DNA of 64,000 nucleotides from an uncultured Ruminiclostridium sp. (GTDB lineage: Bacteria > Bacillota > Clostridia > Oscillospirales > Ruminococcaceae): positions 349 to 64,348 of the forward strand of contig CAYVZH010000010.1 of NCBI GenBank assembly GCA_964456025.1, given 5' to 3'. Made by a program: the position numbers and the translations under genes. Positions within the stretch are counted from its first letter, which is position 1. Every line of letters begins with the position of its first letter. This document shows positions 1 through 64,000 of this stretch, piece after piece. The notes beneath the pieces are model-generated. The model saw only the letters and a list, made by a program, of their open reading frames with translations. It was not told where the DNA came from and made no database searches.

Positions 1-701
1 ACGATTACGAGCTTTCCCAGCTCGCGGTCAGTATCCAGCAAAACGGAATTTTACAGCCGCTCACCGTCCGCAGGCTCGAAAGCGGGATCGCCTACGAGCT
101 GATCGCGGGGGAACGGCGGCTTCGCGCCTGTAAGCTGTTAAATATGTCGTATGTCCCCTGTATCATCATCGAAACGACCAACCGGGACAGCGCCATTCTT
201 GCCGTCGTCGAAAATCTCCAGCGCTCAGAGCTGAATTACATGGAGGAAGCGTACGCGATCAAAAACCTGATCGACTATTACGGACTGACGCAGGAGGAGA
301 CCGCCGCGCGGCTCGGGATCGCGCAGTCCACCATTGCCAACAAGCTGAGGCTCTTAAAGCTCAGCGACGAGGAAAAGGCGATGTCGTTGCGCTTCGGGCT
401 GAACGAACGGCAGGCGCGGGCGCTTCTCCGGCTCGGTCCCGAAAAGCGAAAGCCCGCGATCGAGTACATCAGCGCAAACCGTCTCAATACGGCGCAGGCC
501 GACCGCTATGTGGACGAGCTTCTGAGCGAGAAGCCGAAGCCGAAGATCCGGAAGCGCTGGGGCTTCCGAGCGGTAAACCTCTACATCAACACGTTCAACA
601 AGACGATCGACGCGATGAAGGAGGCGGGGATCAACTGTGAGGCGAGCAGGAACAAGACCGAGGAATTTATGGAGTATATCGTGAAAATCCCCCTGCGGTG
701 A
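1..701 (+). CDS. ParB/Spo0J/Noc-family DNA-binding protein (5' truncated by window edge)
   Basis: The frame stays open upstream of ORF 144 to the window start (..IQQNGILQPLTVR..YELIAGERRLRAC..), giving the ParB-N motif GERRxRA plus the HTH GLTQEETAARLG. Confidence 0.85.
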   Translation, partial: DYELSQLAVSIQQNGILQPLTVRRLESGIAYELIAGERRLRACKLLNMSYVPCIIIETTNRDSAILAVVENLQRSELNYMEEAYAIKNLIDYYGLTQEETAARLGIAQSTIANKLRLLKLSDEEKAMSLRFGLNERQARALLRLGPEKRKPAIEYISANRLNTAQADRYVDELLSEKPKPKIRKRWGFRAVNLYINTFNKTIDAMKEAGINCEASRNKTEEFMEYIVKIPLR

Positions 702-831
702 GGGCTTTCTTTTGGTAACTTATCAGAAGATCTGCTTTAGAAATTCTTGATTTTATTTGTTTTTAACAAGAATTGCGGCCTGACAGCCGCAGAGTCGGAA
801 ATCAGGAAGAATTGCGATGGGAAAAAGGATT

Positions 832-895
832 CCAAAGGAAAAAGTTTCCTTTGGCGGGGGTTTGGGGGCAGAGCCCCCTCGGCATATTTTTCTTT
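832..895 (+). repeat. REP-like family B arm (solo, diverged)
   Basis: Hairpin CCAAAGGAAA..TTTCCTTTGG followed by GGGGGTTTGGGGGCAGAGCCCCC and a T-rich tail, the same architecture as the other family B arms. Confidence 0.6.
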
Positions 896-910
896 TTAAG
901 CTCTCTTTAC

Positions 911-1858
911 TTAAAAGAAAAAAGAAGCAATCATAACAAGCAGCCCGACGATCACCGCCGGCGAGCGGAGCATTTCCCCTCCCGCGCCGCGGGCGGAGAG
1001 GGATTCGCGCGAGTGAAGCGCGAAACAGCCGCGCCTTGCCGTAACGACCACCGCGATTATACCGAACGGGAACATCAGATTCAGCACCGCCGAAAACACG
1101 TCCGAAAGCTCCTGCGTTTCGGGAATGGCAGCAGGCAGATAGGTCGAAACGCAGACGAGCAGATTGTTCGCCGCGTGGAGGATTACCGTCGGGCGGATCG
1201 AATTCGCGCGGACGGCGATCACGGCATAAAAGAACCCGAGAAGCGCGGCATAGGCGAACTGGTCGAAATTCCCGTGATACAGCCCGAAGATCAGTCCGCT
1301 CGTCACGGCGGCAGCGAGATCGTGAAACCGCCGGAGCGGCTTCAGGAGGAGATCCCGGAACAGATATTCCTCCGCGAGCGGGGCAACCACGCAGATACAG
1401 AGCATGAAAATACCGAGCTGTAAAGGATTCTGCGGCTTCATTCCGCCGAACACCTCCGGGATCTCTCCCGTTCCGAAAAGCCGGTCGAGGATCCCGTTAA
1501 TCAGCTTGGTCAGGATCGTACCAAGCGAGCCCGCCGCGACGCCTGCCAAAAAAAGGGCAAAGGAGTCGCACGAAAAACGCGCGTAGGAGCCGTCCGGCAC
1601 AAACGCCGCCCGCTCACGCCGGAACATCGCGCGGATCAGCAGGATCGGGAAAACGTACGCCGAAAGCTCGTTTAAGAGCATGAGCGCGGTGTAATAGCCG
1701 TCGGTATCCTTCTCGACGCGAAGCCCGAGAAGCGAAAAAAGCAGCGAAAAAAGGATCGGCGCGGCGACATTGTTCAAAACAAGAAGCACCATGGCGATCC
1801 CGTATTTATATGCGGTTTCTTTTAGGGCAGGACTTCGCTCTTCCCTGAATTCGGTCAT
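911..1858 (-). CDS. CPBP (CAAX/Abi) family intramembrane glutamic endopeptidase
   Basis: Multi-TM protein with APLAEEYLFR, FGLYHGN and VILHAANN motifs. Start moved to ATG 1858 because the ORF extension runs into a repeat. Confidence 0.85.
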   Translation of the reverse strand: MTEFREERSPALKETAYKYGIAMVLLVLNNVAAPILFSLLFSLLGLRVEKDTDGYYTALMLLNELSAYVFPILLIRAMFRRERAAFVPDGSYARFSCDSFALFLAGVAAGSLGTILTKLINGILDRLFGTGEIPEVFGGMKPQNPLQLGIFMLCICVVAPLAEEYLFRDLLLKPLRRFHDLAAAVTSGLIFGLYHGNFDQFAYAALLGFFYAVIAVRANSIRPTVILHAANNLLVCVSTYLPAAIPETQELSDVFSAVLNLMFPFGIIAVVVTARRGCFALHSRESLSARGAGGEMLRSPAVIVGLLVMIASFFF

Positions 1859-1889
1859 CGGCGACGTTTGAATCACTCCTTTCGTGTCA

Positions 1890-1990
1890 TACTGTTTCAC
1901 GACCCGAATGTGTACAAAAATTCAAGCAAAAGCTTTGATTTATGCGGTTTTGTGCAGAATTTTTGTCTACACATTGGGAGTGAAACAGTA
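1890..1990 (+). mobile_element. Family A palindromic MITE-like element (101 bp)
   Basis: Terminal inverted repeats TACTGTTTCAC/GTGAAACAGTA, core CAAGCAAAAGCTTTGATTTATGCGGTTTTG, flanked by TCA and TTA. The TTA is the stop codon of the adjacent gene. Confidence 0.75.
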
Positions 1991-3058
1991 TTAGGAAAAG
2001 ATCATTGTACTCAGCAGGTTTGCCAGCGCCCCCGTATACGTGTCGATCATCAGAAGCACCGCGACCGCCATCGGAACCGTCAGCAGGAGCATTTTCACCT
2101 TTTTCCCGTTCCCGATCTCGTCCCAGACCTTCGGGACGCGGTAGCGGCGGATCTGCTTCAGCTTGATGAACAGGTGGACGATCCCCGCGAGCCCGAGCAG
2201 AAGCGCGCTGATCGTATAGACCGCGAAAACGACGATCATCAGCATATCCCCGTCGGGGATCTCGCCCTCCGCCGCGCCCGAAAGAAGGTAATCCTGCACC
2301 GAGGGCGTGGCGATCAGGAGGGCGATCCCGCCCGAAACGCTGTTTACCAGAATGTGGATCACCGTCGTCGGGATCAGCGAATCGGTCACGTCCGCGATAT
2401 AGCCGAGCGCGATCCCGATCGCCGCCGCGTAAAAGCACTGGCTTAAATTCCCGTGGAAAAGGCCGAAGAAGATCCCGGTAAAAAAGATCGCAAGACCGTT
2501 CCCGTAGGGCTTCAGCGTCCGAAGCAGCGTTCCGCGGAACACAAATTCCTCAAAGATCGGCGCAATGACCGCCGCGAATAGGAAAAATGCCCAGGCGGTT
2601 CCCATGTTCGGCGCAAGCATTTGCGTGATCGGATTCATGGATTCGGTCAGGTCGCTGTCCTTCGTGGCGAAATAGGTCACCGCGACCGTCAGAAGGTTCA
2701 GAAGCTGTCCAAGCCCGTATACGGCAGGGAAGTTCCCGACCGCGCGGGCGCATTTTTTCGGGACATGGTACAGCGCGCGCAGCTTTTTGCCCCGTTCGCC
2801 GAAAAACCCGAACATTCCCGCGCTGATGACGGCGGGGAGGAACTGTAAAAAAAGGAAAGAGACCGTTAAATGGAGAAGATAGAGCGCATCGGGAGAAAGA
2901 CGTTCCCCGCCGAGCCGGTAAAGCAGCTCCAGCGAAAGGCTCGCGGGAACGCGGAGAAAAATAATGACCGCCGCGAAAACGCCCACCTTATAGGCGGTCT
3001 TTTTATATTCGGGAAGCAGGGAAACCACCTCCACCGATTCGGATATTCTTTCTTCCAT
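1991..3058 (-). CDS. CPBP (CAAX/Abi) family intramembrane glutamic endopeptidase
   Basis: APIFEEFVFRG, FGLFHGN and VIHILVN motifs; multi-TM. Confidence 0.85.
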   Translation of the reverse strand: MEERISESVEVVSLLPEYKKTAYKVGVFAAVIIFLRVPASLSLELLYRLGGERLSPDALYLLHLTVSFLFLQFLPAVISAGMFGFFGERGKKLRALYHVPKKCARAVGNFPAVYGLGQLLNLLTVAVTYFATKDSDLTESMNPITQMLAPNMGTAWAFFLFAAVIAPIFEEFVFRGTLLRTLKPYGNGLAIFFTGIFFGLFHGNLSQCFYAAAIGIALGYIADVTDSLIPTTVIHILVNSVSGGIALLIATPSVQDYLLSGAAEGEIPDGDMLMIVVFAVYTISALLLGLAGIVHLFIKLKQIRRYRVPKVWDEIGNGKKVKMLLLTVPMAVAVLLMIDTYTGALANLLSTMIFS

Positions 3059-3094
3059 GCGCTTTTCCTTCCTTGTTTTTTGTTTAGACAGAAT

Positions 3095-3450
3095 TTTAAG
3101 AGAAAAAATATATTACCGGGGGACGCTGTCCCCCGAACCCCCTGCAACCCTTTGAAAAGGCTTGACCTAAACTTTAATATTGCTTTATTGGGATATAATA
3201 AAAAGGAGAAAGTTTTTTACAATTAGACAAGTTTAGGAAAAATTCGACGAATAGTTAAAAATTCCTTGCTTTTAATAAATTTGAAAAAGCGATATTGCCT
3301 TTCGCTTCCTTTCGGTGTCGAAAGGAAGTGGGGTTCGGGGCGCGACAGGAGGTCGCGAGGTAAGCGCCCAAGGCGCCGCACGGACGCGGCGCAAAACAAA
3401 GCGCTTGCCAACGAAGCTCCCCAAAATAAATATATTTTCTCTCTTTTTTC
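3095..3450. repeat. Family B bipartite REP-like element (two inverted arms around a 99-bp AT-rich spacer)
   Basis: Left arm ends AATATTGCTTT (3186) and right arm starts AAAGCGATATTGCC (3286). GGGGACGCTGTCCCC hairpin. 3155-3186 is the exact reverse complement of 63501-63532. Confidence 0.75.
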
Positions 3451-3470
3451 TCTTATAATCTCTCAAAAAC

Positions 3471-4853
3471 TTACTTTTTCTTTCTCAGTTTATTTTTTTC
3501 CCAATGCTCGATCACGCGGGTATCGGCGCGCTCGACGGCGAGACCGTCAGCGGGGACGTTTCCGGTAATGGTCGAGCCGGCGCCCGTCGTCGCGTTCGCG
3601 CCGATCTCGACCGGCGCGACGAGGTTCGTATTACAGCCGATAAAGGCATGATCGCCGATCACGGTACGGTATTTATTGATCCCGTCGTAATTTGCCGTAA
3701 CGCAGCCGCAGCCGAAGTTCACCCCGCGCCCGACGTCGCTGTCCCCGATATAGGTCAGGTGTCCCGCCGAGGTATTTTCGCCGATCTCGGAGTTCTTTAC
3801 CTCGACAAAATCGCCGATCTTGACCCCCTCGTGCAGGATCGTACCGGGACGAAGGTGGGCGAACGGGCCGACCTTTGCACGGTCACGGATCTCGGCAGAA
3901 TACGCCTGTACCGCGTTTAAAACAACGCCGTTCCCAATGCGGCAGTTCTCGATCACACAGGACGGGCCGATCACACAGCCCTCACCGATCTCGGTCGTTC
4001 CCCGAAGGATCGTATTCGGGAGGATCCTTGTATCCCGCCCGATCTTTACGTCCTTCCCGATGATGACGCCGTCCACGCTCAGGAATTCCACCCCGTTCGC
4101 GAGGTGTTCCTCAAAAACGCGGAGCCGCGCGACCTCGTTCAGCATGAGCAGCCCCTTCCGATCGTTCGCCCCGAGGACGAGATCGGGATTTTCCGCGGTA
4201 AAGCATTCCGCCCGTCCGCCCTTTTCGCGGATCAGCGCGACCGTATCGGTCAGGTAATATTCGCCCGTGATCGGGTTCGGCGAAAGCAGCGAAAGCGCGT
4301 CCGAAAGCGCCTTTCCGTTAAACCAGTAGACCCCCGCATTCACCTCGGCAATGGCTCTCTGCTCATCGGTGCAGTCCTTCTGCTCCACGATCGAGAGGAA
4401 TTCGCCGCTTTCGCCGCGGACGATCCGCCCGTAGCCTGTCGGGTCGCTCAGCTCCGACGAAACGACGGTCACGGCGTTCCCGTTCTCCTCATGAAGCCGA
4501 AGCGCGTCCGTGATCGTCCGCACATCGACGAACGGCATATCGCCGTTAAACACAAGCACGTTTTCGCTCTGTTCGATTAGCGGGAGCGCCTGCCGCACGG
4601 CGTGACCCGTGCCCTTCCGCTCGCTTTGCAGATACGTCTGTAAAAATCCGCGGCGGGAAAGGTAATCGGTGACCTCCTCCGCGCCGCTCCCGATCACGAT
4701 CCCGATCTCCTTCGGAGAAAATCCCGCGCCCGTTACGCTGTCGAGGATCCAGCCGAGCATGGGCTGCTCCAGCACCTCGCAAAGCACCTTCGGGTGAGCG
4801 GATTTCATGCGTTTTCCGTCTCCTGCCGCTAAAATGACCGCACACTGTTTCAT
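3471..4853 (-). CDS. glmU: Bifunctional UDP-GlcNAc pyrophosphorylase / GlcN-1-P acetyltransferase
   Basis: ILAAGDGKRMKS..PKVL motif, EYYLTD, C-terminal hexapeptide repeats, 460 aa. Confidence 0.97.
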   Translation of the reverse strand: MKQCAVILAAGDGKRMKSAHPKVLCEVLEQPMLGWILDSVTGAGFSPKEIGIVIGSGAEEVTDYLSRRGFLQTYLQSERKGTGHAVRQALPLIEQSENVLVFNGDMPFVDVRTITDALRLHEENGNAVTVVSSELSDPTGYGRIVRGESGEFLSIVEQKDCTDEQRAIAEVNAGVYWFNGKALSDALSLLSPNPITGEYYLTDTVALIREKGGRAECFTAENPDLVLGANDRKGLLMLNEVARLRVFEEHLANGVEFLSVDGVIIGKDVKIGRDTRILPNTILRGTTEIGEGCVIGPSCVIENCRIGNGVVLNAVQAYSAEIRDRAKVGPFAHLRPGTILHEGVKIGDFVEVKNSEIGENTSAGHLTYIGDSDVGRGVNFGCGCVTANYDGINKYRTVIGDHAFIGCNTNLVAPVEIGANATTGAGSTITGNVPADGLAVERADTRVIEHWEKNKLRKKK

Positions 4854-4989
4854 CTGATAACCGTTCCTTTCCTCTTGGGATCACGCTGTTTCCCTTTATC
4901 ATTACTATTCCCGCCGAAGGCGGAATATACGGACGTTCTTCGCCCCGTTATACGAAAAGCAACACGCGCCATGCGTATTGCTTTTGTTT

Positions 4990-5700
4990 TTATTCCCCAA
5001 GATACGCCTTTTTAATGCTCTCGTCGTTGATCAGGTCGGACGCCGCGCCCGAAAGCTTGATCGTTCCCGTTTCGAGGACATACGCGCGGTCGGCGATCGA
5101 AAGCGCCTTTTTCGCGTTCTGTTCTACCAGAAGAACCGTTGTTCCGCCCGAACGGATCTTCTGGATAATATCGAAAATCTCGTTTACATAAAGCGGCGAA
5201 AGCCCCATGGATGGCTCGTCCATCAGAATGATCGACGGCTTACTCATCAGCGCGCGCCCCATCGCGAGCATTTGCTGCTCACCGCCAGAAAGCGTTCCCG
5301 CGATCTGCGTGCGCCGTTCCTCAAGGCGGGGAAAACGCTCGTACACGTTCTTCAGCGACTCGGCGACCTCCGCCTTATCCTTCCGCGTATATGCCCCCAT
5401 CATGAGGTTTTCGTACACGGTAAGCTGCTGAAACACGCGCCGCCCCTCGGGAACGTGCGCCATACCCATGGAAACAATCTTATGCGCGGGAGTTTTGGTG
5501 AGCTCCTTCCCGTTAAAGAGAATGCTCCCGTGCTTCGCGGGGATCAGTCCCGTCACCGTATGGAGAATGGTCGTTTTTCCCGCGCCGTTCGCGCCGATCA
5601 GGGCAATGACCTCCCCCTGTCCAACCTCAAAGGAAACGCCGCGGATCGCCTTAATGACCCCGTAGTTTACCTCGAGGTCGTGTATTTCAAGCATTGCCAT
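4990..5700 (-). CDS. livF: Branched-chain amino acid ABC transporter ATP-binding protein
   Basis: GANGAGKTT, VPEGRRVF, LSGGEQQMLAMGRALM. Confidence 0.95.
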   Translation of the reverse strand: MAMLEIHDLEVNYGVIKAIRGVSFEVGQGEVIALIGANGAGKTTILHTVTGLIPAKHGSILFNGKELTKTPAHKIVSMGMAHVPEGRRVFQQLTVYENLMMGAYTRKDKAEVAESLKNVYERFPRLEERRTQIAGTLSGGEQQMLAMGRALMSKPSIILMDEPSMGLSPLYVNEIFDIIQKIRSGGTTVLLVEQNAKKALSIADRAYVLETGTIKLSGAASDLINDESIKKAYLGE

Positions 5701-5722
5701 CGCTGTTTTCAGCCCTTTCTAC

Positions 5723-6487
5723 TTACTCGCCCAGATAAGCGGTAATGACCTGCGGATCGTTTAAAACCTGCGCAGTCTCACCCTGCACCAGAACCTGTCC
5801 GAAGTTCAGTACCGTAAGCTCCTCACAGATCCCGCTTACAAGCCGCATATCGTGCTCGATCAGAAGGATCGTCATATCAAATTTATCGCGGACGAAGCGG
5901 ATCGTGCTCATCAGCTCCTCCGTCTCGTTCGGGTTCATGCCCGCCGCCGGCTCGTCAAGAAGCAGAAGCTTCGGATCGGTCGCGAGCGCCCGCGCGATCT
6001 CAAGCTTTCTCTGCTTTCCGTAGGGGAGGTTCGCGGCGGTAATATTCGCCTCTTTTTCAAGTCCCATGACCGTCAGCAGCTCCATCGCCCGCTCGTTCAT
6101 CTGCTTTTCCACTTTAAAATACCGCGGGAGCCGTAAGATCCCCTCAATCGTCGTATAGCCCATGCGGTTATGAAGCCCGACCTTTACGTTATCGAGCACG
6201 CTCAGCGCCTTAAACAGGCGGATATTCTGAAACGTGCGGGCGATCCCGGCTTTATTGATCGAGATCGTATTCATGCCGACGATATTTTTCCCGTCGAGAA
6301 GCACCGTCCCCGTATCCGCCTTATAAACGCCCGTCAGGAGGTTGAACGCCGTGGTTTTTCCCGCGCCGTTCGGTCCGATCATGCCGTAAAGCTGTCCCTT
6401 CCGGATCGTCATGTTCAGGTCGTTTACCGCCTTTAAGCCGCCGAAGGAGATCCCGAGGTGCGTTACCTCAAGCATATTTTCGCTCAT
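5723..6487 (-). CDS. livG: Branched-chain amino acid ABC transporter ATP-binding protein
   Basis: GPNGAGKTT, GIARTFQNIRLF, LPYGKQRKLEIARALA, DEPAAGMNP. Confidence 0.95.
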   Translation of the reverse strand: MSENMLEVTHLGISFGGLKAVNDLNMTIRKGQLYGMIGPNGAGKTTAFNLLTGVYKADTGTVLLDGKNIVGMNTISINKAGIARTFQNIRLFKALSVLDNVKVGLHNRMGYTTIEGILRLPRYFKVEKQMNERAMELLTVMGLEKEANITAANLPYGKQRKLEIARALATDPKLLLLDEPAAGMNPNETEELMSTIRFVRDKFDMTILLIEHDMRLVSGICEELTVLNFGQVLVQGETAQVLNDPQVITAYLGE

Positions 6488-7569
6488 GCGCCCGCGCCCC
6501 CTTCCGTCGCTTCCGTTTTCTTTTTAAACAGCTTCGCGCGGATCGTGTTTTTCAGCGACTCGCGCAGCCCGATCGCCTTCGGGCTCCAGTTAAAGAGCAT
6601 GACCGCGATCAGTACGACCGCGTACACGAGCATTCGGTAATCCCCGATAAAGCGGAGCCGCTCGGGTAAAATGTACAGGATAATCGTCGCGATGACCGAG
6701 CCGCGAATGCTCCCGATCCCGCCGAGTACGACGTATACGAGGATCATGATCGAGGCGTTATAGTTGAACTTGTCCCCCGCGGAGGTCAGCGTGGCGTAGT
6801 TATGGGAGTAAAGCGCGCCCGCCGCGCCCGCGAGCGCCGCCGAGATGGTAAAAACCATGAGCTTGTATTTCGTAATATTGATCCCGACGGATTCCGCCGC
6901 GATCCGGTTGTCGCGGATCGACATGATCGCCCTTCCGTCGCGGGAATTTACCAGATTCAGCACGATAAACAGCGTGATTATCACGAGGATAAACCCGACC
7001 GTAAAGGTCGAATCCTGCGGCGTTCCCGTAATTCCCTGCGCGCCCTTGATAATGACCTTTCCGTCGGATTCCAGCCCGAGCGCCATCGTGTTTTCAAGCG
7101 AAAAATGAAGCCCTCTCGAATCAACGCCGAGATTGATGACATTTACGACATTTTTAATGATCTCCCCGAACGCAAGCGTTACGATCGCGAGATAGTCGCC
7201 CTTTAAGCGGAGCACCGGAATTCCGATCAGGATCCCGAAGATCGCCGCCGACGCCGCGCCGATCAGGATCGCGAGCGTAAAGCGAAGCGGAACCGCCGTG
7301 ATCGTTTCCTCCATACAGCGGGAAAAGACCGCGCTCGTATACGCGCCGACGCACATGAAGCCCGCGTGTCCGAGGCTAAGCTCTCCGAGAACGCCGACCA
7401 CGAGATTCAGCGAGACCGCCATCACGATATAAATGCAAAGCGGAACGAGATAGCCGCGCATCGAGCTGGAGAGATTCCCCGTCCCCTGTAAAATCATCAT
7501 CACGGCATACGCGGCGATCACGATCCCGTAGGTGACGGATTGATTGATCAGATTCTTTCTTTTGTTCAT
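6484..7569 (-). CDS. livM: Branched-chain amino acid ABC transporter permease
   Basis: LSLGHAGF, RLKGDYLAIVTLAFGEII, GGIGSIRG. Confidence 0.93.
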   Translation of the reverse strand: MNKRKNLINQSVTYGIVIAAYAVMMILQGTGNLSSSMRGYLVPLCIYIVMAVSLNLVVGVLGELSLGHAGFMCVGAYTSAVFSRCMEETITAVPLRFTLAILIGAASAAIFGILIGIPVLRLKGDYLAIVTLAFGEIIKNVVNVINLGVDSRGLHFSLENTMALGLESDGKVIIKGAQGITGTPQDSTFTVGFILVIITLFIVLNLVNSRDGRAIMSIRDNRIAAESVGINITKYKLMVFTISAALAGAAGALYSHNYATLTSAGDKFNYNASIMILVYVVLGGIGSIRGSVIATIILYILPERLRFIGDYRMLVYAVVLIAVMLFNWSPKAIGLRESLKNTIRAKLFKKKTEATEGGAGA

Positions 7570-7649
7570 GGAACGCCCTCCGTAAAATCACGACCCCGAA
7601 AACGAACGGGAACCGCGGGATTTCACCCTGTAATAATAAATCAACCTTA

Positions 7650-7680
7650 TTTTCGGTACACTTTTCATCGAAAATCAGTA
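7650..7680 (+). mobile_element. Family A MITE right-end remnant
   Basis: TTTTCGGTACACTTTTCATCGAAAATCAGTA matches the right end of the copies at 43154-43412. It is followed by TCA, the livH stop codon on the minus strand. Confidence 0.6.
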
Positions 7681-8568
7681 TCAGACCTTTTCCTGTATGT
7701 TCTTTCCGAGAATTCCCGTCGGCTTTACAAGAAGAATCACGATCAGGATCAGGAATACGATCGCGTCCGCCATCTGCGAGGAAATATACGCCTTTCCGAG
7801 GATCTCGATGATCCCGATCAGAAGCCCGCCGATCATCGCGCCGGGGATTGAACCGATCCCGCCGAATACCGCCGCGACAAACGCCTTGATCCCGGGCATG
7901 GTTCCCGTATAGGGGGTAAGCTGAGGATATGCCGAGCACATGAGCGCGCCCGCGATCGCCGCAAGCGCGGATCCGATCGCAAAGGTAAGCGCGATCGTTC
8001 CGTTTACGTTGATCCCCATGAGCATGGCGGCGCCGCGATCCTCCGAGACCGCCTGCATAGCCTGTCCCGCCTTGGTTTTCTTAATAAAGAAGGTCAGGCC
8101 GATCATAATCACGATACAAGCCCCGATCGTCGCCAGCGCGATCGGCGTAATCGTAAGCTCGTCGCCCGCAAGCTCGATCGGCGGCGCGCTGATCACGGGG
8201 GTAAAGGTCTTTGCGTCCGCGCCGAAGATTAAGAGCGCGATATTCTGAAGAAAATAGCTGACGCCGATCGCCGTGATCAGTACCGCGAGCGACGAGGACG
8301 CGTTCCGGAGCGGGCGGTAGGCGATCCGTTCGACCACGACGCCGAGGACGGTACAGAACGCCATCGCGATCAGAAGCGCGAGAACCGCGTTCATTCCGAA
8401 ATTCGCCATACAGGTAAACACCGCGAAGCCGCCGATCATGATGACGTCTCCGTGCGCGAAGTTCAGCATTTTCGCGATCCCGTAAACCATGGTATAGCCG
8501 AGCGCGATGATCGCGTAAACGCTCCCGAGACTCAGCCCGTTAATAAAATATTTTAAAAAGCTCATCAT
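7681..8568 (-). CDS. livH: Branched-chain amino acid ABC transporter permease
   Basis: FINGLSLGSVYAIIALGYTMVYGI..LNFAHGD; start set at MMSFLK after an AGGAG RBS. Confidence 0.95.
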   Translation of the reverse strand: MMSFLKYFINGLSLGSVYAIIALGYTMVYGIAKMLNFAHGDVIMIGGFAVFTCMANFGMNAVLALLIAMAFCTVLGVVVERIAYRPLRNASSSLAVLITAIGVSYFLQNIALLIFGADAKTFTPVISAPPIELAGDELTITPIALATIGACIVIMIGLTFFIKKTKAGQAMQAVSEDRGAAMLMGINVNGTIALTFAIGSALAAIAGALMCSAYPQLTPYTGTMPGIKAFVAAVFGGIGSIPGAMIGGLLIGIIEILGKAYISSQMADAIVFLILIVILLVKPTGILGKNIQEKV

Positions 8569-8779
8569 AGGAGAAGGCTCCTTTCTGTCCCGAATTATGC
8601 CCGCGCGTCGGGAGCGGGAAAAGATCAAATCACCGGTATACCCGCGGTGAAAAGCGGCTCAAAGCGCTCCCGCGGATATACCGCTGATTAAGGCAAATTT
8701 TAAGCGTTCGCCTTAACCGCGCAAACCGCCGACGCGAAATCCGTATCGGCGGTTGACTGTTCGGTAGAAAAATCGGAAA

Positions 8780-9982
8780 TTACTGCATCGCCTTGTAAGA
8801 GCCGGTCATTTTGCCCTCCGCGTCGGGAGCGATCTCGATCACGACCGCCTTCGGCGCCTTAGAAGGCTCGCCGTCCGCGTCCCAGGTGGTGTTGTCGCCG
8901 GTCAGACCGTTAAAGGTGATCTGCGTCATCGCCTCGGAGATCTTCGAGCACATATCCGCGGTACTCATATCCGCGGTAACGCCCGCTTTTTCCGCAGCCG
9001 CCTTGATGATATACATCGCGTCATACGCGTCCGCCGCGAACTGGTTCGGGGTTTCGCCGAATTTCTCAACATACTTCTTTACAAACGCAACGGTCTTATC
9101 GTCGGTCGCGTCCGCCGCGAACGGGGTAAGGAGCATAACGCCCTCGGTCAGGGTCACGTCGAAGTTGTCGAGCGAAAGAATTCCGTCCATACCGTCTACA
9201 CCGAAGAACTTTGCGTCAAGACCCAGCGTCTTGGACTGGGACAGGATCAGGGAAGCTTCCTGATAATAGATCGGGAGGAATACGAGATCCGCGCCGCTGT
9301 CCTTCGCCTTCTGGATCTGTACCGAGAAGTCGGTCTTGGAGTCGTCGGTAAAGGCTTCCGCCGAAACGATCTCAAACGGCTGATCCGCCGCCTCTTCCGC
9401 GAACTTCTCATAAATACCGGTGGAGTAAATATCCGAGCTGTTGTAGATGACCGCTACCTTGTTCGCGAGAGCGTTCATGCCGATATAGTCCGCCGCGCCG
9501 ACGCCCTGGTTCGGGTCGGAGAAGCATACGCGGAACGCGTTACTGTACTTTACGCATTCTACCGCGGAGCCGGAAGGCGTGAGCTGGAACATATTGTCCT
9601 TGTGCGTTTCCTCAACGACCGCCTGGCAGGGCGAGGAGGTAACGGTTCCCATCAGGATCTGCATTCCCCAGTCCTTTAAGTTATTGTATGCGTTTACCGA
9701 CTTTTCGGGATCGTGAACGTCGTCCTCATACTTGAATTCAACGGTCATGCCGTTAATGCCGCCCGCCGCGTTGATCTCCTCGACCGCGATCTCCGCCGCG
9801 TTCTTAACCGCCTGCCCATAAACCGCAGCGCCGCCGGTGATCGGTCCGATTCCGCCGATCTTCAGGGTATTGCCGCCTGCCGAAGAGCCGCCGTTCGAGC
9901 CTTCGTCGGAGCAGCCCGCGAATGCCGTCAACATCGCCATGGCGCAAAGACCCGCGCCGAGCTTTTTCAGTAATGTTTTCAT
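8780..9982 (-). CDS. BCAA ABC transporter substrate-binding lipoprotein (LivJ/LivK family)
   Basis: Lipobox FAGC, KIGGIGPITGGAAVYG, EINAAGGING; first gene of the liv operon. Confidence 0.93.
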   Translation of the reverse strand: MKTLLKKLGAGLCAMAMLTAFAGCSDEGSNGGSSAGGNTLKIGGIGPITGGAAVYGQAVKNAAEIAVEEINAAGGINGMTVEFKYEDDVHDPEKSVNAYNNLKDWGMQILMGTVTSSPCQAVVEETHKDNMFQLTPSGSAVECVKYSNAFRVCFSDPNQGVGAADYIGMNALANKVAVIYNSSDIYSTGIYEKFAEEAADQPFEIVSAEAFTDDSKTDFSVQIQKAKDSGADLVFLPIYYQEASLILSQSKTLGLDAKFFGVDGMDGILSLDNFDVTLTEGVMLLTPFAADATDDKTVAFVKKYVEKFGETPNQFAADAYDAMYIIKAAAEKAGVTADMSTADMCSKISEAMTQITFNGLTGDNTTWDADGEPSKAPKAVVIEIAPDAEGKMTGSYKAMQ

Positions 9983-10221
9983 TCTGATCTTCCTTTCTTT
10001 CTTTGCTGTTTACACATGAAAAATCGAGCTTTTTCGCCCTATTTATGGTGGACTTTTTCGTTGAAATTATTTCTCCGAAAAATCTCCTGTTTTAAGAATA
10101 TAGTATTTGCATTTTTTTGTCAAGAGCAATTTAGGAGAAATGAACGCCCCCGAACCCCGTTTTTTTGGAAAAATGCCACAAAAAATGAATGAAGCAAAAG
10201 TAAAACTTGCAGAAGGGGCAT

Positions 10222-11106
10222 TTATTGCTTTACGTGAACGTCGAGCTGGTTGTACGGGATCTCGATCCCCTCCTTGATAAATTCGCGGCGGACGCGCTCG
10301 AGCGTATTGAAATAAACGTCCCAGTAATCCTCGGTTTTTACCCACAGACGGACGGTCACCGCCACGCAGCTCTCCTTACAGCTGCTCATGCGGATAAAGG
10401 GCATTTTCCCTTCCTCGCGGAGGATTGCCGCGTCGCCCTCGATCGCGGTTTCGATCGCCCGGATCGCGCGCGTATGATCCTCGTCGTAGGAGATCCCGAA
10501 CTCGAGATCGACCCTTCGGGTCGGAAGCTCGGAATAATTCACGACGACCGCGCTTGCGGCGATCCCGTTCGGGATAAAAATCGCCTTATTATCGGGCGTT
10601 AAAAGCTTTGTGTACAGGATACTGATCCCCTCGACCGTTCCCTCGTCCCCGCCGACGCGGATATAATTCCCGACGCGAAACGGCTTCGCGAACAGGATCA
10701 AAAAGCCGCCCGCGAGATTGGAAAGACTGTTCTGAAGCGCGAGACCGATCGCCACGCCCGCCGTACCGATCACGGTAATGATCGAGGTCATCGGCACGCC
10801 GAGAACGGTCAGCGCGACGGTAACCACAAGCACGTACAAAGCGATCTTCACCGCCGAGCGGATAAACCGGTTCACCGTAAGGTCGAGCCGGGAGCGATCC
10901 ATCGCCTTTCCCATCAGCTTTACCGTAATGCGCGAGGCAATAATCCCGATGATCAGGATCACGACCGCGATCAGAATGGTCGGGACGCTTGAAACAAAGC
11001 GGTTCCAGATATTTTCGAGGAACTGCTCAAAACGGCTCAGGCTTTCCGCCGGCTCGGGAATGGTGAGGAGCTCCGTTTCCTCGGCAAGAAGCAATAAAAA
11101 ATTCAT
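10222..11106 (-). CDS. mscS: Small-conductance mechanosensitive channel (MscS family)
   Basis: AIGLALQNSLSNLAGG, KPFRVGNYI, IFIPNG, IPYNQLDVH; start uncertain (11106 or 11118). Confidence 0.9.
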   Translation of the reverse strand: MNFLLLLAEETELLTIPEPAESLSRFEQFLENIWNRFVSSVPTILIAVVILIIGIIASRITVKLMGKAMDRSRLDLTVNRFIRSAVKIALYVLVVTVALTVLGVPMTSIITVIGTAGVAIGLALQNSLSNLAGGFLILFAKPFRVGNYIRVGGDEGTVEGISILYTKLLTPDNKAIFIPNGIAASAVVVNYSELPTRRVDLEFGISYDEDHTRAIRAIETAIEGDAAILREEGKMPFIRMSSCKESCVAVTVRLWVKTEDYWDVYFNTLERVRREFIKEGIEIPYNQLDVHVKQ

Positions 11107-11166
11107 ATTTATGACCATTCCTTTCTTTCCTTTGGGTGCAGTTCTGCGAAAACCGCAGTCCTGCAA

Positions 11167-11856
11167 TTAAAAAATCAACTCATAAAGCACCGGAACAAGC
11201 AGCGCGGGCAGCAGGTTCCCCGTTTTAAACTTTTTCCCGAACGCGAGGTTCACGCCGACGCAGAAGATCAGCGACGAGCCGACGAACGAGAGATTCGCGA
11301 TCAGCCGCTCGCTCATCAGCGGCTCAAGCAGCTTCGCGAACAGGGTCAGAGCCCCCTGATACACAAACAGCGGGGCGGCGGAAAACAAGACCCCCAGTCC
11401 GAGCGTCGAGGCGAACACCATCACGATCACAAGGTCGAGGATCGCCTTCGCCGCGAGGATCGAATAATCCCCCCGAAGCCCGTCTTCCAGCGCGCCGAGT
11501 ACTGCCATCGCTCCGACGCAGATCACAAGCGAGCTTGTCACAAAGCCCTCGACAAAAGTGCTGTCGTTTTCGCGCTTGGTCTTCCGCTTGATCCATTCGC
11601 CGAGCGCGTCGAGCCGATCCTCGATCCGAAGCGCCTCTCCCGCGAGCGCGCCGAGGACGAGCGAGAAGATCAGGAGCAGGGTCGCGTTTTCCTCCGCCGA
11701 AAATCCGCTGATCGTCCCCGAAGCCCCGATAAACATCGTCGAAACGCCGAGCGCCGACATCAGAATTTCGCGAAAGCGCGGCTTGATCCCCTTTTTGAGC
11801 AGCATTCCGAGCAGTGCGCCCGCAATGACCGCCGCCGTGTTGATGAGTGTTCCCAT
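11167..11856 (-). CDS. DUF554 family membrane protein
   Basis: MGTLINTAAVIAG, FVTSSLVICVGAMAVLGAL, KAILD, NLLPAL pattern. Confidence 0.85.
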   Translation of the reverse strand: MGTLINTAAVIAGALLGMLLKKGIKPRFREILMSALGVSTMFIGASGTISGFSAEENATLLLIFSLVLGALAGEALRIEDRLDALGEWIKRKTKRENDSTFVEGFVTSSLVICVGAMAVLGALEDGLRGDYSILAAKAILDLVIVMVFASTLGLGVLFSAAPLFVYQGALTLFAKLLEPLMSERLIANLSFVGSSLIFCVGVNLAFGKKFKTGNLLPALLVPVLYELIF

Positions 11857-11900
11857 GACCGTTCCACCTATTATATGTATGATACTGATTTTTGATAAGC

Positions 11901-11932
11901 TTTACGGCGGGAACACCGGTTCCCGCCGTAAA
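11901..11932 (-). terminator. Intrinsic terminator downstream of gdhA
   Basis: Perfect stem TTTACGGCGGGAAC/GTTCCCGCCGTAAA. Confidence 0.7.
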
Positions 11933-11958
11933 CGCCGTTTTCTTGAATGATACGTGAA

Positions 11959-13335
<1,377 letters not shown>

Positions 13336-13580
13336 TTAACGGTCTGCCTTTTTTCTTCGCCCTCCGGCGCCGTTGTCGGGAGAGCGCTGTTTTCTTACTT
13401 TACTATTTTACCACATTCTTCCGAATTTTGCAATATTTTTTTTAAAAAATTTCGTTTTTATTTTTGGGGCAGGACTGCCGCTTCGGGCGTTCTTGTGAAA
13501 TAAGGAGAAATTTGACAAAACAGCGCTTTTCGTGTTATATTGATACCAACGAAAAGAACCGTTCTGGAAAGGAGCTTCCT

Positions 13581-14588
13581 ATGGCATTCGGATCTTTGGT
13601 CTTTGCGGGAATCGTATTGCTCGTGCTGTTCCTCGGCTTTTTATTCCTCGTCGGTTTGATCCTTTTGATCGTCGGGATCGTCCGGAAGAGAAAACCGAAA
13701 AACGCGGGGAAAAAATCGCCGGTCGTCTGCATCGTTTCGGGCGCGGTTTGTCTGCTCGCGCCGATCGGTACGGCGATTTGCCTTGTAATCAGTCTCGTCG
13801 TTTCCCTTTTCTCCGGTCGCTTTGGAGGTTCGGATTTCCGGAACGTCACCGAGGGTTGGCGAAAGGGCGGATACGTTTCGGATACGAAGGCGAAGTGGGA
13901 AGCGATCAACGGGCTTCTGACCGCCGCCGACGCGGGCGACCGCGATTCGTTTGAACGAATGTTTACGCCGCGGCTTCAAAAGAAAGGGAATTTCCGGGAA
14001 GCGATCGACGCTTTTTTTGAGTCCTATCCGAACGGGCTGTCTCTTTGCGAGCTGGACGGCGGGTACGGTATGACCACGGGGTGGCAGGTAGAAACGGCAA
14101 GCACCTCGTACACCTGTTTTCTCGACGGGGAATGGTATTATATGGGGCTTGAGATCTGTTTCAGAAATCCGGAGTCTCCCGACGACGTCGGCGTGACGTT
14201 TTTCTGTATCGAAAATCTCGAGGCATACGCGCTTGACCGCGATTACGGCAAGGACGAATTTGTCGCCTGTGAGATCAAGAACGAAAGCGAGGTGACCGCG
14301 CGTCTGATCAACAGGAGGGGATATCTGTTTACCCCGACGCCCGACCGCTCGATCACGGTCGAGCAAATGAAGAGCTATCTGGAAAAATACGATGATCTCG
14401 ACGATTTAGCCGCGCGGATCGGAAAGCCGAATGCTTCTAAACAATACAGCAACAGCAGAGGCGCCGATTATTGCTACGAGCTTGTCCCCGAAAACGGCGA
14501 GCCTAGATACGCGTGTATCGACGCGGATTATATTGGAGGGGAAAATTATTGGTATCATATCTGTTCGGACGTCGAAAAGCTGGATTGA
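13581..14588 (+). CDS. Hypothetical membrane-anchored protein (two N-terminal TM helices, DUF5104-like ectodomain possible)
   Basis: AAGGAG RBS before ATG 13581; two hydrophobic segments, then a soluble domain. TTGACA..TATATT promoter at 13512-13541. Confidence 0.6.
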   Translation: MAFGSLVFAGIVLLVLFLGFLFLVGLILLIVGIVRKRKPKNAGKKSPVVCIVSGAVCLLAPIGTAICLVISLVVSLFSGRFGGSDFRNVTEGWRKGGYVSDTKAKWEAINGLLTAADAGDRDSFERMFTPRLQKKGNFREAIDAFFESYPNGLSLCELDGGYGMTTGWQVETASTSYTCFLDGEWYYMGLEICFRNPESPDDVGVTFFCIENLEAYALDRDYGKDEFVACEIKNESEVTARLINRRGYLFTPTPDRSITVEQMKSYLEKYDDLDDLAARIGKPNASKQYSNSRGADYCYELVPENGEPRYACIDADYIGGENYWYHICSDVEKLD

Positions 14589-14675
14589 TACTCGCAATGA
14601 AAACCGCAGACAAGACCCCGTGAACAATTTTTCAGCAGCAATTCGGGCATTTTCCCGATCGGAAAGGACGATCTT

Positions 14676-15605
14676 ATGAAAAAAATGATTCCCCTGCTCC
14701 TCTCGGCATTTTTATGTTTTTCTGTTTTCACCGTTTTCGCAAGCGCGGAGTACGCGGAGGACGAGATGATCCGAAGCTGGCATATCTGTAATTCGGTAGA
14801 AACGGCTTATTGGCATGGAATTCTGACAACCGCTGTTTTGAAGACCGCCACGGTAAAGGATCAGACGGTCGCGGTCGGCAGAAACGAATCGCTGATCGTT
14901 CCGAAAAATGTGACCTTAGTCTTAAAGCGCGGCGCCCGGATCGACGGAACGGTCTATATCCATAAAGGCGGAAAGCTTCGGATCACGGATGGGAATCTTT
15001 CCGTTTCCCCTTCGGGCGCGGTGATCTCGGACGGGACTCTTTCGATCGGGAAAAAGGCGGAATTTACTGTTGAAAACGGCGGGGAGGTCTTTATCGGAAA
15101 AACGGGAAGGTTCATTCTTACGAGCGAGGAAAACCTGCGATTCGCGGATATGGCGACCGTTGTCTGCGTCGGGAAAACAAACGCGAAAAACGAAAAGATC
15201 GGAAAAAATCTGATCGCCGTTTATGTAACAAAAAACGGAGAAACGACCCTGTCGGAAGACCCCGAAGCGGAGCTTCCGAATGCGGAAATGTACGATTTGG
15301 ATTTTTATATTTCAGACCCGTCAACGATCAATTATTTTTTCGATAACGGGGTATGCTTCAGAGCGATCAGAGACCCTTGGTATGACTATATCGGAAAGGT
15401 TCGTATCTGTACGGCAGTCGGCTATACCTTTGATTATCTGTTGGAGAAAAATCGGGACTTAAATCCCCCGGGCGTAGGCACGCATTATTGCGAGGTGGAG
15501 ATCGTCGAGATCGACGGAGAGGACTGCTGGCTGGGAGACGACGGTTATGAACCCGTCCCCATTCTGCCCGTTTCGTCCGAGCTTGTCGATCCGTATGCCG
15601 CCTAA
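14676..15605 (+). CDS. Hypothetical secreted protein
   Basis: Signal peptide MKKMIPLLLS..ASA; Gly/Val-rich beta-strand repeats; followed by a terminator. Confidence 0.65.
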   Translation: MKKMIPLLLSAFLCFSVFTVFASAEYAEDEMIRSWHICNSVETAYWHGILTTAVLKTATVKDQTVAVGRNESLIVPKNVTLVLKRGARIDGTVYIHKGGKLRITDGNLSVSPSGAVISDGTLSIGKKAEFTVENGGEVFIGKTGRFILTSEENLRFADMATVVCVGKTNAKNEKIGKNLIAVYVTKNGETTLSEDPEAELPNAEMYDLDFYISDPSTINYFFDNGVCFRAIRDPWYDYIGKVRICTAVGYTFDYLLEKNRDLNPPGVGTHYCEVEIVEIDGEDCWLGDDGYEPVPILPVSSELVDPYAA

Positions 15606-15634
15606 ACCAAAATCTTCCATAATATAAGAAATTG

Positions 15635-15668
15635 CCCCCGAAGTCCGTAAGACTTCGGGGCCTTTCTT
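15635..15668 (+). terminator. Intrinsic terminator
   Basis: CCCCGAAGTC/GACTTCGGGG stem plus T-rich tail. Confidence 0.7.
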
Positions 15669-15819
15669 CTGCAATAAATGAAAAGCAAATTCTCCCCATT
15701 TCTGTGGAATCCGCCGATTTTAACCGCCGCGCCGCCAAAAAAGCCCGAAAGCTCTTGACGTACCCTCTTTTTTCATGTATTATTAAGATGTATGCCATAC
15801 TTACTAAAGGAGCATTTTC

Positions 15820-16470
15820 ATGTCTTCTGTTAAAATTGCCGCTTCCGTGCTGAATTCCGACCTTTCCGCGCTCGGAAAAACGGCGGAGCGGATCGCCGAA
15901 AGCGGGATCGAATACCTGCATTTCGACGTCATGGACGGCGAATTCGTCGAAAATATCACCTACGGGAGCGCCGTGCAGGCTTGTATCGGGAAAAGCTGCC
16001 CCGTCGCGATCGATACCCATTTAATGGTACAACACCCCGCGCGGCAGATCCCGCTTTTCGCGGCGGCGGGCTCGAAGATCATTACTTTTCACCTCGAAAG
16101 CGAGGGAGAACCCGCCGAGCTGATCGAAATGATCCGTTCCCGCGGGATCCGCGCGGGAGCCGCCCTCAAGCCGAATACCCCCGCCGAAGCGGTCTTCCCC
16201 TATCTGACCCGGCTCGATCTCGTGCTGGTCATGACGGTCGAGCCGGGCTACGGCGGACAGGGCTTTCTCCCCGAAATGCTCGGGAAGATCCAAGCGATCC
16301 GGGAGGAGGCAGACCGCCTCGGGAAAGAGCTCGACATCGAGGTGGACGGCGGGATCAACGAGAGAACCGCCCCCCTCGTGCGGGAGGCGGGCGCGAACCT
16401 CCTCGTCGCGGGAACGTATCTGTTCCGCGCGGATTCCCTTCGCGCGGCGGCGGATCGGCTCCGCGGATAG
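15820..16470 (+). CDS. rpe: Ribulose-phosphate 3-epimerase
   Basis: LHFDVMDGEFVENIT, DTHLMV, VMTVEPGYGGQ, IEVDGGIN. Confidence 0.96.
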   Translation: MSSVKIAASVLNSDLSALGKTAERIAESGIEYLHFDVMDGEFVENITYGSAVQACIGKSCPVAIDTHLMVQHPARQIPLFAAAGSKIITFHLESEGEPAELIEMIRSRGIRAGAALKPNTPAEAVFPYLTRLDLVLVMTVEPGYGGQGFLPEMLGKIQAIREEADRLGKELDIEVDGGINERTAPLVREAGANLLVAGTYLFRADSLRAAADRLRG

Positions 16471-16482
16471 TGTCAACAAGCT

Positions 16483-17058
16483 CTAAAACAGCCCCCCGAT
16501 CTTTTCCGCGGCGCTTTCCCCGCAGATCAGCCGGCCCCGTTCCGCCGCCGCGCGGATCCCGAGGTCGTCGGTAACGGTTTCTCCGTATTCGCCGATCAGG
16601 TGCTTCGCCGCCTCGGTCTCGCGCCGATCCCCCGAAAGGATCAGGCGGTAGCTTCCGTCCTCATAGGCGTAGACCCTTGTTTCGGCATTCCCGCAAAAGC
16701 GACAGAGCCCTGCGCAAAGGCGCACCAGAAGCGAAAAGCTCTCTACCCGTCCCATGACCTCGTACCGCGTATCGGGCGCTTCGCTGATCTCCCTTCCGGG
16801 GACGGTCTCTCCGATATTCGCCCCGAGGCTCGACACATACAGGATACAGCCGCCGTCCGCGCGGGGGAACGCCTCGAGAAAGAGCCGCTCCGCCTTATAG
16901 CCCGAAAAAAGCTTCATGCGCTTTAACAGGCGCGCAAGTCCCCGCTTTGTTTCGGCCGTCCTCGCGCAGAGCGTTTCGGCGCAGAGGGAATATTCCCGAA
17001 GCTCTTCTTCCGAAAGCGTGATTTTTACCGTGTTCCGGCTCAGTGAATCGTACCTCAT
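16483..17058 (-). CDS. MecA-like ClpC adaptor protein
   Basis: True start MRYDSLSRNTVKITLSEEEL after a GAGGAGG RBS; LFLEAFPRADGGCILYVS and LIGEYGE resemble MecA N- and C-domains. Confidence 0.7.
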   Translation of the reverse strand: MRYDSLSRNTVKITLSEEELREYSLCAETLCARTAETKRGLARLLKRMKLFSGYKAERLFLEAFPRADGGCILYVSSLGANIGETVPGREISEAPDTRYEVMGRVESFSLLVRLCAGLCRFCGNAETRVYAYEDGSYRLILSGDRRETEAAKHLIGEYGETVTDDLGIRAAAERGRLICGESAAEKIGGLF

Positions 17059-17223
17059 AAAAACCTCCTCTTCCCGTCTCCGGAAAACCGGAGAACGGGG
17101 AAAGCTATCATAAAAACAAAGGAAAATAGTTTGAAAAATCTGCGATTTTTCAAACCCGTCGTTTGTGCCTCGGCAAATCCTCTCGGCGCAAACTTCCTCC
17201 ATAGGAATGGAGTGATCATAATT

Positions 17224-18483
17224 ATGTCCGAATCGAAAAACGAGCTGCTCGACAAGTTCGACAGCAATACTCATGCGCCCGTTATCGCACCGAAGCGGAC
17301 GAGAAAGCAGAAATCCGTCTACGCGGATCAACTTCTCTGCCTGCTCCCCCTGCTCGGGCTCGGGATCTGGAGAAGCGGGGCGCGCGCGCTTGTGATCGCC
17401 GCGGTTTCCGTCCTCGTCTGTATGCTTTCCGACCTTCTCTTCTGCCGCATGACGAAAAAGACCTATAACCCGAAGGATCTTTCGACCTTCGCGTCGGGGC
17501 TTTGCATCGCGCTGATGATGCCCGCTTCGGTAGGCTATGGGATCGTCGTCTGCGGCGCGTGTCTCGCGATGGGGATCAAGCATATTTTCGGCGGAAAGGA
17601 TAATTACATCTTTAACCCGACCGCCGCCGCGATTGCCTTTCTCATTATCTGCTTCCCGCAGGAAATGCTGCTCTATCCTGCGAACGGCGTCCGCCCCGAT
17701 GTTTTCGCGGGGGCGGATACGACCGCGCTTGTGTCCGGAATCGAAAGCTATCTCATGAAGATCGGAACGGCGCCTACCGTTTCATTCCGCGATCTTCTGA
17801 TCGGGAATTACGTCGGGCCGCTCGGTACGACGCAGTTCCTTGTTCTCGCGGTCTGCGGCGTGTGCCTGATCGCGCGGCGCTCGGCGTCGCTTCTTGTGAC
17901 GGTTTCGGGGCTTGGCTCTTACTGCGCGCTGACCGCGCTGTTCCCGATTTATAACAGTATCGGGGACACCGTCCTGCTTGAGCTTACCGGCGGGTATCTC
18001 CTTTTCGGCTTTATCTTCCTCGCGAGCGACCCGCAGACGCTCCCGAAAACCGCCGCCGCGAAGATCCCTTACGGGATCCTGATCGGGGTGCTCGGCTGTC
18101 TGTTCCGCCATTTCGGAAAGGTCGAAGGCTCGTTCCTGTTCGTGCTCCTGATCGCGAACGCGCTTTCGCTGAATCTCGATACGCTCTGTGCCTCTGCACT
18201 TCTGAAGCTTAAAAACGCTGCCGCCTATCTGCTCCGGAACATGGGGCGGTACGAAAAGCTCCGCGAAACGGCGGGAGACGATTCCGCCCGAAAGCACCTT
18301 TCCGATACGATGGAAATTATTGTTCCACCGACAAACTATAATATGCCGCCCATCGACGGGAAAGTTACGAAAATTAAGCGCAGAAAATCGAACCCCCTGG
18401 CGCGTCTGGTCAGCTTATGCAGAATCCGGCTGAAAAAAGAGCTGAGTGTGCGGAAAAGCAGGAAAAACGGCGAACGAAAGTAA
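17224..18483 (+). CDS. RnfD/NqrB-like membrane protein (degenerate)
   Basis: GLCIALMMP, KHIFGGKDNYIFNP, IGNYVGPLG, FIFLASDPQTLP; the FMN-attachment (S/T)GAT motif is absent. Confidence 0.8.
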   Translation: MSESKNELLDKFDSNTHAPVIAPKRTRKQKSVYADQLLCLLPLLGLGIWRSGARALVIAAVSVLVCMLSDLLFCRMTKKTYNPKDLSTFASGLCIALMMPASVGYGIVVCGACLAMGIKHIFGGKDNYIFNPTAAAIAFLIICFPQEMLLYPANGVRPDVFAGADTTALVSGIESYLMKIGTAPTVSFRDLLIGNYVGPLGTTQFLVLAVCGVCLIARRSASLLVTVSGLGSYCALTALFPIYNSIGDTVLLELTGGYLLFGFIFLASDPQTLPKTAAAKIPYGILIGVLGCLFRHFGKVEGSFLFVLLIANALSLNLDTLCASALLKLKNAAAYLLRNMGRYEKLRETAGDDSARKHLSDTMEIIVPPTNYNMPPIDGKVTKIKRRKSNPLARLVSLCRIRLKKELSVRKSRKNGERK

Positions 18484-18495
18484 AGGATAGAACCA

Positions 18496-19431
18496 ATGGA
18501 AAAGAAAATCAGCCTGAAGGACGGGCTTTTTAAACAGAATATCGTTTTCATGAGCGGGCTTCTGACCGCTCCCGTGATCGCCTGTACGACGACGCTCCCG
18601 AAAAGCCTCGCGGTCTGCCTGGTTTTTTCGCTCGTTTCGTTCTTAACGATCACGGTCTGCCGCGCCGTTCCGCGGAAGATCGCCTATACCCTGCGCGTGA
18701 TCCTGTATTCGTTCGCGGCTTCGGCGTTTTATATCCCCGTTTACTTTTTTACGCTCGCCCTGTTCGGAAAGGCGGTCGTCGGCTCGGCGGGCGTTTATCT
18801 CCCGATCCTTGTCACGAACGGACTGATCCTCTCCAAGACCGAGACACGCTTTTACGGCGAGCCGATTCCCGATATGATCCTCGATACGGCGGTGTTTATC
18901 CTCGGCTTCGACGGGGCGTGTATCCTCGTCGGCGCACTTCGGGAAATTCTTTCGGCGGGGACGCTCGGGGGGAACTATCTCCCGCTCCCGTTTACGATCC
19001 CGGCGCTTGAAACGACCTTCGGCGGATTCCTTTTTGTGGGAATCCTCGCGGGGCTTTTCCGGGGAATCTACAATCACCGGAAGGCGCAGCTTCTCGCGCC
19101 CGAACCGGAGGACGGCGAGGAATCCCTCGCGGAATACGCCGAGGATATGGGCGAATTCCTCGCCGGAGGACTTACGGGGCGGAAGACGGACGCGGATAAG
19201 CCCGAGAAGATCAGGATCTATCACTCCGGAAAAAAGAAAAAACGTCCGCCCGCGAACCTGCTTGAGGTGGAATTTAAGGATAACAGCTCCGTTGTAGAAG
19301 AATTTGCCGCGATCGTCGCGGGGGCGGCAGAGCTTGAGGCAGCGGCGGACTCGGAAGGGGAGAACCCTGCACCGCAAGAAGAAACGGAAGAACAAGCGGA
19401 AAACAGCGAAAGGGAGGGCGAGGACAAATGA
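18496..19431 (+). CDS. RnfE/NqrD-like membrane protein (degenerate) with acidic C-terminal tail
   Basis: GLFKQNIVF, LPILVTNGLIL, ILVGALREILSAG; conserved Cys residues are replaced. Confidence 0.8.
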   Translation: MEKKISLKDGLFKQNIVFMSGLLTAPVIACTTTLPKSLAVCLVFSLVSFLTITVCRAVPRKIAYTLRVILYSFAASAFYIPVYFFTLALFGKAVVGSAGVYLPILVTNGLILSKTETRFYGEPIPDMILDTAVFILGFDGACILVGALREILSAGTLGGNYLPLPFTIPALETTFGGFLFVGILAGLFRGIYNHRKAQLLAPEPEDGEESLAEYAEDMGEFLAGGLTGRKTDADKPEKIRIYHSGKKKKRPPANLLEVEFKDNSSVVEEFAAIVAGAAELEAAADSEGENPAPQEETEEQAENSEREGEDK

Positions 19432-20024
19432 ACGTATTTTTAAGCTTCGTATCCGCCGCGCTCCTCGCGGTCTTTGTCCAGAACTCGGTTCTGGAGCGCG
19501 CTCTCGGCGTCAACGTCCTTTTATACGCCTCGCGGAAAAAGGAACACCTCCCCGGCTTCTTCTTCGCGATCACCTATGTCACGACGATCTCCTCCGCGAT
19601 CGTCTGCGGGCTTGACAGGCTTCTGAGCGGGTGGGAATATTACGCCGCCGTTATGCCGATTCTATATATAACGGTCGTAAGCATGGTCTATATCCTGACG
19701 CTCGTGGTGATCTGGTGGTTTTTCCCCCGTCTCTTCCGCTCGCTCAAAAAATACGTTCATCTTTCGGTTTTCAACTGCTCGGTCATCGGCGCGCTCTTTC
19801 TGGGCGGACAGCTCGGCGGCGATCTCCCCTCCTATCTCGGCTACGGCTTCGGGACGGGGGTCGGCTTTCTCGTCGCGGCGTATCTTCTCTATATCGCGCG
19901 CGACCGCCTTTACTCGCCGCTTGTGCCCGCGGCGTTCCGCGGATTTCCGATCATGACGGTCTATGTCGGGATCCTTTCCCTCGCACTGTACGCGTTTACG
20001 GGGTATTCGACGGCGGCGAGGTGA
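19428..20024 (+). CDS. RnfA/NqrE-like membrane protein (degenerate)
   Basis: FVQNSVLERALG, FNCSVIG, GTGVGF, AAFRGFPI..VGILSLA; overlaps the upstream stop (ATGA). Confidence 0.8.
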   Translation: MNVFLSFVSAALLAVFVQNSVLERALGVNVLLYASRKKEHLPGFFFAITYVTTISSAIVCGLDRLLSGWEYYAAVMPILYITVVSMVYILTLVVIWWFFPRLFRSLKKYVHLSVFNCSVIGALFLGGQLGGDLPSYLGYGFGTGVGFLVAAYLLYIARDRLYSPLVPAAFRGFPIMTVYVGILSLALYAFTGYSTAAR

Positions 20025-20028
20025 CCAA

Positions 20029-20128
20029 TACTATTTCACTTCCAATGTGTAGACAAAAATTCTGCACAAAATCCATTTATCCAAGATTTTGTTTGAATTT
20101 TTGTACACATTTAGGTCGTGAAATAGTC
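20029..20128 (-). mobile_element. Family A palindromic MITE-like element (reverse orientation)
   Basis: TACTATTTCAC..GTGAAATAGT termini; the interior is the reverse complement of 1890-1990; begins 5 bp after the rnfA-like stop. Confidence 0.7.
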
Positions 20129-20261
20129 AACTTCCTTTTGCGAAACGAAAACTTTTTTGCAGGGTATTTTCGTTCCCTTTCTCTATGCTTCTTCGTTTTA
20201 AATAAGGTTTGTGCATTTTTTGTTCCTTTGGCTGACCAAAGGAACCGAAAGTTCACCTCGG

Positions 20262-20335
20262 CAAAAGCTTTGCTTGCGCCGCGTCCGTGCGGCGCCTTGG
20301 GCTTTTGCCTGCAAGCCTCCTGCTTGCCCTCTGCG
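20262..20335 (-). repeat. Family B sub-module (reverse)
   Basis: Reverse complement CAGGAGG..CCCAAGGCGCCGCACGGACGCGGCGCAA matches 3345-3400 and 63560-63615. Confidence 0.65.
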
Positions 20336-20732
20336 CTGTTCTCAACCCGTTTGTACAAAGAAGAAAGGTAAGAGAAAAGAACAAGGCTCGTTTCTTTTTA
20401 AATCCTATCTTAATTTCTCCAAGCTTCCCCCATTGTACAATCAAGTTTGAACTGTGCAGTCCTCAATTGTACTGCACAAAGACACAGAACACCCCCCTTG
20501 CAGTCAATCAAGAGCGACGGAGGTATTCGGTTCCGGCAGAGATCGGTAAAAAATAACAGGAAATTGCCGCTGTACGGATTTTCTTCCCCGGGTTTATTAT
20601 AACTCCTCTCGGCGCTTACTCTGACCGCTTTTTTCGTCCCGCAAGTTTAAAAGATGAAAAAAGAGTTGAGGAGAAGCGACGAGAGGCGACTTTCCGCCGC
20701 TTTGGTCGGTCAAAGCGGCAAAAATAAACAAG

Positions 20733-20815
20733 CTTTCGCTTCCTTTCGCCGCCGAAAGGAGGCAGGGGTGTGGGGACGGCGTCCCCACAATAAAATAATT
20801 TTTCTCTTATTATCT
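20733..20815 (+). repeat. Family B arm (solo)
   Basis: TTTCGCTTCCTTTCG..CGAAAGGAGGCAGGGGTGTGGGGACGGCGTCCCCAC plus T-rich tail. Confidence 0.65.
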
Positions 20816-20847
20816 CTCTTATTTCCCACAAAAAGAAGGTGAATCCC

Positions 20848-22017
20848 ATGAAAAACCGCAGGCGCTACGGACGGAAGATCAAGCGCAGCAAGACCAATCT
20901 CTACAAGCGAAAGAAAACGCCGGCGCAGAAGGCGTTCGGTACCGTGCTGCTCATTATCGGGGTCTGCGCGGCGGTTTTTCTCGGCTACTGTCTCGGGAAG
21001 CCGCTTCTCGAATTCCTTGAGAAAGCCGCTGAAAGGGAACAGCCGGAATGGACGCCGCCCGTGACGTCCACGACCCCCGCGGAGACCGAGCCGGACGGAA
21101 CCGACGCGCCGGACGCAGCCGAAACGGAGGAAACGAAGCCTGCGGCGGAAGAAAAAACCAAAGCGATCACCGCCCCGAGCACCGCGCTTTTAAACTCCTC
21201 GTCTCTCTCGGCGTTCGCGGTGCGGGCGAAAAACGACGGCTACAACACCGTGCTTTTCGAGCTGAAGGACGAAGGCGGCTGCCTGCATTACGCTTCGCCG
21301 ACCGCCGCCGCGATGAGCGAGGAGCTGATCCTCTCGCCGCTTACCGCCGCGGAAATTTCCGAAACCGTCCTGAACGCGGGACTGACGCCGATCGCCGCCG
21401 TTTCCGTACTCTCGGACGACGCGGGCTGCCGCGCGAACCCCGATCTGAGCTATAAGATCGTGGGCGAGAACGTTTCCTGGCTCGATTACAGCGGCGATAT
21501 GCCCATTCGCCACGTCAACCCCGAAAGCAAGGCGGCCGCGGAGTATCTGAACGCGATCGTCGGCGAGCTGAACGACGCGGGGATCACGGTTCTCCTGAAA
21601 GACCTCGCTTTCCCCGATTTTCAGCCGTATGACCGCAGATATATCGCGGAAAAATATTTTGAGGAGAGCCGAAGCGCCCTTCTCGCCGCGCTCGTCCCCG
21701 AGAATGTTCCCGTCGAAATGCTTGCGGAGGACGTTTTAGCGGAAAATTACGGACGGACGGCGGAGCTTCTGCGCGAGCGAAGCTTTACCAGCCGTGAAAA
21801 CGCAAGTATCGCGGTACGGATCCGCCGCGAAAGCTTCCCGACCTCCGAAGGCTATCCCGCCGACGCGGCGGGGCTGATCGAGGATCTTCTCGCGCGGATC
21901 CGCTTAAAAACCGGCGCGGTCACGGTCATTCCCGTGATCGAAAGCGGCGGCTTCTCGGCGGCGGAGCTTTCCTCGATCCAGAAGCTTCTGACGGATCGGA
22001 GCTATATTATCGCATAA
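20848..22017 (+). CDS. Membrane-anchored putative glycoside-hydrolase-like (DUF4015-like TIM barrel) protein
   Basis: Basic N-tail, one TM helix, Pro/Thr linker, NTVLFELKDEGG resembling xxDxKDxxG of DUF4015-type proteins. Confidence 0.55.
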   Translation: MKNRRRYGRKIKRSKTNLYKRKKTPAQKAFGTVLLIIGVCAAVFLGYCLGKPLLEFLEKAAEREQPEWTPPVTSTTPAETEPDGTDAPDAAETEETKPAAEEKTKAITAPSTALLNSSSLSAFAVRAKNDGYNTVLFELKDEGGCLHYASPTAAAMSEELILSPLTAAEISETVLNAGLTPIAAVSVLSDDAGCRANPDLSYKIVGENVSWLDYSGDMPIRHVNPESKAAAEYLNAIVGELNDAGITVLLKDLAFPDFQPYDRRYIAEKYFEESRSALLAALVPENVPVEMLAEDVLAENYGRTAELLRERSFTSRENASIAVRIRRESFPTSEGYPADAAGLIEDLLARIRLKTGAVTVIPVIESGGFSAAELSSIQKLLTDRSYIIA

Positions 22018-22082
22018 ATTTAATTTTCGGAAATATTCCGAGATCTTTCGACAAGCTGTCACCGGAGAAACAGAAAAACCGC

Positions 22083-22111
22083 TTGATTTTTTCCGGAAAA
22101 TATAGTATACT
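22083..22111 (+). promoter_or_regulatory. Sigma-A promoter of the RNHCP-yajC unit
   Basis: TTGATT-17-TATACT; the spacer contains the palindrome TTTTCCGGAAAA. Confidence 0.6.
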
Positions 22112-22351
22112 AAGAACATGTCTTCACAAGAGAATTGCACATCTTTTCGGAAAAATTGCCGCAGACTTTGTCAAATTTCCTTGAAATCCGAAAGGATTCC
22201 CGCAAAAATTTTCCGCGTCTGCAACAATTTTTCTCCGAAAATCCGCACAATCCTCTTATGAAGACAAGTTCCAAGACGATCTCATATCCAGAGATTTTTC
22301 GGGCGGCACGCCTGCCCTAAAAATAAAACCCGAAGAAAGGAGTAATGATTC

Positions 22352-22399
22352 ATGATGAAAAATGCGATTGCGGCGGTGCGGGAGGACTGCGCCGGTTAA
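22352..22399 (+). CDS. Putative leader peptide MMKNAIAAVREDCAG
   Basis: AAGGAG RBS 9 nt upstream; its 3' end overlaps a stem competing with the anti-SD of the downstream gene. Confidence 0.6.
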   Translation: MMKNAIAAVREDCAG

Positions 22400-22451
22400 T
22401 CCCGCGTTCCTCCCGAAGAATGAAGAAAAAACCGCTTCATTTCAGGAGGAA
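22379..22451 (+). promoter_or_regulatory. Putative translational attenuator (anti-anti-SD / anti-SD / SD)
   Basis: CGGGAGGA (22379-86) pairs with TCCTCCCG (22408-15); TTCCTCC (22407-13) alternatively pairs with the RNHCP SD GGAGGAA (22445-51). Confidence 0.6.
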
Positions 22452-22453
22452 AC

Positions 22454-22912
22454 ATGAAAAATCAAAATGATTACGGAAACAGGCGGCTGAATCTGCCCTT
22501 TTCCTGTAAAAACTGCGGTTATCCCGTAACGCCCGAGGGGGCGGGAAGCGGACACCGCAACCACTGTCCGAACTGTCTGTACAGCCTTCATCTCGACGAG
22601 CTTCCCGGCGACCGCGCTTCCGACTGCGGCGGGCTGATGGAGCCGATCACGGTGTGGGTAAGGAAAGGCGGCGAATGGGCGATTCTGCACCGCTGCAAGC
22701 GCTGCGGAAGGATCGTCTCGAACCGGATCGCGGCGGACGACAGCCCGGTAAAGCTGATGAGCATCGCGCTGAAGCCCCTTTGCGAACCGCCGTTCCCGAT
22801 CGAACGGATCCGGGAACTGACCGAAACGGAGGACACGTCCGAAACAGACAAAATCACAAAAACCGAAGAACATACGCGCCCGACAGGCGCAAAAGAAAGG
22901 AACAAGACATGA
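22454..22912 (+). CDS. RNHCP domain-containing zinc-binding protein
   Basis: CKNC..HRNHCPNCLYSLHLD..GDRASDCGGLMEP..HRCKRCG..NRIAADD. Confidence 0.92.
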   Translation: MKNQNDYGNRRLNLPFSCKNCGYPVTPEGAGSGHRNHCPNCLYSLHLDELPGDRASDCGGLMEPITVWVRKGGEWAILHRCKRCGRIVSNRIAADDSPVKLMSIALKPLCEPPFPIERIRELTETEDTSETDKITKTEEHTRPTGAKERNKT

Positions 22913-23268
22913 CCGAAGCAATGACATTTTTAGCGGCAACCGCAGAGGATTCGACCGCGGCGGCAAGCGGCACCTCCATGCTGATGACCTTTATCCCGCT
23001 TGTGCTGATGCTGGTAGTTTTTTATTTCCTGCTGATCCGTCCCGAGAAAAAGCGGGCGAAGAAGATGAAGGAAATGCTCGATAATTTACAGGTCGCGGAC
23101 GAGGTCGTGACGACGGGCGGCATTATCGGACGGGTTCTGAGCGTAAAGGACGATACCGTCCTGATCGAGACGGGCGGCGACCGTACCCGGATCCGGATCC
23201 TCAGAAGCTCGATCGCCGAGAACCGCACTACGCATGACGATGTGGAATCGGTAACGATTAAGAAGTAA
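22909..23268 (+). CDS. yajC: Preprotein translocase subunit YajC
   Basis: FYFLLIRPEKKR..DNLQVADEVVTTGGIIG; start overlaps the upstream stop (ATGA). Confidence 0.92.
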   Translation: MTEAMTFLAATAEDSTAAASGTSMLMTFIPLVLMLVVFYFLLIRPEKKRAKKMKEMLDNLQVADEVVTTGGIIGRVLSVKDDTVLIETGGDRTRIRILRSSIAENRTTHDDVESVTIKK

Positions 23269-23294
23269 CCCCCGAAGAACAATCGGGGAGCGGT

Positions 23295-23332
23295 AAAAAA
23301 CCGCACGGAAGCCTGCGCGGTTTTTCCTTTTT
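23295..23332 (+). terminator. Intrinsic terminator after yajC
   Basis: AAAAACCGC..GCGGTTTTT stem with T tail. Confidence 0.65.
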
Positions 23333-23376
23333 TCGTTATCTCCTTCCAAAGATTTTTAAGCACAAAGGGGCTGTCT

Positions 23377-23913
23377 ATGACTGTTGATGATCTGCAAATC
23401 GTGAATTACTGCCACCATAGCTGTACTCCGCTGCTGAATATTATGCGTCTGCCGAAAAAGGAAGCCTTTGCGCTCGCGCGTGAAATGGCAGTACAAAACA
23501 AGGAAACTACCGCGTTTTACAGATTTGCCGATTTTGAAAATTATTATCCCGAACGCCTGAAAACGGACAGGCTGTTATACGACCGCTTTATAAAGCTCGG
23601 AGGGAAGCCTTTACAGGAGCACCCGCTTTCGTTTGTGCTGCAGGGAAGTGATTTTCTGAACGGCTGGTTTGACCGCGGAATCGTCACAACAATACCATTG
23701 AACCGTATTGATTCAGATTATATCAGCTTTACCTATGGAGACAGCATGACTACACTCAAAATAAACGGTGAATTTACGATGCTTACCAAAGATATGCTTT
23801 TAAAGGCAATATCTGATTATGACGGCACGCCGGAGGATTTTTTGACGAATGCTGATCATCAGTACCGTTATATAGAAGCGCAAGTTTGGAACGACGATTG
23901 TTTGAAAGTATAA
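23377..23913 (+). CDS. Hypothetical protein (accessory, lower GC)
   Basis: 178-aa ORF with a GGGG RBS; AT-richer codons than the flanks; no motif recognised. Confidence 0.65.
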   Translation: MTVDDLQIVNYCHHSCTPLLNIMRLPKKEAFALAREMAVQNKETTAFYRFADFENYYPERLKTDRLLYDRFIKLGGKPLQEHPLSFVLQGSDFLNGWFDRGIVTTIPLNRIDSDYISFTYGDSMTTLKINGEFTMLTKDMLLKAISDYDGTPEDFLTNADHQYRYIEAQVWNDDCLKV

Positions 23914-23928
23914 TCGGGCAGTGATAGC

Positions 23929-24495
23929 ATGAACGATCTGATTTTGACAATTCCCGCAAAGGAGCACGAGGCGCAAGTAATGGCATTTCGCGAGGAAATG
24001 CAAAGAAACCGAGAGGGCTTTTACGGGTGTTCCGGGCTGAATAATACGTCCAATTATGATGATTGGCTTGATTTTGAAGGACGATTTATGCGCTTTGGCT
24101 GGACACCGTCAACGACATATCTCGGCATTCGTGTCTCTGACGGTCTGCTTATCGGAATGATTGACCTCAGACATGAACTCTCCGGTTTTTTGCTAAAATA
24201 TAACGGTCAAATCGGATATAGCGTTCGACCCTCGGAGCGTGGAAAGGGGTACGCCGCTCTTATGCTGTCGCTTGTACTCAAAGAAGCAGAAAGTTTTGGA
24301 TATAAAAGAGTTCTTGTATGCTGCAACAAGGCAAATTCCCGATCTGCCAGAGTGATACAAAAGTGCGGCGGCATACTTGAAAATGAAGTTATTCACGAGT
24401 ACAGTCCTGTGGATAGACCTGATATTATCCAAAGATACTGGATTGACATAGACAGCGGTCGGAAAACGAATATTGTTCCGGAAAAAATTGAATGA
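23929..24495 (+). CDS. GNAT family N-acetyltransferase
   Basis: LIGMIDLRH..GQIGYSVRPSERGKGYA..CNKANSRSARVI. Confidence 0.9.
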   Translation: MNDLILTIPAKEHEAQVMAFREEMQRNREGFYGCSGLNNTSNYDDWLDFEGRFMRFGWTPSTTYLGIRVSDGLLIGMIDLRHELSGFLLKYNGQIGYSVRPSERGKGYAALMLSLVLKEAESFGYKRVLVCCNKANSRSARVIQKCGGILENEVIHEYSPVDRPDIIQRYWIDIDSGRKTNIVPEKIE

Positions 24496-24533
24496 TAAAA
24501 ACCGTCATATATTGGACGGAATGAAATTAGAAA

Positions 24534-24566
24534 ACAACCCCCGAAGCACAAGCTTCGGGGGTTTCA
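24534..24566. terminator. Bidirectional intrinsic terminator
   Basis: AACCCCCGAAGC/GCTTCGGGGGTT between convergent genes. Confidence 0.7.
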
Positions 24567-24581
24567 CTATTGCAATTCAAA

Positions 24582-27500
24582 TCAATACTTTCGGAAGCTC
24601 TGCACCAACAGCACGGGCAGAATCCAGAAAAGCTGATACGCCATGATGACCGTCGGGGAAAAGACAAGCGTTTTCGTCGAAATCGCGAAGATCACGCCGA
24701 GTACCGCGGCGAGGAATACCCCCGCAAGCATGACCGTCTGGGAAAGATTTACGTCACGGATCAGCTTTTTCGCCGCGCAGATCGCCCGCGCGAAGCCGCC
24801 GAAGCTCCCGTTTCCGGAAAACGCGCCGCAGCCGCTCGAGGTATACCGGGTGCACTCGTTAAAGTGCTCGTGGAGATTGCTTCCGATGATCTTGATGGAT
24901 TCCGGCTCAAGATCGAACAGGTCGGCGATCTTTCCGACCGTAATGATCGAATCGACCGATTTCAGCACGAGCGAAACGCCCTGTCCCGTAAGCTCTCGAA
25001 GGCTCGCGCGGATCGACTCGTTCGCCGTCAGGCGGATAAAGAAGATGATCGTAAGCTCGCCGCCGACCGCGAGATAAACCGCGTCCGAGCCGTTCCGGCA
25101 GTATTTCGCGATCGCGCTCAGCTCGGGGACCTTGATCCCGTGGTGCTTCATTTGTTCGCGGTTCCCCATGATGAGCCGCTTATTTCCGTACCAGCCGAGC
25201 ACGCCCATATTGTCCTCACAGACGCAGCCCTCGATCTCCTCGAGAAGCTCCTCCTTCCCGCCGATCATCTCGAAAAACAGGCGGGAGAAGATCGAGCCGG
25301 TCTTGATCGAAAGGCTCGCGGCGAGAATGATCGCCTGATCGAGCGAGATGTTATTGACGGAATTTTGCAGGCGGCAGGGCTTCAGGTTCGTACATTCCAC
25401 GCTCGAAGCGGGGAAGATGGACGAAACGTCCGTCATGACCGCGTTCGTGTGACTGAATTCCTCCGCCGTCCCATAGCCGAGAATGGTGCTCCCGCTTTTT
25501 AAAAGCGACTTTGTCGCGCGGCTCAGCGGGCGGTTTACGATCAGCATGATCGAGAGGGGGGAGAAAATGCACAAAAAGGCGTTCAATACCGTAACTGTCC
25601 AATAAATGTTGTTCTGCATTCCTTCGTCCGCGTTCGGGATCAGGAATACGAGCAGCGAGGTGATCACCCCAAGCACCAGCGAGAGGAACACCAGCACACG
25701 GGAGATCCGATCCGCCTTATCCTCGCCGTAGCTTTTTTTCAGGAAATCGGTTAAGTACTCGGTCTTCCGCATGACCGCCAGGACGGGAAGCTCGCTCACC
25801 ACGCCCTTTGTAAACGCGCCGACCGCCGTTTCATCTTCACAGAGCTCGGCGTAATACCGGCTCCCCTCCGCGCAGGTAAACCGGAAATTTTTCCGCGCGC
25901 GGGAGATCATTTCAAGCTTTCCCAAGGTGTTAAAGAGCAAGCCGAGCAATGCGGCGGGGATCATAAGATAGGCGCGGCTTCGCTGGAGATAATCGGTATT
26001 GACGAGGTTCAGAACGCCCGCCAGCAGGGAGACCGTCGAGGCGACCGCGCAAAGGCTGTCGCAGTCCGCTTTTTTCTTGAAAAGCTTTACGATCCCGCTC
26101 CGAACCGCCGCCGCGCAAAGGAGAATCCCGAGCACGCCGCCGATCAGGTTGAAATAAATAAATCCGTCGGTGTTATACCGCTTATCGAGAAAGTCGATCT
26201 CGGTACCGAAAAGGTTAAAGACGAGCGTCGCGCCAAGCTCCTGCGCGACCGTCACGCCGCAAACGATCACCGAGAGGATCAGGAGTAGGATAAACCGCGT
26301 CCGGAGGCTTTTCTGCGTTTCCTCCAGGTCATAGCGGATCTGCTCGCTGTTCTCGTCCTCTTCCTCCGGCTCCGTGTCGTCGTCGAAATCGTAATCGTCG
26401 GAATCGTCGTCGCCGATGTCCTCAAGGACGAAATCGGAAATTTTCCGCTTTCGCTTCGACGAAAGGTATTTCATTTTCTGCTCCGAGATCACGGGGTTTT
26501 CGGTCGGGATCTCGCCCGTCTGCGGCATTGCCGCGAGGGACGGGTCAAATCCGACGGGCGCGGTCGTCGGCTGCACCTGTTCAAGCTGCGCCGTGACCGA
26601 AACGGGAGACTGAGTCTGACGGTCGTCGAGCCGTTTCCGCTCGATCGTTTTATTGATGGATTCGACGATCGGGTCGGGACGAACTGCCCCGCCCAACTCG
26701 ACCGTGCTTTTTTCAAAGACCGAATCCTTTAAGACAAAGGTTTTTTCGAGGTCGACCGAGGGCCGCTCGCGAAGCGCCGTCCCCGGCATGATTACGGTTT
26801 CCCCGCTGATGATCTGGGTGACGGACTGATCCGAAGCTTTCGCGTTTTCCCGCGCGATCCGCTTCAGATCCGTCCCCGCGACCCCGACGGTATCTCCCGA
26901 AAGCTGCTGTGCCGGGATCGTGTCAATGATCTGTGAAAGATCACGCACCCCGTCGTCGTAGGGATTGATCGCCGCGAGAAAATCGTCGGGATCCTCCATT
27001 ACGCTTTCCCGCTCGAGAAGCTTCTGCGCGTTCTCCCGCACCTTCCGATCCCGGATCGAACGCTCCAGCTCGAGTTCCGCCGTCGTCGGCGGGGCGGGCT
27101 TTTTCTCCGCCGGCTCCTCGATCTTCGGAAGCTCGATCGGAACCTCCTCAAATACGATGTTCTTCGTCGCGAACTGCCGCTCGGATTCCTCCTCCTGCTT
27201 CTGCTTTTCCGCCGCTTCCTTTTCAAGCGCCGCGCGCTCCTCCTCGTCGGACGCGGCAATCTTTGCCGCTTCCTCCTCCTTGCGCTGCCGCGCTTCTTCC
27301 TCGAGGCGCTTCCGCTCGGCTTCAAGCTCTTCCTCACGGCGGCGCTTCGTTTCGGCGCGGCGCTCCTTCTCGGCGATCAGCTCCCGCCGCGCGCGCTCCT
27401 GTTCCTCGAGGAATTTCTGCCGCTGCTCGCGTTTTTCGCGTTCCGCCTGTTCTTGCTTCAGGCGCCGCGCTTCCTCGCGCTTGCGCTCCTCTTCCGCCAT

Positions 27501-27782
27501 GCGTTTCCGCTCTTCCTCGATGCGCTTCTGCTCCGCGGCGGCTTCGAGCCGCTTTTTCTCGGCAAGATCGGCGCGCTCCTTTTCCTTTTGAGACTTCGCG
27601 CGGTCTTTCGGCTCTGCTTTTTTTATTTTGTCACGCGGCGGGAGGATCCCCGCCTCGCTTAAAATCTCGTCTACGCTTAAAGTCCGCGTGTTGCCCGTGC
27701 TTTTTTTCGGCGGACCGCCCGCGGTGTTTTTCTGCTTTTCTTCCAGCTCGGCGAGAATATCGTCTAAGTCAAATTCCGGCAT
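24582..27782 (-). CDS. Large membrane protein: charged coiled-coil N-terminus plus degenerate P1B-type ATPase-like C-terminus
   Basis: Glu/Arg/Lys-rich helix, acidic patch and several TM helices. LCIFSP..AEEFSHTNAVMTDVSSIF aligns to ACPC..LETLAKVDTVVFDKTGT; also LIMGNREQMKHHGI and VYLAVGGEL. Confidence 0.7.
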   Translation of the reverse strand: MPEFDLDDILAELEEKQKNTAGGPPKKSTGNTRTLSVDEILSEAGILPPRDKIKKAEPKDRAKSQKEKERADLAEKKRLEAAAEQKRIEEERKRMAEEERKREEARRLKQEQAEREKREQRQKFLEEQERARRELIAEKERRAETKRRREEELEAERKRLEEEARQRKEEEAAKIAASDEEERAALEKEAAEKQKQEEESERQFATKNIVFEEVPIELPKIEEPAEKKPAPPTTAELELERSIRDRKVRENAQKLLERESVMEDPDDFLAAINPYDDGVRDLSQIIDTIPAQQLSGDTVGVAGTDLKRIARENAKASDQSVTQIISGETVIMPGTALRERPSVDLEKTFVLKDSVFEKSTVELGGAVRPDPIVESINKTIERKRLDDRQTQSPVSVTAQLEQVQPTTAPVGFDPSLAAMPQTGEIPTENPVISEQKMKYLSSKRKRKISDFVLEDIGDDDSDDYDFDDDTEPEEEDENSEQIRYDLEETQKSLRTRFILLLILSVIVCGVTVAQELGATLVFNLFGTEIDFLDKRYNTDGFIYFNLIGGVLGILLCAAAVRSGIVKLFKKKADCDSLCAVASTVSLLAGVLNLVNTDYLQRSRAYLMIPAALLGLLFNTLGKLEMISRARKNFRFTCAEGSRYYAELCEDETAVGAFTKGVVSELPVLAVMRKTEYLTDFLKKSYGEDKADRISRVLVFLSLVLGVITSLLVFLIPNADEGMQNNIYWTVTVLNAFLCIFSPLSIMLIVNRPLSRATKSLLKSGSTILGYGTAEEFSHTNAVMTDVSSIFPASSVECTNLKPCRLQNSVNNISLDQAIILAASLSIKTGSIFSRLFFEMIGGKEELLEEIEGCVCEDNMGVLGWYGNKRLIMGNREQMKHHGIKVPELSAIAKYCRNGSDAVYLAVGGELTIIFFIRLTANESIRASLRELTGQGVSLVLKSVDSIITVGKIADLFDLEPESIKIIGSNLHEHFNECTRYTSSGCGAFSGNGSFGGFARAICAAKKLIRDVNLSQTVMLAGVFLAAVLGVIFAISTKTLVFSPTVIMAYQLFWILPVLLVQSFRKY

Positions 27783-27797
27783 ATTACCGACCTTTCC

Positions 27798-28547
27798 TTA
27801 CCCGCAAGGGCTTTGCTTTCTTCTGTGGCGTACGATCTCGTACATCAAGATCCCGGCGCTGACCGAAGCGTTCAGGGAGTTGATCCTCCCGTACATATCA
27901 ATGGAGAGGATCGCGTCACAGCTTTCCCGGACGAGCCGCCCGAGCCCGTTCCCCTCCGAGCCGATCACGAGCGCGATCGGGCCGCTCAGCTCCGCTTCGT
28001 AAAAGGGCGTTCCGTCCGCCTCCGCGCCGTAGACCCAGACCCCGCGCTTTTTCAGCATTTTGATCGTATCGGTGAGGTTCGCGACCCGCGCGACCCTGAT
28101 CCAGCTTGCCGCGCCGGCGGAAGTCTTGAATACCGCCGCCGTCAGTCCCGCGCTCCGCCGCTTCGGGATAATGACGCCGTGCGCGCCCGCCGCTTCGGCG
28201 GTGCGGAGGATCGCGCCGAGGTTATGGGGATCCTGTATTTCGTCGGCGAGGATCAGGAACGGAGGTTCGCCGCGCTCCTCGGCGATCCGGAACAGCTCCT
28301 CCGGCTCGACATATTCCGCGGCGCATAGGACCGCCGCCACGCCGCCGTGCTTTTCCGTCCCCGTAAGGGTACGGAGCTTTTCCTCGCCCGTATCCTTCAC
28401 GACCGCGCCGTTTTCCTTCGCGAGCGCGGCGATCCCGCCGAGCTTCGCGCCCTTTAAGAGATAGACGGTGTCGGCCGCTTTCCCCGCGCGGAGCGCTTCG
28501 GTCACGGCGTTCCGCCCGTAAATGATCTGTTCTTCCATATTGCTCAC
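27798..28547 (-). CDS. rlmB: 23S rRNA (Gm2251) 2'-O-methyltransferase, SpoU/TrmH family
   Basis: IYGRNAVTEAL, DEIQDPHNLGAILRTA, IGSEGNGL, SLNASVSAGILMYE. Confidence 0.93.
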   Translation of the reverse strand: MSNMEEQIIYGRNAVTEALRAGKAADTVYLLKGAKLGGIAALAKENGAVVKDTGEEKLRTLTGTEKHGGVAAVLCAAEYVEPEELFRIAEERGEPPFLILADEIQDPHNLGAILRTAEAAGAHGVIIPKRRSAGLTAAVFKTSAGAASWIRVARVANLTDTIKMLKKRGVWVYGAEADGTPFYEAELSGPIALVIGSEGNGLGRLVRESCDAILSIDMYGRINSLNASVSAGILMYEIVRHRRKQSPCG

Positions 28548-28838
28548 CTAAGTAAATCCTGAATTTTTTGCTTGCCCCTTTGCCGAAATACTGCGTCATA
28601 AAACCTTGAAATATGCGCATATTCCTACGGTTTTATTCCTTGTCTTTCAACAAAGGCTCTGCGCAAAATTCTTCAAGATTTACTTAGGAGAGCAATAAAT
28701 TCCTCTGAAAAATTCATTCTAAAATTCATTATACCATATTTCGGGGGTAAATTACAATAGTTTTGAAAAATTTCCCTGATTTTGGCAGGGGGCGGGTTTT
28801 CCGCGTCCACTCCCTTTTGCGGGAAAGATGTTATTAGC

Positions 28839-28867
28839 TTGACAAATAGAATAAATCCTGTTATAAT
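28839..28867 (+). promoter_or_regulatory. Consensus sigma-A promoter
   Basis: TTGACA-17-TATAAT with TG extension. Confidence 0.8.
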
Positions 28868-28904
28868 GAATTCGGCGCAGCACAAGAAAAGAGAGGGCGG
28901 TCTT

Positions 28905-30167
28905 ATGACAAAAAGGAAAAAAATACTCATCGTCACGTTATCGGCGATCGGAATCGCGATCATAGCAACGATAACCGCTTTTTACTGCTCGGTAACCAAT
29001 CAGCCCGCGGAGCCGATTGAAACGATTTCTGCCCGAAGCAAGGCCGCTGCCTATATCAAGGAAAAATACGGCGACAGCCCCTTTATTCTGTCCGCCGATC
29101 CGGTGTATTCGGGCGGCTTTCTGTTTGACAGGGGGAGACTCCTCGGCGCGGTCGTTCACTTTAACGGCTTTGACGCGCTAGTCGCCGAGGATCAGATCAC
29201 CGACAACCGACAGTACGGCGAGATCGTCGCCGCCTTCACCGAAAAATACCTCTCCGGAAACGAGATATACTCCGAGGTTACGGAATGTACCGTATCGTTC
29301 GACTTCGGCGTAAGAGCCTCCTCCATGAATTACAACGATTTCAACAGCCGTTATTTTGACAGCGATATTTCGGAATTTCTCGGCTTAACGAATCCCAAGC
29401 TCATCGTCACGCTTGAAGGGCGGGGATTTCACGAAAAGAGAGCGGAAACGCCCGCGCTGCTTTATGAAACGCTTGAACGGATCTATCGCTCAACGGGGGG
29501 AGAGATCCGCGTTTACGCATATGTTTACGACCCGGAGGCAGACCTGCCCGATATGCTGCTGGAATATAACCCGAACAGCGCTCTGCGGTATCCCCCGAAA
29601 AGATACGATGATTATATGGAGCTGATCGCGGCGGGAAGCATCGACAGACACGAGCTGACCGACGAGATCGTCGTGCAGCGGCCGTCGTTTTACGAGATTG
29701 ACGCGTTTACCGCGATCTCGGACAACGACATTACCTCACACATTACCTCGGAGCAGGATTTTTTCTTTGCCCCCGCGGATTTTTCCGAGAACACGACGGT
29801 TTACCGCGGAAGATACAAATATGACGACCACGCCGAGGAGAACGTGCTCACCATAAGGGAAAACGGACTTTACTGCGGGATCAACACAAGACTGCACGAT
29901 TTTATTCTTCGCCTTGACAGAGAGCATTATGACATAACAGACAATACGATCGCCCTCAGAGTAACTTCTCCCGCAACAGCCGAAAAATGGGTTGGAAAAC
30001 GACTGTATATATCCTTTGGTTACGACGGCTACGACAGCGACGAATACCATTGGTACTATATGGACGACAAATACCTCTACCTCTATGTGCCGTATCTCTG
30101 TCCGGACCTCTCTGAGTTTAACGACGGGCGCGGGGTGTATATTGCCTTTGCGGAGATTGACGAATGA
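28905..30167 (+). CDS. Hypothetical membrane-anchored/secreted protein
   Basis: MTKRKKILIVTLSAIGIAII signal-anchor after a GAGGG RBS; Tyr/Asp-rich ectodomain. Confidence 0.65.
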   Translation: MTKRKKILIVTLSAIGIAIIATITAFYCSVTNQPAEPIETISARSKAAAYIKEKYGDSPFILSADPVYSGGFLFDRGRLLGAVVHFNGFDALVAEDQITDNRQYGEIVAAFTEKYLSGNEIYSEVTECTVSFDFGVRASSMNYNDFNSRYFDSDISEFLGLTNPKLIVTLEGRGFHEKRAETPALLYETLERIYRSTGGEIRVYAYVYDPEADLPDMLLEYNPNSALRYPPKRYDDYMELIAAGSIDRHELTDEIVVQRPSFYEIDAFTAISDNDITSHITSEQDFFFAPADFSENTTVYRGRYKYDDHAEENVLTIRENGLYCGINTRLHDFILRLDREHYDITDNTIALRVTSPATAEKWVGKRLYISFGYDGYDSDEYHWYYMDDKYLYLYVPYLCPDLSEFNDGRGVYIAFAEIDE

Positions 30168-30381
30168 AACGCCGCCCCCTGCACCTTTGGGAAAAACGAA
30201 AAGGCGGATCTGCCGCGCAAAATCGAAAAATGCCACGCAAAGCAGCAAAATTCTCCGAAATGCCACGGCTGCTTTCTTGTAAAGTAAGGCTCGGTTTGCT
30301 ATAATGAAGCCATCAAAGGAAGAAGGCGCACACTTCCCGCGGGAAGCGAAGTCCTCCTTTAAGAAAGGAAAGGTGGCAAAT

Positions 30382-31263
30382 ATGACATTTGCAGAAAAAT
30401 TAAAAAATATCCGCAAGCATGCGGGAATCTCACAGGAGCAATTGGCCGAAAAGATCGGCGTGTCGAGACAGGCGGTCACAAAATGGGAAACGGGAACGGG
30501 GATCCCGGACATTGAAAATATCATGGCGATCTCCGCGCTGTTTGACGTGTCGATCGACGAGCTTCTTTCCAATGAAAAAACACAAAAGGAGCAGGCGGAT
30601 TTCCTGTTCGAGAGCATTACGGAATATGACATTGACGAGCCGAAGCGCTATGATATGAAGTTCGGCGGCGCAAGCCGGCTTGTGATCCGGGGATATGACG
30701 GAGAAAAGCTCCGTGTGCGTCTTGCCTCGAATACCCTGTCCACCGTTCAGAATGACTTTAAGGTCAAGATCGACGACGTACGGAATCGGATCGATGTGGA
30801 CGTGATCCGCAAAAACGACGTGACGGAAGCGGCGGCAAAGGAGGCTGTCACGATTTTTGTCAGCCTGCCGAGCCCCTACCTCGGAAAGATCGAGGCGGCG
30901 GTCAACGCCGAAACCGTTGAGATCGGTTCGCTGGAATGCGAGAGCATTGAGCTGGACGCAAAGATCGGGCACCTGATTTTAGACGGCGTGGTCGGTACGG
31001 TCGAAATAAACTGCAATCTGGATATGAATATCGAATGCCGCACCCTCAGCGGCGCGGTGGAGGTCAACCAGCTTTCGGCGACCTCAAGAATCTCCGTGCC
31101 AGAGGACGCCGCCTTTACCGCGCTTGTCAAAGGGGTCGGCACCAGCATTTCTTACGAGAGAAACGGAAAGTCCGCCGAGCCCTTCTGTACGCCCGATGCG
31201 GACAATGTGATCGAGCTGAACGGAATGAAAAGCGAGCTGATCATCTGTACGGATCGGAAATAA
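30382..31263 (+). CDS. XRE-family HTH regulator with C-terminal DUF4097-like beta-helix
   Basis: FAEKLKNIRK..SQEQLAEKIGVSRQAVTKWETG..PDIENI; repetitive beta-strand C-terminus. Confidence 0.8.
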   Translation: MTFAEKLKNIRKHAGISQEQLAEKIGVSRQAVTKWETGTGIPDIENIMAISALFDVSIDELLSNEKTQKEQADFLFESITEYDIDEPKRYDMKFGGASRLVIRGYDGEKLRVRLASNTLSTVQNDFKVKIDDVRNRIDVDVIRKNDVTEAAAKEAVTIFVSLPSPYLGKIEAAVNAETVEIGSLECESIELDAKIGHLILDGVVGTVEINCNLDMNIECRTLSGAVEVNQLSATSRISVPEDAAFTALVKGVGTSISYERNGKSAEPFCTPDADNVIELNGMKSELIICTDRK

Positions 31264-31297
31264 GCGCCGCTGTCTTCCCGACAGGGAACGCGGCGTA

Positions 31298-32287
31298 TTA
31301 CCGCGATCCTGCTTCATCGTCAAATTCGACCGTCCGCACCCATTCGCCGCCGATCTTTTCGATCGTATACCGCGCGCCGATCTCCGAGTTTTCAAAAATA
31401 AGATTGCCGACCTGTGTTTTGAATTCCAGCCTGTCGGGCGATTCGGAAACAAGATACACGGGATAAAATTGATACCAGTCATCATGGCGAAGCGGTATTG
31501 TGATTTCCTCGCCTTCATACTCAATATTGGATTCACGCTCAATATCGATCAGCAGTTCAAGGTCAATGCCGTAATCCCGCGACATTTCATAAAGCTTATA
31601 AATGCTTAGGAAATTCTCTTCGGGCTCGTTCGGCGGAGCGTCGGTTTTTGTAAGAACGGGGGTTTCGTGGTTTTTACGATCACCCGCATATAACAGCCCG
31701 TTCGTACTCCCCACCAGCCATTCCGCATACATTTGATCGGGATCGTTGATATCCAGCCAAAAAAGCTCTGCTCCGGCCTGCCCGCTTATCTTGAAAGCAA
31801 GCACGTTTTCGCTGACTCTGTAAAACCCGGTGAACCGCCAATTCGCGTCATTCATCAGAAACGCTTTTTCCGAATCGTCTATAATAAACAGAGGAAAGCT
31901 TCCTCCGAAAATAGCTTCACCGTCCCATGTCCCGAAAAAATATTCTCTGAAAAGGTCAAAATCATCGGATTCCTGCCATTGATCCATATCGACGCAAATT
32001 TCCCCGTCGTCAATTTGATAACCGATCAGTTCAAGCGCCGAGAAATCCGTTTCTTCGGAGGGTTCCGCCATGGTGTCCGCCGCGGTGGTCGTTGTGACAG
32101 GCGGTTCGTCCGCCGATGTTGACGGAGAAGTTTCCGCCGCCGCGGTCGTTGTGACAGGCTGCTCGTCCGCCGATATTGACGAAGAGGTGTCGATCGTGGT
32201 TGTTTGTTCCGTGCTGTCATTGCTGCCGCAGGCGGCAACGGAAAAAAGCATGGCTATGGCAGTCAGAAGCACAGGAAATCGTTTCAC
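31298..32287 (-). CDS. Hypothetical lipoprotein with Thr-rich linker
   Basis: Lipobox VAAC; duplicated SADE(Q/P)PVTTT linker. Confidence 0.7.
   Translation of the reverse strand: MKRFPVLLTAIAMLFSVAACGSNDSTEQTTTIDTSSSISADEQPVTTTAAAETSPSTSADEPPVTTTTAADTMAEPSEETDFSALELIGYQIDDGEICVDMDQWQESDDFDLFREYFFGTWDGEAIFGGSFPLFIIDDSEKAFLMNDANWRFTGFYRVSENVLAFKISGQAGAELFWLDINDPDQMYAEWLVGSTNGLLYAGDRKNHETPVLTKTDAPPNEPEENFLSIYKLYEMSRDYGIDLELLIDIERESNIEYEGEEITIPLRHDDWYQFYPVYLVSESPDRLEFKTQVGNLIFENSEIGARYTIEKIGGEWVRTVEFDDEAGSR
32087..32174. repeat. 57-bp-spaced tandem duplication in the lipoprotein linker
   Basis: GGTCGTTGTGACAGGC(G/T)G(T/C)TCGTCCGCCGAT at 32087 and 32144. Confidence 0.75.
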
Positions 32288-32385
32288 GGCAAGCTCCTTT
32301 CATATAAGTGCAAATTTCCAAAACCCGCGCGGTGCGGACGTTCCGCCAAAAACGGAACGCCCGCCGAACCTCGCGGGTTTTTCCG

Positions 32386-34527
32386 TTATTCCGCGTCGGC
32401 GGACTTCACCGCCTGCACCAAAATAAAGTCGATCTGCCCCGCCGAAACGTCCGCCCTCACGCACTTTACACGCACCCGATCGCCGACCGTGTAGACGGTA
32501 TTCGAGAGCGTTTCCGCAAGCATGACCCCGCCGCGAAGCTCATATGCCCCCGCGGGGAGCGAGAGGGTATCGACCTTCCCCTCGACCGTATTTTCCAGCT
32601 CGACGAAAAACCCGCTCGCGATCACGCCCGAAATGAATCCCTCGTATTCCTCGCCGACGTGTCCGCGCATATATTCCGCCATATAAAATTTATCGCAGTC
32701 ACGCTCCGCCGAGACCGCGACCAGCTCGGTCATGCTTGCCCGATAGGCGGCTTCGTGCGCGAATTTCTTATATTTCCGCTGTACCTTCTCGATCGGCGCG
32801 CCCGAAACCACGTCACTTAAAATGCGGTGGATCGAAAGATCGGCATAGCGGCGGATCGGGGAGGTGAAGTGGCTGTATTCCTTCATCACAAGCCCGAAAT
32901 GCCCGAGCGGCTCCTCGCTGTACTTCGCCTTCATCATGGTGCGCAGGACGAGGTTCCCGATCACCTGCGCGCGCGGGCTTTCCGCCGTCCGCCGGAGAAG
33001 TCCCGCGAGATCGGCGGCGGTGCTTTTTTCGGAGATCCCTTTCGGATCCTCGCCGAGATTGACGAGCGTCTGCTGAAGCTGTAAAAGCTTATCCCCGTCG
33101 GGCGCTTCGTGGACGCGGTAAACGAACGGGAAGCCCTTCTCCATGGCAAGCTTCGCCGCGCAGTTATTCGCGCAGAGCATAAATTCCTCGATCATTTCCT
33201 CGGAAAAGCCGCGCGTGCGCTCCTTGATGTCCACGCAAACGCCATCCGGGTTGCAGATGATCTTGCTTTCGCGGGAATTGATCTCCGGCGCGCCGCGCCC
33301 GATCCTGTTATTCTTTAAAATTTCGGTCAGCTCGCAGAAAATCGGGATCGCACCGCTTACCTCGGCATATTTTTGGCGGATCGCCTCGTCCGCCGTCCCG
33401 TCGATGAGCCGGTTCACCTCGCTGTAAACGCCCTGTACCCGCGAGCGGATCACGCTTTTCACAAAGCGGAAGGAGACGATCTCCCCGCTTTTGCTCAGCT
33501 CCATTAAGCAGGAGAATGCGAGCCGCTCGGTATTCGGGTTGAGCGAGCAGATCCCGTTGGAAAGCTGCTTCGGGAGCATGGGGATCACGCGGTCGGCGAT
33601 ATAAATGCTTGTCCCGCGGCGGAACGCCTCTTCGTCGAGCGGGCTTCCTTTTTTGACATAATATGATACGTCCGCGATGTGTACGCCGAGGGCATAGCCC
33701 GTTTTCGTCCGCGCGATATGGATCGCGTCGTCAATATCCTTCGTATCCGCGCCGTCAATGGTAAAGATCGGAAGCTCGCGAAGATCCTCACGCGCGGCAA
33801 TTTCCTTCGCCTTGATCCCGTTCGCCTCGATCTTTTCCGCTTCGCCGACCGCTTCATCGGGAAACGCGAGCGAGACCGCCTTTTCCTCCAGATACGCGTC
33901 CACCGAAACCCGCGCAAAATCGGAGCTTCCGTACACCGATTCGATGTCTGCCGTGATGTCGCCGTGATGCTCGGCACGCTCGTGAACGGTAAATTTTACC
34001 TTATCCCCGTTATGAAGCTCGTTCCCGTTTCGCTTCACGATCCGAAGCGGCTCGGCGGAAAAGCTGTCGGGGCGGAGCCGAAGCGTCCCGTTCACGTCCG
34101 CGACCGTCCCCGTCAGAACGCCGTCTGTCTCCTGCTCGATCAGGACGACCGCCGCGCTGTCCGAGGCGTGGGTCTCGTCGCGGGTATTCGTCACGCGCGC
34201 GAGAACCGTGTCTCCCGGGATCGCGCCGAGAAGATCCCGCCCGCGCACGAACAGATCCTCGCCCGTTTTTTCGTTGCGGATAAAGCCGTGCGAGGCGGCA
34301 ACGCGAACGACCGTCCCCGTAAAATAACGCTTCAGTCCCTTCAGGCGGAGCGTCCCCTTCGCGCGGGCGACCGTTCCGTCGCGCTCAAGCGCGGACAAAA
34401 CGCCCAGTACGCGCTTTTTATCCTTTTTCGAGATCTTCATCGCCGAAAGCAGCGACCCCTCGCTCATTCCCTCTTTTTTCGCCTCCAGTAAATGACGGAC
34501 GATCTCTTCGCGATATTTGTTTTTCAT
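32386..34527 (-). CDS. rnr: Ribonuclease R
   Basis: FTIDGADTKDIDDA, VHIADVSYYV, HFTSPIRRYADL, C-terminal S1 domain. Confidence 0.95.
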   Translation of the reverse strand: MKNKYREEIVRHLLEAKKEGMSEGSLLSAMKISKKDKKRVLGVLSALERDGTVARAKGTLRLKGLKRYFTGTVVRVAASHGFIRNEKTGEDLFVRGRDLLGAIPGDTVLARVTNTRDETHASDSAAVVLIEQETDGVLTGTVADVNGTLRLRPDSFSAEPLRIVKRNGNELHNGDKVKFTVHERAEHHGDITADIESVYGSSDFARVSVDAYLEEKAVSLAFPDEAVGEAEKIEANGIKAKEIAAREDLRELPIFTIDGADTKDIDDAIHIARTKTGYALGVHIADVSYYVKKGSPLDEEAFRRGTSIYIADRVIPMLPKQLSNGICSLNPNTERLAFSCLMELSKSGEIVSFRFVKSVIRSRVQGVYSEVNRLIDGTADEAIRQKYAEVSGAIPIFCELTEILKNNRIGRGAPEINSRESKIICNPDGVCVDIKERTRGFSEEMIEEFMLCANNCAAKLAMEKGFPFVYRVHEAPDGDKLLQLQQTLVNLGEDPKGISEKSTAADLAGLLRRTAESPRAQVIGNLVLRTMMKAKYSEEPLGHFGLVMKEYSHFTSPIRRYADLSIHRILSDVVSGAPIEKVQRKYKKFAHEAAYRASMTELVAVSAERDCDKFYMAEYMRGHVGEEYEGFISGVIASGFFVELENTVEGKVDTLSLPAGAYELRGGVMLAETLSNTVYTVGDRVRVKCVRADVSAGQIDFILVQAVKSADAE

Positions 34528-35255
34528 GGACGTGACCCTTCCTTTCCGTTGTCTTCAATTTCTTTACGCCGTTCCGATTCCCCGATTGCGTCAATTGCCT
34601 CGCAGGAAAATTTCACCTCGCCAAGCAGGCTGTCGTAAAAATCCTTAGCAGCCTTTTTCCGAAGCGCGGCAAGCTCCGCGCCCTTTTTCGTATAAAACCT
34701 GTCATAAATTTTTTCAAGCTTCCATTTATATTCGCGGAAAAAAGAGGTCGTCCGAAGCTCGTTCCCGCCGCTTCCGCTCCCGTCGCAGACAGTCCCGTCC
34801 GCGTTCAGCGTATACAACGGCTCGGAAACGATCCCTTTATACATCAGCGTGCGGGCGATCCCCATCGCGCCCGCGGCGTCGAGCTTATCCGCGTCGAACA
34901 GGATCTTTTCCTCGGCCGTTTGCGGCTCGTTCCCGCTCCGATAGCGGTGGGTCAGGATACAGCGCGCCACTTTTCGGGCAAAATCCGCGCCGAAGCCGCT
35001 TTCCGTCAGGAACCGCTCCGCCTTTTCCGCGCCGACGCGGGCGTGGCAGAGCGAAGGATCGCGGTATTGCTCCTCCCGTCCGATGTCGTGGAGCAGGCAG
35101 GCGCAGATCAGCACGTCGTAATCGACCCCTTCCTCCTCCCGCGCGATCCGAAGCGCATTATTCAGCACGCGGTAAACGTGCTCGCGGTCGTGCGCGCTGT
35201 CCTTCATGCAGGAGAGCATAAACTGCTCGATCTTCTCGTAAACCTCTTTTGTCAT
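34524..35255 (-). CDS. HD-domain phosphohydrolase
   Basis: AHDREHVYRV, CLLHDIG, ILFDADKLDA. Confidence 0.88.
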   Translation of the reverse strand: MTKEVYEKIEQFMLSCMKDSAHDREHVYRVLNNALRIAREEEGVDYDVLICACLLHDIGREEQYRDPSLCHARVGAEKAERFLTESGFGADFARKVARCILTHRYRSGNEPQTAEEKILFDADKLDAAGAMGIARTLMYKGIVSEPLYTLNADGTVCDGSGSGGNELRTTSFFREYKWKLEKIYDRFYTKKGAELAALRKKAAKDFYDSLLGEVKFSCEAIDAIGESERRKEIEDNGKEGSRP

Positions 35256-35297
35256 TTAGTTCTCCCTATGTTTTTTTGTACAGGCTTCCCGCCGATT

Positions 35298-36704
35298 TTA
35301 TTTATTCGGACGATAAAGCTTCGTTCCCGCCGACCGCCGCACCAGCGCCCGTCCCTCCGCGACGCTTTTCAGCTCTCCCGCCCCGACAAAGGCGCAGAGC
35401 GCGTTCCCGATCGCGGTCGCCTCGCTCGGCCCCGCAACGACAATTCTCCCCGTCTTATTCGCGGTCAATTGGCAAAGCAGCGCGTCCTTCGATCCGCCGC
35501 CGAACAGATACAGCTTCTCATAGCGGCGGTCGGTGATCCCTTCGAGATCGGTGAGCGTTTGCGCAAACGCCGCCGCAAGCCCGTCATACACCGCGCGGAG
35601 CAGTCCCGCCGTCTCTGTCGGAACGGGCTGTCCGGTTTTTTTCAGGTGCTCGGTAATTTTTTGAAGCATTTCTCCCGGCGCGGCGAAGCTTTCGTCGTTC
35701 GGGTCGATTTTTCCGCCCTCATGCGTGCCTGCCGCAAGCGATTCCATTTCCGCGAAGCTCATCGGCGTTCCTTTTTCGGCAAGGTCGCGGCGGCATTCCT
35801 GCAAAAGCCACATTCCCATGATATTTTTCAGCAGCGTCACGGTTTCCCCGTGTCCGCGCTCGTTCGTAAGCCCCGCGCGAAACGCCTCCCCACTGATGAC
35901 CGGGCGGGAAAGCTCCGTCCCGAACAATGCCCATGTGCCCGTACTGATAAAAATGAACTCGTCCTCCTCCGCGGGGACTGCCGCGACGGCGGCGGCGGTA
36001 TCGTGGCTCGGGACGGCGATCACGGGGATCGCCATTTTCCGCCGTGTAAATCCGGGCTTTAAAAAGCCGTACCGCCCGCCCGTCCGAAGGAGCGGACAAA
36101 AAATTTCGGAGGAGATCCCGAGCGTGTCGAGAATCTCCCTGTCCCAGCTTTGCTCCGCTGGGTTCAGCAGGGAAGTGGTGGACGCTTCGGCGATCTCGTT
36201 GTGAAACTCCCCCGTCAGGAAATGCGCGATCAGGTCGGGCATCATCAAGAAGCGGACATTCCCCGAAAGGCTTTCGGGACGGGCTTTTTTGAGGGCGTAA
36301 AGCTGGTAGATCGTGTTGAACCATTCGGGCTGGATCCCCGTTTTTTGGTACAGCTTTTCCGCTCCGCCGAACAGCGCGTTGACCTCGTCGTAGACCGCCG
36401 CCGTCCGGCGGTCGCGGTAATGAGCGGGCTTTTCAACAAAATTCCCCGCCTCGTCCAGAATTGCGAAATCGACCCCCCAGGTGTCGATCGAGACCGCGCC
36501 GTAGCCGTACGGCTCCGCCTTTTCGAGAGCGATCTTTACCTCGGCGAACAGCGCGTCGATGTCCCAATAGAGGAGCGTTCCGTCCACCGTGATCGGCGTG
36601 TTCGCAAAGCGGTGTACCTCCGTCAGATCAATGCGATCGTCTTTCAGCTCTGCGATCATTGCCCGCGCGGACGACGCCCCGAAATCAAATACCAAAACCG
36701 ACAT
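35298..36704 (-). CDS. Rhamnulokinase/fuculokinase-like FGGY sugar kinase
   Basis: VFDFGASSAR, SIDTWGVDF, HYRDRRT, SHDTAAA, ISTGTWAL, NIMGMWLLQE. Confidence 0.88.
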   Translation of the reverse strand: MSVLVFDFGASSARAMIAELKDDRIDLTEVHRFANTPITVDGTLLYWDIDALFAEVKIALEKAEPYGYGAVSIDTWGVDFAILDEAGNFVEKPAHYRDRRTAAVYDEVNALFGGAEKLYQKTGIQPEWFNTIYQLYALKKARPESLSGNVRFLMMPDLIAHFLTGEFHNEIAEASTTSLLNPAEQSWDREILDTLGISSEIFCPLLRTGGRYGFLKPGFTRRKMAIPVIAVPSHDTAAAVAAVPAEEDEFIFISTGTWALFGTELSRPVISGEAFRAGLTNERGHGETVTLLKNIMGMWLLQECRRDLAEKGTPMSFAEMESLAAGTHEGGKIDPNDESFAAPGEMLQKITEHLKKTGQPVPTETAGLLRAVYDGLAAAFAQTLTDLEGITDRRYEKLYLFGGGSKDALLCQLTANKTGRIVVAGPSEATAIGNALCAFVGAGELKSVAEGRALVRRSAGTKLYRPNK

Positions 36705-36807
36705 AGTCAGCCCTCCTAAAATTTTATCGTAAGATGAACAAAAGAAACTTTTCGGCAAGCTTTTGCTTGTGGTTTTTTGGAGATCAGTATAAAATCCCCC
36801 TATTGAA

Positions 36808-36841
36808 AAAATAGCCCCGTATTCTCATACGAGGCTATTTC
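36808..36841 (-). terminator. Intrinsic terminator
   Basis: AAAATAGCC..GGCTATTTT stem after the surface-protein gene. Confidence 0.65.
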
Positions 36842-36853
36842 GATCATTTTCGC

Positions 36854-37654
36854 TTACTTTCTCTTCTTCGCTACGAGAACCGCGCCGCCCGCTACGATCG
36901 CAAGACCCGCGATCACCGCTACGTCAGCGATACCGGTTTCGGGAGAGCCCTTCGACGAGTCGGTCGCAGCCGCTACATCGCCCGCAGCGGGAGCCTGTGT
37001 CTCGGCAGGAGCCGCTTCGGTTTCCGCAGGAGTCGCATCAGCAGGAGCCGCGTCGTCTAAGCCGTATACGTCAAAAGTGATCTCAAGCTTCGACCATTCG
37101 CCGATGTCGCCCGGATCAATAACCGCTGCGCTTGCATTCGCCGGATCCTTTGTAACAATATCTTCCTTGGAAGCGTCAAAGCTTGCCCACTGGTTGTAAA
37201 GATTGGTTCTTCTTCCGTTATCCTCATCGTTCGTGAAGGTGTTTCCGCTGATCGCGATCTCCGTACCGTCCACCTTCAGCGAAGTAACATCAACGCCGAG
37301 CGTCGGATATTCGCCGTAGATCTGTACGCCGAGTACCGCAATGCCGTTACCGGTCGTAAGCTCGAGCAGATCGCCGGTATCCTCGTCTACCCAGCCGTCA
37401 ACGGTGTAGCCCGCCGAAAGATCGATCGAAACAGTGTATGTACCGTTGCCGTCGAGCTTGGCGGTCTGCTGAAGCGCGCTCGTAAGACCCTCGGGATCGC
37501 CTTCTTTTCCCCAGAAGGAAACCTTCCAGTCATTATCCGCAACACCGATAATGAATACACCCTGTTCCACGGGTTCTGCCGAAGCGCAGATCGTCGCCGC
37601 AGAAGCCGATACCGCCAGCGCAAGCGCGCCGGAAAGAATATTTCTTACCTTCAT
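36854..37654 (-). CDS. Sortase-anchored surface protein
   Basis: Signal peptide, Ala/Pro/Thr linker, SPETG motif plus hydrophobic helix plus KKRK tail. Confidence 0.8.
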   Translation of the reverse strand: MKVRNILSGALALAVSASAATICASAEPVEQGVFIIGVADNDWKVSFWGKEGDPEGLTSALQQTAKLDGNGTYTVSIDLSAGYTVDGWVDEDTGDLLELTTGNGIAVLGVQIYGEYPTLGVDVTSLKVDGTEIAISGNTFTNDEDNGRRTNLYNQWASFDASKEDIVTKDPANASAAVIDPGDIGEWSKLEITFDVYGLDDAAPADATPAETEAAPAETQAPAAGDVAAATDSSKGSPETGIADVAVIAGLAIVAGGAVLVAKKRK

Positions 37655-37838
37655 TGATTTTTCCTCCAAAAATTCGTTTCATGCTTTTTCATGGGAGCAA
37701 TCGAAAATGCTCCACTTTTATTATAACGAAAGTTCCTACCGGATTCAATTGACAAATTGCACAAAAAACAAGACTTCATTAAGGAGATAGCGCACAAAAA
37801 AGTGTCATGCAATTGCGTTTATTGTTCTTGATTTGTAC

Positions 37839-39104
37839 TTAGATTGCATTTAAACCGCGGTCGATGTCCGCCAGAATATCCCCGATCGCCTCCAGCCCGA
37901 CGGAAAAGCGGATCAGTCCGCCGTCGATCCCCGCCGCGGCAAGCTGTTCCTCGGAAAGCTGACGGTGCGTCGCGGAAGCGGGGTGAAGCACGCAGGTGCG
38001 GATATCCGCGACGTGAACCTCGTTTGAGGCGAGGTTCAGGCTGTCCATAAAGCGGACGGCGTTCTCGCGCCCGCCCTTGATCGAAACGGAGATCACACCG
38101 CTCGCCCCAAGAGGGAGGTATTTCTGCGCCAGAGAGTAATACTTATCCCCCGGAAGTCCCGGATACATCACCGCCGCGACCTTTTCCGAAGCCCGGAAGC
38201 GCTCGGCGGCTTTGACCGCGTTCCGACAGTACTGCGGCATACGGACGGCGAGCGTCTCCAGCCCGAGATTGAGCAGGAACGAGCTGTTTGCGGCGGGGTA
38301 ACAGCCGAAATCGCGCATAAGCTGCATTCTCGCCTTGGTCAGATACGGCGCGGCGGGGTAGTCACGGGTATAAACGATCCCGTGATAGCTTTCGTCCGGC
38401 TCGGTCAGGCAGGGGAACTTCCCGCCCGTCCAGTCGAACTTCCCGCTGTCCACGATCACGCCGCCGACCTGAACCGCGTGTCCGTCCATGTATTTGCTGG
38501 TCGAATGAACGACGATGTCCGCGCCCCATTCCATCGGGCGGCAGAGGATCGGTGTCGCGAAGGTGTTGTCCACAATGAGCGGAACGCCGTTCGCGTGCGC
38601 GGCGCGCGCCCATTTTTCAATATCGAGCACAGTAAGCGCGGGGTTCGCGATCGTTTCGCCGAAATAAAGCTTTGTCGTCGGCTTCGCCGCCTTGCGCAGG
38701 GTCTCCTCGTCCGCGTCCGCGTCCACGAAAATGCACTCGATCCCCATTTTTTTCAGGGTGAAGGCGAAAAGATTGACCGTCCCGCCGTAGATCGAGGAGG
38801 ACGCGACAAAGCTGTCGCCCGCCTCGCAGAGATTCAGAACGGAGAGGAGGGAAGCCGCCTGTCCGCTCGAAGTGCACATCGCCGCCGCGCCGCCCTCGAG
38901 ATCGGCAATTTTCTTTTCAACCGCGTCGGTCGTCGGATTCGCGAAGCGCGAATAGATCAGTCCCGCCGTCGGATCGTCGAAAACGTGCGCGACCGCGTCG
39001 GTCGAATCGTAAACGTAGGTCGTGCTCTGGACGATCGGGACGACGCGGGGTTCTCCGTTTTTGGGCGCATAGCCCGAATGTAGGCATTTTGTTTCGTTTT
39101 GCAT
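37839..39104 (-). CDS. metY: O-acetylhomoserine aminocarboxypropyltransferase (Cys/Met metabolism PLP enzyme)
   Basis: IYSRFANPT, TSSGQAA, DNTFATP, HSTSKYMDGH, HPASATHRQL, IRFSVGLE. Confidence 0.9.
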   Translation of the reverse strand: MQNETKCLHSGYAPKNGEPRVVPIVQSTTYVYDSTDAVAHVFDDPTAGLIYSRFANPTTDAVEKKIADLEGGAAAMCTSSGQAASLLSVLNLCEAGDSFVASSSIYGGTVNLFAFTLKKMGIECIFVDADADEETLRKAAKPTTKLYFGETIANPALTVLDIEKWARAAHANGVPLIVDNTFATPILCRPMEWGADIVVHSTSKYMDGHAVQVGGVIVDSGKFDWTGGKFPCLTEPDESYHGIVYTRDYPAAPYLTKARMQLMRDFGCYPAANSSFLLNLGLETLAVRMPQYCRNAVKAAERFRASEKVAAVMYPGLPGDKYYSLAQKYLPLGASGVISVSIKGGRENAVRFMDSLNLASNEVHVADIRTCVLHPASATHRQLSEEQLAAAGIDGGLIRFSVGLEAIGDILADIDRGLNAI

Positions 39105-39167
39105 TTTTCCTTTCCTTTCTTTAAAGAAGATTAAAGAGATATTCATCAAGCGACCTGCGCTTTACAC

Positions 39168-40283
39168 TCATTCCACCTTCGTCTTTTTCCCGACCAGAAG
39201 CGAGACTGTCCCGCCGACCGCAAACATAAGCAGACCTGCGAGCGTCGCAAGATTCAGCCCGAAGCCCGCGGGGAATACCGCGAAAACCGACCCTGCCACT
39301 AAGCCGAGGATCACGCTGAAGGTCATCAAACGGAAGCGCTTCATTAAAAACGTCACGAGCCGCGCGCCGAGAATGATCCCGCCGACCGCGCCGACCGCCA
39401 CCGGAACAAGCGTCAGAACATCAAGCTCCTTGATCGCGCCGATCACGGGCGCGTATGTCCCGAGCGTCACCATGACGAACGAGCCGGAAACGCCCGGAAT
39501 GATCATGGCGATCGCGGCGACAAACGTCGCGAGCAGGAGTTTCACAAACAACCCCGTACTCATCGCGTAGCGGGAGACCGCCTCAAATTCGCCGAGCGTT
39601 CCGCCCTCGACCGTAAAGACCGCGCTTTCGCCCGGCGCGAGCGTGGGATTTTTCGGCACGATCGTGTTCGGAACGCCCTCGCCTTCGCCAAGCCCGAAGA
39701 TCCCCTTGATCTTATCGACCGTCCCCGGCTTGTATTCGACCGTATAGTCCCCGCCCGCGACGGTAATGCCCGAAAAGTCCGTTTCCGCCTCGATCGACCA
39801 GCTTTCGACCGCGGGATTGCCGCTCGGATTAGTCACGGTCACCGTTCCGCCGGATATCATGACCTTCAGGCCGTCCTGCGCCGAACCGCTCTGGAGCAGC
39901 GTAAGCCCGACCACCGCCGCAAGCCCGATCAGAAACGGCGCAAAACAGGACGGACGGAATTTCTCCGAAACGGTCGCGTTCCGGAGAATGAGCGGGACGC
40001 TCCCGAGGATCAGCCCCATAAAGAACAAGTTCGTCTGTACAGGACAGTTCTCAAACAGCCACGAGATCACGAACGCAAAGCCGAGAATCCCGACCACCGC
40101 GCCGATCCCGAAAAAGATGAGAAAAACGATATTTTTCTTGATTTCTTTTAAATTCAGCGTGAGTGCGCCGCAGACCTTATCGTAGCAGCCGAACACAACA
40201 AGCATGGTTCCCCCGCTTACGCCGGGGATAATATTGGCGATCCCGAAGACAAGCCCGTAAAATACAGCAAATAAATTTTGCAT
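39168..40283 (-). CDS. DUF368 family membrane protein with an inserted extracytoplasmic domain
   Basis: ANIIPGVSGGT and MIIPGVSGS repeats typical of DUF368; about 110-aa soluble insert between the halves. Confidence 0.85.
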   Translation of the reverse strand: MQNLFAVFYGLVFGIANIIPGVSGGTMLVVFGCYDKVCGALTLNLKEIKKNIVFLIFFGIGAVVGILGFAFVISWLFENCPVQTNLFFMGLILGSVPLILRNATVSEKFRPSCFAPFLIGLAAVVGLTLLQSGSAQDGLKVMISGGTVTVTNPSGNPAVESWSIEAETDFSGITVAGGDYTVEYKPGTVDKIKGIFGLGEGEGVPNTIVPKNPTLAPGESAVFTVEGGTLGEFEAVSRYAMSTGLFVKLLLATFVAAIAMIIPGVSGSFVMVTLGTYAPVIGAIKELDVLTLVPVAVGAVGGIILGARLVTFLMKRFRLMTFSVILGLVAGSVFAVFPAGFGLNLATLAGLLMFAVGGTVSLLVGKKTKVE

Positions 40284-40326
40284 AGATTTTTCCTTTTTGT
40301 TTATTTTTGAGAGATTTAATAAATTT

Positions 40327-40600
40327 AAAAGAGAAAAAATTATATGACCGGGGGACGCTGTCCCCCGAACCCCCTGCTTCCTTTTGTGCCAAAAGGAAGC
40401 GAAAAGCAGCACTGCTTTATAAAGAATAAAATTAAATTGTTATTCTGCAATTTTAATCCAAGTTTTCTGCAAACCTGTTGAATCGTGCGGACTTTTCCTT
40501 TTTAGTGGCTTGTAAAAGCGATATTGCCTTTCGGTTCCTTTCGGCTACGAAAGGAACTAGGGGTTTGGGGACAACGTCCCCAAAAAAAATATATGTCTTT
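40327..40600. repeat. Family B bipartite element (96-bp spacer)
   Basis: Left arm with GGGGGACGCTGTCCCCCGAACCCCCTG identical to 3117-3144; right arm AAAGCGATATTGCCTTTCG..GGGGACAACGTCCCC. Confidence 0.75.
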
Positions 40601-40610
40601 TGTCTCAAAT

Positions 40611-43127
40611 TTATTTCTTTTTAATCAGCTCGGCGGGGATCTGAGAAACCGCCGTAATGACCAGAACGATCACGGGCATGAACGGGCTTACCGCCGCCAG
40701 TCCGAGCGCGGTATTCAGGTACGGGATATAGACCGCCAGCAGCGCCGCAAGCACCGCGATTCCCGTCGCGATTCCGGCAAAGGACTGCCCCGAGCGGACC
40801 GCGTCCCACACGCCATGCTCCGAAAGATTGATCCAGCCCGCGATCAGCAGCCCGAAAATCAGGATAAAGACGAAATTCGCCGCCGACTGCGGAGAAAGCG
40901 CCGCGACCGTTTCCGCGCTGTTCACGCCGTAACCGGACGAGATCAGGTAAAAGATCACCTCCGCCGCAGTCAGCCCGAATGCCTGCACGAGCGGGCGAAG
41001 GAAAAACCGCTTTCCAAGCTTTCCCGTCGCGGTAAAACGGGACGAGGAAAGCTCGTCCTTCTGCCGCGCGGTGTTTTCGAGAAACATCATGGAGATCCCC
41101 GGAACCGCCGCGATCCCGATCAGACCGACCAGCATGGGCGAGAGGATAAACGGCGTTCCGAGCAGGAGATTTACGACCGCGAACGCCGCGAGCGTGACCG
41201 CCGCCGTCAAATGAACCGCTGCGCAGCGCTTCGCGTTCGAGTAGGTCTGCCGCGCGGAGCGGAACAGCTCTACCACCGTCTCGAAATTATCGTCCGAAAC
41301 GGTAAGCTTTGACGCTTCTCCCGCCGCGCCCGTGCTTGTCCCCGAAAGAGCGATCCCGAAATCCGCCTGCTCGAGAAGATCGCTGTCGGGGTCGCTTCCC
41401 GCCGAGACCGCGACGACCTCGCCGCGCTCCTGTAAGAACCGCAGGATCAGGGGCTTCTGATCGGGCGTAATCCGAGCGAATAGGCCAACTCCCGTCAGAT
41501 CGGGCGCGATCCCGCTTTCCTCCGCCGCGCGAAGCTGTTCCCCCGTGAGAACGTTCATGTCCCGAAGTCCGACCTTCGCCGCGATCGCGGAAGCCGATTC
41601 CGCGCTGTCACCTGTCATCATCACGACCCGCATTCCCGATTTATAACAGCTCCGCACCGCGAAGGGGATATTGTCCCGCGTCTTATTCTCGAACGCGAGC
41701 AGCCCCATAAAGCTGTACCGAAGATCGGAAACCGCCTCGGGCGGATCGGCCTCCTCGCCAAGCGTCGCAAACGCCGCCGCGAGGACAAGATAACCCTGCT
41801 TCTCAAAGCTTACAATCTTATTCTGCACCGTATAAAGCATGTCCGTCGGAACATCGCAGAGCGGAAGGAGCCGTTCGGGCGCGCCCTTTACGCAAAGCAG
41901 CCTTGCGCCGTTTACGTTCCAGAGATTCCCCATTGCGGTTTCCGCCGAATCGAAGGGGTATTCCCGCAGAAGCTCGTTTTCCTGCAAATCCTTTACGTCC
42001 GCGCCGCGGAATGCCGCGTCGAGAATGATCGCTTTATCGACATTATCGGCTTGCTCACCCTTCGCGCAGGCAAGCACCGACACATTCGTCATCATTTCCT
42101 CATTCGCGGTCAGAACGTCCGCAAGCTCGAGGCGGTTATTTGTAACTGTCCCGGACATATCAATGCAGATACAGGTGACCGCGCTCATGTCCTCGACGCA
42201 GCGAAGCTCCTTTACCGAAGCGCCCTGCGCCGCCATCGCGCGCGTCCCGTAAATGTAATAAATACGGATCAGCGAAGCCGCCTCACACGGCACAAAGCAG
42301 AGGGCGAACGCGGTCGCGGGGTAGAAGGTGTGGTAGATCGTCTCAAGGATCGGATTTTCGGCGAAAATGTCGATCTCGGTAAAGTGAAAAAGTGCCGCGA
42401 AAATAAGCAGTACCCATGACGTCAGGCTCAGAATGCGGCTCACACGCAGAACGACCCGCTCCAGTGCGGTAAAATACTCGTCCGTCTCCTTCGGCGCGCC
42501 GAAGGTTTTAAAATGCTTGGTATCGACATTCGTCCCCGTGACCCGCGCAGCGAGACGGCCCGTCACGATCTTTGTACCTTTATAAATACAGCTTCGTTTC
42601 AGCTCCTCGTTAAGGCTTGCCGCACCCGTAATTTTTTGAACGGGGGTCTTATCGCCCGTAAAAACGCTTTCATCGACGGTCAGGTCGTAAATCTCAAGCA
42701 AATGCGCGTCGGCGGGAACGCGTTCTCCCGCCTCGAGCAGGAGAATATCGTCGGGCACCAGATGCTCGCGCCGCACGACCGACAGCTCCCCGTCCCGCAC
42801 CACGTGATAATACACGCGGGAAGCGCGTTTCAGCTCAAAAAAGTATTCGTCGCACTTTTTCCCCTTTATGATCTCGGTCACCGCGTACAGCGCAGATAAC
42901 GTGGCGAGTACCGCGCCTGTCAAAAAATCAGCATAGACAAAGGAGAGCGCCGCCGCCGCGATCAGGAGCAGAAAACGCGCGCGGAAAAAGACCCGCACCG
43001 GCGAAAAACCCTTTTCGCGCTCGTCGAGCTTCGTCTCGCTGTTAAATCCGTAAAGCTTTCGGTTCTCGGCGACCTTTTCCTCCGAGAGACCCGTATATTC
43101 GTTTTTAAAATCCCTTAGCTGTATCAC
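40611..43127 (-). CDS. Cation-transporting P-type (P2-like) ATPase with degenerate motifs
   Basis: YGFN, DAHLLE..VDESVFTGDK, CIDMSGTVT, KGAPE, MMTGD, FARITPDQK. GTG start after AAAGGA; the ORF extension is repeat sequence. Confidence 0.8.
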   Translation of the reverse strand: MIQLRDFKNEYTGLSEEKVAENRKLYGFNSETKLDEREKGFSPVRVFFRARFLLLIAAAALSFVYADFLTGAVLATLSALYAVTEIIKGKKCDEYFFELKRASRVYYHVVRDGELSVVRREHLVPDDILLLEAGERVPADAHLLEIYDLTVDESVFTGDKTPVQKITGAASLNEELKRSCIYKGTKIVTGRLAARVTGTNVDTKHFKTFGAPKETDEYFTALERVVLRVSRILSLTSWVLLIFAALFHFTEIDIFAENPILETIYHTFYPATAFALCFVPCEAASLIRIYYIYGTRAMAAQGASVKELRCVEDMSAVTCICIDMSGTVTNNRLELADVLTANEEMMTNVSVLACAKGEQADNVDKAIILDAAFRGADVKDLQENELLREYPFDSAETAMGNLWNVNGARLLCVKGAPERLLPLCDVPTDMLYTVQNKIVSFEKQGYLVLAAAFATLGEEADPPEAVSDLRYSFMGLLAFENKTRDNIPFAVRSCYKSGMRVVMMTGDSAESASAIAAKVGLRDMNVLTGEQLRAAEESGIAPDLTGVGLFARITPDQKPLILRFLQERGEVVAVSAGSDPDSDLLEQADFGIALSGTSTGAAGEASKLTVSDDNFETVVELFRSARQTYSNAKRCAAVHLTAAVTLAAFAVVNLLLGTPFILSPMLVGLIGIAAVPGISMMFLENTARQKDELSSSRFTATGKLGKRFFLRPLVQAFGLTAAEVIFYLISSGYGVNSAETVAALSPQSAANFVFILIFGLLIAGWINLSEHGVWDAVRSGQSFAGIATGIAVLAALLAVYIPYLNTALGLAAVSPFMPVIVLVITAVSQIPAELIKKK

Positions 43128-43153
43128 GAAGCGTCCTTTCCGTGAAAATTTCA

Positions 43154-43463
43154 TACTTATTTTCGCTGAAAAAGCGTCGAAAAAATCAAGCAAAAACTTG
43201 GATTTGTGCGGTTTTGCGCAGATTTTTTCGGTACGCTTTTAAGCGAAAATCAGTATCATGCTGCTTCACGACCCGAATGTGCACAAAATCCAAGCAAAGA
43301 CTTAAATTTGTACTTATTTTCAATTAAAAAGCGTCGAAAAAAACAAGCAAAAGCTCGGATTTATGCGGTTTTGCACAGATTTTTTCGGTACACTTTTAAG
43401 CGAAAATCAGTACTATGCGGCTTTGCGCAGAATTTTTGTTTACACATCGGAAGCGAAGCAGTA
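43154..43463 (+). mobile_element. Stack of three family A MITE-like copies (one tandem, one nested)
   Basis: Copy 43154-43255 flanked by TCA/TCA; a second copy (43259-43310 plus 43413-43463) is split by a third copy (43311-43412). Confidence 0.75.
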
Positions 43464-43567
43464 TCGGTCACTTTTTGTCATTTTTGACGAAGGGGCTGTC
43501 CCGTTTGATATTTCTATCTATTATATCACATTTTTTCCGAAATTGCAACACCTCGGGAAAGAATAAA

Positions 43568-43598
43568 GCGCCCATGCAGAACATGGGCGCCCATTTTT
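43568..43598 (-). terminator. Intrinsic terminator after the minor pilin
   Basis: GCGCCCATG/CATGGGCGC stem. Confidence 0.55.
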
Positions 43599-43633
43599 AT
43601 AAATTGTTGAAACTCAAATACGTTTCCTCTTTA

Positions 43634-44260
43634 TCAGCTCACCACAAACATCGTTTCTACCCTGCCTGCCGGCATACACAGCCGCGTCGGGAAAGAGCAG
43701 GCATATACGCCCGTCGCGAGAACGCAGTTATCCGTAAAGTTCTGGCTGTCCACCTCCGACCAGCTGCCGTCTGTCCAGTACGCCGCCGATACGCGGTAAT
43801 GATCGTCGATCACCGCATAAAACGTCCCGTCATACGACGTTTCGGTAAGACGCTCATTCACCAAACGCATAAAGCTTTCCACAAAGCTCCGCTGATTCGC
43901 GTCGGATATTGCCGCGAGCGTCGTCTGCGAGCCGCCCGATACGGCGATCCCGCAATCTGCGTTTGTAACCCGACCCTTTTCGCCCGCCACGACCTCGGCA
44001 TATAAGATGATGCTGTCACCCGCCGAGGCAACAATATGGTCGCCCGAAAGCGTTCCTTCACCCGTGAGATGTTTCCGGCTCGCGAAGGTCTGTGCCGTGT
44101 AATAAAAATCCTTCGCATAGCCTTTTCCCGCCGCGGGGCGATCGCTCGTCAGCAGCGTCGGCACAGCCAACGCAATCAGAACGCCAATGATCGCAATCAC
44201 AATGATCAGTTCCACTAAAGTAAAGCCTTTTTTCGCTTTCAGCTGTTGAATTTTTTTCAT
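43634..44260 (-). CDS. Type IV pilin-like protein (minor)
   Basis: Class III signal KKG/FTLVELIIVIAIIGVL. Confidence 0.9.
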   Translation of the reverse strand: MKKIQQLKAKKGFTLVELIIVIAIIGVLIALAVPTLLTSDRPAAGKGYAKDFYYTAQTFASRKHLTGEGTLSGDHIVASAGDSIILYAEVVAGEKGRVTNADCGIAVSGGSQTTLAAISDANQRSFVESFMRLVNERLTETSYDGTFYAVIDDHYRVSAAYWTDGSWSEVDSQNFTDNCVLATGVYACSFPTRLCMPAGRVETMFVVS

Positions 44261-44297
44261 AGCGCACCTCTTGATCGTTTATTTTACGGCGTCGGAA

Positions 44298-44453
44298 TCA
44301 GAATTCCTCCGTCTTTTCCTTCGGCTGATCCGGCTTGGACTTATATCGCTCCTCACCTGATTTCACATACAGCATAAAATCGTTTATCTTTTCATCGCTC
44401 CAGCCTGCCACGCACAAACCGAGAATCAGTCTCGCGGTTTGTTGCATATTCAT
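44298..44453 (-). CDS. Small hypothetical protein (51 aa), below the ORF-track cutoff
   Basis: AAGGAG RBS; MNMQQTARLILGLCVAGWSDEKINDFMLYVKSGEERYKSKPDQPKEKTEEF fills the toxin-pilin gap. Confidence 0.7.
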   Translation of the reverse strand: MNMQQTARLILGLCVAGWSDEKINDFMLYVKSGEERYKSKPDQPKEKTEEF

Positions 44454-44477
44454 TATGAAGCTTCTCCTTTTTACTCT

Positions 44478-44753
44478 TTAAAACAAATCCGAATGTGTTC
44501 CCGTATCAATCAACGTCAAAGTTAATATGTCGTTTTCTATAAGATATACTAAAAGCCAATCCGGACGAATATGACATTCTCTAAAACCGTCCCATTTTCC
44601 TTTTAACGCGTGATCCCGGTATTTCGGTTCAAGCGGAATCCCATTCAATAGCTTTTCGATCACGGGATCGATTGAGGAAACATCAATGCCCCGCTTTTTT
44701 GCAAGCACGATACTTTTCGTATATTTTTTGGAAACGACCAACTTATATTTCAT
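44478..44753 (-). CDS. Type II TA toxin, YafQ/RelE family mRNA interferase
   Basis: KYRDHALKGKWDGFRECHIRPDWLLVY..DTGTHSDLF. Confidence 0.93.
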   Translation of the reverse strand: MKYKLVVSKKYTKSIVLAKKRGIDVSSIDPVIEKLLNGIPLEPKYRDHALKGKWDGFRECHIRPDWLLVYLIENDILTLTLIDTGTHSDLF

Positions 44754-45016
44754 ATTCCCAAATCCTTGCGGGCTTCTTCATAGCTGTCATACTTTTTTGT
44801 GTTCGGATCGCGGCTTAGTTGTTTCGCCTCTTTCATTGCTTCGATCATCTCTTCATTATATAAACAGTTTCTGATCGGAAACGGAATGCCGTCGTACAAA
44901 AGAACTTGTTTTAAGAATATATTCACCGCAGTAGATATATCCATTCCCAAAGCCTCTAAAAGCTCGGTCGCTTCTTCCTTCGTGGTTTTGTCTACGTTGA
45001 TTTGAATTGTTTCCAT
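44750..45016 (-). CDS. Type II TA antitoxin, RelB/DinJ family
   Basis: IQINVDKTTKEEA..LGMDISTAVNIFLKQ..GIPFPI; overlaps the toxin start by 4 nt. Confidence 0.92.
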   Translation of the reverse strand: METIQINVDKTTKEEATELLEALGMDISTAVNIFLKQVLLYDGIPFPIRNCLYNEEMIEAMKEAKQLSRDPNTKKYDSYEEARKDLGI

Positions 45017-45095
45017 GTCTATATAAACACCCCCTTATCTCCCGAACCCTTCGGAATAAGGAAAACCCGTTTCCTCATTCCGAAACGCTCCTTCA

Positions 45096-45157
45096 AGCAT
45101 TTCATAAATAACCGCCTATTTCCCCCGCAGTCGCCCGCGGGGGAAATTCGGTTATTT
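45096..45157 (-). terminator. Long hairpin terminator after the major pilin
   Basis: AAATAACCG..TTTCCCCCGC/GCGGGGGAAA..CGGTTATTT nested stems. Confidence 0.65.
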
Positions 45158-45188
45158 GGGTTTTAAGCGTTTTTCTAAGCCTTACGGA

Positions 45189-45866
45189 TTAGATGATGGT
45201 GAGCTTCGGAGAAGTACCAACGATGTCGCCCGCAGCGGTAACACCCGCCGTATTGCCGTCCCAGCCAGCAACGTGAACCTTGTTGTTCAGAACCGCAGGA
45301 GTGGTGGGAGTAGCAGCAGTCATGTCGAAGTGGTTGGTGATTACTAAGGGAGTTGCCGTGTCAGCAGTGTACGCACAAGCGATAACGTGACCGCCGGAAA
45401 CCGCCGCAGCAACCTGACCCGCCTGGATATCCGGGAATAAGCCCGCCAGCTGGATCGCCATCAAATCGGTAACATTAGTGGCCGCGCTCTTCAGCGTGGT
45501 GGTCGTACCGGTACCGGAAGCCGCCCAAGAAAGAGTACCTACGTTGAACGCGGTCGTATCGTTAGTAACGGCAGCGGTCCAAGTGGTAGTACCACCGGTG
45601 GTAGAAATCGTGAACGTGAAATCAGAGTACGCAACACCCTTCTTCATGCCATAACCGTTGGTATCGCAATCGGTAAGGAACGCGTCGATCTCCTTCGCGA
45701 ACGAAGCAGCGGTGGAGTCCGCGCTGGTAACACGGGAGTTCGTTACGTAACCTAACATCGTAGGTACGAGGATTGCGGCAAGTACACCGATGATCGCAAT
45801 AACTACGATTAACTCAACGAGTGTAAAGCCTTTTTTTGCCTTGAGCTTCTGGAAAAACTTAATCAT
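45189..45866 (-). CDS. Type IV pilin (probable major pilin)
   Basis: KKG/FTLVELIVVIAIIGVLAAILVP; strong AAGGAGG RBS; Thr/Ala-rich. Confidence 0.92.
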   Translation of the reverse strand: MIKFFQKLKAKKGFTLVELIVVIAIIGVLAAILVPTMLGYVTNSRVTSADSTAASFAKEIDAFLTDCDTNGYGMKKGVAYSDFTFTISTTGGTTTWTAAVTNDTTAFNVGTLSWAASGTGTTTTLKSAATNVTDLMAIQLAGLFPDIQAGQVAAAVSGGHVIACAYTADTATPLVITNHFDMTAATPTTPAVLNNKVHVAGWDGNTAGVTAAGDIVGTSPKLTII

Positions 45867-46006
45867 TGGTTTTTTCCTCCTTGTAAAAATTTTTTATGTA
45901 TAACCCTCTCGAGGTTATATCCATGTTCATTTGCAAGGAAATCGTTTTCATCGACCCGTTACCGAAATGTAACTTTGTGAAGATTGGTTTCCTTTGCTGT
46001 AATTAC

Positions 46007-46035
46007 AGTATACACCGAGACGGACGGTTTTGCAA
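46007..46035 (-). promoter_or_regulatory. Sigma-A promoter of the pilin gene
   Basis: Minus strand TTGCAA-17-TATACT. Confidence 0.7.
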
Positions 46036-46390
46036 GCCCTTTTTTAAAAAAAATGACCCGATGGGTAAAACTTTATTGAAGTTTTACAAGTTGTCGGAAT
46101 ACTTTTGGCGATTTTTAACACTTGAAGGTGACACTTCGCGGGGAGGACGCAAAAGGCGGGAGGGAATTTTTGGTAAAAAAGGTGAGATTGTAACTATCGG
46201 GAGTATACCATATATAATAAGCACGCTGCGGTAATATCATCAAAATCATTATAATGGATTTTCAGAAATTTTTCGTTGACTTTTCTTTTATTTTAGGGTA
46301 TAATAACGAAAACGAAGTCCCGCGGCAAAAGAAAGGATCGCCCCCGATTTCGGCACAAAACTTCCTCCATAAGAAAGGAATGACCAAAAA

Positions 46391-47380
46391 ATGAAGAAAA
46401 AAATACTTTCTGTCTTATTGATATGCAGTCTGTTTTTGTCCGCCTGCGACGCGGAGCCGTCGGAAACCTCCGCGGACGGAACGGGTGCGCCCGATTCCGC
46501 CGTTTCCGACCAGGCGTCGGTCGAGATCGGGGGCATGTCTTACCCGATCGACAGCACGGAACTGCGGCTGACCTCCGGCGCGCTTCAAGCGGAGGAGCTT
46601 TCAAAGCTCTCCGAATTTCCGAACCTTGCCATTCTCGACCTGAGCGATAACGGCTTTACCGATCTTTCCGCACTCAGCGGACTTCAAAGCCTTTACATTC
46701 TTTATATAAACGGGAATCCGATTTCCGACTTTTCGTTTCTGGAGGAGCTTCCGTACCTGGAAGAGCTGCACGCGGACAACTGCGGACTGAGCGATCTTTC
46801 CGCGCTCCCGATACTTTTGAATCTGGAGGAGTTAAGCGTACGCGGGAACGAAATCGCCGATCTTTCGCCGCTGACCGAATTTCTGAGCCTGATCCGCCTT
46901 GTCGTCAATAATAACCCGATCTCCGATTTCTCACCCTTGTCGGAAATGACCGACCTCGAGAGCCTGGAGGCGGATAACTGCGGGATCGACGATCTTTCCT
47001 TTGCGTCGGGGCTTGTGAACCTCTACACCCTGAGCGCCTGCGAAAACCAAATCAGCGACCTTTCGCCGATCGCGGGACTTACGGCAATGGAAAACCTGTA
47101 CCTCGACGGAAACGAGATCAGCGATCTTTCCCCGATCGCGGGAATGGAACTTCTCGAATGGCTCTATCTCGCGGAAAACAACGTTTCGGATCTCTCTCCG
47201 ATTAGGGGGCTTACCGCACTCGATCTGATCGACCTCGAGGCGAACCGGGTGTCCGACATTTCGATTTTTTACGAAATGGAGTGGATGAGCACGATCTACC
47301 TTTTTGAAAATCCCGTTTCCGAAGAGGATCTTGATGCGCTCGACAAGACGCTGAAGGAAACGACTATCGGATACGATTAA
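46391..47380 (+). CDS. Leucine-rich repeat lipoprotein (internalin-type LRR)
   Basis: Lipobox LSAC; about ten 22-aa repeats LxxLxLxxNxIxDLSxL. Confidence 0.92.
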   Translation: MKKKILSVLLICSLFLSACDAEPSETSADGTGAPDSAVSDQASVEIGGMSYPIDSTELRLTSGALQAEELSKLSEFPNLAILDLSDNGFTDLSALSGLQSLYILYINGNPISDFSFLEELPYLEELHADNCGLSDLSALPILLNLEELSVRGNEIADLSPLTEFLSLIRLVVNNNPISDFSPLSEMTDLESLEADNCGIDDLSFASGLVNLYTLSACENQISDLSPIAGLTAMENLYLDGNEISDLSPIAGMELLEWLYLAENNVSDLSPIRGLTALDLIDLEANRVSDISIFYEMEWMSTIYLFENPVSEEDLDALDKTLKETTIGYD

Positions 47381-47738
47381 AAAATAATGCCGAACCCGAA
47401 AAGACCGGGTTCGGCAAAGCGGCGCAAGGCACCGCGAAAAGGGCAAAGGGGAGCCCCCGGCGCGGCGATTCAAGAACGGTTCGTCCGACCCCCTGCCCGT
47501 GAGCGCTTCGACGTTTGCGGCTTTCCGACCGTTACCGCGCTTTCCCCCGCCCTTTATCAGTGTATGCCGACCGAAAAAATAAGTGCGGCGGCGTGCCGCC
47601 GTTCGCAATTCCGAAGAAGTCCTCCGAATGGGGGAAGTAACTGCGCGTGCGGCGGGATTTCCTGTTTCGCACACTTGTCGGAGCGTGCCGCCGTTCGCCT
47701 ATTTAGAACAATTTGAATGCTGAAAGCGAGGTTTTTTG

Positions 47739-48161
47739 ATGAAAATTTGTAAATCCTGCGGTGCGTCCAATCGGGACGACAGCCGATTCTGCTGCAACTG
47801 CGGCTTTGCCGAGCTTGAACAGGCTCCCGATCCCGTTCCCGCTCCCACACCCGCTCCGCCGCCCGTGGTCGTACATACCCCGCCGATTTTCCCGCCCCCG
47901 AAGCCCGAATTTACGCGCTATGACCTCTCGACGATTTTCGGCTTTGTCGCGGCGATCGTCGGGCTGTTCCAGATTTCGCTGATCCTAGAGCCGCTCGCGC
48001 TCCTTACCGCGATCTTCGGCTTTGCGCGCGGAAAGCGCTACCGCGGACTTGCGGTAGCCGGGATCGTGATCGCCGGGATCGGGCTTCTGCTCCGCCTGTT
48101 CTGGACGCTGTACCACAACGGCGTAGTTCCGCAGTGGGTCATTACCGGGACGTTTAATTGA
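47739..48161 (+). CDS. Zinc-ribbon membrane protein
   Basis: CKSCG..FCCNCG, Pro-rich linker, 2-3 TM helices. Confidence 0.8.
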   Translation: MKICKSCGASNRDDSRFCCNCGFAELEQAPDPVPAPTPAPPPVVVHTPPIFPPPKPEFTRYDLSTIFGFVAAIVGLFQISLILEPLALLTAIFGFARGKRYRGLAVAGIVIAGIGLLLRLFWTLYHNGVVPQWVITGTFN

Positions 48162-48270
48162 GGCTTGCCGACGTCGTTCAAAAATTAAGCGCTTTGATCT
48201 GTTTCTTTTTGAACATCGCGTTCCTGCTGCCGTCCGTGGACGATACAGTAAAAACAAGAGTCTTAAATGA

Positions 48271-48325
48271 AAAATCTGTAATATTCGACAAGTTCGTTGA
48301 AAAATCGTCGAATATTACAGATTTT
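48271..48325. terminator. Perfect 19-bp inverted repeat between convergent genes
   Basis: AAAATCTGTAATATTCGAC / GTCGAATATTACAGATTTT with a 17-nt loop. Confidence 0.55.
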
Positions 48326-48346
48326 CGTTTTTTCAAAACATGACAG

Positions 48347-48440
48347 AAAGCAATATTGCTTTTCGCTTCCTTTTGGCTACAAAAGGAAGCAGGGGGTATG
48401 GGGGACAGGGTCCCCCAAAAACATATACTTCTCTCTTATA
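48347..48440 (+). repeat. Family B arm
   Basis: AAAGCAATATTGCTTTTCGCTTCCTTTTG..CAAAAGGAAGCAGGGGGTATGGGGGACAGGGTCCCCCA. Confidence 0.7.
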
Positions 48441-48445
48441 ATCTC

Positions 48446-51400
48446 TCACTCAACCGCACGAAACTCCGTTTTTTCGCCCGTGGCGAGATCGACGGTCATG
48501 ATCATGTGATCGGTCACGGCGTAAAGGATCCCGTCCCGGATCGCGGCAACCCGATCCTTCGACTGAATGTCATAAAAAGACAGCTCCGCCGCTTTTTCGA
48601 GAAATGAGCCGTTATCGGCAAAGCAGACAAAGCGCTCAATCTCGGAAATCCCGTCAAAGGCGACATACGAGACCGCCGCGTATTTTCCGTCCTCGCTTAC
48701 GGCGATCCGCTCGCTGTTTTCTTCGGCGTCGCCCGAGAGATAGCGCGCGTATTCGGGCGCGGTTTTTTCATCAACCCCGATCCGCGCCGAACGCAGAACC
48801 GAAAGCCCGTTCTCCTTGTCATAGCCGTAAACCGAGAGCAGGAGCGCGGTTCGTTTCCCGTCCGCGTCCGACTCGGCGGAAAGCCCGATCAGGTTTTCGC
48901 CGAAGCCCGAAAGCTTTTCATAATAAACCGCGTTCGGGTTCGCTTCCGCCGCCATAGGCTCCTCCCCCGTAAAATCAACACAGTAGAGCTTTGTCTCACT
49001 CTCCGTTTCGGTCACAATATACGCGATTCCGTCGAGATAGCTCACCCCGCTCAGCCGTTCGCCCGCCGCGAAGCCTTCAAGCCGCACGTAGCCCTCCTCG
49101 GTCTTTTTTTGTGCAATAAGCGTGCCCTCCGCGCTGTTGTACGAAACAATACAGTTCTCCTCCGCGCTCAGGCAGTCCGCGCCGTAGCATTCTCCCCGAA
49201 CCGTTTCCTGCGAGAGAAGCTCGGTACCCGTCCCGATCCGCCGGAGCCGGATCAAATGCGTCGTGTTCCAGTCGGGGAGAAGGAGCGTGATCCGATCCCC
49301 GTCAAACACCGCGTACGTATCATAGCCGCCGAGAACGGCACTTACGCGGGGTTCCCCGCCGCTCACCGTTCCGATCACGGAAAATCCGCCGCATACCGCG
49401 CCGTCGGCGAGCAGGATCTCCTCATACCCGAGCGCTTGCTCCGTTTCCCCGATCCCATAGCGCGGGAAAACCGTATGTCCGCCCGCGGGAGTGACCGACG
49501 TAACGAGGGTAAAAATCCCGTCGCCGATCCAAAGCGCGGAATACCGCCCGTCCTGCCGATATGTTTCGATCGGGGAAAGCGCCTTATCGTACACCTCGAC
49601 CCGTACCGAAGCGCCCTCCTCGTCATAAACGAGGTAGACCCGATCTTCCCGCGCGGTAAAGCCGATGAGACCGCCGTCCGCGCTCAGGGGAAGCTCCGCC
49701 GAAACGCGCGGAGCCTCGGGCGAGAGGGAAACGGCGCGAAGCGCACCCTGCCGCAAAAAATAAAGCGAATCGCCCGCCGCCCGAAAGTCGTCGGTCAGCG
49801 GCTCAGAATACGGCTGTGCGCCCGTCCGATAGGGCAGGAGGATGTTTTTCTGCACGCGGGATTTCATTTCCGACGCCGCGGCGAGCACGTCCGCGTCCGA
49901 CTCGATCGTAACCGTCGGAGATGACGGCACGGGCGCGTCAATTATCTCCTTCTCGGTCGGGAGCACCGTCCCCGTCATCAGGAAGCGGATCCCGAAGCTC
50001 CCCGCGATCAGAAGCACCGCGCATACCGCGCAAAACGCGAGTTTTCCATTATTGACGCCGCGATAATAGACGTCGTCGTCAATGAAAAACTCCTTACCCT
50101 TGTATTTTTCGCGGCGAGGCTTTTCGGCTTCCTCGTCGTCGCCGAGGTCGGGAACCGTCGGGCGGAACACCTCCGGAGCAGGCGCGTCCGGCTTTTTCCG
50201 CGGCGCGGGCTTTTCCTCCTCGCCCGAAAGCTGCCCAAGTACCGCCGTATTGACGGGCGGCGTAAAGGCTCCCGTATTTTCGGGACGGACGACTTTTTTC
50301 TTTTTTGCGGGCTTTTCCTCTTCCTCGCCCGAAAGCCGCCCGATCACCGCCGTATTGACGGGCGGCGTAAAGGCTCCCGTATTTTCGGGACGGGCGCCTT
50401 TTTTATTTTTCGCGGGCTTTTCCTCTTCCTCGCCCGAAAGCCGCCCGATCACCGCCGTATTGACGGGCGGGGTAAAAGGCCCCGTGTTTTCGGGACGGGT
50501 CTCTTTTTTATTTTGTGCAGGCGCGGACTTTTCCGCGTTTTTCTTTGCGGGGAGGGGCTTTTCCGCCGCGGAGGGCTTTTTCCGCTCCACGGTAAAAAGA
50601 CCCGCCTGTTCCGTCTGCCGGCGCTGTTCTTCCTTTTTCTCTTTCCATTCGAGAAGCTCGTTTCTCCGCTTTACGGCGGAAAGAAGCTTATAATAATCCT
50701 CCGAGGTGAGCGGCGAGCTTTCGAGAAGCTCGATCAGCCGTCCCTTCGTCAGATTCGGATTTTCCTGAATCTCGCGGTAAACGTCGTTGCTGATCCGGGT
50801 GTTTCCGATCAGCTGTAAAAATTCCTTCCCCTTGATCCGCTGCGCGCTTATCACGCCGATAAACGTCCTCGCGTCAAGCGGCTTCCCGCCGGAAGCGGAT
50901 TCCGTTTCCGCTGCGGGCTTCGTCTCGTCCGATTTCCCGTCGGGCGCTTCCTTTTCGAGAAGATGTCTGTCTTCGGGGAGCGGCTTTTCTTCGGGGGGCA
51001 GATCCCTTTCGGGCATGGGCGGCTCCGTACGATTCGGTCGGACCTCCGCAGGGACGGGAACGGCAAGCTTTTTCTGTTTTTCCTCCGGGAAACGGATCCC
51101 CTCGATCTCCCGAAGAACCGCCGCCTTCTCCTCGCCGAGCTTTTTCTCCGAATCAATCAGCTTCCGCTCGACCGTTTCGTCCTTCAAGCCCGTAATGACC
51201 GAAATTTCGTGAATATTATAATGGAAGGCATACGACATGGCGCAGACGATCCGATCGAGGCTCGGGAGCTCTGAAAACCGACCTTCTCCGCGCGGCTCGA
51301 CCCCCTCCGCGCGGTATTCCTTGATCCGCGCGACAAGGTGCTTGGTAAGCTCGCGGGAAAGCCACGCCTGTAAATGCGCGCCGTCCCGCATCTGCGCGAT

Positions 51401-51571
51401 CCGGGCATACCCGTCCCGAAAAGCGTTTTTTACCGCTTCCCGCGCGTCCTCGGAACGTCCGAGCGACAGAACGGCAGCCGCGTAAAGCCTGTCCGCCGAA
51501 TCGGCGCAAAGCAGATCATAAGCGGAGCGGTCGCCGTTTTTCGCACACTCCAGTTTTTCCGCAGCCGTCAT
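48446..51571 (-). CDS. Fusion: degenerate ECF sigma-like N-terminus, repeat linker, TM helix, extracellular beta-propeller
   Basis: Sigma2-like DRLYAAA..EDAREAV..AWL and sigma4-like LPSLDRIV..HEISVITG..TVERKL; TM LAFCAVCAVLLIAGSFGI; GERLSGVSYLDGIAYIVT resembles Beta_propel family repeats. Confidence 0.7.
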   Translation of the reverse strand: MTAAEKLECAKNGDRSAYDLLCADSADRLYAAAVLSLGRSEDAREAVKNAFRDGYARIAQMRDGAHLQAWLSRELTKHLVARIKEYRAEGVEPRGEGRFSELPSLDRIVCAMSYAFHYNIHEISVITGLKDETVERKLIDSEKKLGEEKAAVLREIEGIRFPEEKQKKLAVPVPAEVRPNRTEPPMPERDLPPEEKPLPEDRHLLEKEAPDGKSDETKPAAETESASGGKPLDARTFIGVISAQRIKGKEFLQLIGNTRISNDVYREIQENPNLTKGRLIELLESSPLTSEDYYKLLSAVKRRNELLEWKEKKEEQRRQTEQAGLFTVERKKPSAAEKPLPAKKNAEKSAPAQNKKETRPENTGPFTPPVNTAVIGRLSGEEEEKPAKNKKGARPENTGAFTPPVNTAVIGRLSGEEEEKPAKKKKVVRPENTGAFTPPVNTAVLGQLSGEEEKPAPRKKPDAPAPEVFRPTVPDLGDDEEAEKPRREKYKGKEFFIDDDVYYRGVNNGKLAFCAVCAVLLIAGSFGIRFLMTGTVLPTEKEIIDAPVPSSPTVTIESDADVLAAASEMKSRVQKNILLPYRTGAQPYSEPLTDDFRAAGDSLYFLRQGALRAVSLSPEAPRVSAELPLSADGGLIGFTAREDRVYLVYDEEGASVRVEVYDKALSPIETYRQDGRYSALWIGDGIFTLVTSVTPAGGHTVFPRYGIGETEQALGYEEILLADGAVCGGFSVIGTVSGGEPRVSAVLGGYDTYAVFDGDRITLLLPDWNTTHLIRLRRIGTGTELLSQETVRGECYGADCLSAEENCIVSYNSAEGTLIAQKKTEEGYVRLEGFAAGERLSGVSYLDGIAYIVTETESETKLYCVDFTGEEPMAAEANPNAVYYEKLSGFGENLIGLSAESDADGKRTALLLSVYGYDKENGLSVLRSARIGVDEKTAPEYARYLSGDAEENSERIAVSEDGKYAAVSYVAFDGISEIERFVCFADNGSFLEKAAELSFYDIQSKDRVAAIRDGILYAVTDHMIMTVDLATGEKTEFRAVE
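50212..50498 (-). repeat. Three 105-bp coding tandem repeats
   Basis: CGGGACGG anchors at 50281, 50386 and 50491; encodes RPENTG(P/A)FTPPVNTAV(I/L)G(R/Q)LSGEEE. Confidence 0.9.
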
Positions 51572-51752
51572 GCCGTCACTTCCTTTCTTGAATATTACTA
51601 ACATATTATTATAGCATAAATTCGCGAAAAAGGGAAGGTTTTTTTGAATTTTTGTTTCTTTTCGAAAAGGAAAACAGATTTTGGGGAAGGTTATCTTTTG
51701 AGAATAGATTTGTTCCGTTCTCCCAACCGCAAAAGAACCGTCGGAAAAACGC

Positions 51753-51781
51753 TTGACAAAAAAACAAAATCATAGTACAAT
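51753..51781 (+). promoter_or_regulatory. Sigma-A promoter
   Basis: TTGACA-17-TACAAT. Confidence 0.75.
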
Positions 51782-51846
51782 GACTGCGAAAAGAGCTTTA
51801 ATGATAGCATTTGCCATTTACAAACCCGGATCGGAGGCCGCCTTTT

Positions 51847-52731
51847 ATGAAAAAATATCGAATCGCTTCTTTATGCACCTGCCTTTGCCTGCTTCTTTGC
51901 TCCTGTAACGGGGATTCCGGAACGGCTTCTCAACCGTCGGAAACGACTGCCCCAAGCGAAAGCAGTATCACAAGCCTTACAACGGCATCGGAAACGACCG
52001 TCCCGAGCGAAAGCAGTATCACAAGCCTTACCGCCACGGCCGCTCCGACGGACACAAAACCCGTTTCCACAACAGAGGTCCCGTTCTTCTTGGTGGATCA
52101 GACCGTTAAGGAATGCGACCCCATCGACAAAAGCCTGAACTGTGAGGAGATCCTGCTGGATCGGGCGGAAAGCCTGCAAATTCTGATGTGCGATTATTTG
52201 AGCTACGACCGGGAAAGCGTTGTCTATGAGATCGGCGAATGGGACGGGATCGGCTATCCGGTTCTTTCCGATTGGCTCCAAACCTACGACGATTTCAAAA
52301 GCCTGTTTTCCGACAAGATTTACGGGGACTATCTCGACCTGCTCTGTACCTGGAATTGGCGGCTGTCCGAGATCGACGGCAGGCTGTATCGCATCGAACC
52401 GGTAGGCGTTGGCGCCTATATCGGCACCTTTGAAACATGGTATCTGGGGTGTGAGGTCACCGACGAAAAAATCATCGGGCATTTCGCCCGGCTCGGCGGA
52501 GTGGAGGATATTGGCTTGGACGACCCCGAATACCTGAACGACGAAAGCAATTACAGCTTTTACGACATCACTGTTCAGAATATTGACGGGCAGTATGTTC
52601 TGACCGACTGTAAAGGAGACGATCCGAGAGATTATTACACTCTGCACGGCTGGTGTTACAATGCGGGCAGGGCGGACAGAAGCCTGATCACAAATGAAAA
52701 AGTGAAGCCGCGGGAAGCGGTTTACGATTAA
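51847..52731 (+). CDS. Hypothetical lipoprotein with duplicated Ser/Thr linker
   Basis: Lipobox LCSC; SETT(A/V)PSESSITSLT twice (51-bp repeat at 51937 and 51988). Confidence 0.75.
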   Translation: MKKYRIASLCTCLCLLLCSCNGDSGTASQPSETTAPSESSITSLTTASETTVPSESSITSLTATAAPTDTKPVSTTEVPFFLVDQTVKECDPIDKSLNCEEILLDRAESLQILMCDYLSYDRESVVYEIGEWDGIGYPVLSDWLQTYDDFKSLFSDKIYGDYLDLLCTWNWRLSEIDGRLYRIEPVGVGAYIGTFETWYLGCEVTDEKIIGHFARLGGVEDIGLDDPEYLNDESNYSFYDITVQNIDGQYVLTDCKGDDPRDYYTLHGWCYNAGRADRSLITNEKVKPREAVYD

Positions 52732-52740
52732 AACAACCGA

Positions 52741-52769
52741 AAAAAGGGAGCCTTTCTCAAGGCTCCCTT
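52741..52769. terminator. Bidirectional terminator
   Basis: AAAGGGAGCC/GGCTCCCTTT between convergent genes. Confidence 0.75.
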
Positions 52770-52780
52770 TATTGCATTTC

Positions 52781-54640
52781 TTATTCCGTCCAGGAGTTCG
52801 TATTCTTCCGAACAACAACGACCTTTTCGGGGGTGATCTCGTTCACCGCGAAATCGCTTCCCGCTTTCTCCGGGAAAACGACCGTCCGTTCCGCCCGGTT
52901 CACGAGCGAGTTGGAGTCGATCTCATACACGGTTCCGCCGCTTTGGAAGCAGGTTCTTCCGCCGTCGGTCAGGATCGCGGTATTTTCGTCGATCACAGCG
53001 CCCGAAACAAGCATACCGAGATTCACGTCATAGATAAAGCTTCCGTTTTCGGAAATCAGCCCGAAGCTTTCCAGATCTCTGCCGCGCCGCAGCTTTACCG
53101 TCTTGTCAAACGCCGCAAGCTCGACCAGCCTTCCGTTCGTGCAGTTGAACGAAAACAGCTTTGTGCCGCTCGTAAGCTGTTCCGTCTTTGCGAGGTAGAG
53201 GAGATCGCCCTTTACACCCGCAACCGAAACCGGCCCGTCGCTTTCCACAAGCGGATGGAACTGAAGTCCCGCGCCTTTGGATACCGTGACCTCATAAACA
53301 AAGGAAGTCGTATTCAAAACGGATTTAACATAATACTTATTCGCAAGCGGGGCGTAAACAACGCCGCCAAGTCCGGCTTCGCCGATATTCGTGCTTACGT
53401 CGTAGGTTTTCGCCTCGTTACGGTCAAGATCGATCACGGAAATAATGTTGCGCACGTCGCTGCTGTTGCAGCCCGTAACAATTACCGTGTGCTCATCGCT
53501 GTACGCGATCTTGGGAGTGCCCAGCTCGATCGCCGCGCAGCACTGCGATCCGCCGAATCCGCCGAACGAATAGAGATATGCCGCGCTTTTCGTCAGAACG
53601 ACCGCATTATCCCCGCTTAAATAGGTCTCGAGCGAATTCGGAACATTCAGCTCGTAAAATTCGGTCAGGAGCGACTGTCCCGGATCGGTCACCGCCGAGG
53701 TGATCTCGTTCGCGGGCGTTACCGCTGTTGTTTCCGAAGTTCTTTCGGTTTCATCAGGATCGTCGTATTCCGGCTCGGTAACCTCGGGATCCGTTTCCTC
53801 GGGATCCTCCGGCTCATTGTCCGCAATGATCGGTTCGGGATTCGCCGTTCCAGCGGGCGGAATGAGCGTGCTCGCGCTGTCCGAACCCGATTCGCCAATC
53901 TCGGGCGGTCTCGTATCGGAAGTCGTCCCCGAAGAGGTATCAAAGGAGAAGGGCGTGGTCGTAACCGGCGCGGAAGTCTGCGGAGCCGAAGTCTCCGTAT
54001 CGTTCAGGTCGTCGCCGAGCGGGTCGGGATCCTCGACCGGGAGCGGAATAAAGGTGTCGTCATTGATTTCCGCCGAGCCAAGCTCCGCGAGATATACCTG
54101 TGAAAGATCCTGAATATCCCGATAAAGCGCCGAGGGGGCCGAGATCTTCGCGCCGATGACCGTCCTGTCGCGGTCGTGCGCCGCTTCGTATTCGCGGAGC
54201 GTTTCCTCGCGGAGAACCGCCTGATCCTCCGTATAAAGCGCGTCTACGATGACTTCACCCGTATCCGCGACGGTCGAGAGCGCAACCGCTAGCTCTCCGT
54301 AGCTGATCGGTTCGGAAAAAGTCACGTAAATATCCGAAAGCGCCGCGGCCGCCTGTAAATTGTAATAATTACGCTCCGCTTCCCAAAGCCGCTGCGACGC
54401 GGAAAGCGCGGTATCTTCCGGTACAACAACCGGAGGCCCGGACTGGAAGGAAGAGGTATAACCGACTGCCGCGGCGGTTACCGCGATCGCGGCCGCCGTC
54501 CCCAAGGCGGGCTTCCAGTAATCCGACGCGAACCGCTGCCATGCGGGCTTTTTCGCCTGTTTTAAAGCGTTCTGGCGAATTTTCTCTTCGTCAAGCGCGT
54601 ATCTTGTCATCAGTTCCTTATAAAACTCGTTTTTATTCAA
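52781..54640 (-). CDS. Putative anti-sigma factor (short cytoplasmic N-terminus, TM, large ectodomain with propeller-like C-terminus)
   Basis: Directly downstream of the ECF sigma gene; TM ALGTAAAIAVTAAAVGY; Pro/Thr/Glu linker; TTG start. Confidence 0.6.
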   Translation of the reverse strand: MNKNEFYKELMTRYALDEEKIRQNALKQAKKPAWQRFASDYWKPALGTAAAIAVTAAAVGYTSSFQSGPPVVVPEDTALSASQRLWEAERNYYNLQAAAALSDIYVTFSEPISYGELAVALSTVADTGEVIVDALYTEDQAVLREETLREYEAAHDRDRTVIGAKISAPSALYRDIQDLSQVYLAELGSAEINDDTFIPLPVEDPDPLGDDLNDTETSAPQTSAPVTTTPFSFDTSSGTTSDTRPPEIGESGSDSASTLIPPAGTANPEPIIADNEPEDPEETDPEVTEPEYDDPDETERTSETTAVTPANEITSAVTDPGQSLLTEFYELNVPNSLETYLSGDNAVVLTKSAAYLYSFGGFGGSQCCAAIELGTPKIAYSDEHTVIVTGCNSSDVRNIISVIDLDRNEAKTYDVSTNIGEAGLGGVVYAPLANKYYVKSVLNTTSFVYEVTVSKGAGLQFHPLVESDGPVSVAGVKGDLLYLAKTEQLTSGTKLFSFNCTNGRLVELAAFDKTVKLRRGRDLESFGLISENGSFIYDVNLGMLVSGAVIDENTAILTDGGRTCFQSGGTVYEIDSNSLVNRAERTVVFPEKAGSDFAVNEITPEKVVVVRKNTNSWTE

Positions 54641-54693
54641 GATTACCGACCCTCCTTCCGTGCCGTAATATGTATCCCTATATGATAATAGGT

Positions 54694-55236
54694 TTATATG
54701 TTAAATTTCTTCTTCTGGCGCTCGATCGTCCGATAGAGCTTGTTTTTCACACCCGACAGGCTCAGCCCAAGCTCCTTCGCCACCTCGTCGAGCTTCAGAT
54801 CGCAGACAAAGTGCAGGTAAAAGATCTTTCCCGTAACCGGATCGTCCTTCGCGATGTCGTCGAAGATCTGCTTCGCGAGCATGGAGTTACAGAGAACGTC
54901 CTCGAGGTTCGCCTGTTCGCGGGACATTTCCGCTTCGACGGCGACCATCTGCTCCTCGCTGAAGTCCGCGAAAGAAGAAGTGCCGCTATGCTTACGGACA
55001 AAGCCGAAGTAATTTTTGCACTCGAATTTCGCGATGTTGATCAGAAACGCCTCGGGACTTTCGATATCCTCGAACCCCTTTTTGGCGATCCGCTGATAAA
55101 AGCGGGTAAAGACATTCTGGAGAATATCCTCGGATTCCTGAACGCTGCCGCATTTGCTTACGACATAGCGGGAAACCGACGGAAACGTCTCCTTATAAAC
55201 TTGATTAAAGTAGGCGTCAAGCGTACCGCTGCCCAA
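54694..55236 (-). CDS. ECF RNA polymerase sigma factor
   Basis: SEDILQNVF..EAFLINIAKFEC and KLDEVAKELGLSLSGVKNKLYR; 180 aa. Confidence 0.88.
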   Translation of the reverse strand: MGSGTLDAYFNQVYKETFPSVSRYVVSKCGSVQESEDILQNVFTRFYQRIAKKGFEDIESPEAFLINIAKFECKNYFGFVRKHSGTSSFADFSEEQMVAVEAEMSREQANLEDVLCNSMLAKQIFDDIAKDDPVTGKIFYLHFVCDLKLDEVAKELGLSLSGVKNKLYRTIERQKKKFNI

Positions 55237-55540
55237 AGAGGTTCACCTCGCTTTGCTGCCTTACAATTAGTAGTAGGCATTTTTAGAAAAAAAGTTTCAA
55301 TTTGGCAAAAAAAGCGGGAAGAATTTTTGTGCCAATTTCTGGAAACGCGGATCTCATGCGGAAAGCCGCGTTTCAAAGCCGTCCGCATGGAACGGGTCTT
55401 ATTCCGTGCTTAGTATAGCACAGTTCCCGCGCCTTGACAAGCAAAAATTTATGGAAGAAAATCCGAATTCAACCGTGCGTTACACGCGTTAATATCAAAC
55501 TTCCGCCCCGACGCAGGAGGCGGAAGTACGCAGTAAAAAA

Positions 55541-56548
55541 TCATTCGCCGATCGTGATCGTATCGGGGAAAATGCTCTTGCTTTCTTCCTTATTTAAGAA
55601 AGTCGTGCTTACATAGCCCTGAATGATCGCGCCGTCATTTACGGTAATGGTCGAGGCGCTGATGTCTCCGAATACGACCGCGTCGCTTTTCAGCTCGGCC
55701 TTCCCCGTGATCTCGAGATTCCCCTTGATCTTCCCGTTCACGTTCGCGTATGTGGAGGAGATGTCCCCGATCAGGAGCGTATCCCGCTCCATAAATACAT
55801 TCCCCTTCATCTGAATGTTTCCCTGAACCTGAGAGGTGCGAAGCGCCGCGTTGTTGCAGGCGATGTTCCCCACGACCTTTCCGTTCAGGTTGATGTCCTT
55901 CGTCGTCTCGACGTTCCCCTTGATGTTCCCGTCGATGTTCATGTTCGCGAACGAACGGATATTTCCGTCAACGACCGTGTTCCGCGAAATGACCGTGATC
56001 TCGTTTTCGTCCACGGGCGGATAATTCGCCGTCGAGAAAGAGACGGGCGTCGGCTCGGGGGGAACCGGCTCGGTATTCATGTCCTGCCCGGATCCCGCGT
56101 TCTGCGAGAAAGAGGGATTCTGTCCGAAGCCCGCGTTCTGTCCCGCGGAAGCTTGTCCCATGGGATTCTGCGCGAAGGAAGCCTGTCCCGCGGAGGGATC
56201 CTGTCCGAAGGAGGGCTGCCCTGCGTTTTGAGAAAACGCGGCATTTTGAGAAAACGCGGCATTTTGAGAAAATGCAGTGCCCTGAGAATCGTTGGGGCGG
56301 ATCCCGTCCAGCTCGTCCTGACGACGGTTATACGCCTCCGCCGCTTCCGCCGCGCGGCGCTCGATCTCCTCGAATTCGTCCCGTTCGGGCTCGGCGGGCG
56401 GCTCCTTGATCGCGGCAAATTCGCCCGTATCCGCGGCGTCGACCGCGCTTCTCATTCCGTCTACGGTTGCCTTATCGTTCCGCCGTTCCTCTTTATCGCC
56501 TCCGGTAAGCTCTCTGATCGCTTGTGAAAAATTTTCCTTAATGCCCAT
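55541..56548 (-). CDS. Bactofilin (polymer-forming cytoskeletal) protein with long low-complexity N-terminus
   Basis: TVISRNTVVDGNI..IDGNIKGNV..GDISASTITVNDGAIIQG, apparently two bactofilin-type modules. Confidence 0.85.
   Translation of the reverse strand: MGIKENFSQAIRELTGGDKEERRNDKATVDGMRSAVDAADTGEFAAIKEPPAEPERDEFEEIERRAAEAAEAYNRRQDELDGIRPNDSQGTAFSQNAAFSQNAAFSQNAGQPSFGQDPSAGQASFAQNPMGQASAGQNAGFGQNPSFSQNAGSGQDMNTEPVPPEPTPVSFSTANYPPVDENEITVISRNTVVDGNIRSFANMNIDGNIKGNVETTKDINLNGKVVGNIACNNAALRTSQVQGNIQMKGNVFMERDTLLIGDISSTYANVNGKIKGNLEITGKAELKSDAVVFGDISASTITVNDGAIIQGYVSTTFLNKEESKSIFPDTITIGE
56226..56279. repeat. 18-bp tandem repeat (SQNAAF x3)
   Basis: TTTTGAGAAAACGCGGCA twice plus one diverged copy. 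Confidence 0.85.
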
Positions 56549-56614
56549 TTTCTCCGACCGTTCCTTTCTGATTAGGTCTTTTTTTATGACAGGGTGCGTT
56601 ATGACTTGCTCTGT

Positions 56615-57826
56615 TTAAAATTGAATCGGTTTTACATTTTTTGTAAGCCGATCGAGCTTAAAGCCCCGATCGTCGTTCAAAATCGCTTTGATCAGATCCT
56701 CCAGCACGAGTACGGTATTATAGCCGTTCGCGTGGTCGTGCATCAGGATCACCGCACGGTTCTTTCCCTCGATCTGGTTAAGTACGCCGGTATACATCTC
56801 CGTCCAGGTCGCGCCCGCGGCGTCCCCGCTGTCCACGTTCCAGTCGAAATAGATAAATCCGCGCCGCGTCATTTCGGCGATGATCTCCTTGCGCCATTTC
56901 TCGTTAAAATCGTTTATGCTTCCGCCCGGGAACCGGAACAGCTCACACTTTACGCCCGTCGCCTCATAAACGCGGTCATAGGCAATCTTAAAGTCCTCGA
57001 GGTACGCGTCTACGCTCGCGTAAATTTTCTTATATTCATGCGTCGCCGAGTGGATCCCGATCGTATGTCCCGCGTCCGCGATCTTCTTCAGGCGGGCGTT
57101 GCTCGCCTCGCTTCCGTCGGGGACGACGAAAAATGTCGCCTTGATCCCGTATTTTTCGAGATACAGCAGGATATTTTCGGTATACTTTGAGGGTCCGTCG
57201 TCAAAAGTAAAATATAAGTAATCCATATCCGCGTTATAGACGATGTCTTTCGTCGTGTCGCAGTACAGGTCCGGATAAAGCGCCGTATAGGTGGCGCTTC
57301 CCGAAACGGGGGAGTTTCCGTTATATGAAGTGGTAATAAAAGGCTTCGAGGTCGTCGCCGCGGTAGTCGCGGCGGGGGTTGTCGTTGCCGCCGGCTTCGT
57401 TGTTGCGGTCGTCGTTGTCGTCGGGGACGAAACCGGAGTGGTCGTCCCCGGCGGGGTACCGGTATTCGAGGAGGTCGCGCCGCCCGAATCCTTCGGCACC
57501 GCCATCAGTCCGCCCTCGTTCATCGTCGGGAGGGAATCCTCCTTCGCGAACGAGGCGTAAAGCGCGCCATCGTAATCGCTCACCAGCCGCAGGAACTCTT
57601 CCTTTTCCCGCGAGTCGCGGTAAAACTCGAAAAGGGTCTGCGCCGACGGATCGCCCACATCAACCGCGCCCGAAAGAATCAGCTGCTTCCGAAGCTCGAT
57701 GTTCTCCTCCTCCTTTTTCCCGTTCTCGATCCCGAAAAAGATGTTCAGCCCGATCGAAACAAGAAGGATCAGCAGAGGAACGCCGACGATCAGATGTTTA
57801 AAAAATTTTACACTACCGAAATACAA
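56615..57826 (-). CDS. Membrane-anchored polysaccharide deacetylase (CE4/NodB)
   Basis: YFTFDDGPS, HTIGIHSATH, FRFPGGS, DWNVDSGD, ILMHD. Confidence 0.93.
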   Translation of the reverse strand: MYFGSVKFFKHLIVGVPLLILLVSIGLNIFFGIENGKKEEENIELRKQLILSGAVDVGDPSAQTLFEFYRDSREKEEFLRLVSDYDGALYASFAKEDSLPTMNEGGLMAVPKDSGGATSSNTGTPPGTTTPVSSPTTTTTATTKPAATTTPAATTAATTSKPFITTSYNGNSPVSGSATYTALYPDLYCDTTKDIVYNADMDYLYFTFDDGPSKYTENILLYLEKYGIKATFFVVPDGSEASNARLKKIADAGHTIGIHSATHEYKKIYASVDAYLEDFKIAYDRVYEATGVKCELFRFPGGSINDFNEKWRKEIIAEMTRRGFIYFDWNVDSGDAAGATWTEMYTGVLNQIEGKNRAVILMHDHANGYNTVLVLEDLIKAILNDDRGFKLDRLTKNVKPIQF

Positions 57827-58028
57827 AACAGTCTCCTCCCGATCTAAAGGAGTTAATCCTCCCGCGCGAAAACGCGGGGAAGAAAACCATAGAATGAAAC
57901 CATAAAATAATTCTAAACATAAAGATACACTTTAATAATACTATAAAGCGGCGCGATTGTCAAGTAATTTTCCGAGAAAGGGTCGGATTTTCGGAATTTT
58001 TTTGCGCTTTCCGGACAGAAAATAGTGC

Positions 58029-58057
58029 TTGACAAGCCGCTTTGTGTGTGGTAAAAT
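58029..58057 (+). promoter_or_regulatory. Sigma-A promoter of eno
   Basis: TTGACA-17-TAAAAT with TG extension. Confidence 0.8.
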
Positions 58058-58121
58058 AAGGTTATGGCAATTTTTACCGATACGCAGCAGTTTAAAGAAG
58101 CTTTCTTTAAACTTTCGGTAA

Positions 58122-59480
<1,359 letters not shown>

Positions 59481-59496
59481 GCTTTTCTTAAAAGAA

Positions 59497-59532
59497 CAAA
59501 CGGCGTATCGAAAGCGGTACGCCGTTTTTGTT
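59497..59532 (+). terminator. Intrinsic terminator after eno
   Basis: AAACGGCGTA/TACGCCGTTT stem plus T run. Confidence 0.75.
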
Positions 59533-59705
59533 TTACTTTGGCAGGAGTGCGCCCCACCCTTTTCCGTGGCACGGCGGCTTTTCGGTTGAATCTCCGCCGA
59601 AATGAAACCGCGCGGTTATTGAAAACCGCGCCGGAATCAGGTATAATAGAGATAAAGAAAACGCGGCACGCCTGCCTAATACGAATCTGCGATGAAAACC
59701 GCAGA

Positions 59706-59757
59706 TAAAAATCTGCGCAAAACCGCATATATCAAAGCTTTCGCTTGATTTTTTGTA
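59706..59757 (-). mobile_element. Family A internal core remnant
   Basis: AAAAATCTGCGCAAAACCGCATATATCAAAGCTTTCGCTTGATTTTTTGTA is the reverse complement of the family A core; termini absent. Confidence 0.65.
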
Positions 59758-59800
59758 TGGTTTTCAATCGCATATTAGTATAAAAGAAAGGAAAAATATC

Positions 59801-60619
59801 ATGAAAAAGATCCTCGGAGCCAACATCGCGCGGTATCGGAAGGAGATCGGCCTGACACAGCGGGAGCTTGCCGAACGGCTGAACATTTCCTGCCAGGCGG
59901 TAAGTAAGTGGGAAAACGGTCAGACCGCGCCCGATCTGTACCTCCTGCCCTCGATCGCCGAGCTCCTTCACGTCAGCACGGATCGCCTGATGGGGTGCTT
60001 CCACCGCTTTGATCCCGTGAACGATTACGAGAGCCGCTATAACACCGACGAATATTACTGGGGTGTAAAGCCCTCGTATATGTGCCTGAAAATTCTCGAG
60101 CTTCTGCCGCCCGACCGCTCCCTGAGCGTTCTGGACATCGGCTGCGGCGAGGGGAAGGACGCCGTTTTCCTCGCGCGCTGCGGCTATCGGGTAAGCGCGT
60201 TCGACGCGACCGAGATCGGCGTGGAAAAAACCAAGCGGCTCGCGGAAAAGGCGGGCGTTTTCGTGGACGCGTTCACGGCGAATCTCCTCGATTTCCGGCT
60301 GGATCGGAATTTCGACATTTTATTTTCCAGCGGCGTGTTCCACTTTATGAAGCCCGAGCTGCGCGAGGAAATCATTGAAAATTACAAGCTTCACACCAAC
60401 CCGAACGGGATCCACGCGATCAACGTGTTTGTTGAAAAGCCGTTCGTCCCCGACCCGCCCGAAAAAGAGGTGCGCTATCGCTGGAGAAGCGGCGAGCTGT
60501 TTACGATGTACCATGACTGGTATATCGAGGACTGCTCGGAGGTGGTATTTGACTGCAATTCGAGCGGCGTTCCCCATAAACACGCGATGAATACGGTATA
60601 CGCAAGGAAGAGAACGTAA
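59801..60619 (+). CDS. XRE HTH fused to a TehB-like class I SAM methyltransferase
   Basis: LTQRELAERLNISCQAVSKWENG; VLDIGCGEGKDAVFLA; YKLHTNPNGIHAIN. Confidence 0.85.
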   Translation: MKKILGANIARYRKEIGLTQRELAERLNISCQAVSKWENGQTAPDLYLLPSIAELLHVSTDRLMGCFHRFDPVNDYESRYNTDEYYWGVKPSYMCLKILELLPPDRSLSVLDIGCGEGKDAVFLARCGYRVSAFDATEIGVEKTKRLAEKAGVFVDAFTANLLDFRLDRNFDILFSSGVFHFMKPELREEIIENYKLHTNPNGIHAINVFVEKPFVPDPPEKEVRYRWRSGELFTMYHDWYIEDCSEVVFDCNSSGVPHKHAMNTVYARKRT

Positions 60620-60642
60620 GGAGCTTTTCCGAAAGGAACCCC

Positions 60643-60671
60643 TTGACAAATCCCCCGAAATATGCTAGAAT
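60643..60671 (+). promoter_or_regulatory. Sigma-A promoter of the T-box leader
   Basis: TTGACA-17-TAGAAT with TG extension. Confidence 0.8.
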
Positions 60672-60686
60672 AACCTCAATATCCAC

Positions 60687-61030
60687 AAAGCGTTGATGGG
60701 AAAGCAGTAGGAACCGGTTTTTCCTTTCATACTGATTTTTAATCAAAAAGTGTACAAAAAATCAAGCAAAAGCTTTGATTTATGCGGTTTTGCGAAGATT
60801 TTTTGTCTACACTTTTATTAAAAATCAGTATCAGAGACCCCGCGGCAGGTGTGAGCGGGGAGGAGCCCGGTTCTCGAATTACCTCCCGGAGCGGCAGCCG
60901 GAACGGGTTTCCTTCGGATTCCCCACTACGGCGCACGGGCCCGCCCGTTACAGCGGATCATAGTAATAAACCGAGGTGGTACCGCGATCTTTCGCCCTCT
61001 TTTGGCATTACGCCAAAGGAGGTTATTTTT
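60687..61030 (+). ncRNA. T-box riboswitch, probable Tyr specifier (UAC), interrupted in Stem I
   Basis: GCGTTGATGGGA..AGTAG 5' end, AGAGA, GGTGTGA loop, GAATTAC-CTCCCGGAG specifier region, CCGTTA, antiterminator AGGTGGTACCGCG..CGCCCT, terminator CTCTTTTGGC/GCCAAAGGAG plus T run. Confidence 0.88.
60730..60830 (+). mobile_element. Family A palindromic MITE-like element inside the T-box
   Basis: TACTGATTTTTAAT/ATTAAAAATCAGTA termini, 101 bp, TCA direct repeats at 60727-29 and 60831-33. Confidence 0.85.
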
Positions 61031-61049
61031 TTAAAAGGAGACGAGAACG

Positions 61050-61937
61050 CTGAAAACGATCCCCGCAAAGACCATTCTCCAGAAAAACAAATCGACCGCC
61101 TGGTTCGGGAACGACTATAACATGAACCTTTATCGGGGCTGCTGCCACGGCTGCATTTACTGCGACAGCCGGAGCGAATGCTATCGGATCGAGGATTTCG
61201 ACGAGGTGCGGGCAAAGGAAAATGCGCTCCCGATCCTTCGGGACGAGCTTCGCCGAAAGGTTCGCGGCGGCGTGATCGGGACGGGGAGCATGAGCGACCC
61301 GTATAATCCCTTTGAGGCGACCGAGCTTCTCTCGCGCCACGCGGCGGAGCTGATCGACGCGTTCGGCTTCGGGCTTACGGTCATTACGAAAAGTACGCTC
61401 CTTACCCGCGATATTGACGTTTTTCAAGGCATTCGGGAGCATTCGCCGATCCTGCTCAAAATGACGGTCACGACGGCGGACGACGCGCTGTCCCGCCTTG
61501 TCGAGCCGAACGCCCCGCCCTCCTCGGAACGCTTCGCGGCGCTGAAAACGCTCGCGGACGCGGGACTTTTTACGGGGATCACGCTGATGCCCGTTCTCCC
61601 GTTCCTTGAGGACAGCGACGAAAATATCCGCACGATCGTAAGAACGGCAAAGCAAAGCGGCGTCCGCGTGATCTATCCCGCCTTCGGCATGACCCTCCGC
61701 GATCGGCAGCGGGATCATTATTTCGCCGCGCTCGACCGCCTTTTCCCCGAAGAGAAGCTGTCCGAGCGGTATCGGAAGCAGTTCGGGAATTACTACGAGT
61801 GCCGCTCGCCGCGGGTGAAGGCGCTCTGGCGCGTTTTTACCGAGGAATGCGAAAAGGCGGGGATCCTGTACGAAATGCGGGATATTATCCGCGCCTATCG
61901 GCAGGGATATGAGGAGCAGCAATTAACGTTTTTTTAA
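61050..61937 (+). CDS. Radical SAM protein (SplB/Rv2578c-like), probable CTG start
   Basis: CCHGCIYC = CxxxCxxC; GSMSDPY; ITKS. The in-frame extension KTIPAKTIL begins at CTG 9 nt after AAGGAG. Confidence 0.85.
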   Translation: MKTIPAKTILQKNKSTAWFGNDYNMNLYRGCCHGCIYCDSRSECYRIEDFDEVRAKENALPILRDELRRKVRGGVIGTGSMSDPYNPFEATELLSRHAAELIDAFGFGLTVITKSTLLTRDIDVFQGIREHSPILLKMTVTTADDALSRLVEPNAPPSSERFAALKTLADAGLFTGITLMPVLPFLEDSDENIRTIVRTAKQSGVRVIYPAFGMTLRDRQRDHYFAALDRLFPEEKLSERYRKQFGNYYECRSPRVKALWRVFTEECEKAGILYEMRDIIRAYRQGYEEQQLTFF

Positions 61938-62162
61938 AGTTAAAGGTATCAACCTCCCGAACCCCTTGCGCTGTAACGATTTCATAGATTCGAGTAACGA
62001 TTGGTACACAAGTACTTTATTTCAGCACAGAACGGCAAATCGAAATCCGGTAAGGCAGGATAGCATGAGGAAGCTGAAATTGCTCAAAACACCAACTGAT
62101 AACGGAATAACAGATCCGGTTATACACAGAGATAACTTTCATGTTTGCGGAGGCGTTTTAAC

Positions 62163-62653
62163 TTGGAAAAGTATTTTGAGATATTAAAAGAAAACGGGGC
62201 TGATTTAGCCATAAAGATAACGGCTGATACCATAGTGACGGCAGCCTGGACAGTCTATCGCTGCAAATACGGGTGCGATACTTATGGGAAAAGCCACTGC
62301 TGTCCGCCGAATTGTCCCACATGGAAAGAAACGCAGGAAATGATAAACTGCTTTCACTACGGGATTCTGTTCAGATGCCATGAAATGAGCATAGTGACGC
62401 CTCTTGCCGTAAAAACGGCGCGAGAGTTGTTTTTGGACGATTATTACAAAGTTATTGCTTTTGGCAGCGGACCATGCAAGAAATGCCAGACATGCAATCC
62501 GGACCGCTGTAATTTTCCGGGCAAAACCGTTCCATCTATGGAAGCGTGTGGAATTGATGTTTTGCAACGGTAAGGAACAACAATCTTGAAATCCATACAT
62601 TACGAGAAAAAGATGATATTCAGAACCACTTTGGGCTTATATTGGTTGAATGA
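62163..62653 (+). pseudogene. DUF2284-like Cys-rich metal-binding protein with a single-base frameshift
   Basis: CKYGC..CCPP, GPCKKCQTC, PSMEACGIDV. Adding one T to the run at 62560-63 gives ..GIDVFATVRNNNLEIHTL..QNHFGLILVE*. Confidence 0.75.
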
Positions 62654-62839
62654 ATTTCAAATTCCGGTTTATCGGGAGGTTTATAAAAATCAACATTTTC
62701 ACTGATACATAGCTGTATCAACAGAGGTAACGGAATACCGGAAACACTTGAAAGGTCGTGATATCCGTGAGATTTCAGAAAAATCTCATCGATTACGGAA
62801 AAGCCGAATGAAAAAATCATTTCAGAAGGAGGCTTTTCT

Positions 62840-63319
62840 ATGATAAGGCAAGCGGAAAAAACCGATCTGCCGAATCTTACGGCGCTTTTCCGACAGCTTC
62901 ATGCGCATCACGTCCGGATCAAGCCCGAATCCTTCCGAATGCCGGAGGATCAATGGTTTTCCGAACGGATCGGCGGAATTCTGGACGACGGCGAAATGAC
63001 CGTTCTCGTAAGCGTTGGAGCGGGCGGCGATCTGAACGGCTATGCGGCAGTACGGATCATGACCGTCGATTCCGCCGAAAGGATCCCACGGAAAATGTGC
63101 TATATTGAATGCTTCGCGGTGGCGGAAAGCGCGCGCCGGAAAGGGATCGGAACGGCGCTTTTCGACGCGGTGAAGATGTTCGCGAGGAAAAACGGCTGCG
63201 GGAGCGTTCAGCTCGGTGTTACCGCGGTCAATACGGACGCTGTCCGATTTTATGAAAAAATGGGGCTTGTCCCGCGAACCGTACAAATGGAAATACGGTC
63301 TGTCGAAGAAGAGAAATAA
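62840..63319 (+). CDS. GNAT family N-acetyltransferase
   Basis: YIECFAVAESARRKGIGTALF..NTDAVRFYEKMG. Confidence 0.9.
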   Translation: MIRQAEKTDLPNLTALFRQLHAHHVRIKPESFRMPEDQWFSERIGGILDDGEMTVLVSVGAGGDLNGYAAVRIMTVDSAERIPRKMCYIECFAVAESARRKGIGTALFDAVKMFARKNGCGSVQLGVTAVNTDAVRFYEKMGLVPRTVQMEIRSVEEEK

Positions 63320-63324
63320 AAGAG

Positions 63325-63660
63325 AAGTATTATTTTGCAGGGGCGCTGCCCCCGCACCCCCGCTTCCTTTTGCAGCCAAAAGGAAGCGAAAAGCAATATG
63401 GCTTTATATAGGATTATCAAGGAAGAAAGTCTTGCCAAATTCCTCAATTTATCCGAGAAAAGCCGAATCTATCAAAATTACGGTTTATAAAAAACCGTTA
63501 AAAGCAATATTAAAGTTTAGGTCAAGCCTTTTTAAAGGCTTGCGGGGTCTGGGGATGCGACAGGAGGTCGCAAGTCAAGCGCCCCAAGTGCCGCATGGAC
63601 GCGGCACAAAACAAAGCGCTTGACACAGCGTCCCTGCATCAATATATTTTTCTCTTTTTA
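63325..63660. repeat. Family B bipartite element (95-bp spacer)
   Basis: Left arm ends AATATGGCTTT (63405) and right arm starts AAAGCAATATT (63501); shares modules with 3095-3450. Confidence 0.75.
63620..63648 (+). promoter_or_regulatory. Candidate sigma-A promoter for tyrS within the repeat
   Basis: TTGACA-17-TATATT, 50 bp upstream of the tyrS ATG. Confidence 0.55.
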
Positions 63661-63697
63661 AATCTGTTTCAATAAAAAATTTCAGGAGGAATAAAAA

Positions 63698-64000
63698 ATG
63701 AAGCTTTACGAAGAACTCGTCCGCCGCGGGCTGATCGCGCAGGTAACGGACGAAAAAGAGATCAGCGAAATGATCAACGAGGGGAAGGCGACCTTTTACA
63801 TCGGCTTCGACCCCACGGCGGACAGCCTGCACGTCGGGCATTTTATGGCGCTTTGCCTCATGAAGCGGCTCCAGCAGGCGGGAAATAAGCCGATCGCCCT
63901 GCTCGGCGGCGGGACGGGCATGATCGGCGATCCGTCGGGAAAAACCGATATGCGGAAGATGATGACGAAGGAGACGATCGAGCACAATATCGCCTGCTTT
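63698..64000 (+). CDS. tyrS: Tyrosine--tRNA ligase (3' truncated by window edge)
   Basis: AGGAGG RBS; [45 protein letters not shown]. Confidence 0.96.

Follow-up and report, generated by a model that had tools for sequence, protein, structure and literature searches.

A membrane-tethered ECF sigma-like protein of uncultured gut Clostridia as the fused form of a sigma/anti-sigma-type gene pair

Does a sigma-like domain carried on the same polypeptide as a membrane-spanning sensor still direct transcription, or has its fold been put to another use? The question is raised by P0001 (48446..51571), an intact open reading frame on the minus strand of the window, the 64,000-nucleotide stretch of DNA analysed here, which encodes a 1041-aa protein of sigma-like, helical, transmembrane (TM) and beta-propeller parts. 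The stop codon occupies 48446-48448 and the ATG 51571-51569, and a ribosome-binding site read off the sequence, AAAGGAAG (51579..51586, minus strand), lies 8 nt 5′ of the ATG; this site and the fact that homologues begin at the same Met support the start codon. Approximately 100-105 full-length homologues were found, all with the complete architecture, which places this domain order far beyond chance. The family is under purifying selection over about 40 species-level MAGs, and metatranscriptome contigs cover the version of the gene carried by related strains. Its members, all unannotated, were found in uncultured gut and rumen Oscillospirales only.

Residues 1-146 form a diverged sigma2-sigma4 domain of ECF type. 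The earlier note had read them as ECF sigma regions 2 and 4 with an eroded consensus, to be given up if no sigma fold were present; both profile and structure searches find that fold, with scores below the curated profile cut-offs. The sigma2-like domain, aa 1-90 (51302..51571, minus strand; pLDDT 94-98), is matched over aa 4-90 by ECF region 2 of NCBIfam SigM (E 2e-7) and of PDB structures of SigR (sigma2, 1h3l, E 1e-5) and SigW, and its matches to NCBIfam ECF models (E 1e-7 to 1e-9) fall under the model cut-offs. The sigma4-like domain, aa 100-146 (51134..51274, minus strand), in which the region 4.2 recognition helix, ETVERKLIDSEKKLG, is eroded, has a weak match to Sigma70_r4_2 (E 0.002-0.03; 14-18 bits, cut-off 25.7). 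For P0001 itself, Sigma70_r2 and TIGR02937 gave no reported match. The sigma-like domain remains under all curated cut-offs, those of Pfam r2 and r4_2 and TIGR02937 (42.9 bits) included, and its best NCBIfam match reaches 36 bits where 188 would be needed. Across the family, all 22 tested members match ECF models (E 1e-9 to 1e-12), 16 of the 22 match Sigma70_r4_2 and 13 match TIGR02937 (best E 1e-7), and the family profile of the domain retrieves SigW at E 2.5e-8 over both domains. Modelled by AlphaFold (pLDDT ~95), aa 1-160 adopt a sigma2-sigma4 fold with no sigma1 or sigma3 and superimpose in Foldseek onto whole ECF sigmas, with a TM score of 0.71 for SigW (5wuq) and 0.70 for CnrH. The structures nearest to this model are sigma chains from sigma/anti-sigma complexes (SigW-RsiW, CnrH-CnrY and RpoE-NepR).

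The origin of this arrangement is indicated by more distant relatives, in which the sigma-like part is a separate gene of 150-167 aa located directly upstream of a gene for the helical, TM and propeller parts. Among the 61 loci with enough upstream DNA, 59 carry this separate gene on the same strand (28 distinct sequences), with a spacing, measured stop to stop between open reading frames, of about 20 bp or an overlap. In three independent lineages, the genes of 152, 167 and 166 aa upstream of P0127, P0167 and P0190 align with the sigma-like profile at hhalign probabilities of 99.0, 98.3 and 99.2%, respectively. Human gut metagenomes commonly contain the split form. Canonical ECF sigma/anti-sigma loci encode a small sigma followed by a protein whose N-terminus is cytoplasmic and which has one TM helix and a large ectodomain (PMC7826278, PMC8999054), and the gene order of the split relatives matches this layout. 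As the relatives encode both parts as adjacent genes, P0001 is an in-frame fusion of a sigma/anti-sigma-type pair that is separate in other Clostridia. The adjacent sigma-then-membrane-partner genes also lend strong indirect support to the proposal, made in the earlier note, of a one-component membrane-tethered sigma. A third group of relatives consists of helical-TM-propeller proteins without any sigma-like part.

A candidate for an element that binds the sigma-like domain follows it directly: a helix (148-158, pLDDT ~95) and proline motif with an invariant P162, at aa 147-175 (51047..51133, minus strand). Split partners that accompany a sigma-like gene have an extra, lineage-specific N-terminal motif of 30 aa, and partners without such a gene (P0133, P0140 and P0144) do not. 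The similarity between this motif and the fused segment is statistically weak (best E 0.048). Residues 147-175 are likely the counterpart of the split N-terminal motif, suggesting that they form a putative sigma-binding element and mark the fusion junction. Scans of Pfam and NCBIfam found none of the known anti-sigma domains (ZAS/zf-HC2, RskA, FecR or DUF4179) in P0001 or its family.

The remainder of the protein leads from the cytoplasm to the cell exterior, and the helical domain, repeat linker, single TM helix and propeller-like ectodomain of about 500 aa listed in the earlier note are all present in the sequence or AlphaFold model. A conserved basic and aromatic juxtamembrane motif, REKYKGKEFFIDDDVYYRGVNNGK (50045..50116, minus strand), with invariant Y490, F496, D499, Y502, G505, N507, G509 and K510, precedes the TM helix, which hydropathy places at aa 510-533 (49973..50044, minus strand; model helix aa ~504-533). 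Basic residues on its N-terminal side give a topology with the N-terminus inside. The extracytoplasmic part, aa 534-1041 (48449..49972, minus strand), is modelled from aa ~556 to 1040 as an all-beta propeller (pLDDT ~90), for which Foldseek returns generic propellers. Its match to Beta_propel (PF09826) is sub-threshold (11.5 bits, E 0.13, against a gathering threshold of 22.4 bits) and collinear with positions 298-493 of the 495 in the profile. Sigma-less relatives of the same architecture, reached via the common helical domain and aligning with P0001 in tblastn and BLAST, are bona fide members of PF09826 (E 1e-21 to 1e-24). The ectodomain is best described as a predicted propeller remotely related to Beta_propel, a Pfam family for which we know of no characterised function.

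We tentatively interpret P0001, at a probability of roughly 0.45, as the single-chain version of a two-gene sigma/anti-sigma-type sensor module that is activated by proteolysis. The sigma-like domain would be anchored at the membrane and kept compact and closed; aa 147-175, judging from model confidence values, may contact it in cis and so correspond to a short anti-sigma peptide. The propeller would sense a signal outside the cell and trigger proteolysis within the membrane, close to it or in the long disordered linkers, and cleavage would free the cytoplasmic part, by analogy with IutY of Pseudomonas putida and the proposal for ECF52 (SCO4117). The freed sigma-like domain may then bind the RNA polymerase core and redirect the polymerase.

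Sigma/anti-sigma hybrids activated by proteolysis have precedents in IutY and in ECF48, ECF52 and ECF53 (PMC8999054). IutY, an ECF243 hybrid (PMC8999054), resembles P0001 in its N-terminal ECF sigma, cytoplasmic segment, single TM helix and extracytoplasmic sensor, in having relatives with separate sigma and anti-sigma genes, and in a proposed logic of regulated proteolysis, which in P0001 is presumed. However, IutY has a canonical sigma, a FecR-type anti-sigma domain, a TonB-dependent receptor and a Gram-negative envelope, whereas P0001, from a Gram-positive-type Clostridial host, has a sub-threshold sigma with an eroded 4.2 helix, no FecR, an extra five-helix domain and a Beta_propel ectodomain. 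ECF52 (SCO4117 of Streptomyces coelicolor), ECF48 and ECF53 share with P0001 a sigma, a cytoplasmic regulatory domain, a TM helix, a low-complexity stretch and an extracytoplasmic binding domain; in these groups the stretch is Pro-rich and activation by processing is predicted (PMC5826349, PMC8999054). The zinc-finger (ZAS) anti-sigma domain and carbohydrate-binding module of the actinobacterial ECF52 are both absent from P0001, and the low-complexity linkers of P0001 are cytoplasmic, unlike that of ECF52. By profile (E 2.5e-8) and by fold (TM 0.71), aa 1-160 are best matched by SigW-RsiW of Bacillus subtilis (PDB 5wuq), in which a Firmicutes ECF sigma is closed by a single-TM anti-sigma that regulated intramembrane proteolysis removes. 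SigW-RsiW differs in being two proteins with a zinc-binding class I anti-sigma domain, and SigW scores above the cut-offs of all sigma models, and its 4.2 helix is basic. Among the fused sigma/anti-sigma proteins found in the literature (IutY in Proteobacteria; ECF48, ECF52 and ECF53 in Actinobacteria), none is Clostridial and none has the domain set of P0001.

Of particular interest is the state of the region 4.2 helix, whose putative DNA-contacting positions follow sigmaE/-35 structures. Genuine ECFs carry a net charge of +2 to +6 on this helix (n=11), compared with 0 in P0001 and 0 to +2 (mean +0.9) in the family (n=45); position 9, an Arg in all genuine ECFs, is occupied in the family by Asp, Ser, Ile or Asn and in no member by Arg or Lys. 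In these members the helix departs from the basic pattern TV[KR]xR..R.R expected for reading the -35 element. The commonest split form has 0 basic residues at the contact positions, and in the human-gut split form, ETVGVCLTNAEVTLK, the helix is eroded further than in fused members. Conventional promoter recognition is doubtful, because the -35-reading helix is no longer basic. These observations, in 45 of 45 fused members for the eroded helix, together with the sub-threshold scores against all sigma models, point to a rival reading in which the ECF fold is only a protein-binding module and not an initiation factor: the free or fused sigma-like domain would bind the adjacent motif and either gate a true output residing in the five-helix domain or titrate a partner. 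A precedent is PhyR of the alphaproteobacterial general stress response, which likewise has a degenerate ECF sigma2-sigma4 fold and is itself among the Foldseek matches of aa 1-160 (2lfw, TM 0.60). The sigma-like domain of PhyR has lost its promoter-recognition residues and binds a short anti-sigma peptide. PhyR is, however, soluble, with a fused receiver domain and phosphorylation-driven partner switching with NepR and EcfG, whereas P0001 is membrane-tethered, has no genuine paralogous sigma linked to it, and contains no receiver domain in Pfam and NCBIfam scans or in the AlphaFold model.

Several features are harder to reconcile with a purely protein-binding role. In split lineage L122 the recognition helix is still basic (STVKKKLRR), consistent with a sigma that was functional in the ancestor. 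Preservation is better in sigma2 than in sigma4, with a WL.R..T motif and a strictly conserved D63/H66 loop where the -10 pocket loop lies, and K137 in the recognition helix is invariant. The known fused sigma/anti-sigma precedents are real sigmas, and no partner for a mimic was identified. We regard loss of the transcriptional role as possible but somewhat doubtful as a full account of P0001; on the narrower question of a pseudo-sigma as against a sigma part that continues to direct transcription, the odds are roughly even. In either case the family spans three naturally occurring forms (sensor alone, sensor with a separate sigma-like gene, and fusion) across which decay of the DNA-reading helix differs in degree, making it testable whether an ECF sigma fold can be kept for a role other than promoter recognition. 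If the pseudo-sigma reading is true, an ECF pair would have abandoned its transcriptional role to serve a membrane sensor as a protein-protein switch, with all three evolutionary stages still visible in gut Clostridia. After PhyR, this would make a second kind of non-transcriptional ECF sigma mimic, with no predecessor in Firmicutes.

The five-helix domain that would provide the output in that rival reading, aa 232-323 (50603..50878, minus strand; pLDDT 80-90, helices from aa 234), is the best-conserved part of the protein, with 60-75% identity in homologues against 30-55% for the other domains. It occurs in 99 clusters, mostly without a sigma-like domain, and about 70 clusters lack a sigma-like partner altogether; that this large sister group keeps the domain best suggests that it carries the core cytoplasmic function, in favour of an output located here. 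Profile and fold searches gave no Pfam or PDB match, and the domain represents a new, very conserved cytoplasmic module attached to Beta_propel sensors. It is flanked by disordered linkers. Linker 1, aa 176-231 (50879..51046, minus strand; pLDDT below 50), is rich in P, E and K and ranges from 60 to 220 aa among homologues. Linker 2 (50117..50602, minus strand), identified by repeat finding and the model, contains a tandem repeat at 50204-50514 of 3.0 copies of 105 bp, or 3 x 35 aa (RPENTGxFTPPVNTAVIGRLSGEEEEKPAKxKK), which is present in 1-3 copies in close relatives and absent in distant ones. The five short helices have XRE-like lengths and loops, 2 of 31 members match HTH_19 (E ~0.1), and the long flexible linkers could allow reach to the nucleoid, as expected of a membrane-tethered DNA-binding regulator with a Cro/C1 (XRE) helix-turn-helix and a sigma part that serves as an accessory RNA-polymerase contact. 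This is nevertheless quite unlikely: hhalign gives a probability of 0.3% against both SinR and a genuine HTH_3 protein encoded in the window, the domain lacks basic character and has no Pfam or PDB profile match, and no repressor-type match is among the best 50 of the viral or PDB fold searches.

Finally, the surroundings of the gene bear on whether P0001 acts on a neighbouring system. As the earlier note had observed, a separate ECF sigma and anti-sigma-like pair lies 1.2 kb upstream on the same strand. The 180-aa product of 54694..55236 (minus strand) is a genuine ECF sigma, with Sigma70_r2, Sigma70_r4_2 and TIGR02937 all above cut-offs, and the 619-aa product of 52781..54640 (minus strand) is a single-TM anti-sigma-like protein by position and topology, with no Pfam or NCBIfam family match. 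The suggestion that P0001 is a decoy, that is, a membrane-anchored anti-anti-sigma that mimics the neighbouring sigma and competes for its 619-aa partner, draws on this proximity, which recurs at L121 (a 69%-identical orthologue), and on nine loci of another subclade with a different ECF sigma and an unrelated partner directly downstream, on the other side of the gene. These two independent juxtapositions are mildly above chance expectation. A mimic as such is plausible given the lost basic residues of region 4.2, but cross-talk with the neighbouring pair is not supported. Synteny of the window-type pair is confined to the closest subclade, that of the window itself, and in about 23 loci the available flanks, of at least 3 kb, contain no ECF pair. 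Nor are the two kinds of pair orthologues of each other, and the 619-aa protein has no detectable similarity to the partners at other loci or to the P0001 ectodomain. The sigma-like part of P0001 and the 180-aa sigma share no specific similarity, and in split relatives a dedicated partner accompanies the sigma-like part. P0001 is also a separate transcription unit, behind a terminator (52743-52770) that follows the 619-aa gene, and a divergent lipoprotein gene lies between the pair and P0001. Taken with these points, a decoy role is very unlikely.

Transcription of P0001 from its own promoter (51608..51660, minus strand) is consistent with this separation. The promoter comprises an A-tract, a CTTTT-type -35 region and an extended -10, TGCTATAAT, at 51616-51608, and is of housekeeping-sigma type and not of ECF type; the same architecture is found 5′ of most fused genes and of split operons. 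A self-regulated ECF-type promoter was not found upstream of P0001, fused genes or split operons, which favours a non-transcriptional role of the sigma-like domain. Directly 3′ of the stop codon, the sequence contains two hairpins (48369..48417, no strand assigned), likely a terminator region common to P0001 and the convergent gene. Metagenome runs show a 7-fold depth spike over these positions, indicating that the hairpin region is a multi-copy motif.

The target gene, running from 51571 to 48446 on the minus strand, is an intact open reading frame encoding 1041 aa. The ATG at 51571 proposed in the earlier note is preferable to the first in-frame ATG at 51604, because it is preceded by AAAGGAAG and is also where homologues start. 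AlphaFold models resting on a 45-sequence alignment place a confidently modelled region at aa 1-160 (pLDDT about 95), including a high-confidence helix directly after sigma4 (aa 148-158) that is followed by an invariant proline. A disordered segment (aa 165-228) leads to five helices at aa 234-323 (pLDDT 80-90), a second disordered segment (aa 324-497), a transmembrane helix at about 504-533 preceded by a conserved juxtamembrane motif, and a confident beta-propeller spanning aa 556-1040. The propeller matches Pfam Beta_propel at an E-value of only 0.13, yet collinearly, and Foldseek searches with the full model returned generic propellers only. The second linker contains three 35-aa repeats (50204-50514), encoded by a 105-bp tandem unit that carries a TGxFTPP motif each time; relatives of 69-91% identity have 1 to 3 copies and more distant ones none, and the array is a recent expansion within this disordered, cytoplasmic stretch. 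What the earlier note had observed holds in every particular, covering the reading frame, the sigma fold with its eroded consensus, the helical domain, repeat linker, single transmembrane helix and propeller seen in the model or sequence, and the nearby ECF pair.

Matches of the N-terminus to sigma factors in single-sequence searches are weak but specific, and include NCBIfam ECF models (aa 4-84, E 2e-7), the sigma2 domain of SigR (PDB 1h3l, E 1e-5) and Pfam Sigma70_r4_2 (aa 100-138, E 0.03-0.002). A profile of 22 family members matches SigW over both domains at E 2.5e-8; several ECF models are matched by all 22 members (E 1e-9 to 1e-12) and Sigma70_r4_2 by 16 of them. Foldseek superposes aa 1-160 on whole ECF sigma chains, the best matches being sigmas crystallised with anti-sigmas (SigW-RsiW, TM 0.71; CnrH-CnrY, 0.70; RpoE-NepR, 0.59), and the sigma-like domain of PhyR is also matched. 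As profile and structure searches agree, the N-terminal fold is that of a sigma factor. The erosion of its consensus is likewise real: the domain reaches no curated threshold of the sigma models, and alignment of 45 family members with 11 genuine ECFs gives the region 4.2 recognition helix a net charge of 0 to +2 in the family versus +2 to +6 in the genuine ECFs, with an Arg of every genuine ECF replaced by Asp, Ser, Ile or Asn.

The five-helix domain is the best-conserved part of the protein, with 60-75% identity among homologues versus 42-55% for the sigma-like part and 30-45% for the propeller, and it has no match in Pfam or PDB searches. That the protein is a helix-turn-helix regulator is very unlikely, as an XRE/Cro-type identity for this domain is not supported: hhalign probability was 0.3% against SinR and likewise against a true HTH_3 protein encoded in the window, profile searches of the domain in the PDB and Pfam yielded nothing or noise, and the best 50 matches of the PDB and viral fold searches were sigma factors only.

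The protein database holds 105 full-length homologues, none of them named. Scanning a single genome for each species turned up 39 loci, every one of them in a MAG of an uncultured gut or rumen bacterium carrying the label Ruminiclostridium, Ruminococcaceae, Oscillospiraceae or Clostridia. An exhaustive profile search found the five-helix domain in 99 clusters, about 25 of which have the fused form. About 70 have no sigma-like domain; in these proteins of 700-950 aa the five-helix domain sits at the N-terminus or close to it, and they have one transmembrane helix and significant Beta_propel matches (E 1e-21 to 1e-24). They are of two kinds. Some, such as P0133, P0140 and P0144, start directly with the five-helix domain and have no upstream sigma-like gene. 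The others begin with a 30-aa motif, M[ED]..L...Y[IM]....[IV]P.E[VL].P..I, and are preceded directly, on the same strand, by a separate small gene that matches the sigma-like profile in three independent lineages (hhalign probability 99.0, 98.3 and 99.2%). This split arrangement is present in 59 of the 61 metagenome loci with enough upstream DNA, with 28 different sequences of the sigma-like gene, most of human gut origin, and the 30-aa motif travels with the sigma-like partner. The separate sigma-like gene and partner in these relatives indicate that the window protein is an in-frame fusion of the two-gene unit, which has the gene order and the topology of an ECF sigma/anti-sigma operon. By eye and by position the segment after sigma4 in fused proteins resembles the 30-aa motif, and an HMM of the split partners' motif matches it weakly (best E 0.048; 28 of 77 best matches at aa 140-180), which is only suggestive of the two being counterparts.

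Sigma/anti-sigma hybrids have analogues in IutY and the ECF48, ECF52 and ECF53 groups (PMC8999054; PMC5826349). By analogy with these, the target protein would hold its sigma-like domain at the membrane, where the motif after it would contact the domain in cis, and a signal at the propeller would lead to proteolytic release. The architecture, the sigma homology, the fusion origin and the loss of basic residues in region 4.2 are demonstrated. We favour a fused sigma/anti-sigma with transcriptional output, in which the released domain works in transcription as a real sigma, at a probability of roughly 0.45. In its favour, sigma2 is well kept, the loop at the -10 pocket position is strictly conserved (D63, H66), K137 is invariant, and the recognition helix is still basic in one split lineage. 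The domain is possibly a pseudo-sigma, a reading we entertain tentatively: all fused members have an eroded region 4.2 and the commonest split form a still more eroded one, scores fall below threshold, the structure is similar to that of PhyR, and a large sister group is without the sigma-like module yet keeps the five-helix domain. The target is not categorically new: it belongs with the known sigma/anti-sigma hybrids, but comes from a new phylum, has new domains and contains a sigma in decay. It should be of moderate relevance to those who study ECF signalling or the proteins of gut Clostridia that lack annotation.

The separate pair reported near the target consists of a bona fide ECF sigma of 180 aa (54694-55236, minus strand) and then a 619-aa anti-sigma-like protein (52781-54640, minus strand) with a short cytoplasmic N-terminus, one transmembrane helix and a large ectodomain. 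Directly upstream of the sigma, on the same strand, lies a bactofilin gene (55541-56548), whose product has an extended low-complexity stretch at its N-terminus, built from FSQNA and GQ(N/A) repeats. The order bactofilin, sigma, 622-aa protein and target recurs in a 69%-identical orthologue (locus L121), so the adjacency of pair and target is conserved within this subclade. Between the anti-sigma-like gene and the target stands a plus-strand gene (51811-52731) for a lipoprotein-like protein of 306 aa, with a Cys-containing signal peptide, an S/T-rich internal repeat and no family match; the corresponding 292-bp gap of L121 lacks this gene, which makes it look like a recent insertion. In another subclade, nine loci (L004, L005, L007, L008, L010, L014, L016, L035 and L037) carry a different ECF sigma (165-186 aa) and then an unrelated single-transmembrane protein of about 570 aa directly downstream of the family gene, on the same strand and 85-470 bp away, which may form a three-gene unit. 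The ~570-aa protein has no family match and is not similar to the 619-aa protein of the window. Among loci with 3 kb or more of flank, about 23 lack an ECF pair, and ORF clustering over 44 loci found no neighbour universal to the family gene, only subclade-specific synteny (serS, an E1-E2 ATPase, type IV pilus ATPases). Neither BLAST nor hmmsearch nor hhalign detected homology of the target propeller to the ectodomains of the anti-sigma-like neighbours, or homology between the two kinds of neighbours, and the target's sigma-like domain has no specific similarity to the neighbouring sigma. Two independent juxtapositions with ECF pairs are suggestive, but they fall well short of demonstrating that pair and target work together, and in the split relatives the sigma-like part has a dedicated partner of its own. 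A decoy acting on the neighbouring pair is very unlikely; the interpretation in the earlier note holds in part, with support for a membrane-tethered sigma-like domain but not for cross-talk with the neighbours.

A strong bidirectional terminator (52743-52770) ends the upstream genes, and an extended -10 element, TGCTATAAT, lies 37 bases upstream of the target start behind an A-tract, so the target gene is its own transcription unit. The promoter layout (51608-51660, minus strand) is common to most fused genes and split operons and comprises TTCAAAAAA, a spacer of 2-3 nt, CTTTT in the -35 position and, after it, TGnTATAAT. It recurs upstream of the family genes at L001, L003, L005-L007, L011, L017, L020-L026, L029-L036, L039-L043, L048-L050 and L075, and is strikingly kept although their proteins are only 30-40% identical; elsewhere in the window, other extended -10 promoters have TTGACA or TTGCAA. 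The A-tract/T-tract may serve as an operator or be no more than an UP element. The target-family promoter is of the housekeeping type and not of the self-regulated GAAC...CGT type that is common for ECF sigmas. Rfam searches over 46-56 kb of the window found no RNA family, no sequencing runs near-identical to the window were found (share of words at most 0.20), and metatranscriptome contigs are fragmentary and from related strains.

Just after the target stop codon are two short G+C-rich hairpins (48352-48420), CTTCCTTTTG..CAAAAGGAAG and GGGGGAC.GTCCCCC. The hairpin sequence is a multi-copy palindromic element in these communities, as depth rises about 7-fold there and contigs from metagenomes and the metatranscriptome have many loose ends at this point. 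Plus-strand genes for a 329-aa LRR lipoprotein (LRR_4, E 2e-36) and a zinc-ribbon protein with two transmembrane helices (46391-48161) converge on the target 3' end. Further along, on the minus strand, two type IV pilin-like genes with an N_methyl motif (43634-45866) lie on either side of a YafQ-toxin/RelB-antitoxin pair (44478-45016), and in L001, L005, L013 and L120 the family gene has genes for type IV pilus ATPase and prepilin peptidase as neighbours. Spore-cortex-related genes, namely a SleB-like gene (PG_binding_1 and Hydrolase_2) and ypeB, occur close to family genes at two loci unrelated to each other (L045, 8213-8875; L004, 21854-23170), and MurL and Mur ligase genes are divergently upstream of sigma-less members in L047 and L123; these cortex and Mur neighbours may hint at a cell-wall link.

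Follow-up and report, generated by a model that had tools for sequence, protein, structure and literature searches.

A MITE inserted in Stem I of a predicted tyrosine T-box leader from an uncultured Ruminiclostridium

Results

A tyrosine T-box leader and its operon

Near the end of the window (the whole 64-kb stretch of uncultured Ruminiclostridium sp. DNA that was analysed) lies a leader followed, on the same strand, by a radical-SAM gene, genes for a DUF2284 protein and a GNAT acetyltransferase, and the 5' part of tyrS (Table 1). The segment 60678-61035 (+) is almost certainly a transcription-attenuating T-box leader for tRNA-Tyr, with the specifier UAC, into Stem I of which a 101-bp MITE has transposed. 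Its terminator overlaps the 3' strand of the antiterminator at CCCUC, making the two structures mutually exclusive, and both motifs of the distal Stem I platform, AGAGA and UGUGA, are present and either invariant or conserved. Across nine aligned leaders, no variation is seen in AGAGA, GGUG or the specifier TAC. GAA-U-UAC aligns at the specifier position of the Rfam model RF00230 and is followed by C, where T-boxes usually have a purine; the base at this position, 60883, is also C in loci L010-L012, and G or A in more distant relatives. The promoter-like site of the leader is kept in alleles that lack the MITE (hereafter empty alleles, as opposed to filled ones). Each locus holds a single T-box according to an Rfam scan of the loci, and a second one directly upstream of tyrS was looked for in the window and not found.

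Table 1. Features of the leader and of the downstream genes (window coordinates)
Feature	Position	Strand	Remarks
Promoter-like site of the leader	60643-60671	+	TTGACA, 17 nt, TAGAAT with TG; 11/12 consensus matches
Stem I 5' strand	60690-60729	+	Helices pair as in empty alleles passing RF00230; K-turn/GA region GUUGAUGGG; AGUA S-turn half, 60706-60709; GGAACCGG pairs with CCGGUUC, UCC with GGA
Left TCA of the target duplication	60727-60729	+	3' end of the Stem I 5' strand
MITE copy	60730-60830		101 bp; one long imperfect hairpin, TACTGATTTTTAAT...ATTAAAAATCAGTA
Right TCA of the 3-bp target-site duplication	60831-60833	+	Final A is base 1 of AGAGA
AGAGA pentaloop ('AG bulge' T-loop of the interdigitated double T-loop platform)	60833-60837	+	Invariant in nine aligned leaders; consensus of PMC7583486
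Distal helix CCCCGC/GCGGGG and distal loop GGCAGGUGUGA	60838-60865	+	UGUGA, 60850-60854, fits UGxRA
Stem I 3' strand and specifier loop	60866-60892	+	From the Rfam alignment; also UCCC helix and GGAGC; GAA, 60876-60878; specifier UAC, 60880-60882; next base C, 60883
Antiterminator	60973-60999	+	T-box sequence AGGUGGUACCGCG, 60974-60986; UGGU bulge, 60977-60980; model positions 186-219
Intrinsic terminator	60996-61032	+	11-bp stem (60996-61022) with 6 GC pairs, then T run
Radical-SAM gene	61050-61937	+	Rv2578c/PA0069/SPL-like, 295 aa; first regulated gene, intact
DUF2284 metal-binding protein gene	62145-62573	+	Lower-GC segment; absent here in empty L270 and L274
GNAT acetyltransferase gene	62840-63319	+	
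Promoter-like site upstream of tyrS	63620-63648	+	TTGACA-17-TATATT, 11/12; 48 nt upstream of tyrS, in a repeat-rich polymorphic spacer
tyrS, 5' part	63697-64000	+	Tyrosyl-tRNA synthetase, HVGH motif; runs off the window end

Downstream of the leader, the gene content agrees with the amino acid of the specifier: the order T-box, radical-SAM gene, tyrS is conserved. Of the 30 closest loci, 26 have tyrS downstream of the radical-SAM gene and in the same orientation, and L274 shows the order radical-SAM, GNAT, tyrS with a gap of 67 nt before tyrS. Judging from gene order, these loci constitute a conserved operon of Ruminococcus and Oscillospiraceae composed of a Tyr T-box, the radical-SAM gene, optional genes and tyrS. 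The UAC specifier and the UGGU bulge are explained by the leader being the T-box of a tyrS operon. Literature linking Tyr T-boxes to radical-SAM genes was searched for and none was found.

The radical-SAM protein scores below the family cut-offs, and its gene evolves with a dN/dS of 0.09-0.13 relative to relatives. The start (61047-61052) is apparently CTG, with a ribosome-binding site, GGAGA, 9 nt upstream; gene callers place it at the internal ATG 61122, losing 24 conserved residues. Elsewhere the start reads ATG-CTG (L010), TTG (L266 and alleles of the type seen in metagenome run X1) or CTG (L270). Decay of the gene, as a lost start codon might signal it, was considered and rejected, because CTG is shared with L270, which is empty, so that the start codon is unrelated to the insertion.

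The segment 61950-62830, which includes the DUF2284 gene, has a GC content of 0.36-0.48, compared with 0.58-0.67 in the radical-SAM gene, and in L270 and L274 the GNAT gene directly follows the radical-SAM gene; the DUF2284 segment is probably a separate insertion into the operon. The GNAT-tyrS spacer (63320-63696) is built from other very high-copy repeats, with a depth of ~5750x at 63514-63537 against ~10-50 in the flanks, and with repeat halves that in other copies are joined with variable skips of 87-108 nt. A contig from metagenome run X8 skips from 63295 to 63670 (374 nt), indicating that the spacer is itself polymorphic.

Empty alleles and polymorphism of the insertion

Orthologous loci were found through the radical-SAM protein encoded just downstream of the leader, and more were added from members of the same 90%-identity protein cluster. 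The closest of them (L010; 94% amino-acid identity) is empty and reads CCTCCTTTCAGAGACCCCGCGG, in the context ...GATCCCTCCTTTCAGAGACCCCGCGG..., and empty alleles in general read ...CCTTTCAGAGACC..., which equals the window minus exactly 104 bp, namely 60730-60830 and one TCA. The empty loci comprise L010, L264-L268, L270-L272, L274-L277 and L279. In the nine-leader alignment the insert stands out as one block that only the window contains, and none of the more than 20 relatives' leaders examined is expanded at the insertion position. Among contigs that encode an identical radical-SAM protein, L003 spans the filled leader and is identical to the window, and L004-L009 start inside the element. 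A search of metagenome contigs with the radical-SAM protein returned nothing closer than 70% identity.

To survey the alleles, Logan contigs of gut-metagenome runs were compared with the window. The filled allele was found in six runs (X1, X2, X3, X4, X6 and X7), with contigs crossing a junction with 0 mismatches in X4 and X7. The empty allele, in which 60726 is joined to 60831 with 104 nt skipped, was found in X5 (depth 7.7; 4 differences in 341 nt) and X8 (depth 20.4), and in X4 the filled allele is accompanied by a diverged empty one, CCTTACAGAGA. As read from these comparisons, the insertion in the T-box is derived, recent and segregating, with close strains keeping the uninterrupted leader.

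Filled strains in X1, X2 and X6 carry a further insertion of 585 nt upstream, between duplicated copies of 60636-60673 (38 nt, including the T-box promoter). It consists of a gene for a zeta-toxin-like protein of 187-190 aa, whose match to Zeta_toxin is faint (L266, 637-1200; L279, 629-1201), and in both L266 and L279 this gene is present while the MITE site is empty. The filled allele thus occurs on two flanking backgrounds, with and without the zeta-toxin-like gene, and this uncoupling of the MITE from the flanking haplotype suggests recombination or, alternatively, recurrent gain and loss.

The effect of the insert on recognition of the leader was gauged with the T-box covariance model RF00230 (gathering threshold 93 bits), for which the natural empty alleles served as the insert-free test. 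The filled leader gave no match at threshold, either in the window or in the identical L003; in E-value mode it scored 58.6 bits, with the 3' two-thirds aligning well but the 5' half of Stem I wrongly placed within the insert. Empty alleles scored 99.5, 100.6, 100.9, 102.5, 105.0 and 107.4 bits. Because natural insert-free leaders pass, the insertion alone accounts for the filled leader falling below threshold. This comparison, which the first-pass annotation of the locus had proposed, bears out its view that Stem I is normal once the insert is removed. The same annotation had predicted the empty allele as the leader minus 60730-60830 and one TCA, which L010 matches exactly and to which many relatives and the X5 and X8 contigs add further empty cases; it had also named, as a finding that would speak against an insertion, a 101-bp block constant among relatives, and these instead carry an uninterrupted leader. 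Its assignment of the leader to tyrosine sensing is in line with the specifier, UAC, and with a co-oriented tyrS further downstream.

The insert and its place in Stem I

The insert (60730-60830) is 101 nt long and has a GC content of 26%, compared with roughly 55-65% in the surrounding locus. Its inverted arms, 40 nt each and 83% complementary (60724-60763 and 60797-60836), reach into the flanks, and its RNA folds into a hairpin of ~45 bp at -36.4 kcal/mol, far below the -13.3 ± 2.7 kcal/mol of shuffled sequences (z = -8.61; none of the 200 shuffles was as stable). The element is present once in the 64-kb window. Consensus scans found neither a promoter nor a terminator inside it, the ORFs that run across it are chance frames only, and Rfam returned only chance microRNA-like matches on it. 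The near-perfect 101-bp hairpin with a TCA duplication described in the first-pass annotation is therefore upheld, and its placement of the insert right next to the AG bulge holds as to adjacency but can be refined: the first A of AGAGA is part of the duplicated TCA, so that the insertion point is the very 5' edge of the T-loop. The target duplication regenerates an intact AGAGA on the 3' side of the element, and the 5' neighbour of this motif is the ~45-bp hairpin in the filled allele instead of the linker UUUC.

Folding with ViennaRNA raised the probability that AGAG pairs with the upstream CUUU to 0.58-0.88 in the filled allele, against 0.05 or less in the empty one, whereas keeping AGAGA unpaired in the filled allele costs only 0.1 kcal/mol. 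The minimum-energy fold retains every canonical Stem I helix, with the element as an independent arm. Given these retained helices and the small cost, secondary structure alone predicts a separable side arm.

A MITE family of gut Oscillospiraceae

The insert is a copy of a high-copy MITE family found in gut Oscillospiraceae and Ruminococcus genomes. One genome per species was scanned with a pattern from the element interior, and the conservation of the interior across the family is partly an ascertainment effect of this pattern. The scan yielded 82 family stretches, every one of them from gut MAGs assigned to Oscillospiraceae, Ruminococcus or Clostridia, in dozens, up to ~25 per genome, with CAKSKU01 and CALANW01 among the genomes rich in copies; earlier scans with terminal-repeat patterns had given 3 true relatives and many chance matches in Bacteroidota. 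The family ends are TACTAAT...ATTAGTA, and there are two size classes of ~100 and ~117 nt, the latter with an extra mini-hairpin (AGCTGTT...AACAGCT) in the loop. Identical 3-nt flanks were present at 65 of the 78 complete copies (TTA at 58, TCA at 4, TAA at 2 and TGA at 1), indicative of a 3-bp TNA target duplication, mostly TTA. A TA target duplication of the IS630-like kind was ruled out, since just one TCA, and no additional TA, is present at the empty site. Nine pairs in the arms show compensatory changes across the family, and subfamilies (L105-L183, e.g. L113, L119, L108 and L133) differ at the sub-terminal arm positions 8-17 with complementarity kept.

Summed over 60741-60802, word depth in gut metagenomes is 30-80 times as high as in the flanks, in the company of many different flanking sequences, and it is this high copy number that makes assemblies break inside the element. 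No autonomous insertion sequence with matching ends was found in the ~260 loci searched, and no copies of the element were found in viral contigs. A regular-expression search for other T-boxes struck by the family, near 80 copies, recovered only one T-box-like motif, 741 nt from a copy. The element is small and non-coding, has inverted arms and a target duplication, occupies many loci and is polymorphic for presence and absence; it has every feature of a MITE except an identified transposase. TNA or TAA is duplicated by IS5-family groups (IS1031/IS427/ISL2) and by eukaryotic PIF/Harbinger elements, and the 3-bp TNA duplication that the insert has in common with them is a lead only.

Several other copies and relatives deserve mention. 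A ~158-nt element with related ends, TACTAATTTTGAATC, on both sides (L152, 5982-6140; L155, 1489-1647) could represent a further subfamily of the MITE or something related to it. In an uncultured Clostridia MAG (L001, 2070-2180), a copy separates a promoter-like region from the ribosome-binding site of a cysK-like gene and represents another 5'-UTR insertion. The RNA runs examined consisted of Logan contigs of diverged strains; in one of them (X23), over 60707-60853, MITE-family sequence in the contigs reaches a depth of ~4470, compared with ~10 for the radical-SAM gene, which suggests that many MITE copies are transcribed, though DNA carry-over is possible. A published description of this MITE family was not found in the literature examined.

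Discussion

Likely consequences for tRNA-dependent control

The apex of Stem I is an interdigitated double T-loop, formed by AGAGA and UGxRA as a six-layer motif, which stacks on the tRNA elbow, and mutations that disable it significantly compromise transcriptional T-boxes (PMC7583486). We consider it somewhat favoured, as an explanation of the whole, that a MITE has entered this platform of a Tyr T-box and brought about a partial loss of control. Within it, partial loss of tRNA-dependent antitermination is the likeliest outcome, one on which we place about even confidence. Secondary structure alone fits either outcome, and the choice would fall to tertiary docking. The element RNA would fold on itself as a hairpin of ~45 bp, so that a three-way junction would replace the short unpaired UUUC linker that joins the AGAGA T-loop to the proximal helix of Stem I. 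Stacking on the tRNA elbow requires the double T-loop platform to close off Stem I at a set distance and angle relative to the specifier, and a bulky helix at its 5' edge, together with the newly available AGAG/CUUU pairing, should make the capture of tRNA-Tyr slower or weaker. The terminator would then win more often, and expression of the radical-SAM, DUF2284 and GNAT genes would be lower and less inducible by tyrosine starvation, with tyrS possibly buffered by the promoter-like site just upstream of it. Counter to such impairment, the insertion leaves AGAGA, UGUGA, the specifier, the antiterminator and the terminator intact in sequence. Because the 3' strand of Stem I comes after the insertion point, the time from completion of Stem I to the terminator is unchanged. 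The presence of the filled allele in several samples and on two backgrounds, with the radical-SAM ORF intact, implies that it is not strongly deleterious.

The strongest competitor, although less probable than impairment, is that the hairpin forms a neutral side arm, leaving the flexible linker 5' of AGAGA and pointing away from the tRNA-binding face, with near-normal regulation. The minimum-energy fold and the fold constrained to keep AGAGA free preserve the Stem I helices in full and lie 0.1 kcal/mol apart in energy, AGAGA is rebuilt by the target duplication, and the empty allele already has 3-4 unpaired linker nucleotides at the insertion spot. The persistence of the filled allele in many samples and two backgrounds and the low dN/dS of the intact radical-SAM gene (0.09-0.13) fit as well, although dN/dS mostly reflects the time before the insertion. 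T-boxes elsewhere do tolerate conserved lineage-specific insertions, such as stem Sa (PMC9177973), but a 45-bp helix at the edge of a tightly stacked platform (PMC7583486) is a large perturbation, and not one of the more than 20 relatives' leaders is expanded at this position. Full function of the T-box despite a 101-nt hairpin at the edge of the double T-loop is, in our estimate, rather unlikely. Were it so, the platform that binds the tRNA elbow would tolerate a three-way junction, and MITE hairpins on their way to becoming lineage-specific riboswitch expansions would have been caught here at the polymorphic stage.

A main effect that is independent of tRNA is improbable. The double-stranded arm could act as a signal for processing or decay, e.g. 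by RNase III, or as a pause or weak termination site, for which the candidate within the insert is an internal hairpin, GCAAAAGC...GGUUUUGC, followed by GAAGAUUUUUU. Transcribed Correia MITEs are cleaved by RNase III. The ~45-bp hairpin is far more stable than expected by chance, the 3' arm is U-rich, and MITE-family sequence is abundant in one RNA run; RNase III cleavage is also documented for the met T-box leader of S. aureus (PMC7913692). The scan for terminators, however, came up empty within the insert, the AU-rich internal stem has a loop of 12 nt and ends 5 nt before the U run, and cleavage after the regulatory decision would leave attenuation itself unchanged. Finally, we regard it as practically ruled out that the 101 bp result from chimeric assembly or constitute a Stem I expansion fixed in this lineage: Logan contigs do break inside the element, but copy number explains these breaks, and the independent NCBI metagenome contig L003 spans the filled leader identically, contigs from several runs cross both junctions with 0 mismatches and close relatives carry empty alleles.

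Comparison with known systems

The leader resembles the tyrS-type transcriptional T-boxes (RF00230; prototype Bacillus subtilis tyrS) in its K-turn region, S-turn, UAC specifier, T-loops, AGGUGGUACCGCG, UGGU bulge, terminator and promoter, and in having tyrS in the regulated operon. Unlike these, it has a Stem I broken by a 101-nt mobile hairpin and a C after the specifier, and its operon begins with the radical-SAM gene and has tyrS 2.6 kb downstream. With the staphylococcal glyS T-box, which is functional, it shares an extra helix within the T-box architecture. Stem Sa of the latter lies in the terminator/antiterminator domain, is conserved across the genus and has no known transposable-element origin (PMC9177973), whereas the helix described here sits in the Stem I platform, is polymorphic within the species and is a transposable element with a target duplication.

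Among bacterial MITEs, Correia elements duplicate TA, whereas the gut Oscillospiraceae family duplicates TNA. By description, co-transcribed MITEs such as Correia/CREE of Neisseria, RUP/BOX/SPRITE of Streptococcus pneumoniae and ERIC (PMC10969869) are similar to the family in being ~100-150 bp long and non-coding, in having terminal inverted repeats and a short target duplication, and in occurring in tens of copies per genome, mostly in intergenic regions or 5' UTRs, with a stable RNA hairpin. They differ from it in that its hosts are gut Oscillospiraceae and that the present copy lies inside a structural motif of a riboswitch. Possible riboswitch-like motifs within MITEs are discussed in PMC10969869, which mentions no MITE in a T-box structural motif. 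A full-text literature search also found no MITE inserted in such a motif. It is well known that transposable elements land in leaders, and the event is of this known kind and establishes no new principle; what sets it apart is an unusually clean record, a new element family and an informative position.

Significance

A MITE family with a TNA duplication, of ~100 or ~117 bp and with tens of copies per genome, is now defined in abundant gut Oscillospiraceae. On the practical side, annotation by covariance models misses riboswitches with such insertions, the filled leader scoring 58.6 bits against a threshold of 93. The filled and empty alleles form a natural pair in near-identical strains, which could be used to test how much structural insult the Stem I platform tolerates. 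The locus also illustrates, at the level of predicted structure, one way in which a mobile element may rewire or break the amino-acid-responsive control of an aminoacyl-tRNA synthetase operon.

Follow-up and report, generated by a model that had tools for sequence, protein, structure and literature searches.

The leader of Bacillus subtilis tyrS is the founding T-box (RF00230). Operons in which the ligase is the second gene after a T-box were described in a 2008 survey (e.g., Cys and Asn ligases), in which about 8% of T-boxes preceded genes of unknown or unrelated function (PMC2494555). A lineage-specific insertion within a T-box is represented by stem Sa of staphylococcal glyS (PMC9177973), and bacterial MITEs have been reviewed (PMC10969869). 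Our literature search found no paper combining a T-box, a radical SAM gene, and tyrS and none on a MITE within a T-box. Here, we describe a locus of an uncultured Ruminiclostridium sp. in which a Tyr T-box leader is followed, on the same strand, by a radical SAM gene, a DUF2284 gene, a GNAT gene, and tyrS. The whole stretch of DNA analyzed (64 kb) is called the window, and features are on its + strand unless indicated. The locus presents an ordinary T-box mechanism in an undescribed, clade-specific operon layout.

The T-box leader

The Tyr T-box leader (60687 to 61032), delimited with RF00230 and with motifs read from the sequence, comprises an interrupted stem I, stem II with IIA/B, stem III, an antiterminator, and a terminator. 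It is preceded by a sigma-70-type promoter (60643 to 60671; TTGACA-17-TAGAAT with a TG extension), which matches 11 of the 12 consensus positions and belongs to a block conserved in three related loci (L009, L010, and L089). The T-box was not detected when the whole window was scanned with Rfam at the gathering threshold, and a local scan gave RF00230 only 58.6 bits (E = 2.8e−12; 60778 to 61002), below the gathering score of 93 bits. The score is low because a palindrome of 101 nt (60730 to 60830) splits stem I, causing the model to misalign the 5′ half, which truly starts at 60687 and reads AAAGCGUUGAUGGGAAAGCAGUAGGAACCGG. Since this insertion explains the score, we rejected the absence of a T-box as the cause of the empty scan. 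The orthologous leaders free of the insert scored 99.5 (L009), 108.5, 107.8, 110.2, 123.8, and 136.1 bits.

All the motifs of stem I are present: the GA/K-turn (UGAUG...GGAGC), the specifier loop (AGCAGUA...GAAU-UAC-C), the AG bulge (UCAGAGA), and the distal loop (GGCAGGUGUGA). The helix partners of this stem are predicted when the insert, which interrupts the AG bulge, is removed. The specifier codon is UAC (Tyr; 60880 to 60882), as placed by an alignment of 52 leaders and by Rfam alignments. This codon was found in all 52 orthologous leaders in the same register, i.e., 1 nt plus a 4-nt helix strand ahead of NGAG, and it matches the regulated gene, tyrS, found downstream. The conserved T-box sequence GGUGGUACCGCG (60975 to 60986), read from the sequence and aligned by RF00230, includes the UGGU bulge (60977 to 60980), predicted to pair with the 3′ ACCA of the tRNA. 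Two helices (GAGG/CCUC and GCGA/UCGC) flank a 7-nt bulge, UGGUACC, in the antiterminator, and UGGU is present in all the linked leaders. These observations uphold the specificity for tRNA-Tyr that a preliminary description of this DNA had read from the UAC specifier and the UGGUA bulge. UGGU would match the A73 of tRNA-Tyr; no tRNA-Tyr gene in which to check A73 was found in the window or in the 47 loci scanned. The intrinsic terminator (60996 to 61032), identified in a promoter/terminator scan, has an 11-bp stem and a 5-nt loop (stem-loop at 60996 to 61022) followed by a T run. Its 5′ strand, CCUC (60996 to 60999), is also the 3′ strand of the antiterminator, making the two structures mutually exclusive.

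The genes downstream of the leader

The first gene (61047 to 61937) encodes an SPL-family (COG1533-like) radical SAM protein (PF04055, 48.6 bits for a cutoff of 29.5; E = 1e−12). The orthologues have around 295 amino acids, 62 to 95% identity, and an invariant N terminus. Their start position reads ACG CTG in the window (ATG changed to ACG), so the canonical start is lost and the next ATG is found at 61122. The domain is accompanied by the [4Fe-4S] motif CX3CX2C, whose cysteines (C36, C40, and C43) do not vary among 18 sequences. The protein scored far below the NCBIfam equivalog cutoffs of Rv2578c (135 bits versus 430) and PA0069 (127.9 versus 360) and hence falls outside these two subfamilies, although it has a relationship to both. 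A PDB sequence search with this protein gave no match. The AlphaFold model, made with 18 close homologues, was poor (pLDDT, 58.6; pTM, 0.62), and the best Foldseek matches of this poor model were 4FHC, 4FHG, and 4RH0 (TM, 0.47 to 0.49; E of around 2e−4). As far as the model goes, these matches (SPL, BlsE, and LipA) show a generic radical SAM fold only.

The second gene is a DUF2284 pseudogene (62163 to 62573, continued in the +1 frame to 62650; PF10050, E = 1e−28), which lies in an island of low GC content (61940 to 62840; 0.36 to 0.47 versus around 0.58 in the flanks). It is frameshifted near 62557 to 62562, with the C terminus encoded only in the +1 frame after around 62560, and the domain is incomplete, with positions 3 to 136 of the 161 in the profile matched. 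The island is absent from all 80 related loci, and in a related strain position 61935 is joined directly to 63333. The third gene (62840 to 63319) encodes an intact GNAT acetyltransferase of 159 amino acids (PF00583, E = 4e−18). It is followed by a spacer of dispersed repeats (63320 to 63697), delimited by repeat analysis and the promoter/terminator scan; in related strains, position ~63295 is joined directly to ~63680. Around 50 nt before tyrS, this spacer carries a promoter-like site (63620 to 63648; TTGACA-17-TATATT). The site lies at the margin of a dispersed repeat; in a further copy of this repeat, the spacer is 20 nt long and no gene lies in front of it. Within 60400 to 64000, this site and the one ahead of the T-box ranked as the two best matches to a promoter. 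The scan of the same region revealed no canonical + strand terminator between the GNAT gene and tyrS.

The ATG of tyrS is at 63698, 2.67 kb past the terminator, and the first 101 codons (63698 to 64000; PF00579, tRNA-synt_1b) are in the window, whose end cuts the gene. This fragment scored 109.7 bits with TIGR00234. The full-length TyrRS orthologue of L009, which is 99% identical over the fragment, scored 410 bits. The domain matches and the position of the ATG thus agree with the gene order of the preliminary description, where tyrS followed about 2.7 kb later on the same strand. Its gene list had overlooked that the radical SAM gene lacks a canonical start and that the DUF2284 gene is frameshifted.

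Conservation and history of the operon

We fetched 80 loci of relatives with the radical SAM protein as query and 80 metagenome loci with TyrRS as query, of which 72 were assessable. T-boxes were counted over all the loci with a motif regex, whose results agreed with Rfam in the 14 loci checked (6/6 positives and 8/8 negatives). Among the 80 loci (one per species) retrieved with the radical SAM protein, 47 have the T-box, the radical SAM gene, and tyrS in this order on one strand, and 4 are in contigs ending before tyrS becomes visible. Eight species keep the radical SAM gene and tyrS without a T-box, and 21 more distant ones (62 to 69% identity) have the radical SAM gene alone, with neither T-box nor tyrS. 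The neighbors of these 21 unlinked orthologues (MATE-like transporter, membrane proteins, sugar permeases, and MutL in two loci only) were uninformative. A single T-box was found per locus, and in at least 13 species the gap between the radical SAM gene and tyrS is just 30 to 130 nt. Such short gaps imply that tyrS must be transcribed from the T-box promoter in these relatives. The genes between the two differ from locus to locus and have no functional relationship (epimerase family, methyltransferase, CN-hydrolase, endonuclease V, and membrane proteins), and GNAT homologues lie directly before tyrS in 19 related loci. Judging from these loci, the operon is common to about 50 related species of gut Ruminococcaceae. 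Contigs from rumen metatranscriptomes tile an operon like that of R. albus and cross the junctions between the radical SAM gene and an ORF and between this ORF and tyrS. The strain of the window was not found in the RNA runs, which contained only relatives (90 to 95% identity), as undirected contigs possibly including DNA.

None of the 80 loci retrieved with TyrRS has the radical SAM gene, and in 45 of the 72 assessable ones the T-box motif is at most 300 nt from tyrS, which makes the radical SAM gene an old, clade-wide insertion. Adjacency of T-box and tyrS in relatives was the sign of insertion proposed in the preliminary description, and the idea that genes had come between the two holds in evolutionary terms. 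It does not hold for the three genes as a single insertion: the first of them, the radical SAM gene, is old and conserved, the GNAT gene is patchy, and the DUF2284 pseudogene with its low-GC island is exclusive to the window. Comparison of the loci indicates that a canonical T-box-tyrS unit gained the radical SAM gene once, in an ancestor of a large Ruminococcus-like clade, and that the unit has since acted as a landing site for various small genes.

Regulation and remodeling in the window genome

The explanation that we favor, and regard as likely in its entirety, is a classical Tyr T-box operon that begins with the radical SAM gene, gained only once, and ends with tyrS and that was remodeled by repeats in this genome. 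According to established T-box biology, transcription would start from the promoter at 60643 to 60671. Uncharged tRNA-Tyr would pair by its GUA anticodon with UAC in the specifier loop of stem I and by its free ACCA with the UGGU bulge. This pairing is expected to stabilize the antiterminator and let the polymerase pass the terminator and read through the radical SAM gene, the DUF2284 pseudogene where it exists, the GNAT gene, and tyrS. Charged tRNA-Tyr would be unable to stabilize the antiterminator, and transcription would stop. Since tyrS is the last gene of a shared T-box unit, tyrosine starvation is predicted to induce all the genes of the operon.

The palindrome in the AG bulge of stem I (unstranded) was delimited by the empty sites found in four relatives (L009, L010, L089, and L090), where the flanking alignments overlap by 3 nt (TCA). 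In the window, it is flanked by a 3-bp duplication of TCA (60727 to 60729 and 60831 to 60833). There are six copies of this repeat in the 64 kb. It is short, noncoding, palindromic, and multicopy, its target is duplicated, and relatives have the site without it; we thus call it MITE-like. Its copies share around 6 nt at each tip and a central core; the arms, of around 20 nt, differ between copies but are still self-complementary. In the minimum-free-energy fold of the leader, part of the AGAGA bulge is paired with an upstream CUUU beside the inserted hairpin, and docking of the tRNA elbow on the interrupted stem I may therefore be lost.

The further remodeling of the unit by mobile repeats in this genome comprises this palindrome, the changed start codon of the radical SAM gene, a foreign DUF2284 gene, inserted first and frameshifted later, and the repeat-filled spacer that places a near-consensus promoter-like site before tyrS. 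The stem I insert, the change of ATG to ACG, and the DUF2284 frameshift are each present in independent assemblies. Given the spacer with its promoter-like site and the other remodeling, at least part of the expression of tyrS is probably independent in the window genome. The decoupling of T-box and tyrS put forward in the preliminary description is not demonstrated, given the short gaps in relatives. Only in the window genome do the repeat within stem I and the site at 63620 to 63648 make it plausible.

Alternative explanations

Two readings question the locus itself, and both had been anticipated in the preliminary description. It is very improbable that UUA or some other codon serves as the specifier and that the leader responds to a different tRNA instead of tRNA-Tyr. 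The loop of the window reads GAAUUACC, with UUA one nucleotide upstream of UAC, and UGGU is also compatible with tRNA-Leu, which has A73. The base following a T-box specifier codon is usually a purine, and in the window it is C (A in 31, C in 12, G in 7, and U in 2 of the 52 leaders). However, the position before UAC is variable across these leaders, being absent or occupied by U, A, or C, so that UUA occurs in a minority only, and UAC itself is invariant. This table refutes a UUA/Leu specifier; moreover, the covariance-model alignments of Rfam put UAC at the codon positions, and the unit ends with tyrS. An assembly chimera, suggested by the abundance of repeats in the region and by the break of Logan contigs at 60765, the center of the palindrome, is extremely improbable. 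A GenBank metagenome contig assembled independently (L001) is 100% identical to the window over 60310 to 63854. Logan contigs from seven other runs tile 60765 to 63361, including individual bridges over 60765 to 62356 and 62221 to 63361, and dozens of species have the same gene order. These independent assemblies rule out a chimera, and the same allele of the locus is present in at least eight samples.

Two other readings concern function. We give some tentative credit to the T-box being dead in the window genome: the repeat would block tRNA docking, the leader would always terminate, tyrS would be transcribed only from the site at 63620 to 63648, and the other three genes would be silent and decaying. 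This would be a sub-case of the favored explanation rather than an alternative history. The insertion exactly at the AG bulge, the partial sequestration of AGAGA in the fold, the lost start codon of the radical SAM gene, the DUF2284 frameshift, and the site before tyrS, which matches 11 of 12 consensus positions, are consistent with it. On the other hand, the target duplication regenerates UCAGAGA 3′ of the hairpin, and the repeat can fold alone as a self-contained arm (−36.4 kcal/mol). The specifier, antiterminator, and terminator are intact, as are the GNAT gene and, apart from its start codon, the radical SAM ORF. The dN/dS of the latter against L009 is 0.126, not above that of the L009-L010 pair (0.148); relaxed selection was thus not detected by this test, to which a very recent inactivation is invisible. 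The occurrence of the allele in several samples also argues against a dead T-box. It is unlikely that the operon is a true functional unit in which the radical SAM protein, perhaps with the GNAT, has a role related to Tyr or tRNA-Tyr (for instance, in modifying or repairing tRNA-Tyr or in detoxifying a Tyr analogue). The radical SAM gene and tyrS are paired in at least 55 species despite frequent gene gain between them, their pairing outlives the loss of the T-box in 8 species, GNAT genes recur before tyrS, and the nearest solved folds are spore photoproduct lyases, which act on nucleic acids. Yet the 21 distant orthologues lack T-box, tyrS, and informative shared neighbors, and the radical SAM gene is wholly missing from the loci retrieved with TyrRS. 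The other intervening genes are mutually unrelated, the structural model is poor (pLDDT, 58.6; TM, 0.48), and the window genome tolerates the loss of the radical SAM start codon. The Tyr-responsive modification pathway contemplated in the preliminary description hence found no support in the variable, unrelated intervening genes and in the distant orthologues. We hold it quite doubtful that tRNA-Tyr, TyrRS substrates, or a Tyr analogue are targets of the SPL-family enzyme, alone or together with the recurrent GNAT. If they were, this would explain why an entire clade of Ruminococcaceae of the gut and rumen has retained the radical SAM gene in a common transcription unit with tyrS, mostly controlled by a Tyr T-box and otherwise by a plain promoter, and a large orphan branch of the SPL/COG1533 family would obtain its first function.

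Comparison with known systems

The layout, which extends across a clade of major fiber degraders of the gut and rumen, is new, with the essential tyrS last, behind an orphan radical SAM gene and changing small genes. Its relatives form a natural series, from the canonical T-box-tyrS unit to the gain of the radical SAM gene, the gain and loss of other genes, and either the loss of the T-box (8 species) or the invasion by repeats (the window genome). The latter genome offers a natural experiment on the amount of additional RNA that the AG-bulge platform of stem I tolerates. The locus also carries two warnings for annotation: the Rfam gathering threshold misses riboswitches with a mobile repeat inside, and naming a T-box after the first downstream gene would mislabel this one as a radical SAM regulator.

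Like the B. subtilis tyrS T-box, this leader has a UAC specifier, a UGGU bulge for an A73 tRNA, the GA/K-turn, AG bulge, and distal loop motifs, stem II with IIA/B, and a competing antiterminator and terminator, and it is predicted to control the gene of tyrosyl-tRNA synthetase. It differs in that tyrS is last rather than first, 2.67 kb past the terminator, in the mobile palindrome of 101 nt within stem I, and in the C after the codon. The operons of the 2008 survey (PMC2494555) also have one T-box of matching specificity and a ligase downstream, but their usual partners belong to the metabolism of the same amino acid. In the present operon, the ligase gene is instead accompanied by a conserved SPL-family radical SAM gene, with variable genes in the middle. 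This protein shares with spore photoproduct lyase and COG1533 proteins (“SPL family radical SAM protein” at NCBI, including the Rv2578c and PA0069 families) the CX3CX2C motif near the N terminus. Its poor model suggests a partial TIM-barrel radical SAM fold that may resemble that of SPL (4FHC/4FHG, TM of around 0.48, being the best structural matches), but the protein is around 45 residues shorter than SPL (295 versus 340 amino acids). The repeat resembles bacterial MITEs (PMC10969869) in its size of around 100 nt and in being noncoding, palindromic, multicopy, and intergenic, with a short target duplication; its variable arms are atypical for a MITE. As with stem Sa of staphylococcal glyS (PMC9177973), it adds a helix inside a T-box leader in one lineage only. 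Stem Sa, however, is in the terminator/antiterminator domain, conserved in the genus, and functional, whereas the insert in the AG bulge of stem I belongs to a dispersed repeat, was copied there recently, and is confined to a single lineage.

Locus structure and identity of the T-box

The preliminary description had reported a tyrosine T-box followed by radical SAM, DUF2284 and GNAT genes and, farther downstream, by tyrS, and this order, entirely on the + strand, was borne out. A promoter scan revealed a near-consensus promoter (TTGACA-17-TAGAAT, 60643-60671) ahead of a T-box leader of ~345 nt (60687-61032), identified by Rfam family RF00230 and by motif reading. It is followed by the radical SAM ORF (PF04055), which ends at 61937, the DUF2284 ORF (62163-62573), the GNAT gene (62840-63319, by domain match), a 378-nt spacer between 63319 and 63698, and tyrS, which starts with an ATG at 63698 and is cut by the window end. 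The tyrS fragment scored 109.7 bits on TIGR00234; the complete orthologue from L009, the closest genome, shares 99% identity with it over that stretch and scored 410 bits. The gene upstream of the leader (59753-60619) encodes an XRE-type helix-turn-helix domain fused to a TehB-like SAM methyltransferase, and its 5' end is overlapped by a copy of a 104-nt repeat.

The possibility that the region is an assembly chimera, raised in the same description, was rejected. The window sequence over 60310-63854 recurs with 100% identity in a GenBank metagenome contig (L001), and Logan contigs from seven other runs agree, spanning 60765-62356 and 62221-63361. Most of these Logan contigs start at 60765, the centre of a palindrome, as expected of de Bruijn assemblies.

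At the Rfam gathering threshold (93 bits), no match was found anywhere in the 64-kb window. A permissive local scan gave RF00230 at 60778-61002 (58.6 bits, E 2.8e-12) with a visibly misaligned 5' half, because a 101-nt AT-rich palindrome with inverted arms lies inside stem I; the uninterrupted leaders of relatives score above the threshold (99.5-136 bits). This insert apart, all the T-box hallmarks could be read in the + strand sequence: the GA/K-turn motif (UGAUG...GGAGC), the specifier loop (AGCAGUA...GAAU-UAC-C), the AG bulge (UCAGAGA, which the target duplication restores), the distal loop (GGCAGGUGUGA), stems II, IIA/B and III, and the conserved T-box sequence GGUGGUACCGCG (60975-60986) within the antiterminator. 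The latter consists of GAGG/CCUC and GCGA/UCGC flanking the bulge UGGUACC, and shares CCUC with the terminator (60996-61032), which has an 11-bp stem and a T run.

Reading the specifier as UUA was the other doubt to be settled. In the leaders extracted from 51 species and the window (n = 52), UAC was present in 52/52, always 1 nt and a 4-nt helix strand ahead of the NGAG(C/U) K-turn strand, while the nucleotide 5' of it was absent, U, A or C (GAA-UAC, GAAU-UAC, GAGC-UAC, GAUACC-UAC, etc.). The UUA triplet is thus a chance feature of the window's clade, and this reading was rejected; UAC also falls in the codon columns of the covariance-model alignments. Bacterial tRNA-Tyr carries the discriminator A73, with which the UGGU found in all the leaders pairs. 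A search for a tRNA-Tyr gene, for a direct check of A73, found none in the window or in 47 loci.

History of the operon

We surveyed 80 species, one representative genome each, using the radical SAM protein as seed. Its homologues (~295 aa, named "SPL family radical SAM" by NCBI) occur in Ruminococcus-like MAGs and isolates. A T-box motif, the radical SAM gene and tyrS follow one another on one strand in 47 species, and in 4 others with the T-box and the radical SAM gene the contig ends before tyrS would show. Eight species have radical SAM-tyrS with a plain promoter and short leader, the absence of the T-box being confirmed with Rfam in 8/8, and in the remaining 21, the most distant ones (62-69% identity), the radical SAM gene stands alone. 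No more than one T-box was found per locus, and never directly before tyrS. The radical SAM gene is separated from tyrS by 30 nt to 2.9 kb, and the content between T-box and tyrS differs from locus to locus: a GNAT homologous to that of the window directly ahead of tyrS (19 related loci), an NAD-epimerase-family protein (13), a membrane protein (11), a methyltransferase (5 loci, four of which have it upstream of the radical SAM gene), and, in a few loci, CN-hydrolase, endonuclease V and others. The endonuclease V gene precedes the radical SAM gene in L064 and L067 (4310-5020). DUF2284 occupies this interval in the window only.

To counter ascertainment bias, metagenome contigs were scanned with a TyrRS alignment, which gave 80 loci. 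None of them carried the radical SAM gene (0/80). Among the 72 with enough upstream sequence, the T-box motif lay at most 300 nt from tyrS in 45, lay farther away in 8, sometimes with an intervening gene (EamA-like transporter, NUDIX-like protein), and was not found in 19. The transporter stands directly before tyrS in L147 (3072-3932), as does the NUDIX-like hydrolase in L169 (5475-6014). The lack of radical SAM genes and the prevalence of adjacent T-boxes imply that the canonical T-box-tyrS layout is the outgroup state. The insertion proposed in the preliminary description thus holds for the radical SAM gene and fails for the three genes together, given the distribution of GNAT and DUF2284. 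These comparisons show that a single large clade gained the radical SAM gene between its T-box and tyrS, and that the interval goes on taking up other genes. The endonuclease V, transporter and NUDIX-like genes, each from a different lineage, suggest that tyrosine T-box units often acquire unrelated genes.

In the eight T-box-less Ruminococcus loci (L033, L038, L039, L040, L043, L044, L046 and L049), the T-box ahead of the radical SAM gene (~5001) has given way to a plain promoter (TTGACA/TATAAT) with a leader of ~30-70 nt, and tyrS there appears to be outside tRNA-sensing control. The T-box promoter of many Ruminococcus species lies immediately next to tRNA genes, so that transcription of tRNA operons could conceivably run on into the leader. 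The neighbor is tRNA-Thr(GGU) on the - strand (~4136-4639) in L018, L022, L025, L029 and L045, and a same-strand Val-Asp-(Phe)-Gly tRNA cluster in L064, L067 and L086 (+ strand).

Lesions in the radical SAM and DUF2284 genes

The radical SAM protein has a CX3CX2C motif with invariant C36, C40 and C43. Its matches to the Rv2578c and PA0069 families stayed below threshold, no relative was found among PDB sequences, and the neighbors of unlinked orthologues gave no functional hint. The top TM match (~0.48) of a low-confidence model (pLDDT 58.6) was spore photoproduct lyase. In the window, the gene starts with ACG CTG (61047-61052) instead of the ATG CTG of L009 and L089, the GTG of L010 or the ATG of L011, behind an intact Shine-Dalgarno AAGGAG, and this ACG allele recurs in eight independent assemblies. 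The next ATG (61122) would drop 24 residues, many of them invariant. The dN/dS was 0.126 between the window and L009, similar to the 0.148 of the L009-L010 pair. Either weak noncanonical initiation would be enough or the start was lost recently. DUF2284 lies in a low-GC island (61940-62840, GC 0.36-0.47) unique to the window lineage, and its reading frame shifts by 1 nt in a run of T near 62557-62562, after which the conserved C-terminus goes on in the +1 frame.

Mobile repeats in the leader and before tyrS

In the nearest relatives (L009, L010, L089 and L090), the insertion site is cleanly empty: their alignments to the window stop at 60729 and pick up again at 60831, overlapping by 3 nt. This defines the insert as 60730-60830, bordered by a TCA duplication. 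The insert belongs to a palindromic repeat family of ~104 nt with six full copies in the window, at 1889-1992 (+), 20027-20128 (-), 43153-43257 and 43310-43413 (both +), 59679-59781 (-) and, in the leader, 60729-60832 (+), plus fragments at 43259-43311 and 43414-43465. The tips (ATACTG...CAGTAT) and a central 50-nt core are conserved between copies, and the arms (~20 nt) diverge while keeping their self-complementarity. This pattern is atypical of MITEs and might reflect selection for a hairpin. No Rfam family matched the repeat, and the 80 related loci held a single match (L085, 10748-10815). Its word depth in RNA run X25 was ~400 times that of the flanks.

The GNAT-tyrS spacer is composed of dispersed repeats with further copies elsewhere in the window. 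Copies of a second intergenic family lie at 63349-63405, 63501-63543 and 63557-63622 in the spacer, and at 3129-3186, 3286-3312, 3342-3407, 20255-20327, 40362-40408 and 48347-48395; the family is also present in the radical SAM-tyrS spacer of L009. One of the region's two best promoter-like sites (TTGACA-17-TATATT, 63620-63648, 11/12 match) takes its -35 half from such a copy. The copy at 3342-3420 faces no gene, and its spacer is 20 nt long.

Expression and regulation

Across an R. albus-like operon (L063), the leader, radical SAM gene, middle ORF and tyrS are all covered, at much the same depth, by contigs from rumen metatranscriptomes; some contigs span the radical SAM/ORF (5792-6047) and ORF/tyrS (6346-6664) junctions. 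This is compatible with a single transcript but falls short of proof, as the contigs are undirected and may include DNA. The RNA runs contain relatives at 90-95% identity, rather than the window strain itself. In the relatives' contigs the insertion site is empty, 61935 is joined directly to 63333 with DUF2284 and GNAT lacking, and ~63295 is joined directly to ~63680, which places GNAT next to tyrS.

The leader is most likely a standard tRNA-Tyr-sensing transcription attenuator that would govern a polycistronic unit with tyrS last. Sequence and comparison establish what the leader is, its specificity, the shared gene layout and the lesions; its response to tRNA, co-transcription in the window strain, the activity of the promoters and the consequences of the insert are inferred. 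As a sub-case of this reading, the interrupted stem I may have left the window's leader nonfunctional. The insert folds alone at -36.4 kcal/mol, and in the minimum-free-energy fold of the leader its stem is lengthened by an upstream CUUU pairing with part of AGAGA, so the AG-bulge/distal-loop platform may dock the tRNA elbow less well. With the AG bulge regenerated and the other hallmarks in place, we regard such a loss as a plausible reading, albeit the less probable one. In the window strain, tyrS probably also has its own promoter, the candidate being the site at 63620-63648; no + strand terminator before tyrS was found in a scan of the spacer.

Comparison with known T-boxes

Our literature search turned up neither an operon combining a T-box with an SPL-type radical SAM gene and tyrS nor a T-box whose stem I contains a mobile repeat. 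The locus is of value mainly for the conserved, unexplained partnership of the radical SAM gene with tyrS and for the series of naturally remodelled operons that it belongs to. Operons in which a T-box is followed by its cognate ligase only after another gene have been described, and in one survey ~8% of the T-boxes lay before genes whose function was unknown or unrelated (Wels et al. 2008, PMC2494555). Lineage-specific helices within T-boxes are also known, as in the staphylococcal stem Sa (PMC9177973).

Follow-up and report, generated by a model that had tools for sequence, protein, structure and literature searches.

In the 64,000-nt stretch of Clostridial DNA analyzed here (the window), the sequence immediately upstream of tyrS contains a near-consensus promoter motif that is a composite of three parts, with a -35 hexamer from a repeat module that we term B, a spacer from a second repeat that we term A, and a -10 hexamer from AT-rich host DNA. 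The reading that we lean toward, without great confidence, is that a junction promoter was built by the nested insertion of these two non-coding repeats into an ancestral spacer between a GNAT acetyltransferase gene and tyrS, and that sigma-A RNA polymerase starts near 63655. The sequences show that A (~240 nt) inserted into AT-rich DNA, with a probable duplication of ~9 nt in which TATATT was already present, and that B (70 nt) subsequently entered A at its terminal hairpin loop. Helix P2 of B contributes its 3' arm (GCGCTTGAC), which together with an A residue completes TTGACA, and the remaining 17 nt of A set the distance to TATATT. The proposed constitutive tyrS transcript, with a leader of ~43 nt, would be independent of the Tyr T-box that lies 2.7 kb upstream, and read-through from the T-box operon (60643) probably persists alongside it. 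The promoter would be a by-product of the B-in-A geometry plus a pre-existing TTGAC variant, and not an adaptation that rescues tyrS.

Table 1. Features of the tyrS region and of the comparison copy, in window coordinates
Feature	Position	Strand	Remarks
Comparison copy, B in terminal loop of A	3341..3436	+	TTGCCA 3405-3410, 20-nt spacer, TATATT 3431-3436
Operon promoter TTGACA-17-TAGAAT	60643..60671	+	11/12 match; upstream of Tyr T-box
Tyr T-box leader, specifier GAA-U-UAC-C	60690..61032	+	T-box sequence GGUGGUACCGCG intact; Stem I interrupted
Third-family MITE	60720..60836		Inside Stem I of the T-box, directly 5' of AGAGA bulge; 104-117 nt, 40-nt inverted arms
Radical SAM gene, first after T-box	61122..61937	+	PF04055; 57% identical homologue at same position in L075
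DUF2284 gene	62145..62573	+	Surrounding 62021-62722 missing from all sister-strain contigs
GNAT acetyltransferase gene	62840..63319	+	Ancestrally directly before tyrS
Left copy, probable target-site duplication (TATTATTTT)	63328..63336		Filled window aligned against empty L150
Inserted composite repeat, A carrying B	63337..63642		Inverted ends GCAGGGGCGCTG / CAGCGTCCCTGC; absent in L150
Module B, 70 nt	63556..63625	+	In loop of A terminal hairpin GGGGA^CAGCGTCCC; boundary from X3 A-only allele
B helix P1	63556-61/63567-72	+	Loop AGGAG
B helix P2	63574-82/63616-24	+	3' arm supplies TTGAC
B helix P3	63588-94/63601-07	+	Loop ATGGAC
-35 hexamer TTGACA	63620..63625	+	First five bases (TTGAC) = 3' arm of B helix P2
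17-nt spacer	63626..63642	+	3' arm of A terminal hairpin (CAGCGTCCCTGC) plus ATCAA
-10 hexamer TATATT	63643..63648	+	Within right target-duplication copy (63643-63651); host-derived
Predicted transcription start (C, T, T)	63654..63656	+	Predicted from -10 position; leader ~43 nt
Ribosome-binding site AGGAGG	63684..63689	+	Direct reading
tyrS 5' part, ATG 63698-63700	63698..64000	+	Runs off window; TyrS N-termini 80-92% identical in 80 genomes

Direct reading and a consensus scan both place TTGACA-17-TATATT before tyrS on the + strand (Table 1; junction sequence cTTGACAcagcgtccctgcatcaaTATATTtttctc), as the first-pass annotation had reported. The motif matches TTGACA-17-TATAAT at 11 of 12 positions (6/6 and 5/6 in the two hexamers), and its 17-nt spacer falls at the optimum of the 16-18 nt range of sigma-70/sigma-A promoters. 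The gene that it precedes by 49 nt is present as annotated, with a best TyrS match of 92% in a species-representative genome collection; only the start codon that had been implied for it was one base off. The distance of the ribosome-binding site and the predicted leader length are normal. The primary 5' end of a sigma-70/sigma-A transcript lies 6-8 nt past the -10 hexamer and is usually a purine, and the putative +1 bases here (C, T or T) are pyrimidines and unfavorable. The putative promoter also has a GC-rich spacer and is without an extended -10.

We compared this match with what is expected by chance and with the rest of the window. For a 378-nt spacer with this first-order composition, the probability of a match of at least 11/12 is ~0.0007, and in the whole window nine such sites are seen versus 0.32 expected, a ~28-fold enrichment. 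Eight of these nine have a 17-nt spacer, and seven of the nine, the T-box operon promoter included, are followed after 29-121 nt by an ORF in the same orientation. The other eight near-consensus TTGACA-17/18-TATAAT sites lie at 13512, 28839, 46276, 51753, 58029, 59619 and 60643 (+) and at 57963 (-), with the perfect 12/12 site at 28839 falling inside a long ORF; these sites would make a useful promoter training set for this organism. Promoters of the TTGACA-17-TATAAT type also precede the T-boxes of the relatives L070 and L151. The enrichment, the placement close to ORFs and the promoters of these relatives indicate that the organism uses the canonical consensus, which gives such a match predictive value in its genome. 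Since matches of at least 11/12 are enriched and mostly precede genes, a working sigma-A promoter is likely before tyrS, and we regard activity of the junction promoter, as predicted from its sequence, as probable. A scan of 60600-64000 revealed no intergenic + strand promoter-like sites of at least 9/12 upstream of tyrS beyond those at 60643 and 63620, with one further 9/12 + strand match at 61002 located inside the T-box terminator. An alternative + strand promoter inside A or upstream of GNAT was rejected because no site there reaches 9/12.

A possible but rather doubtful alternative is that the motif is a silent by-product with little or no activity, and that tyrS is transcribed by read-through from 60643 only. 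No terminator-like site was found on the + strand in intergenic DNA from the T-box terminator to tyrS, and contigs from RNA libraries (X17 and X21, which carry an allele without either repeat) span both the junction from the T-box to the radical SAM gene and that from GNAT to tyrS. These contigs are consistent with a single operon from the T-box to tyrS, with DNA carry-over in RNA libraries being possible. Strains that contain A without B (see below) must depend on read-through, the start would be a pyrimidine, and repeats can yield chance matches, all of which argue for a silent motif. Against it, an 11/12 match with optimal spacing is seldom inactive, such sites are enriched in the window and mostly precede genes, and nothing is abnormal in the ribosome-binding site distance or leader length. 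A point against the reading of an active junction promoter is that strains with an A-only spacer evidently manage to express tyrS in its absence, which makes the promoter dispensable.

The spacer between GNAT and tyrS (63320-63697), which starts right at the GNAT stop codon, is nearly all repeat DNA. Element A is MITE-like and has the terminal inverted repeats (GCAGGGGCGCTG / CAGCGTCCCTGC) expected of a MITE, as well as a terminal hairpin (GGGGAC..GTCCCC), subterminal hairpins that read TTCCTTTnnnnAAAGGAA, and tracts of the type G4-N3-G4. Elsewhere in the window, copies of A occur at 3100-3470, 40333-40605, 48283-48448 and 20733-20818, with the 40333-40605 copy being complete and without B. 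The at least five copies in 64 kb, together with presence/absence polymorphism, are likewise those of a MITE. Three A copies (those at 3100, 40333 and tyrS) have imperfect, AT-rich direct repeats of 9-12 nt on either side that may be target-site duplications, with their length being approximate because the strains that supply the filled allele and the empty one are ~8% diverged.

The origin of the three parts can be followed in natural alleles, with three spacer states observed among sister strains and the window, specifically empty (69 nt), A only, and A plus B. The sister-strain alleles are taken from assembler contigs of mixed metagenomes, not from reads. L150, which with L151 was one of just two useful loci from a metagenome scan with GNAT, has the empty allele, in which the segment 63328-63640 is missing between GNAT and tyrS genes that have 91% and 94% nucleotide identity to those of the window, respectively. 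L150 reads TGTATT at the position of TATATT in the window. The same segment is skipped by contigs in metagenomes X2 and X4 (DNA) and in X17 and X21 (RNA libraries). An A-only allele is present in X3 as a 442-nt contig in which CAGGGGTGCGAGG is followed directly by ACAGCGTCCCTGCATCAATATAT, joining the window sequence exactly at 63625; it has the right junction and TATATT as in the window, and CGAGGA in the -35 slot, with B missing. A second A-only allele, from X1, reads GGGTTTGGGGACAACGTCCCCAAAATAAA followed by TTTTAAATCTG and lacks both hexamers. TATATT predates B. The A plus B allele was found in the window and in L068 only, with L068 matching the window at 100% identity across 3545 nt and so not an independent confirmation, and a search of indexed runs with the A plus B junction sequence returned no run containing the junction. 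The idea that a repeat element had donated the promoter is supported in that the repeats built the promoter-like motif, with the -35 hexamer and the spacer being repeat DNA that is missing in empty alleles (and the -35 in A-only alleles too); the -10 hexamer is host DNA.

The structure of the composite raises the alternative that it acts at the RNA level, with the composite in read-through RNA being cleaved, or stalling or terminating polymerase, such that tyrS is uncoupled from the operon and the junction promoter becomes its main source. As RNA, 63300-63700 folds into one closed structure of -150.9 kcal/mol (z -9), with a closing helix of ~30 bp formed by the element ends plus flanks and then a U-rich stretch. 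MITE transcripts are also known RNase targets (PMC10969869). We consider this reading very unlikely, given that canonical terminator geometry was not found and that A-only alleles persist in populations although they share this closing helix and lack any promoter.

We also characterized module B, which supplies the -35 hexamer. In addition to the copy before tyrS (63556-63625), the window contains one at 3341-3411, also in the terminal loop of A, and one at 20260-20322 on the minus strand. Of the 67 loci returned when the core of B was used as a query, ~37 are real B copies; one MAG (JAMPCH01) contributes ~30 and CAZKKZ01 ~8, and further copies come from Clostridia of the rumen and gut. The B survey used 37 copies from other genomes and metagenome contigs, and B is found in three different host-repeat contexts. 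When 36 distinct copies are aligned on the three helices (Table 1), 94.9% of cells are paired and 15 of the 22 pairs, including all nine of P2, exhibit changes on both sides. The covariation score was reached by 0 of 500 shuffles, and slid controls drop to 23-43% paired. Covariation is strong in P1 and P2, the junctions CCCAAG and CAAAnCAAAG are invariant, and the P3 hairpin GCCGC-AYGGAC-GCGGC is also invariant, with P3 having been fixed by the search pattern. No Rfam match to B was observed at the gathering score, nor at E<=10 over 62500-64000. A twister ribozyme, considered from the likeness of CCCAAG, was dropped given that this motif is a hairpin loop there and that Rfam gave no match. The B loops CAGGAUG/CAGGAGG and AYGGAC carry GGA and may resemble CsrA binding hairpins. 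Rumen Treponema sequences (L009, L023, L062 and L046, the complete genome of Treponema ruminis) share the P3 hairpin plus CAAAGCAAG, with hairpins that have AUGGAU loops next and with P1 and P2 missing; this likeness may reflect either remote kinship with B across phyla or convergence. The structured module B appears to be undescribed, and to be a more novel object than the promoter motif.

The first-pass annotation had ascribed the motif to compensatory promoter evolution. In this rival explanation the T-box is disabled by a MITE in Stem I, after which selection optimized the repeat promoter (TTGCCA to TTGACA, with 17-nt spacing) for an essential synthetase. The arm near 3400 indeed reads TTGCCA-20-TATATT (3405 and 3431), and is homologous to the tyrS arm over ~116 nt at ~80% identity; this comparison copy points toward the 3' terminus of a convergent gene. 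The A of TTGACA (A63623) is a helix residue that pairs with T63575, and the 3341-3411 copy has G-C there, with both sides differing. Among 36 B copies the pair at this position is GC in 25, AU in 6, GU in 1 and UA in 1. The P2 arms at tyrS (GTCAAGCGC/GCGCTTGAC) contain the partner change that matches the A of TTGACA. Moreover, metagenomes X1, X2 and X4 contain B copies at other loci that read TTGACACA and have different flanks (AGCACCCCAAAAAAA...) beyond it, indicating that TTGAC is a trait of a B subfamily. Judged from these copies, TTGACA was inherited as a variant of a B subfamily, complete with a compensating helix change, and is not a local point change, which argues against selection for TTGACA at tyrS, as does the greater age of TATATT relative to B.

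The spacing does not favor optimization either. In B-in-A-loop copies the first TA-rich hexamer lies 14, 16, 16, 17, 18 or 20 nt past the -35 slot, with 17 being the tyrS copy, and the copies other than tyrS have TTGCNA in that slot. Near-promoter geometry is, on this sequence comparison, intrinsic to the B-in-A composite, and 17 nt is not exceptional within it. What does speak for the rescue explanation is that among 40 B copies the tyrS copy alone matches the promoter consensus at 10/12 or better, the next best being 9/12. The refuting condition named in the first-pass annotation, a 17-nt spacing in most copies, is therefore approached only in part, with the 17-nt distance lying inside the 14-20 nt range and a match of at least 10/12 being confined to tyrS.

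The state of the T-box also bears on this question. A permissive Rfam scan of the window identified a single T-box (RF00230) at 60778-61002 (58.6 bits, E 4e-10), within a leader whose start near 60690 was judged by eye. The leader has the specifier codon, T-box sequence and terminator/antiterminator that define a T-box, with an intact terminator at 60996-61032 (11 bp with a T-run). Its score is below the RF00230 gathering score of 93 relative to 123.9 bits for the uninterrupted homologue in L070, and the shortfall coincides with insertion of the MITE. The interruption of the T-box that had been annotated is therefore real, and consists of a 104-117-nt MITE in Stem I. This MITE belongs to a third repeat family with ~40-nt inverted arms (CATACTGATTTTTAAT...ATTAAAAATCAGTATCA) and at least five copies in 64 kb, the others being at 1880-1991, 20021-20127, 43144-43471 and 59707-59789. 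The scan for repeats also revealed three 105-nt units in tandem at 50214-50528, with 79-100% identity. The empty site of the T-box MITE, with 60726 joined to 60831, is observed in X4, X17, X5 and X21, such that the insertion is polymorphic in sister strains.

The rescue explanation gains from the location of this MITE, which adjoins the AG bulge that is part of the tRNA-elbow platform, and from the accompanying drop in Rfam score from ~124 to 58.6 bits. It also gains from the co-occurrence of the T-box MITE and the tyrS-proximal insertion in the window, with both sites empty in X2, X4, X17 and X21. However, RNAfold predicts that the MITE forms a separate arm and that the Stem I base and distal hairpin still form, with the T-box sequence and terminator also intact. 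Furthermore, the X1 and X3 strains have the Stem I MITE (contigs cover 60636-60775) together with an A-only spacer, and so have no B and no -35 hexamer. Because these strains combine the MITE with A-only spacers, an interrupted T-box without a B-borne -35 is evidently tolerated, and the supposed need for such a -35 after T-box interruption is not supported. Taken with the helix-paired A and the TTGACACA copies at other loci, the strains that have an interrupted T-box and no B speak against compensatory promoter evolution, which we regard as quite unlikely.

A displaced T-box, which the same annotation had assumed, is not supported by the operons of relatives. The order T-box(Tyr), genes, GNAT and tyrS is found in L075 (36-nt gap between GNAT and tyrS) and L151 (4-nt gap), and the same T-box-to-tyrS order with other gene content in L070, L076 and L082. 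In many of the more distant relatives the T-box lies directly before tyrS. The gap between GNAT and tyrS is 4-38 nt in L151, L074, L075 and L078 and 69 nt in L150. The permissive Rfam scan of 62500-64000 found no T-box remnant directly upstream of tyrS. From these gene orders, T-box, genes, GNAT and tyrS is the ancestral operon of this clade, in which the T-box never adjoined tyrS, a further point against rescue.

Additional rearrangements were observed in this operon. The segment 62021-62722, which contains the DUF2284 gene and a 66-aa minus-strand ORF, has depth 0 in all eight metagenome runs examined, and sister strains have either 75 nt or another A copy between the radical SAM gene and GNAT; the radical SAM-GNAT locus is a rearrangement hot spot. 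In L070 (3546-4000), the closest species with a TyrS identity of 92%, the order is T-box, a small membrane-protein ORF, a 455-nt GC-rich palindromic spacer and tyrS. The interval from the T-box to tyrS seems to collect insertions repeatedly.

A broader interpretation, which is speculative and on balance unlikely, is that B is an undescribed mobile structured module that enters hairpin loops across gut and rumen Clostridia, that its TTGAC subfamily is a portable -35 cassette, and that the tyrS alleles record the stepwise rewiring of a riboswitch-controlled essential gene to constitutive expression. If the junction promoter is active, then two selfish repeats inserted one after the other have given a constitutive transcript to an essential synthetase gene that is normally under the control of tRNA charging. 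Every intermediate allele still segregates in gut populations, so that three natural alleles would allow a direct test of how each step changes T-box control. If the promoter is inactive, then the tyrS case amounts to an ordinary insertion of repeats between the genes of an operon.

Among known systems, junction promoters of insertion sequences (IS1, IS2 and IS257) have a -35 hexamer in the IS end and a -10 hexamer in flanking DNA. The tyrS motif is similar to these hybrid promoters in combining an outward -35 of an element with a host -10 at the correct spacing. It differs in that the tyrS elements are non-autonomous and without a transposase gene, and in that the spacer and the -35 come from different elements. 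Regarding the T-box, the operon leader resembles RF00230 members in having a Tyr specifier (UAC), a T-box sequence and a terminator. It differs in that this clade has one to three genes between the T-box and tyrS, with tyrS last, and in that Stem I of this strain carries a MITE that accompanies an Rfam score under the gathering threshold.

Correia elements of Neisseria (CREE/NEMIS) are, in the account given by PMC10969869 (citing Black 1995, Siddique 2011), short non-coding repeats with inverted ends and many intergenic copies. The same account has them inserting at AT-rich (TA) targets and forming hairpins in their transcripts, with some subtypes carrying or creating outward sigma-70 promoters whose strength depends on the subtype and the target junction. 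The tyrS elements share with them inverted ends, many copies, an AT-rich target, RNA that forms hairpins and an outward promoter motif, and the tyrS composite RNA might be processed as Correia transcripts are (RNase III). In contrast, the tyrS case is in Clostridia and without sequence similarity to Correia elements, its promoter is a predicted one, and its -35 is provided by another module, lodged within the terminal hairpin of the first element, rather than by the inverted repeat. The pneumococcal BOX, RUP and SPRITE elements are described in the same source (PMC10969869, citing Croucher 2011) as clustered and nested repeats near regulatory sequence that can alter expression of neighbors. 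The likeness to these is that of modular, structured intergenic Firmicutes repeats that insert into one another, whereas BOX modules are linear (A-B-C) and the tyrS module sits inside a terminal hairpin loop. Promoter-bearing MITEs have been reported from Neisseria, Acinetobacter, Porphyromonas, Coxiella and Shewanella (PMC10969869), to which an active tyrS promoter would be a Clostridial addition. The tyrS case is an instance of an already-known phenomenon, and what is unusual about it is the three-part origin together with the natural intermediate alleles.
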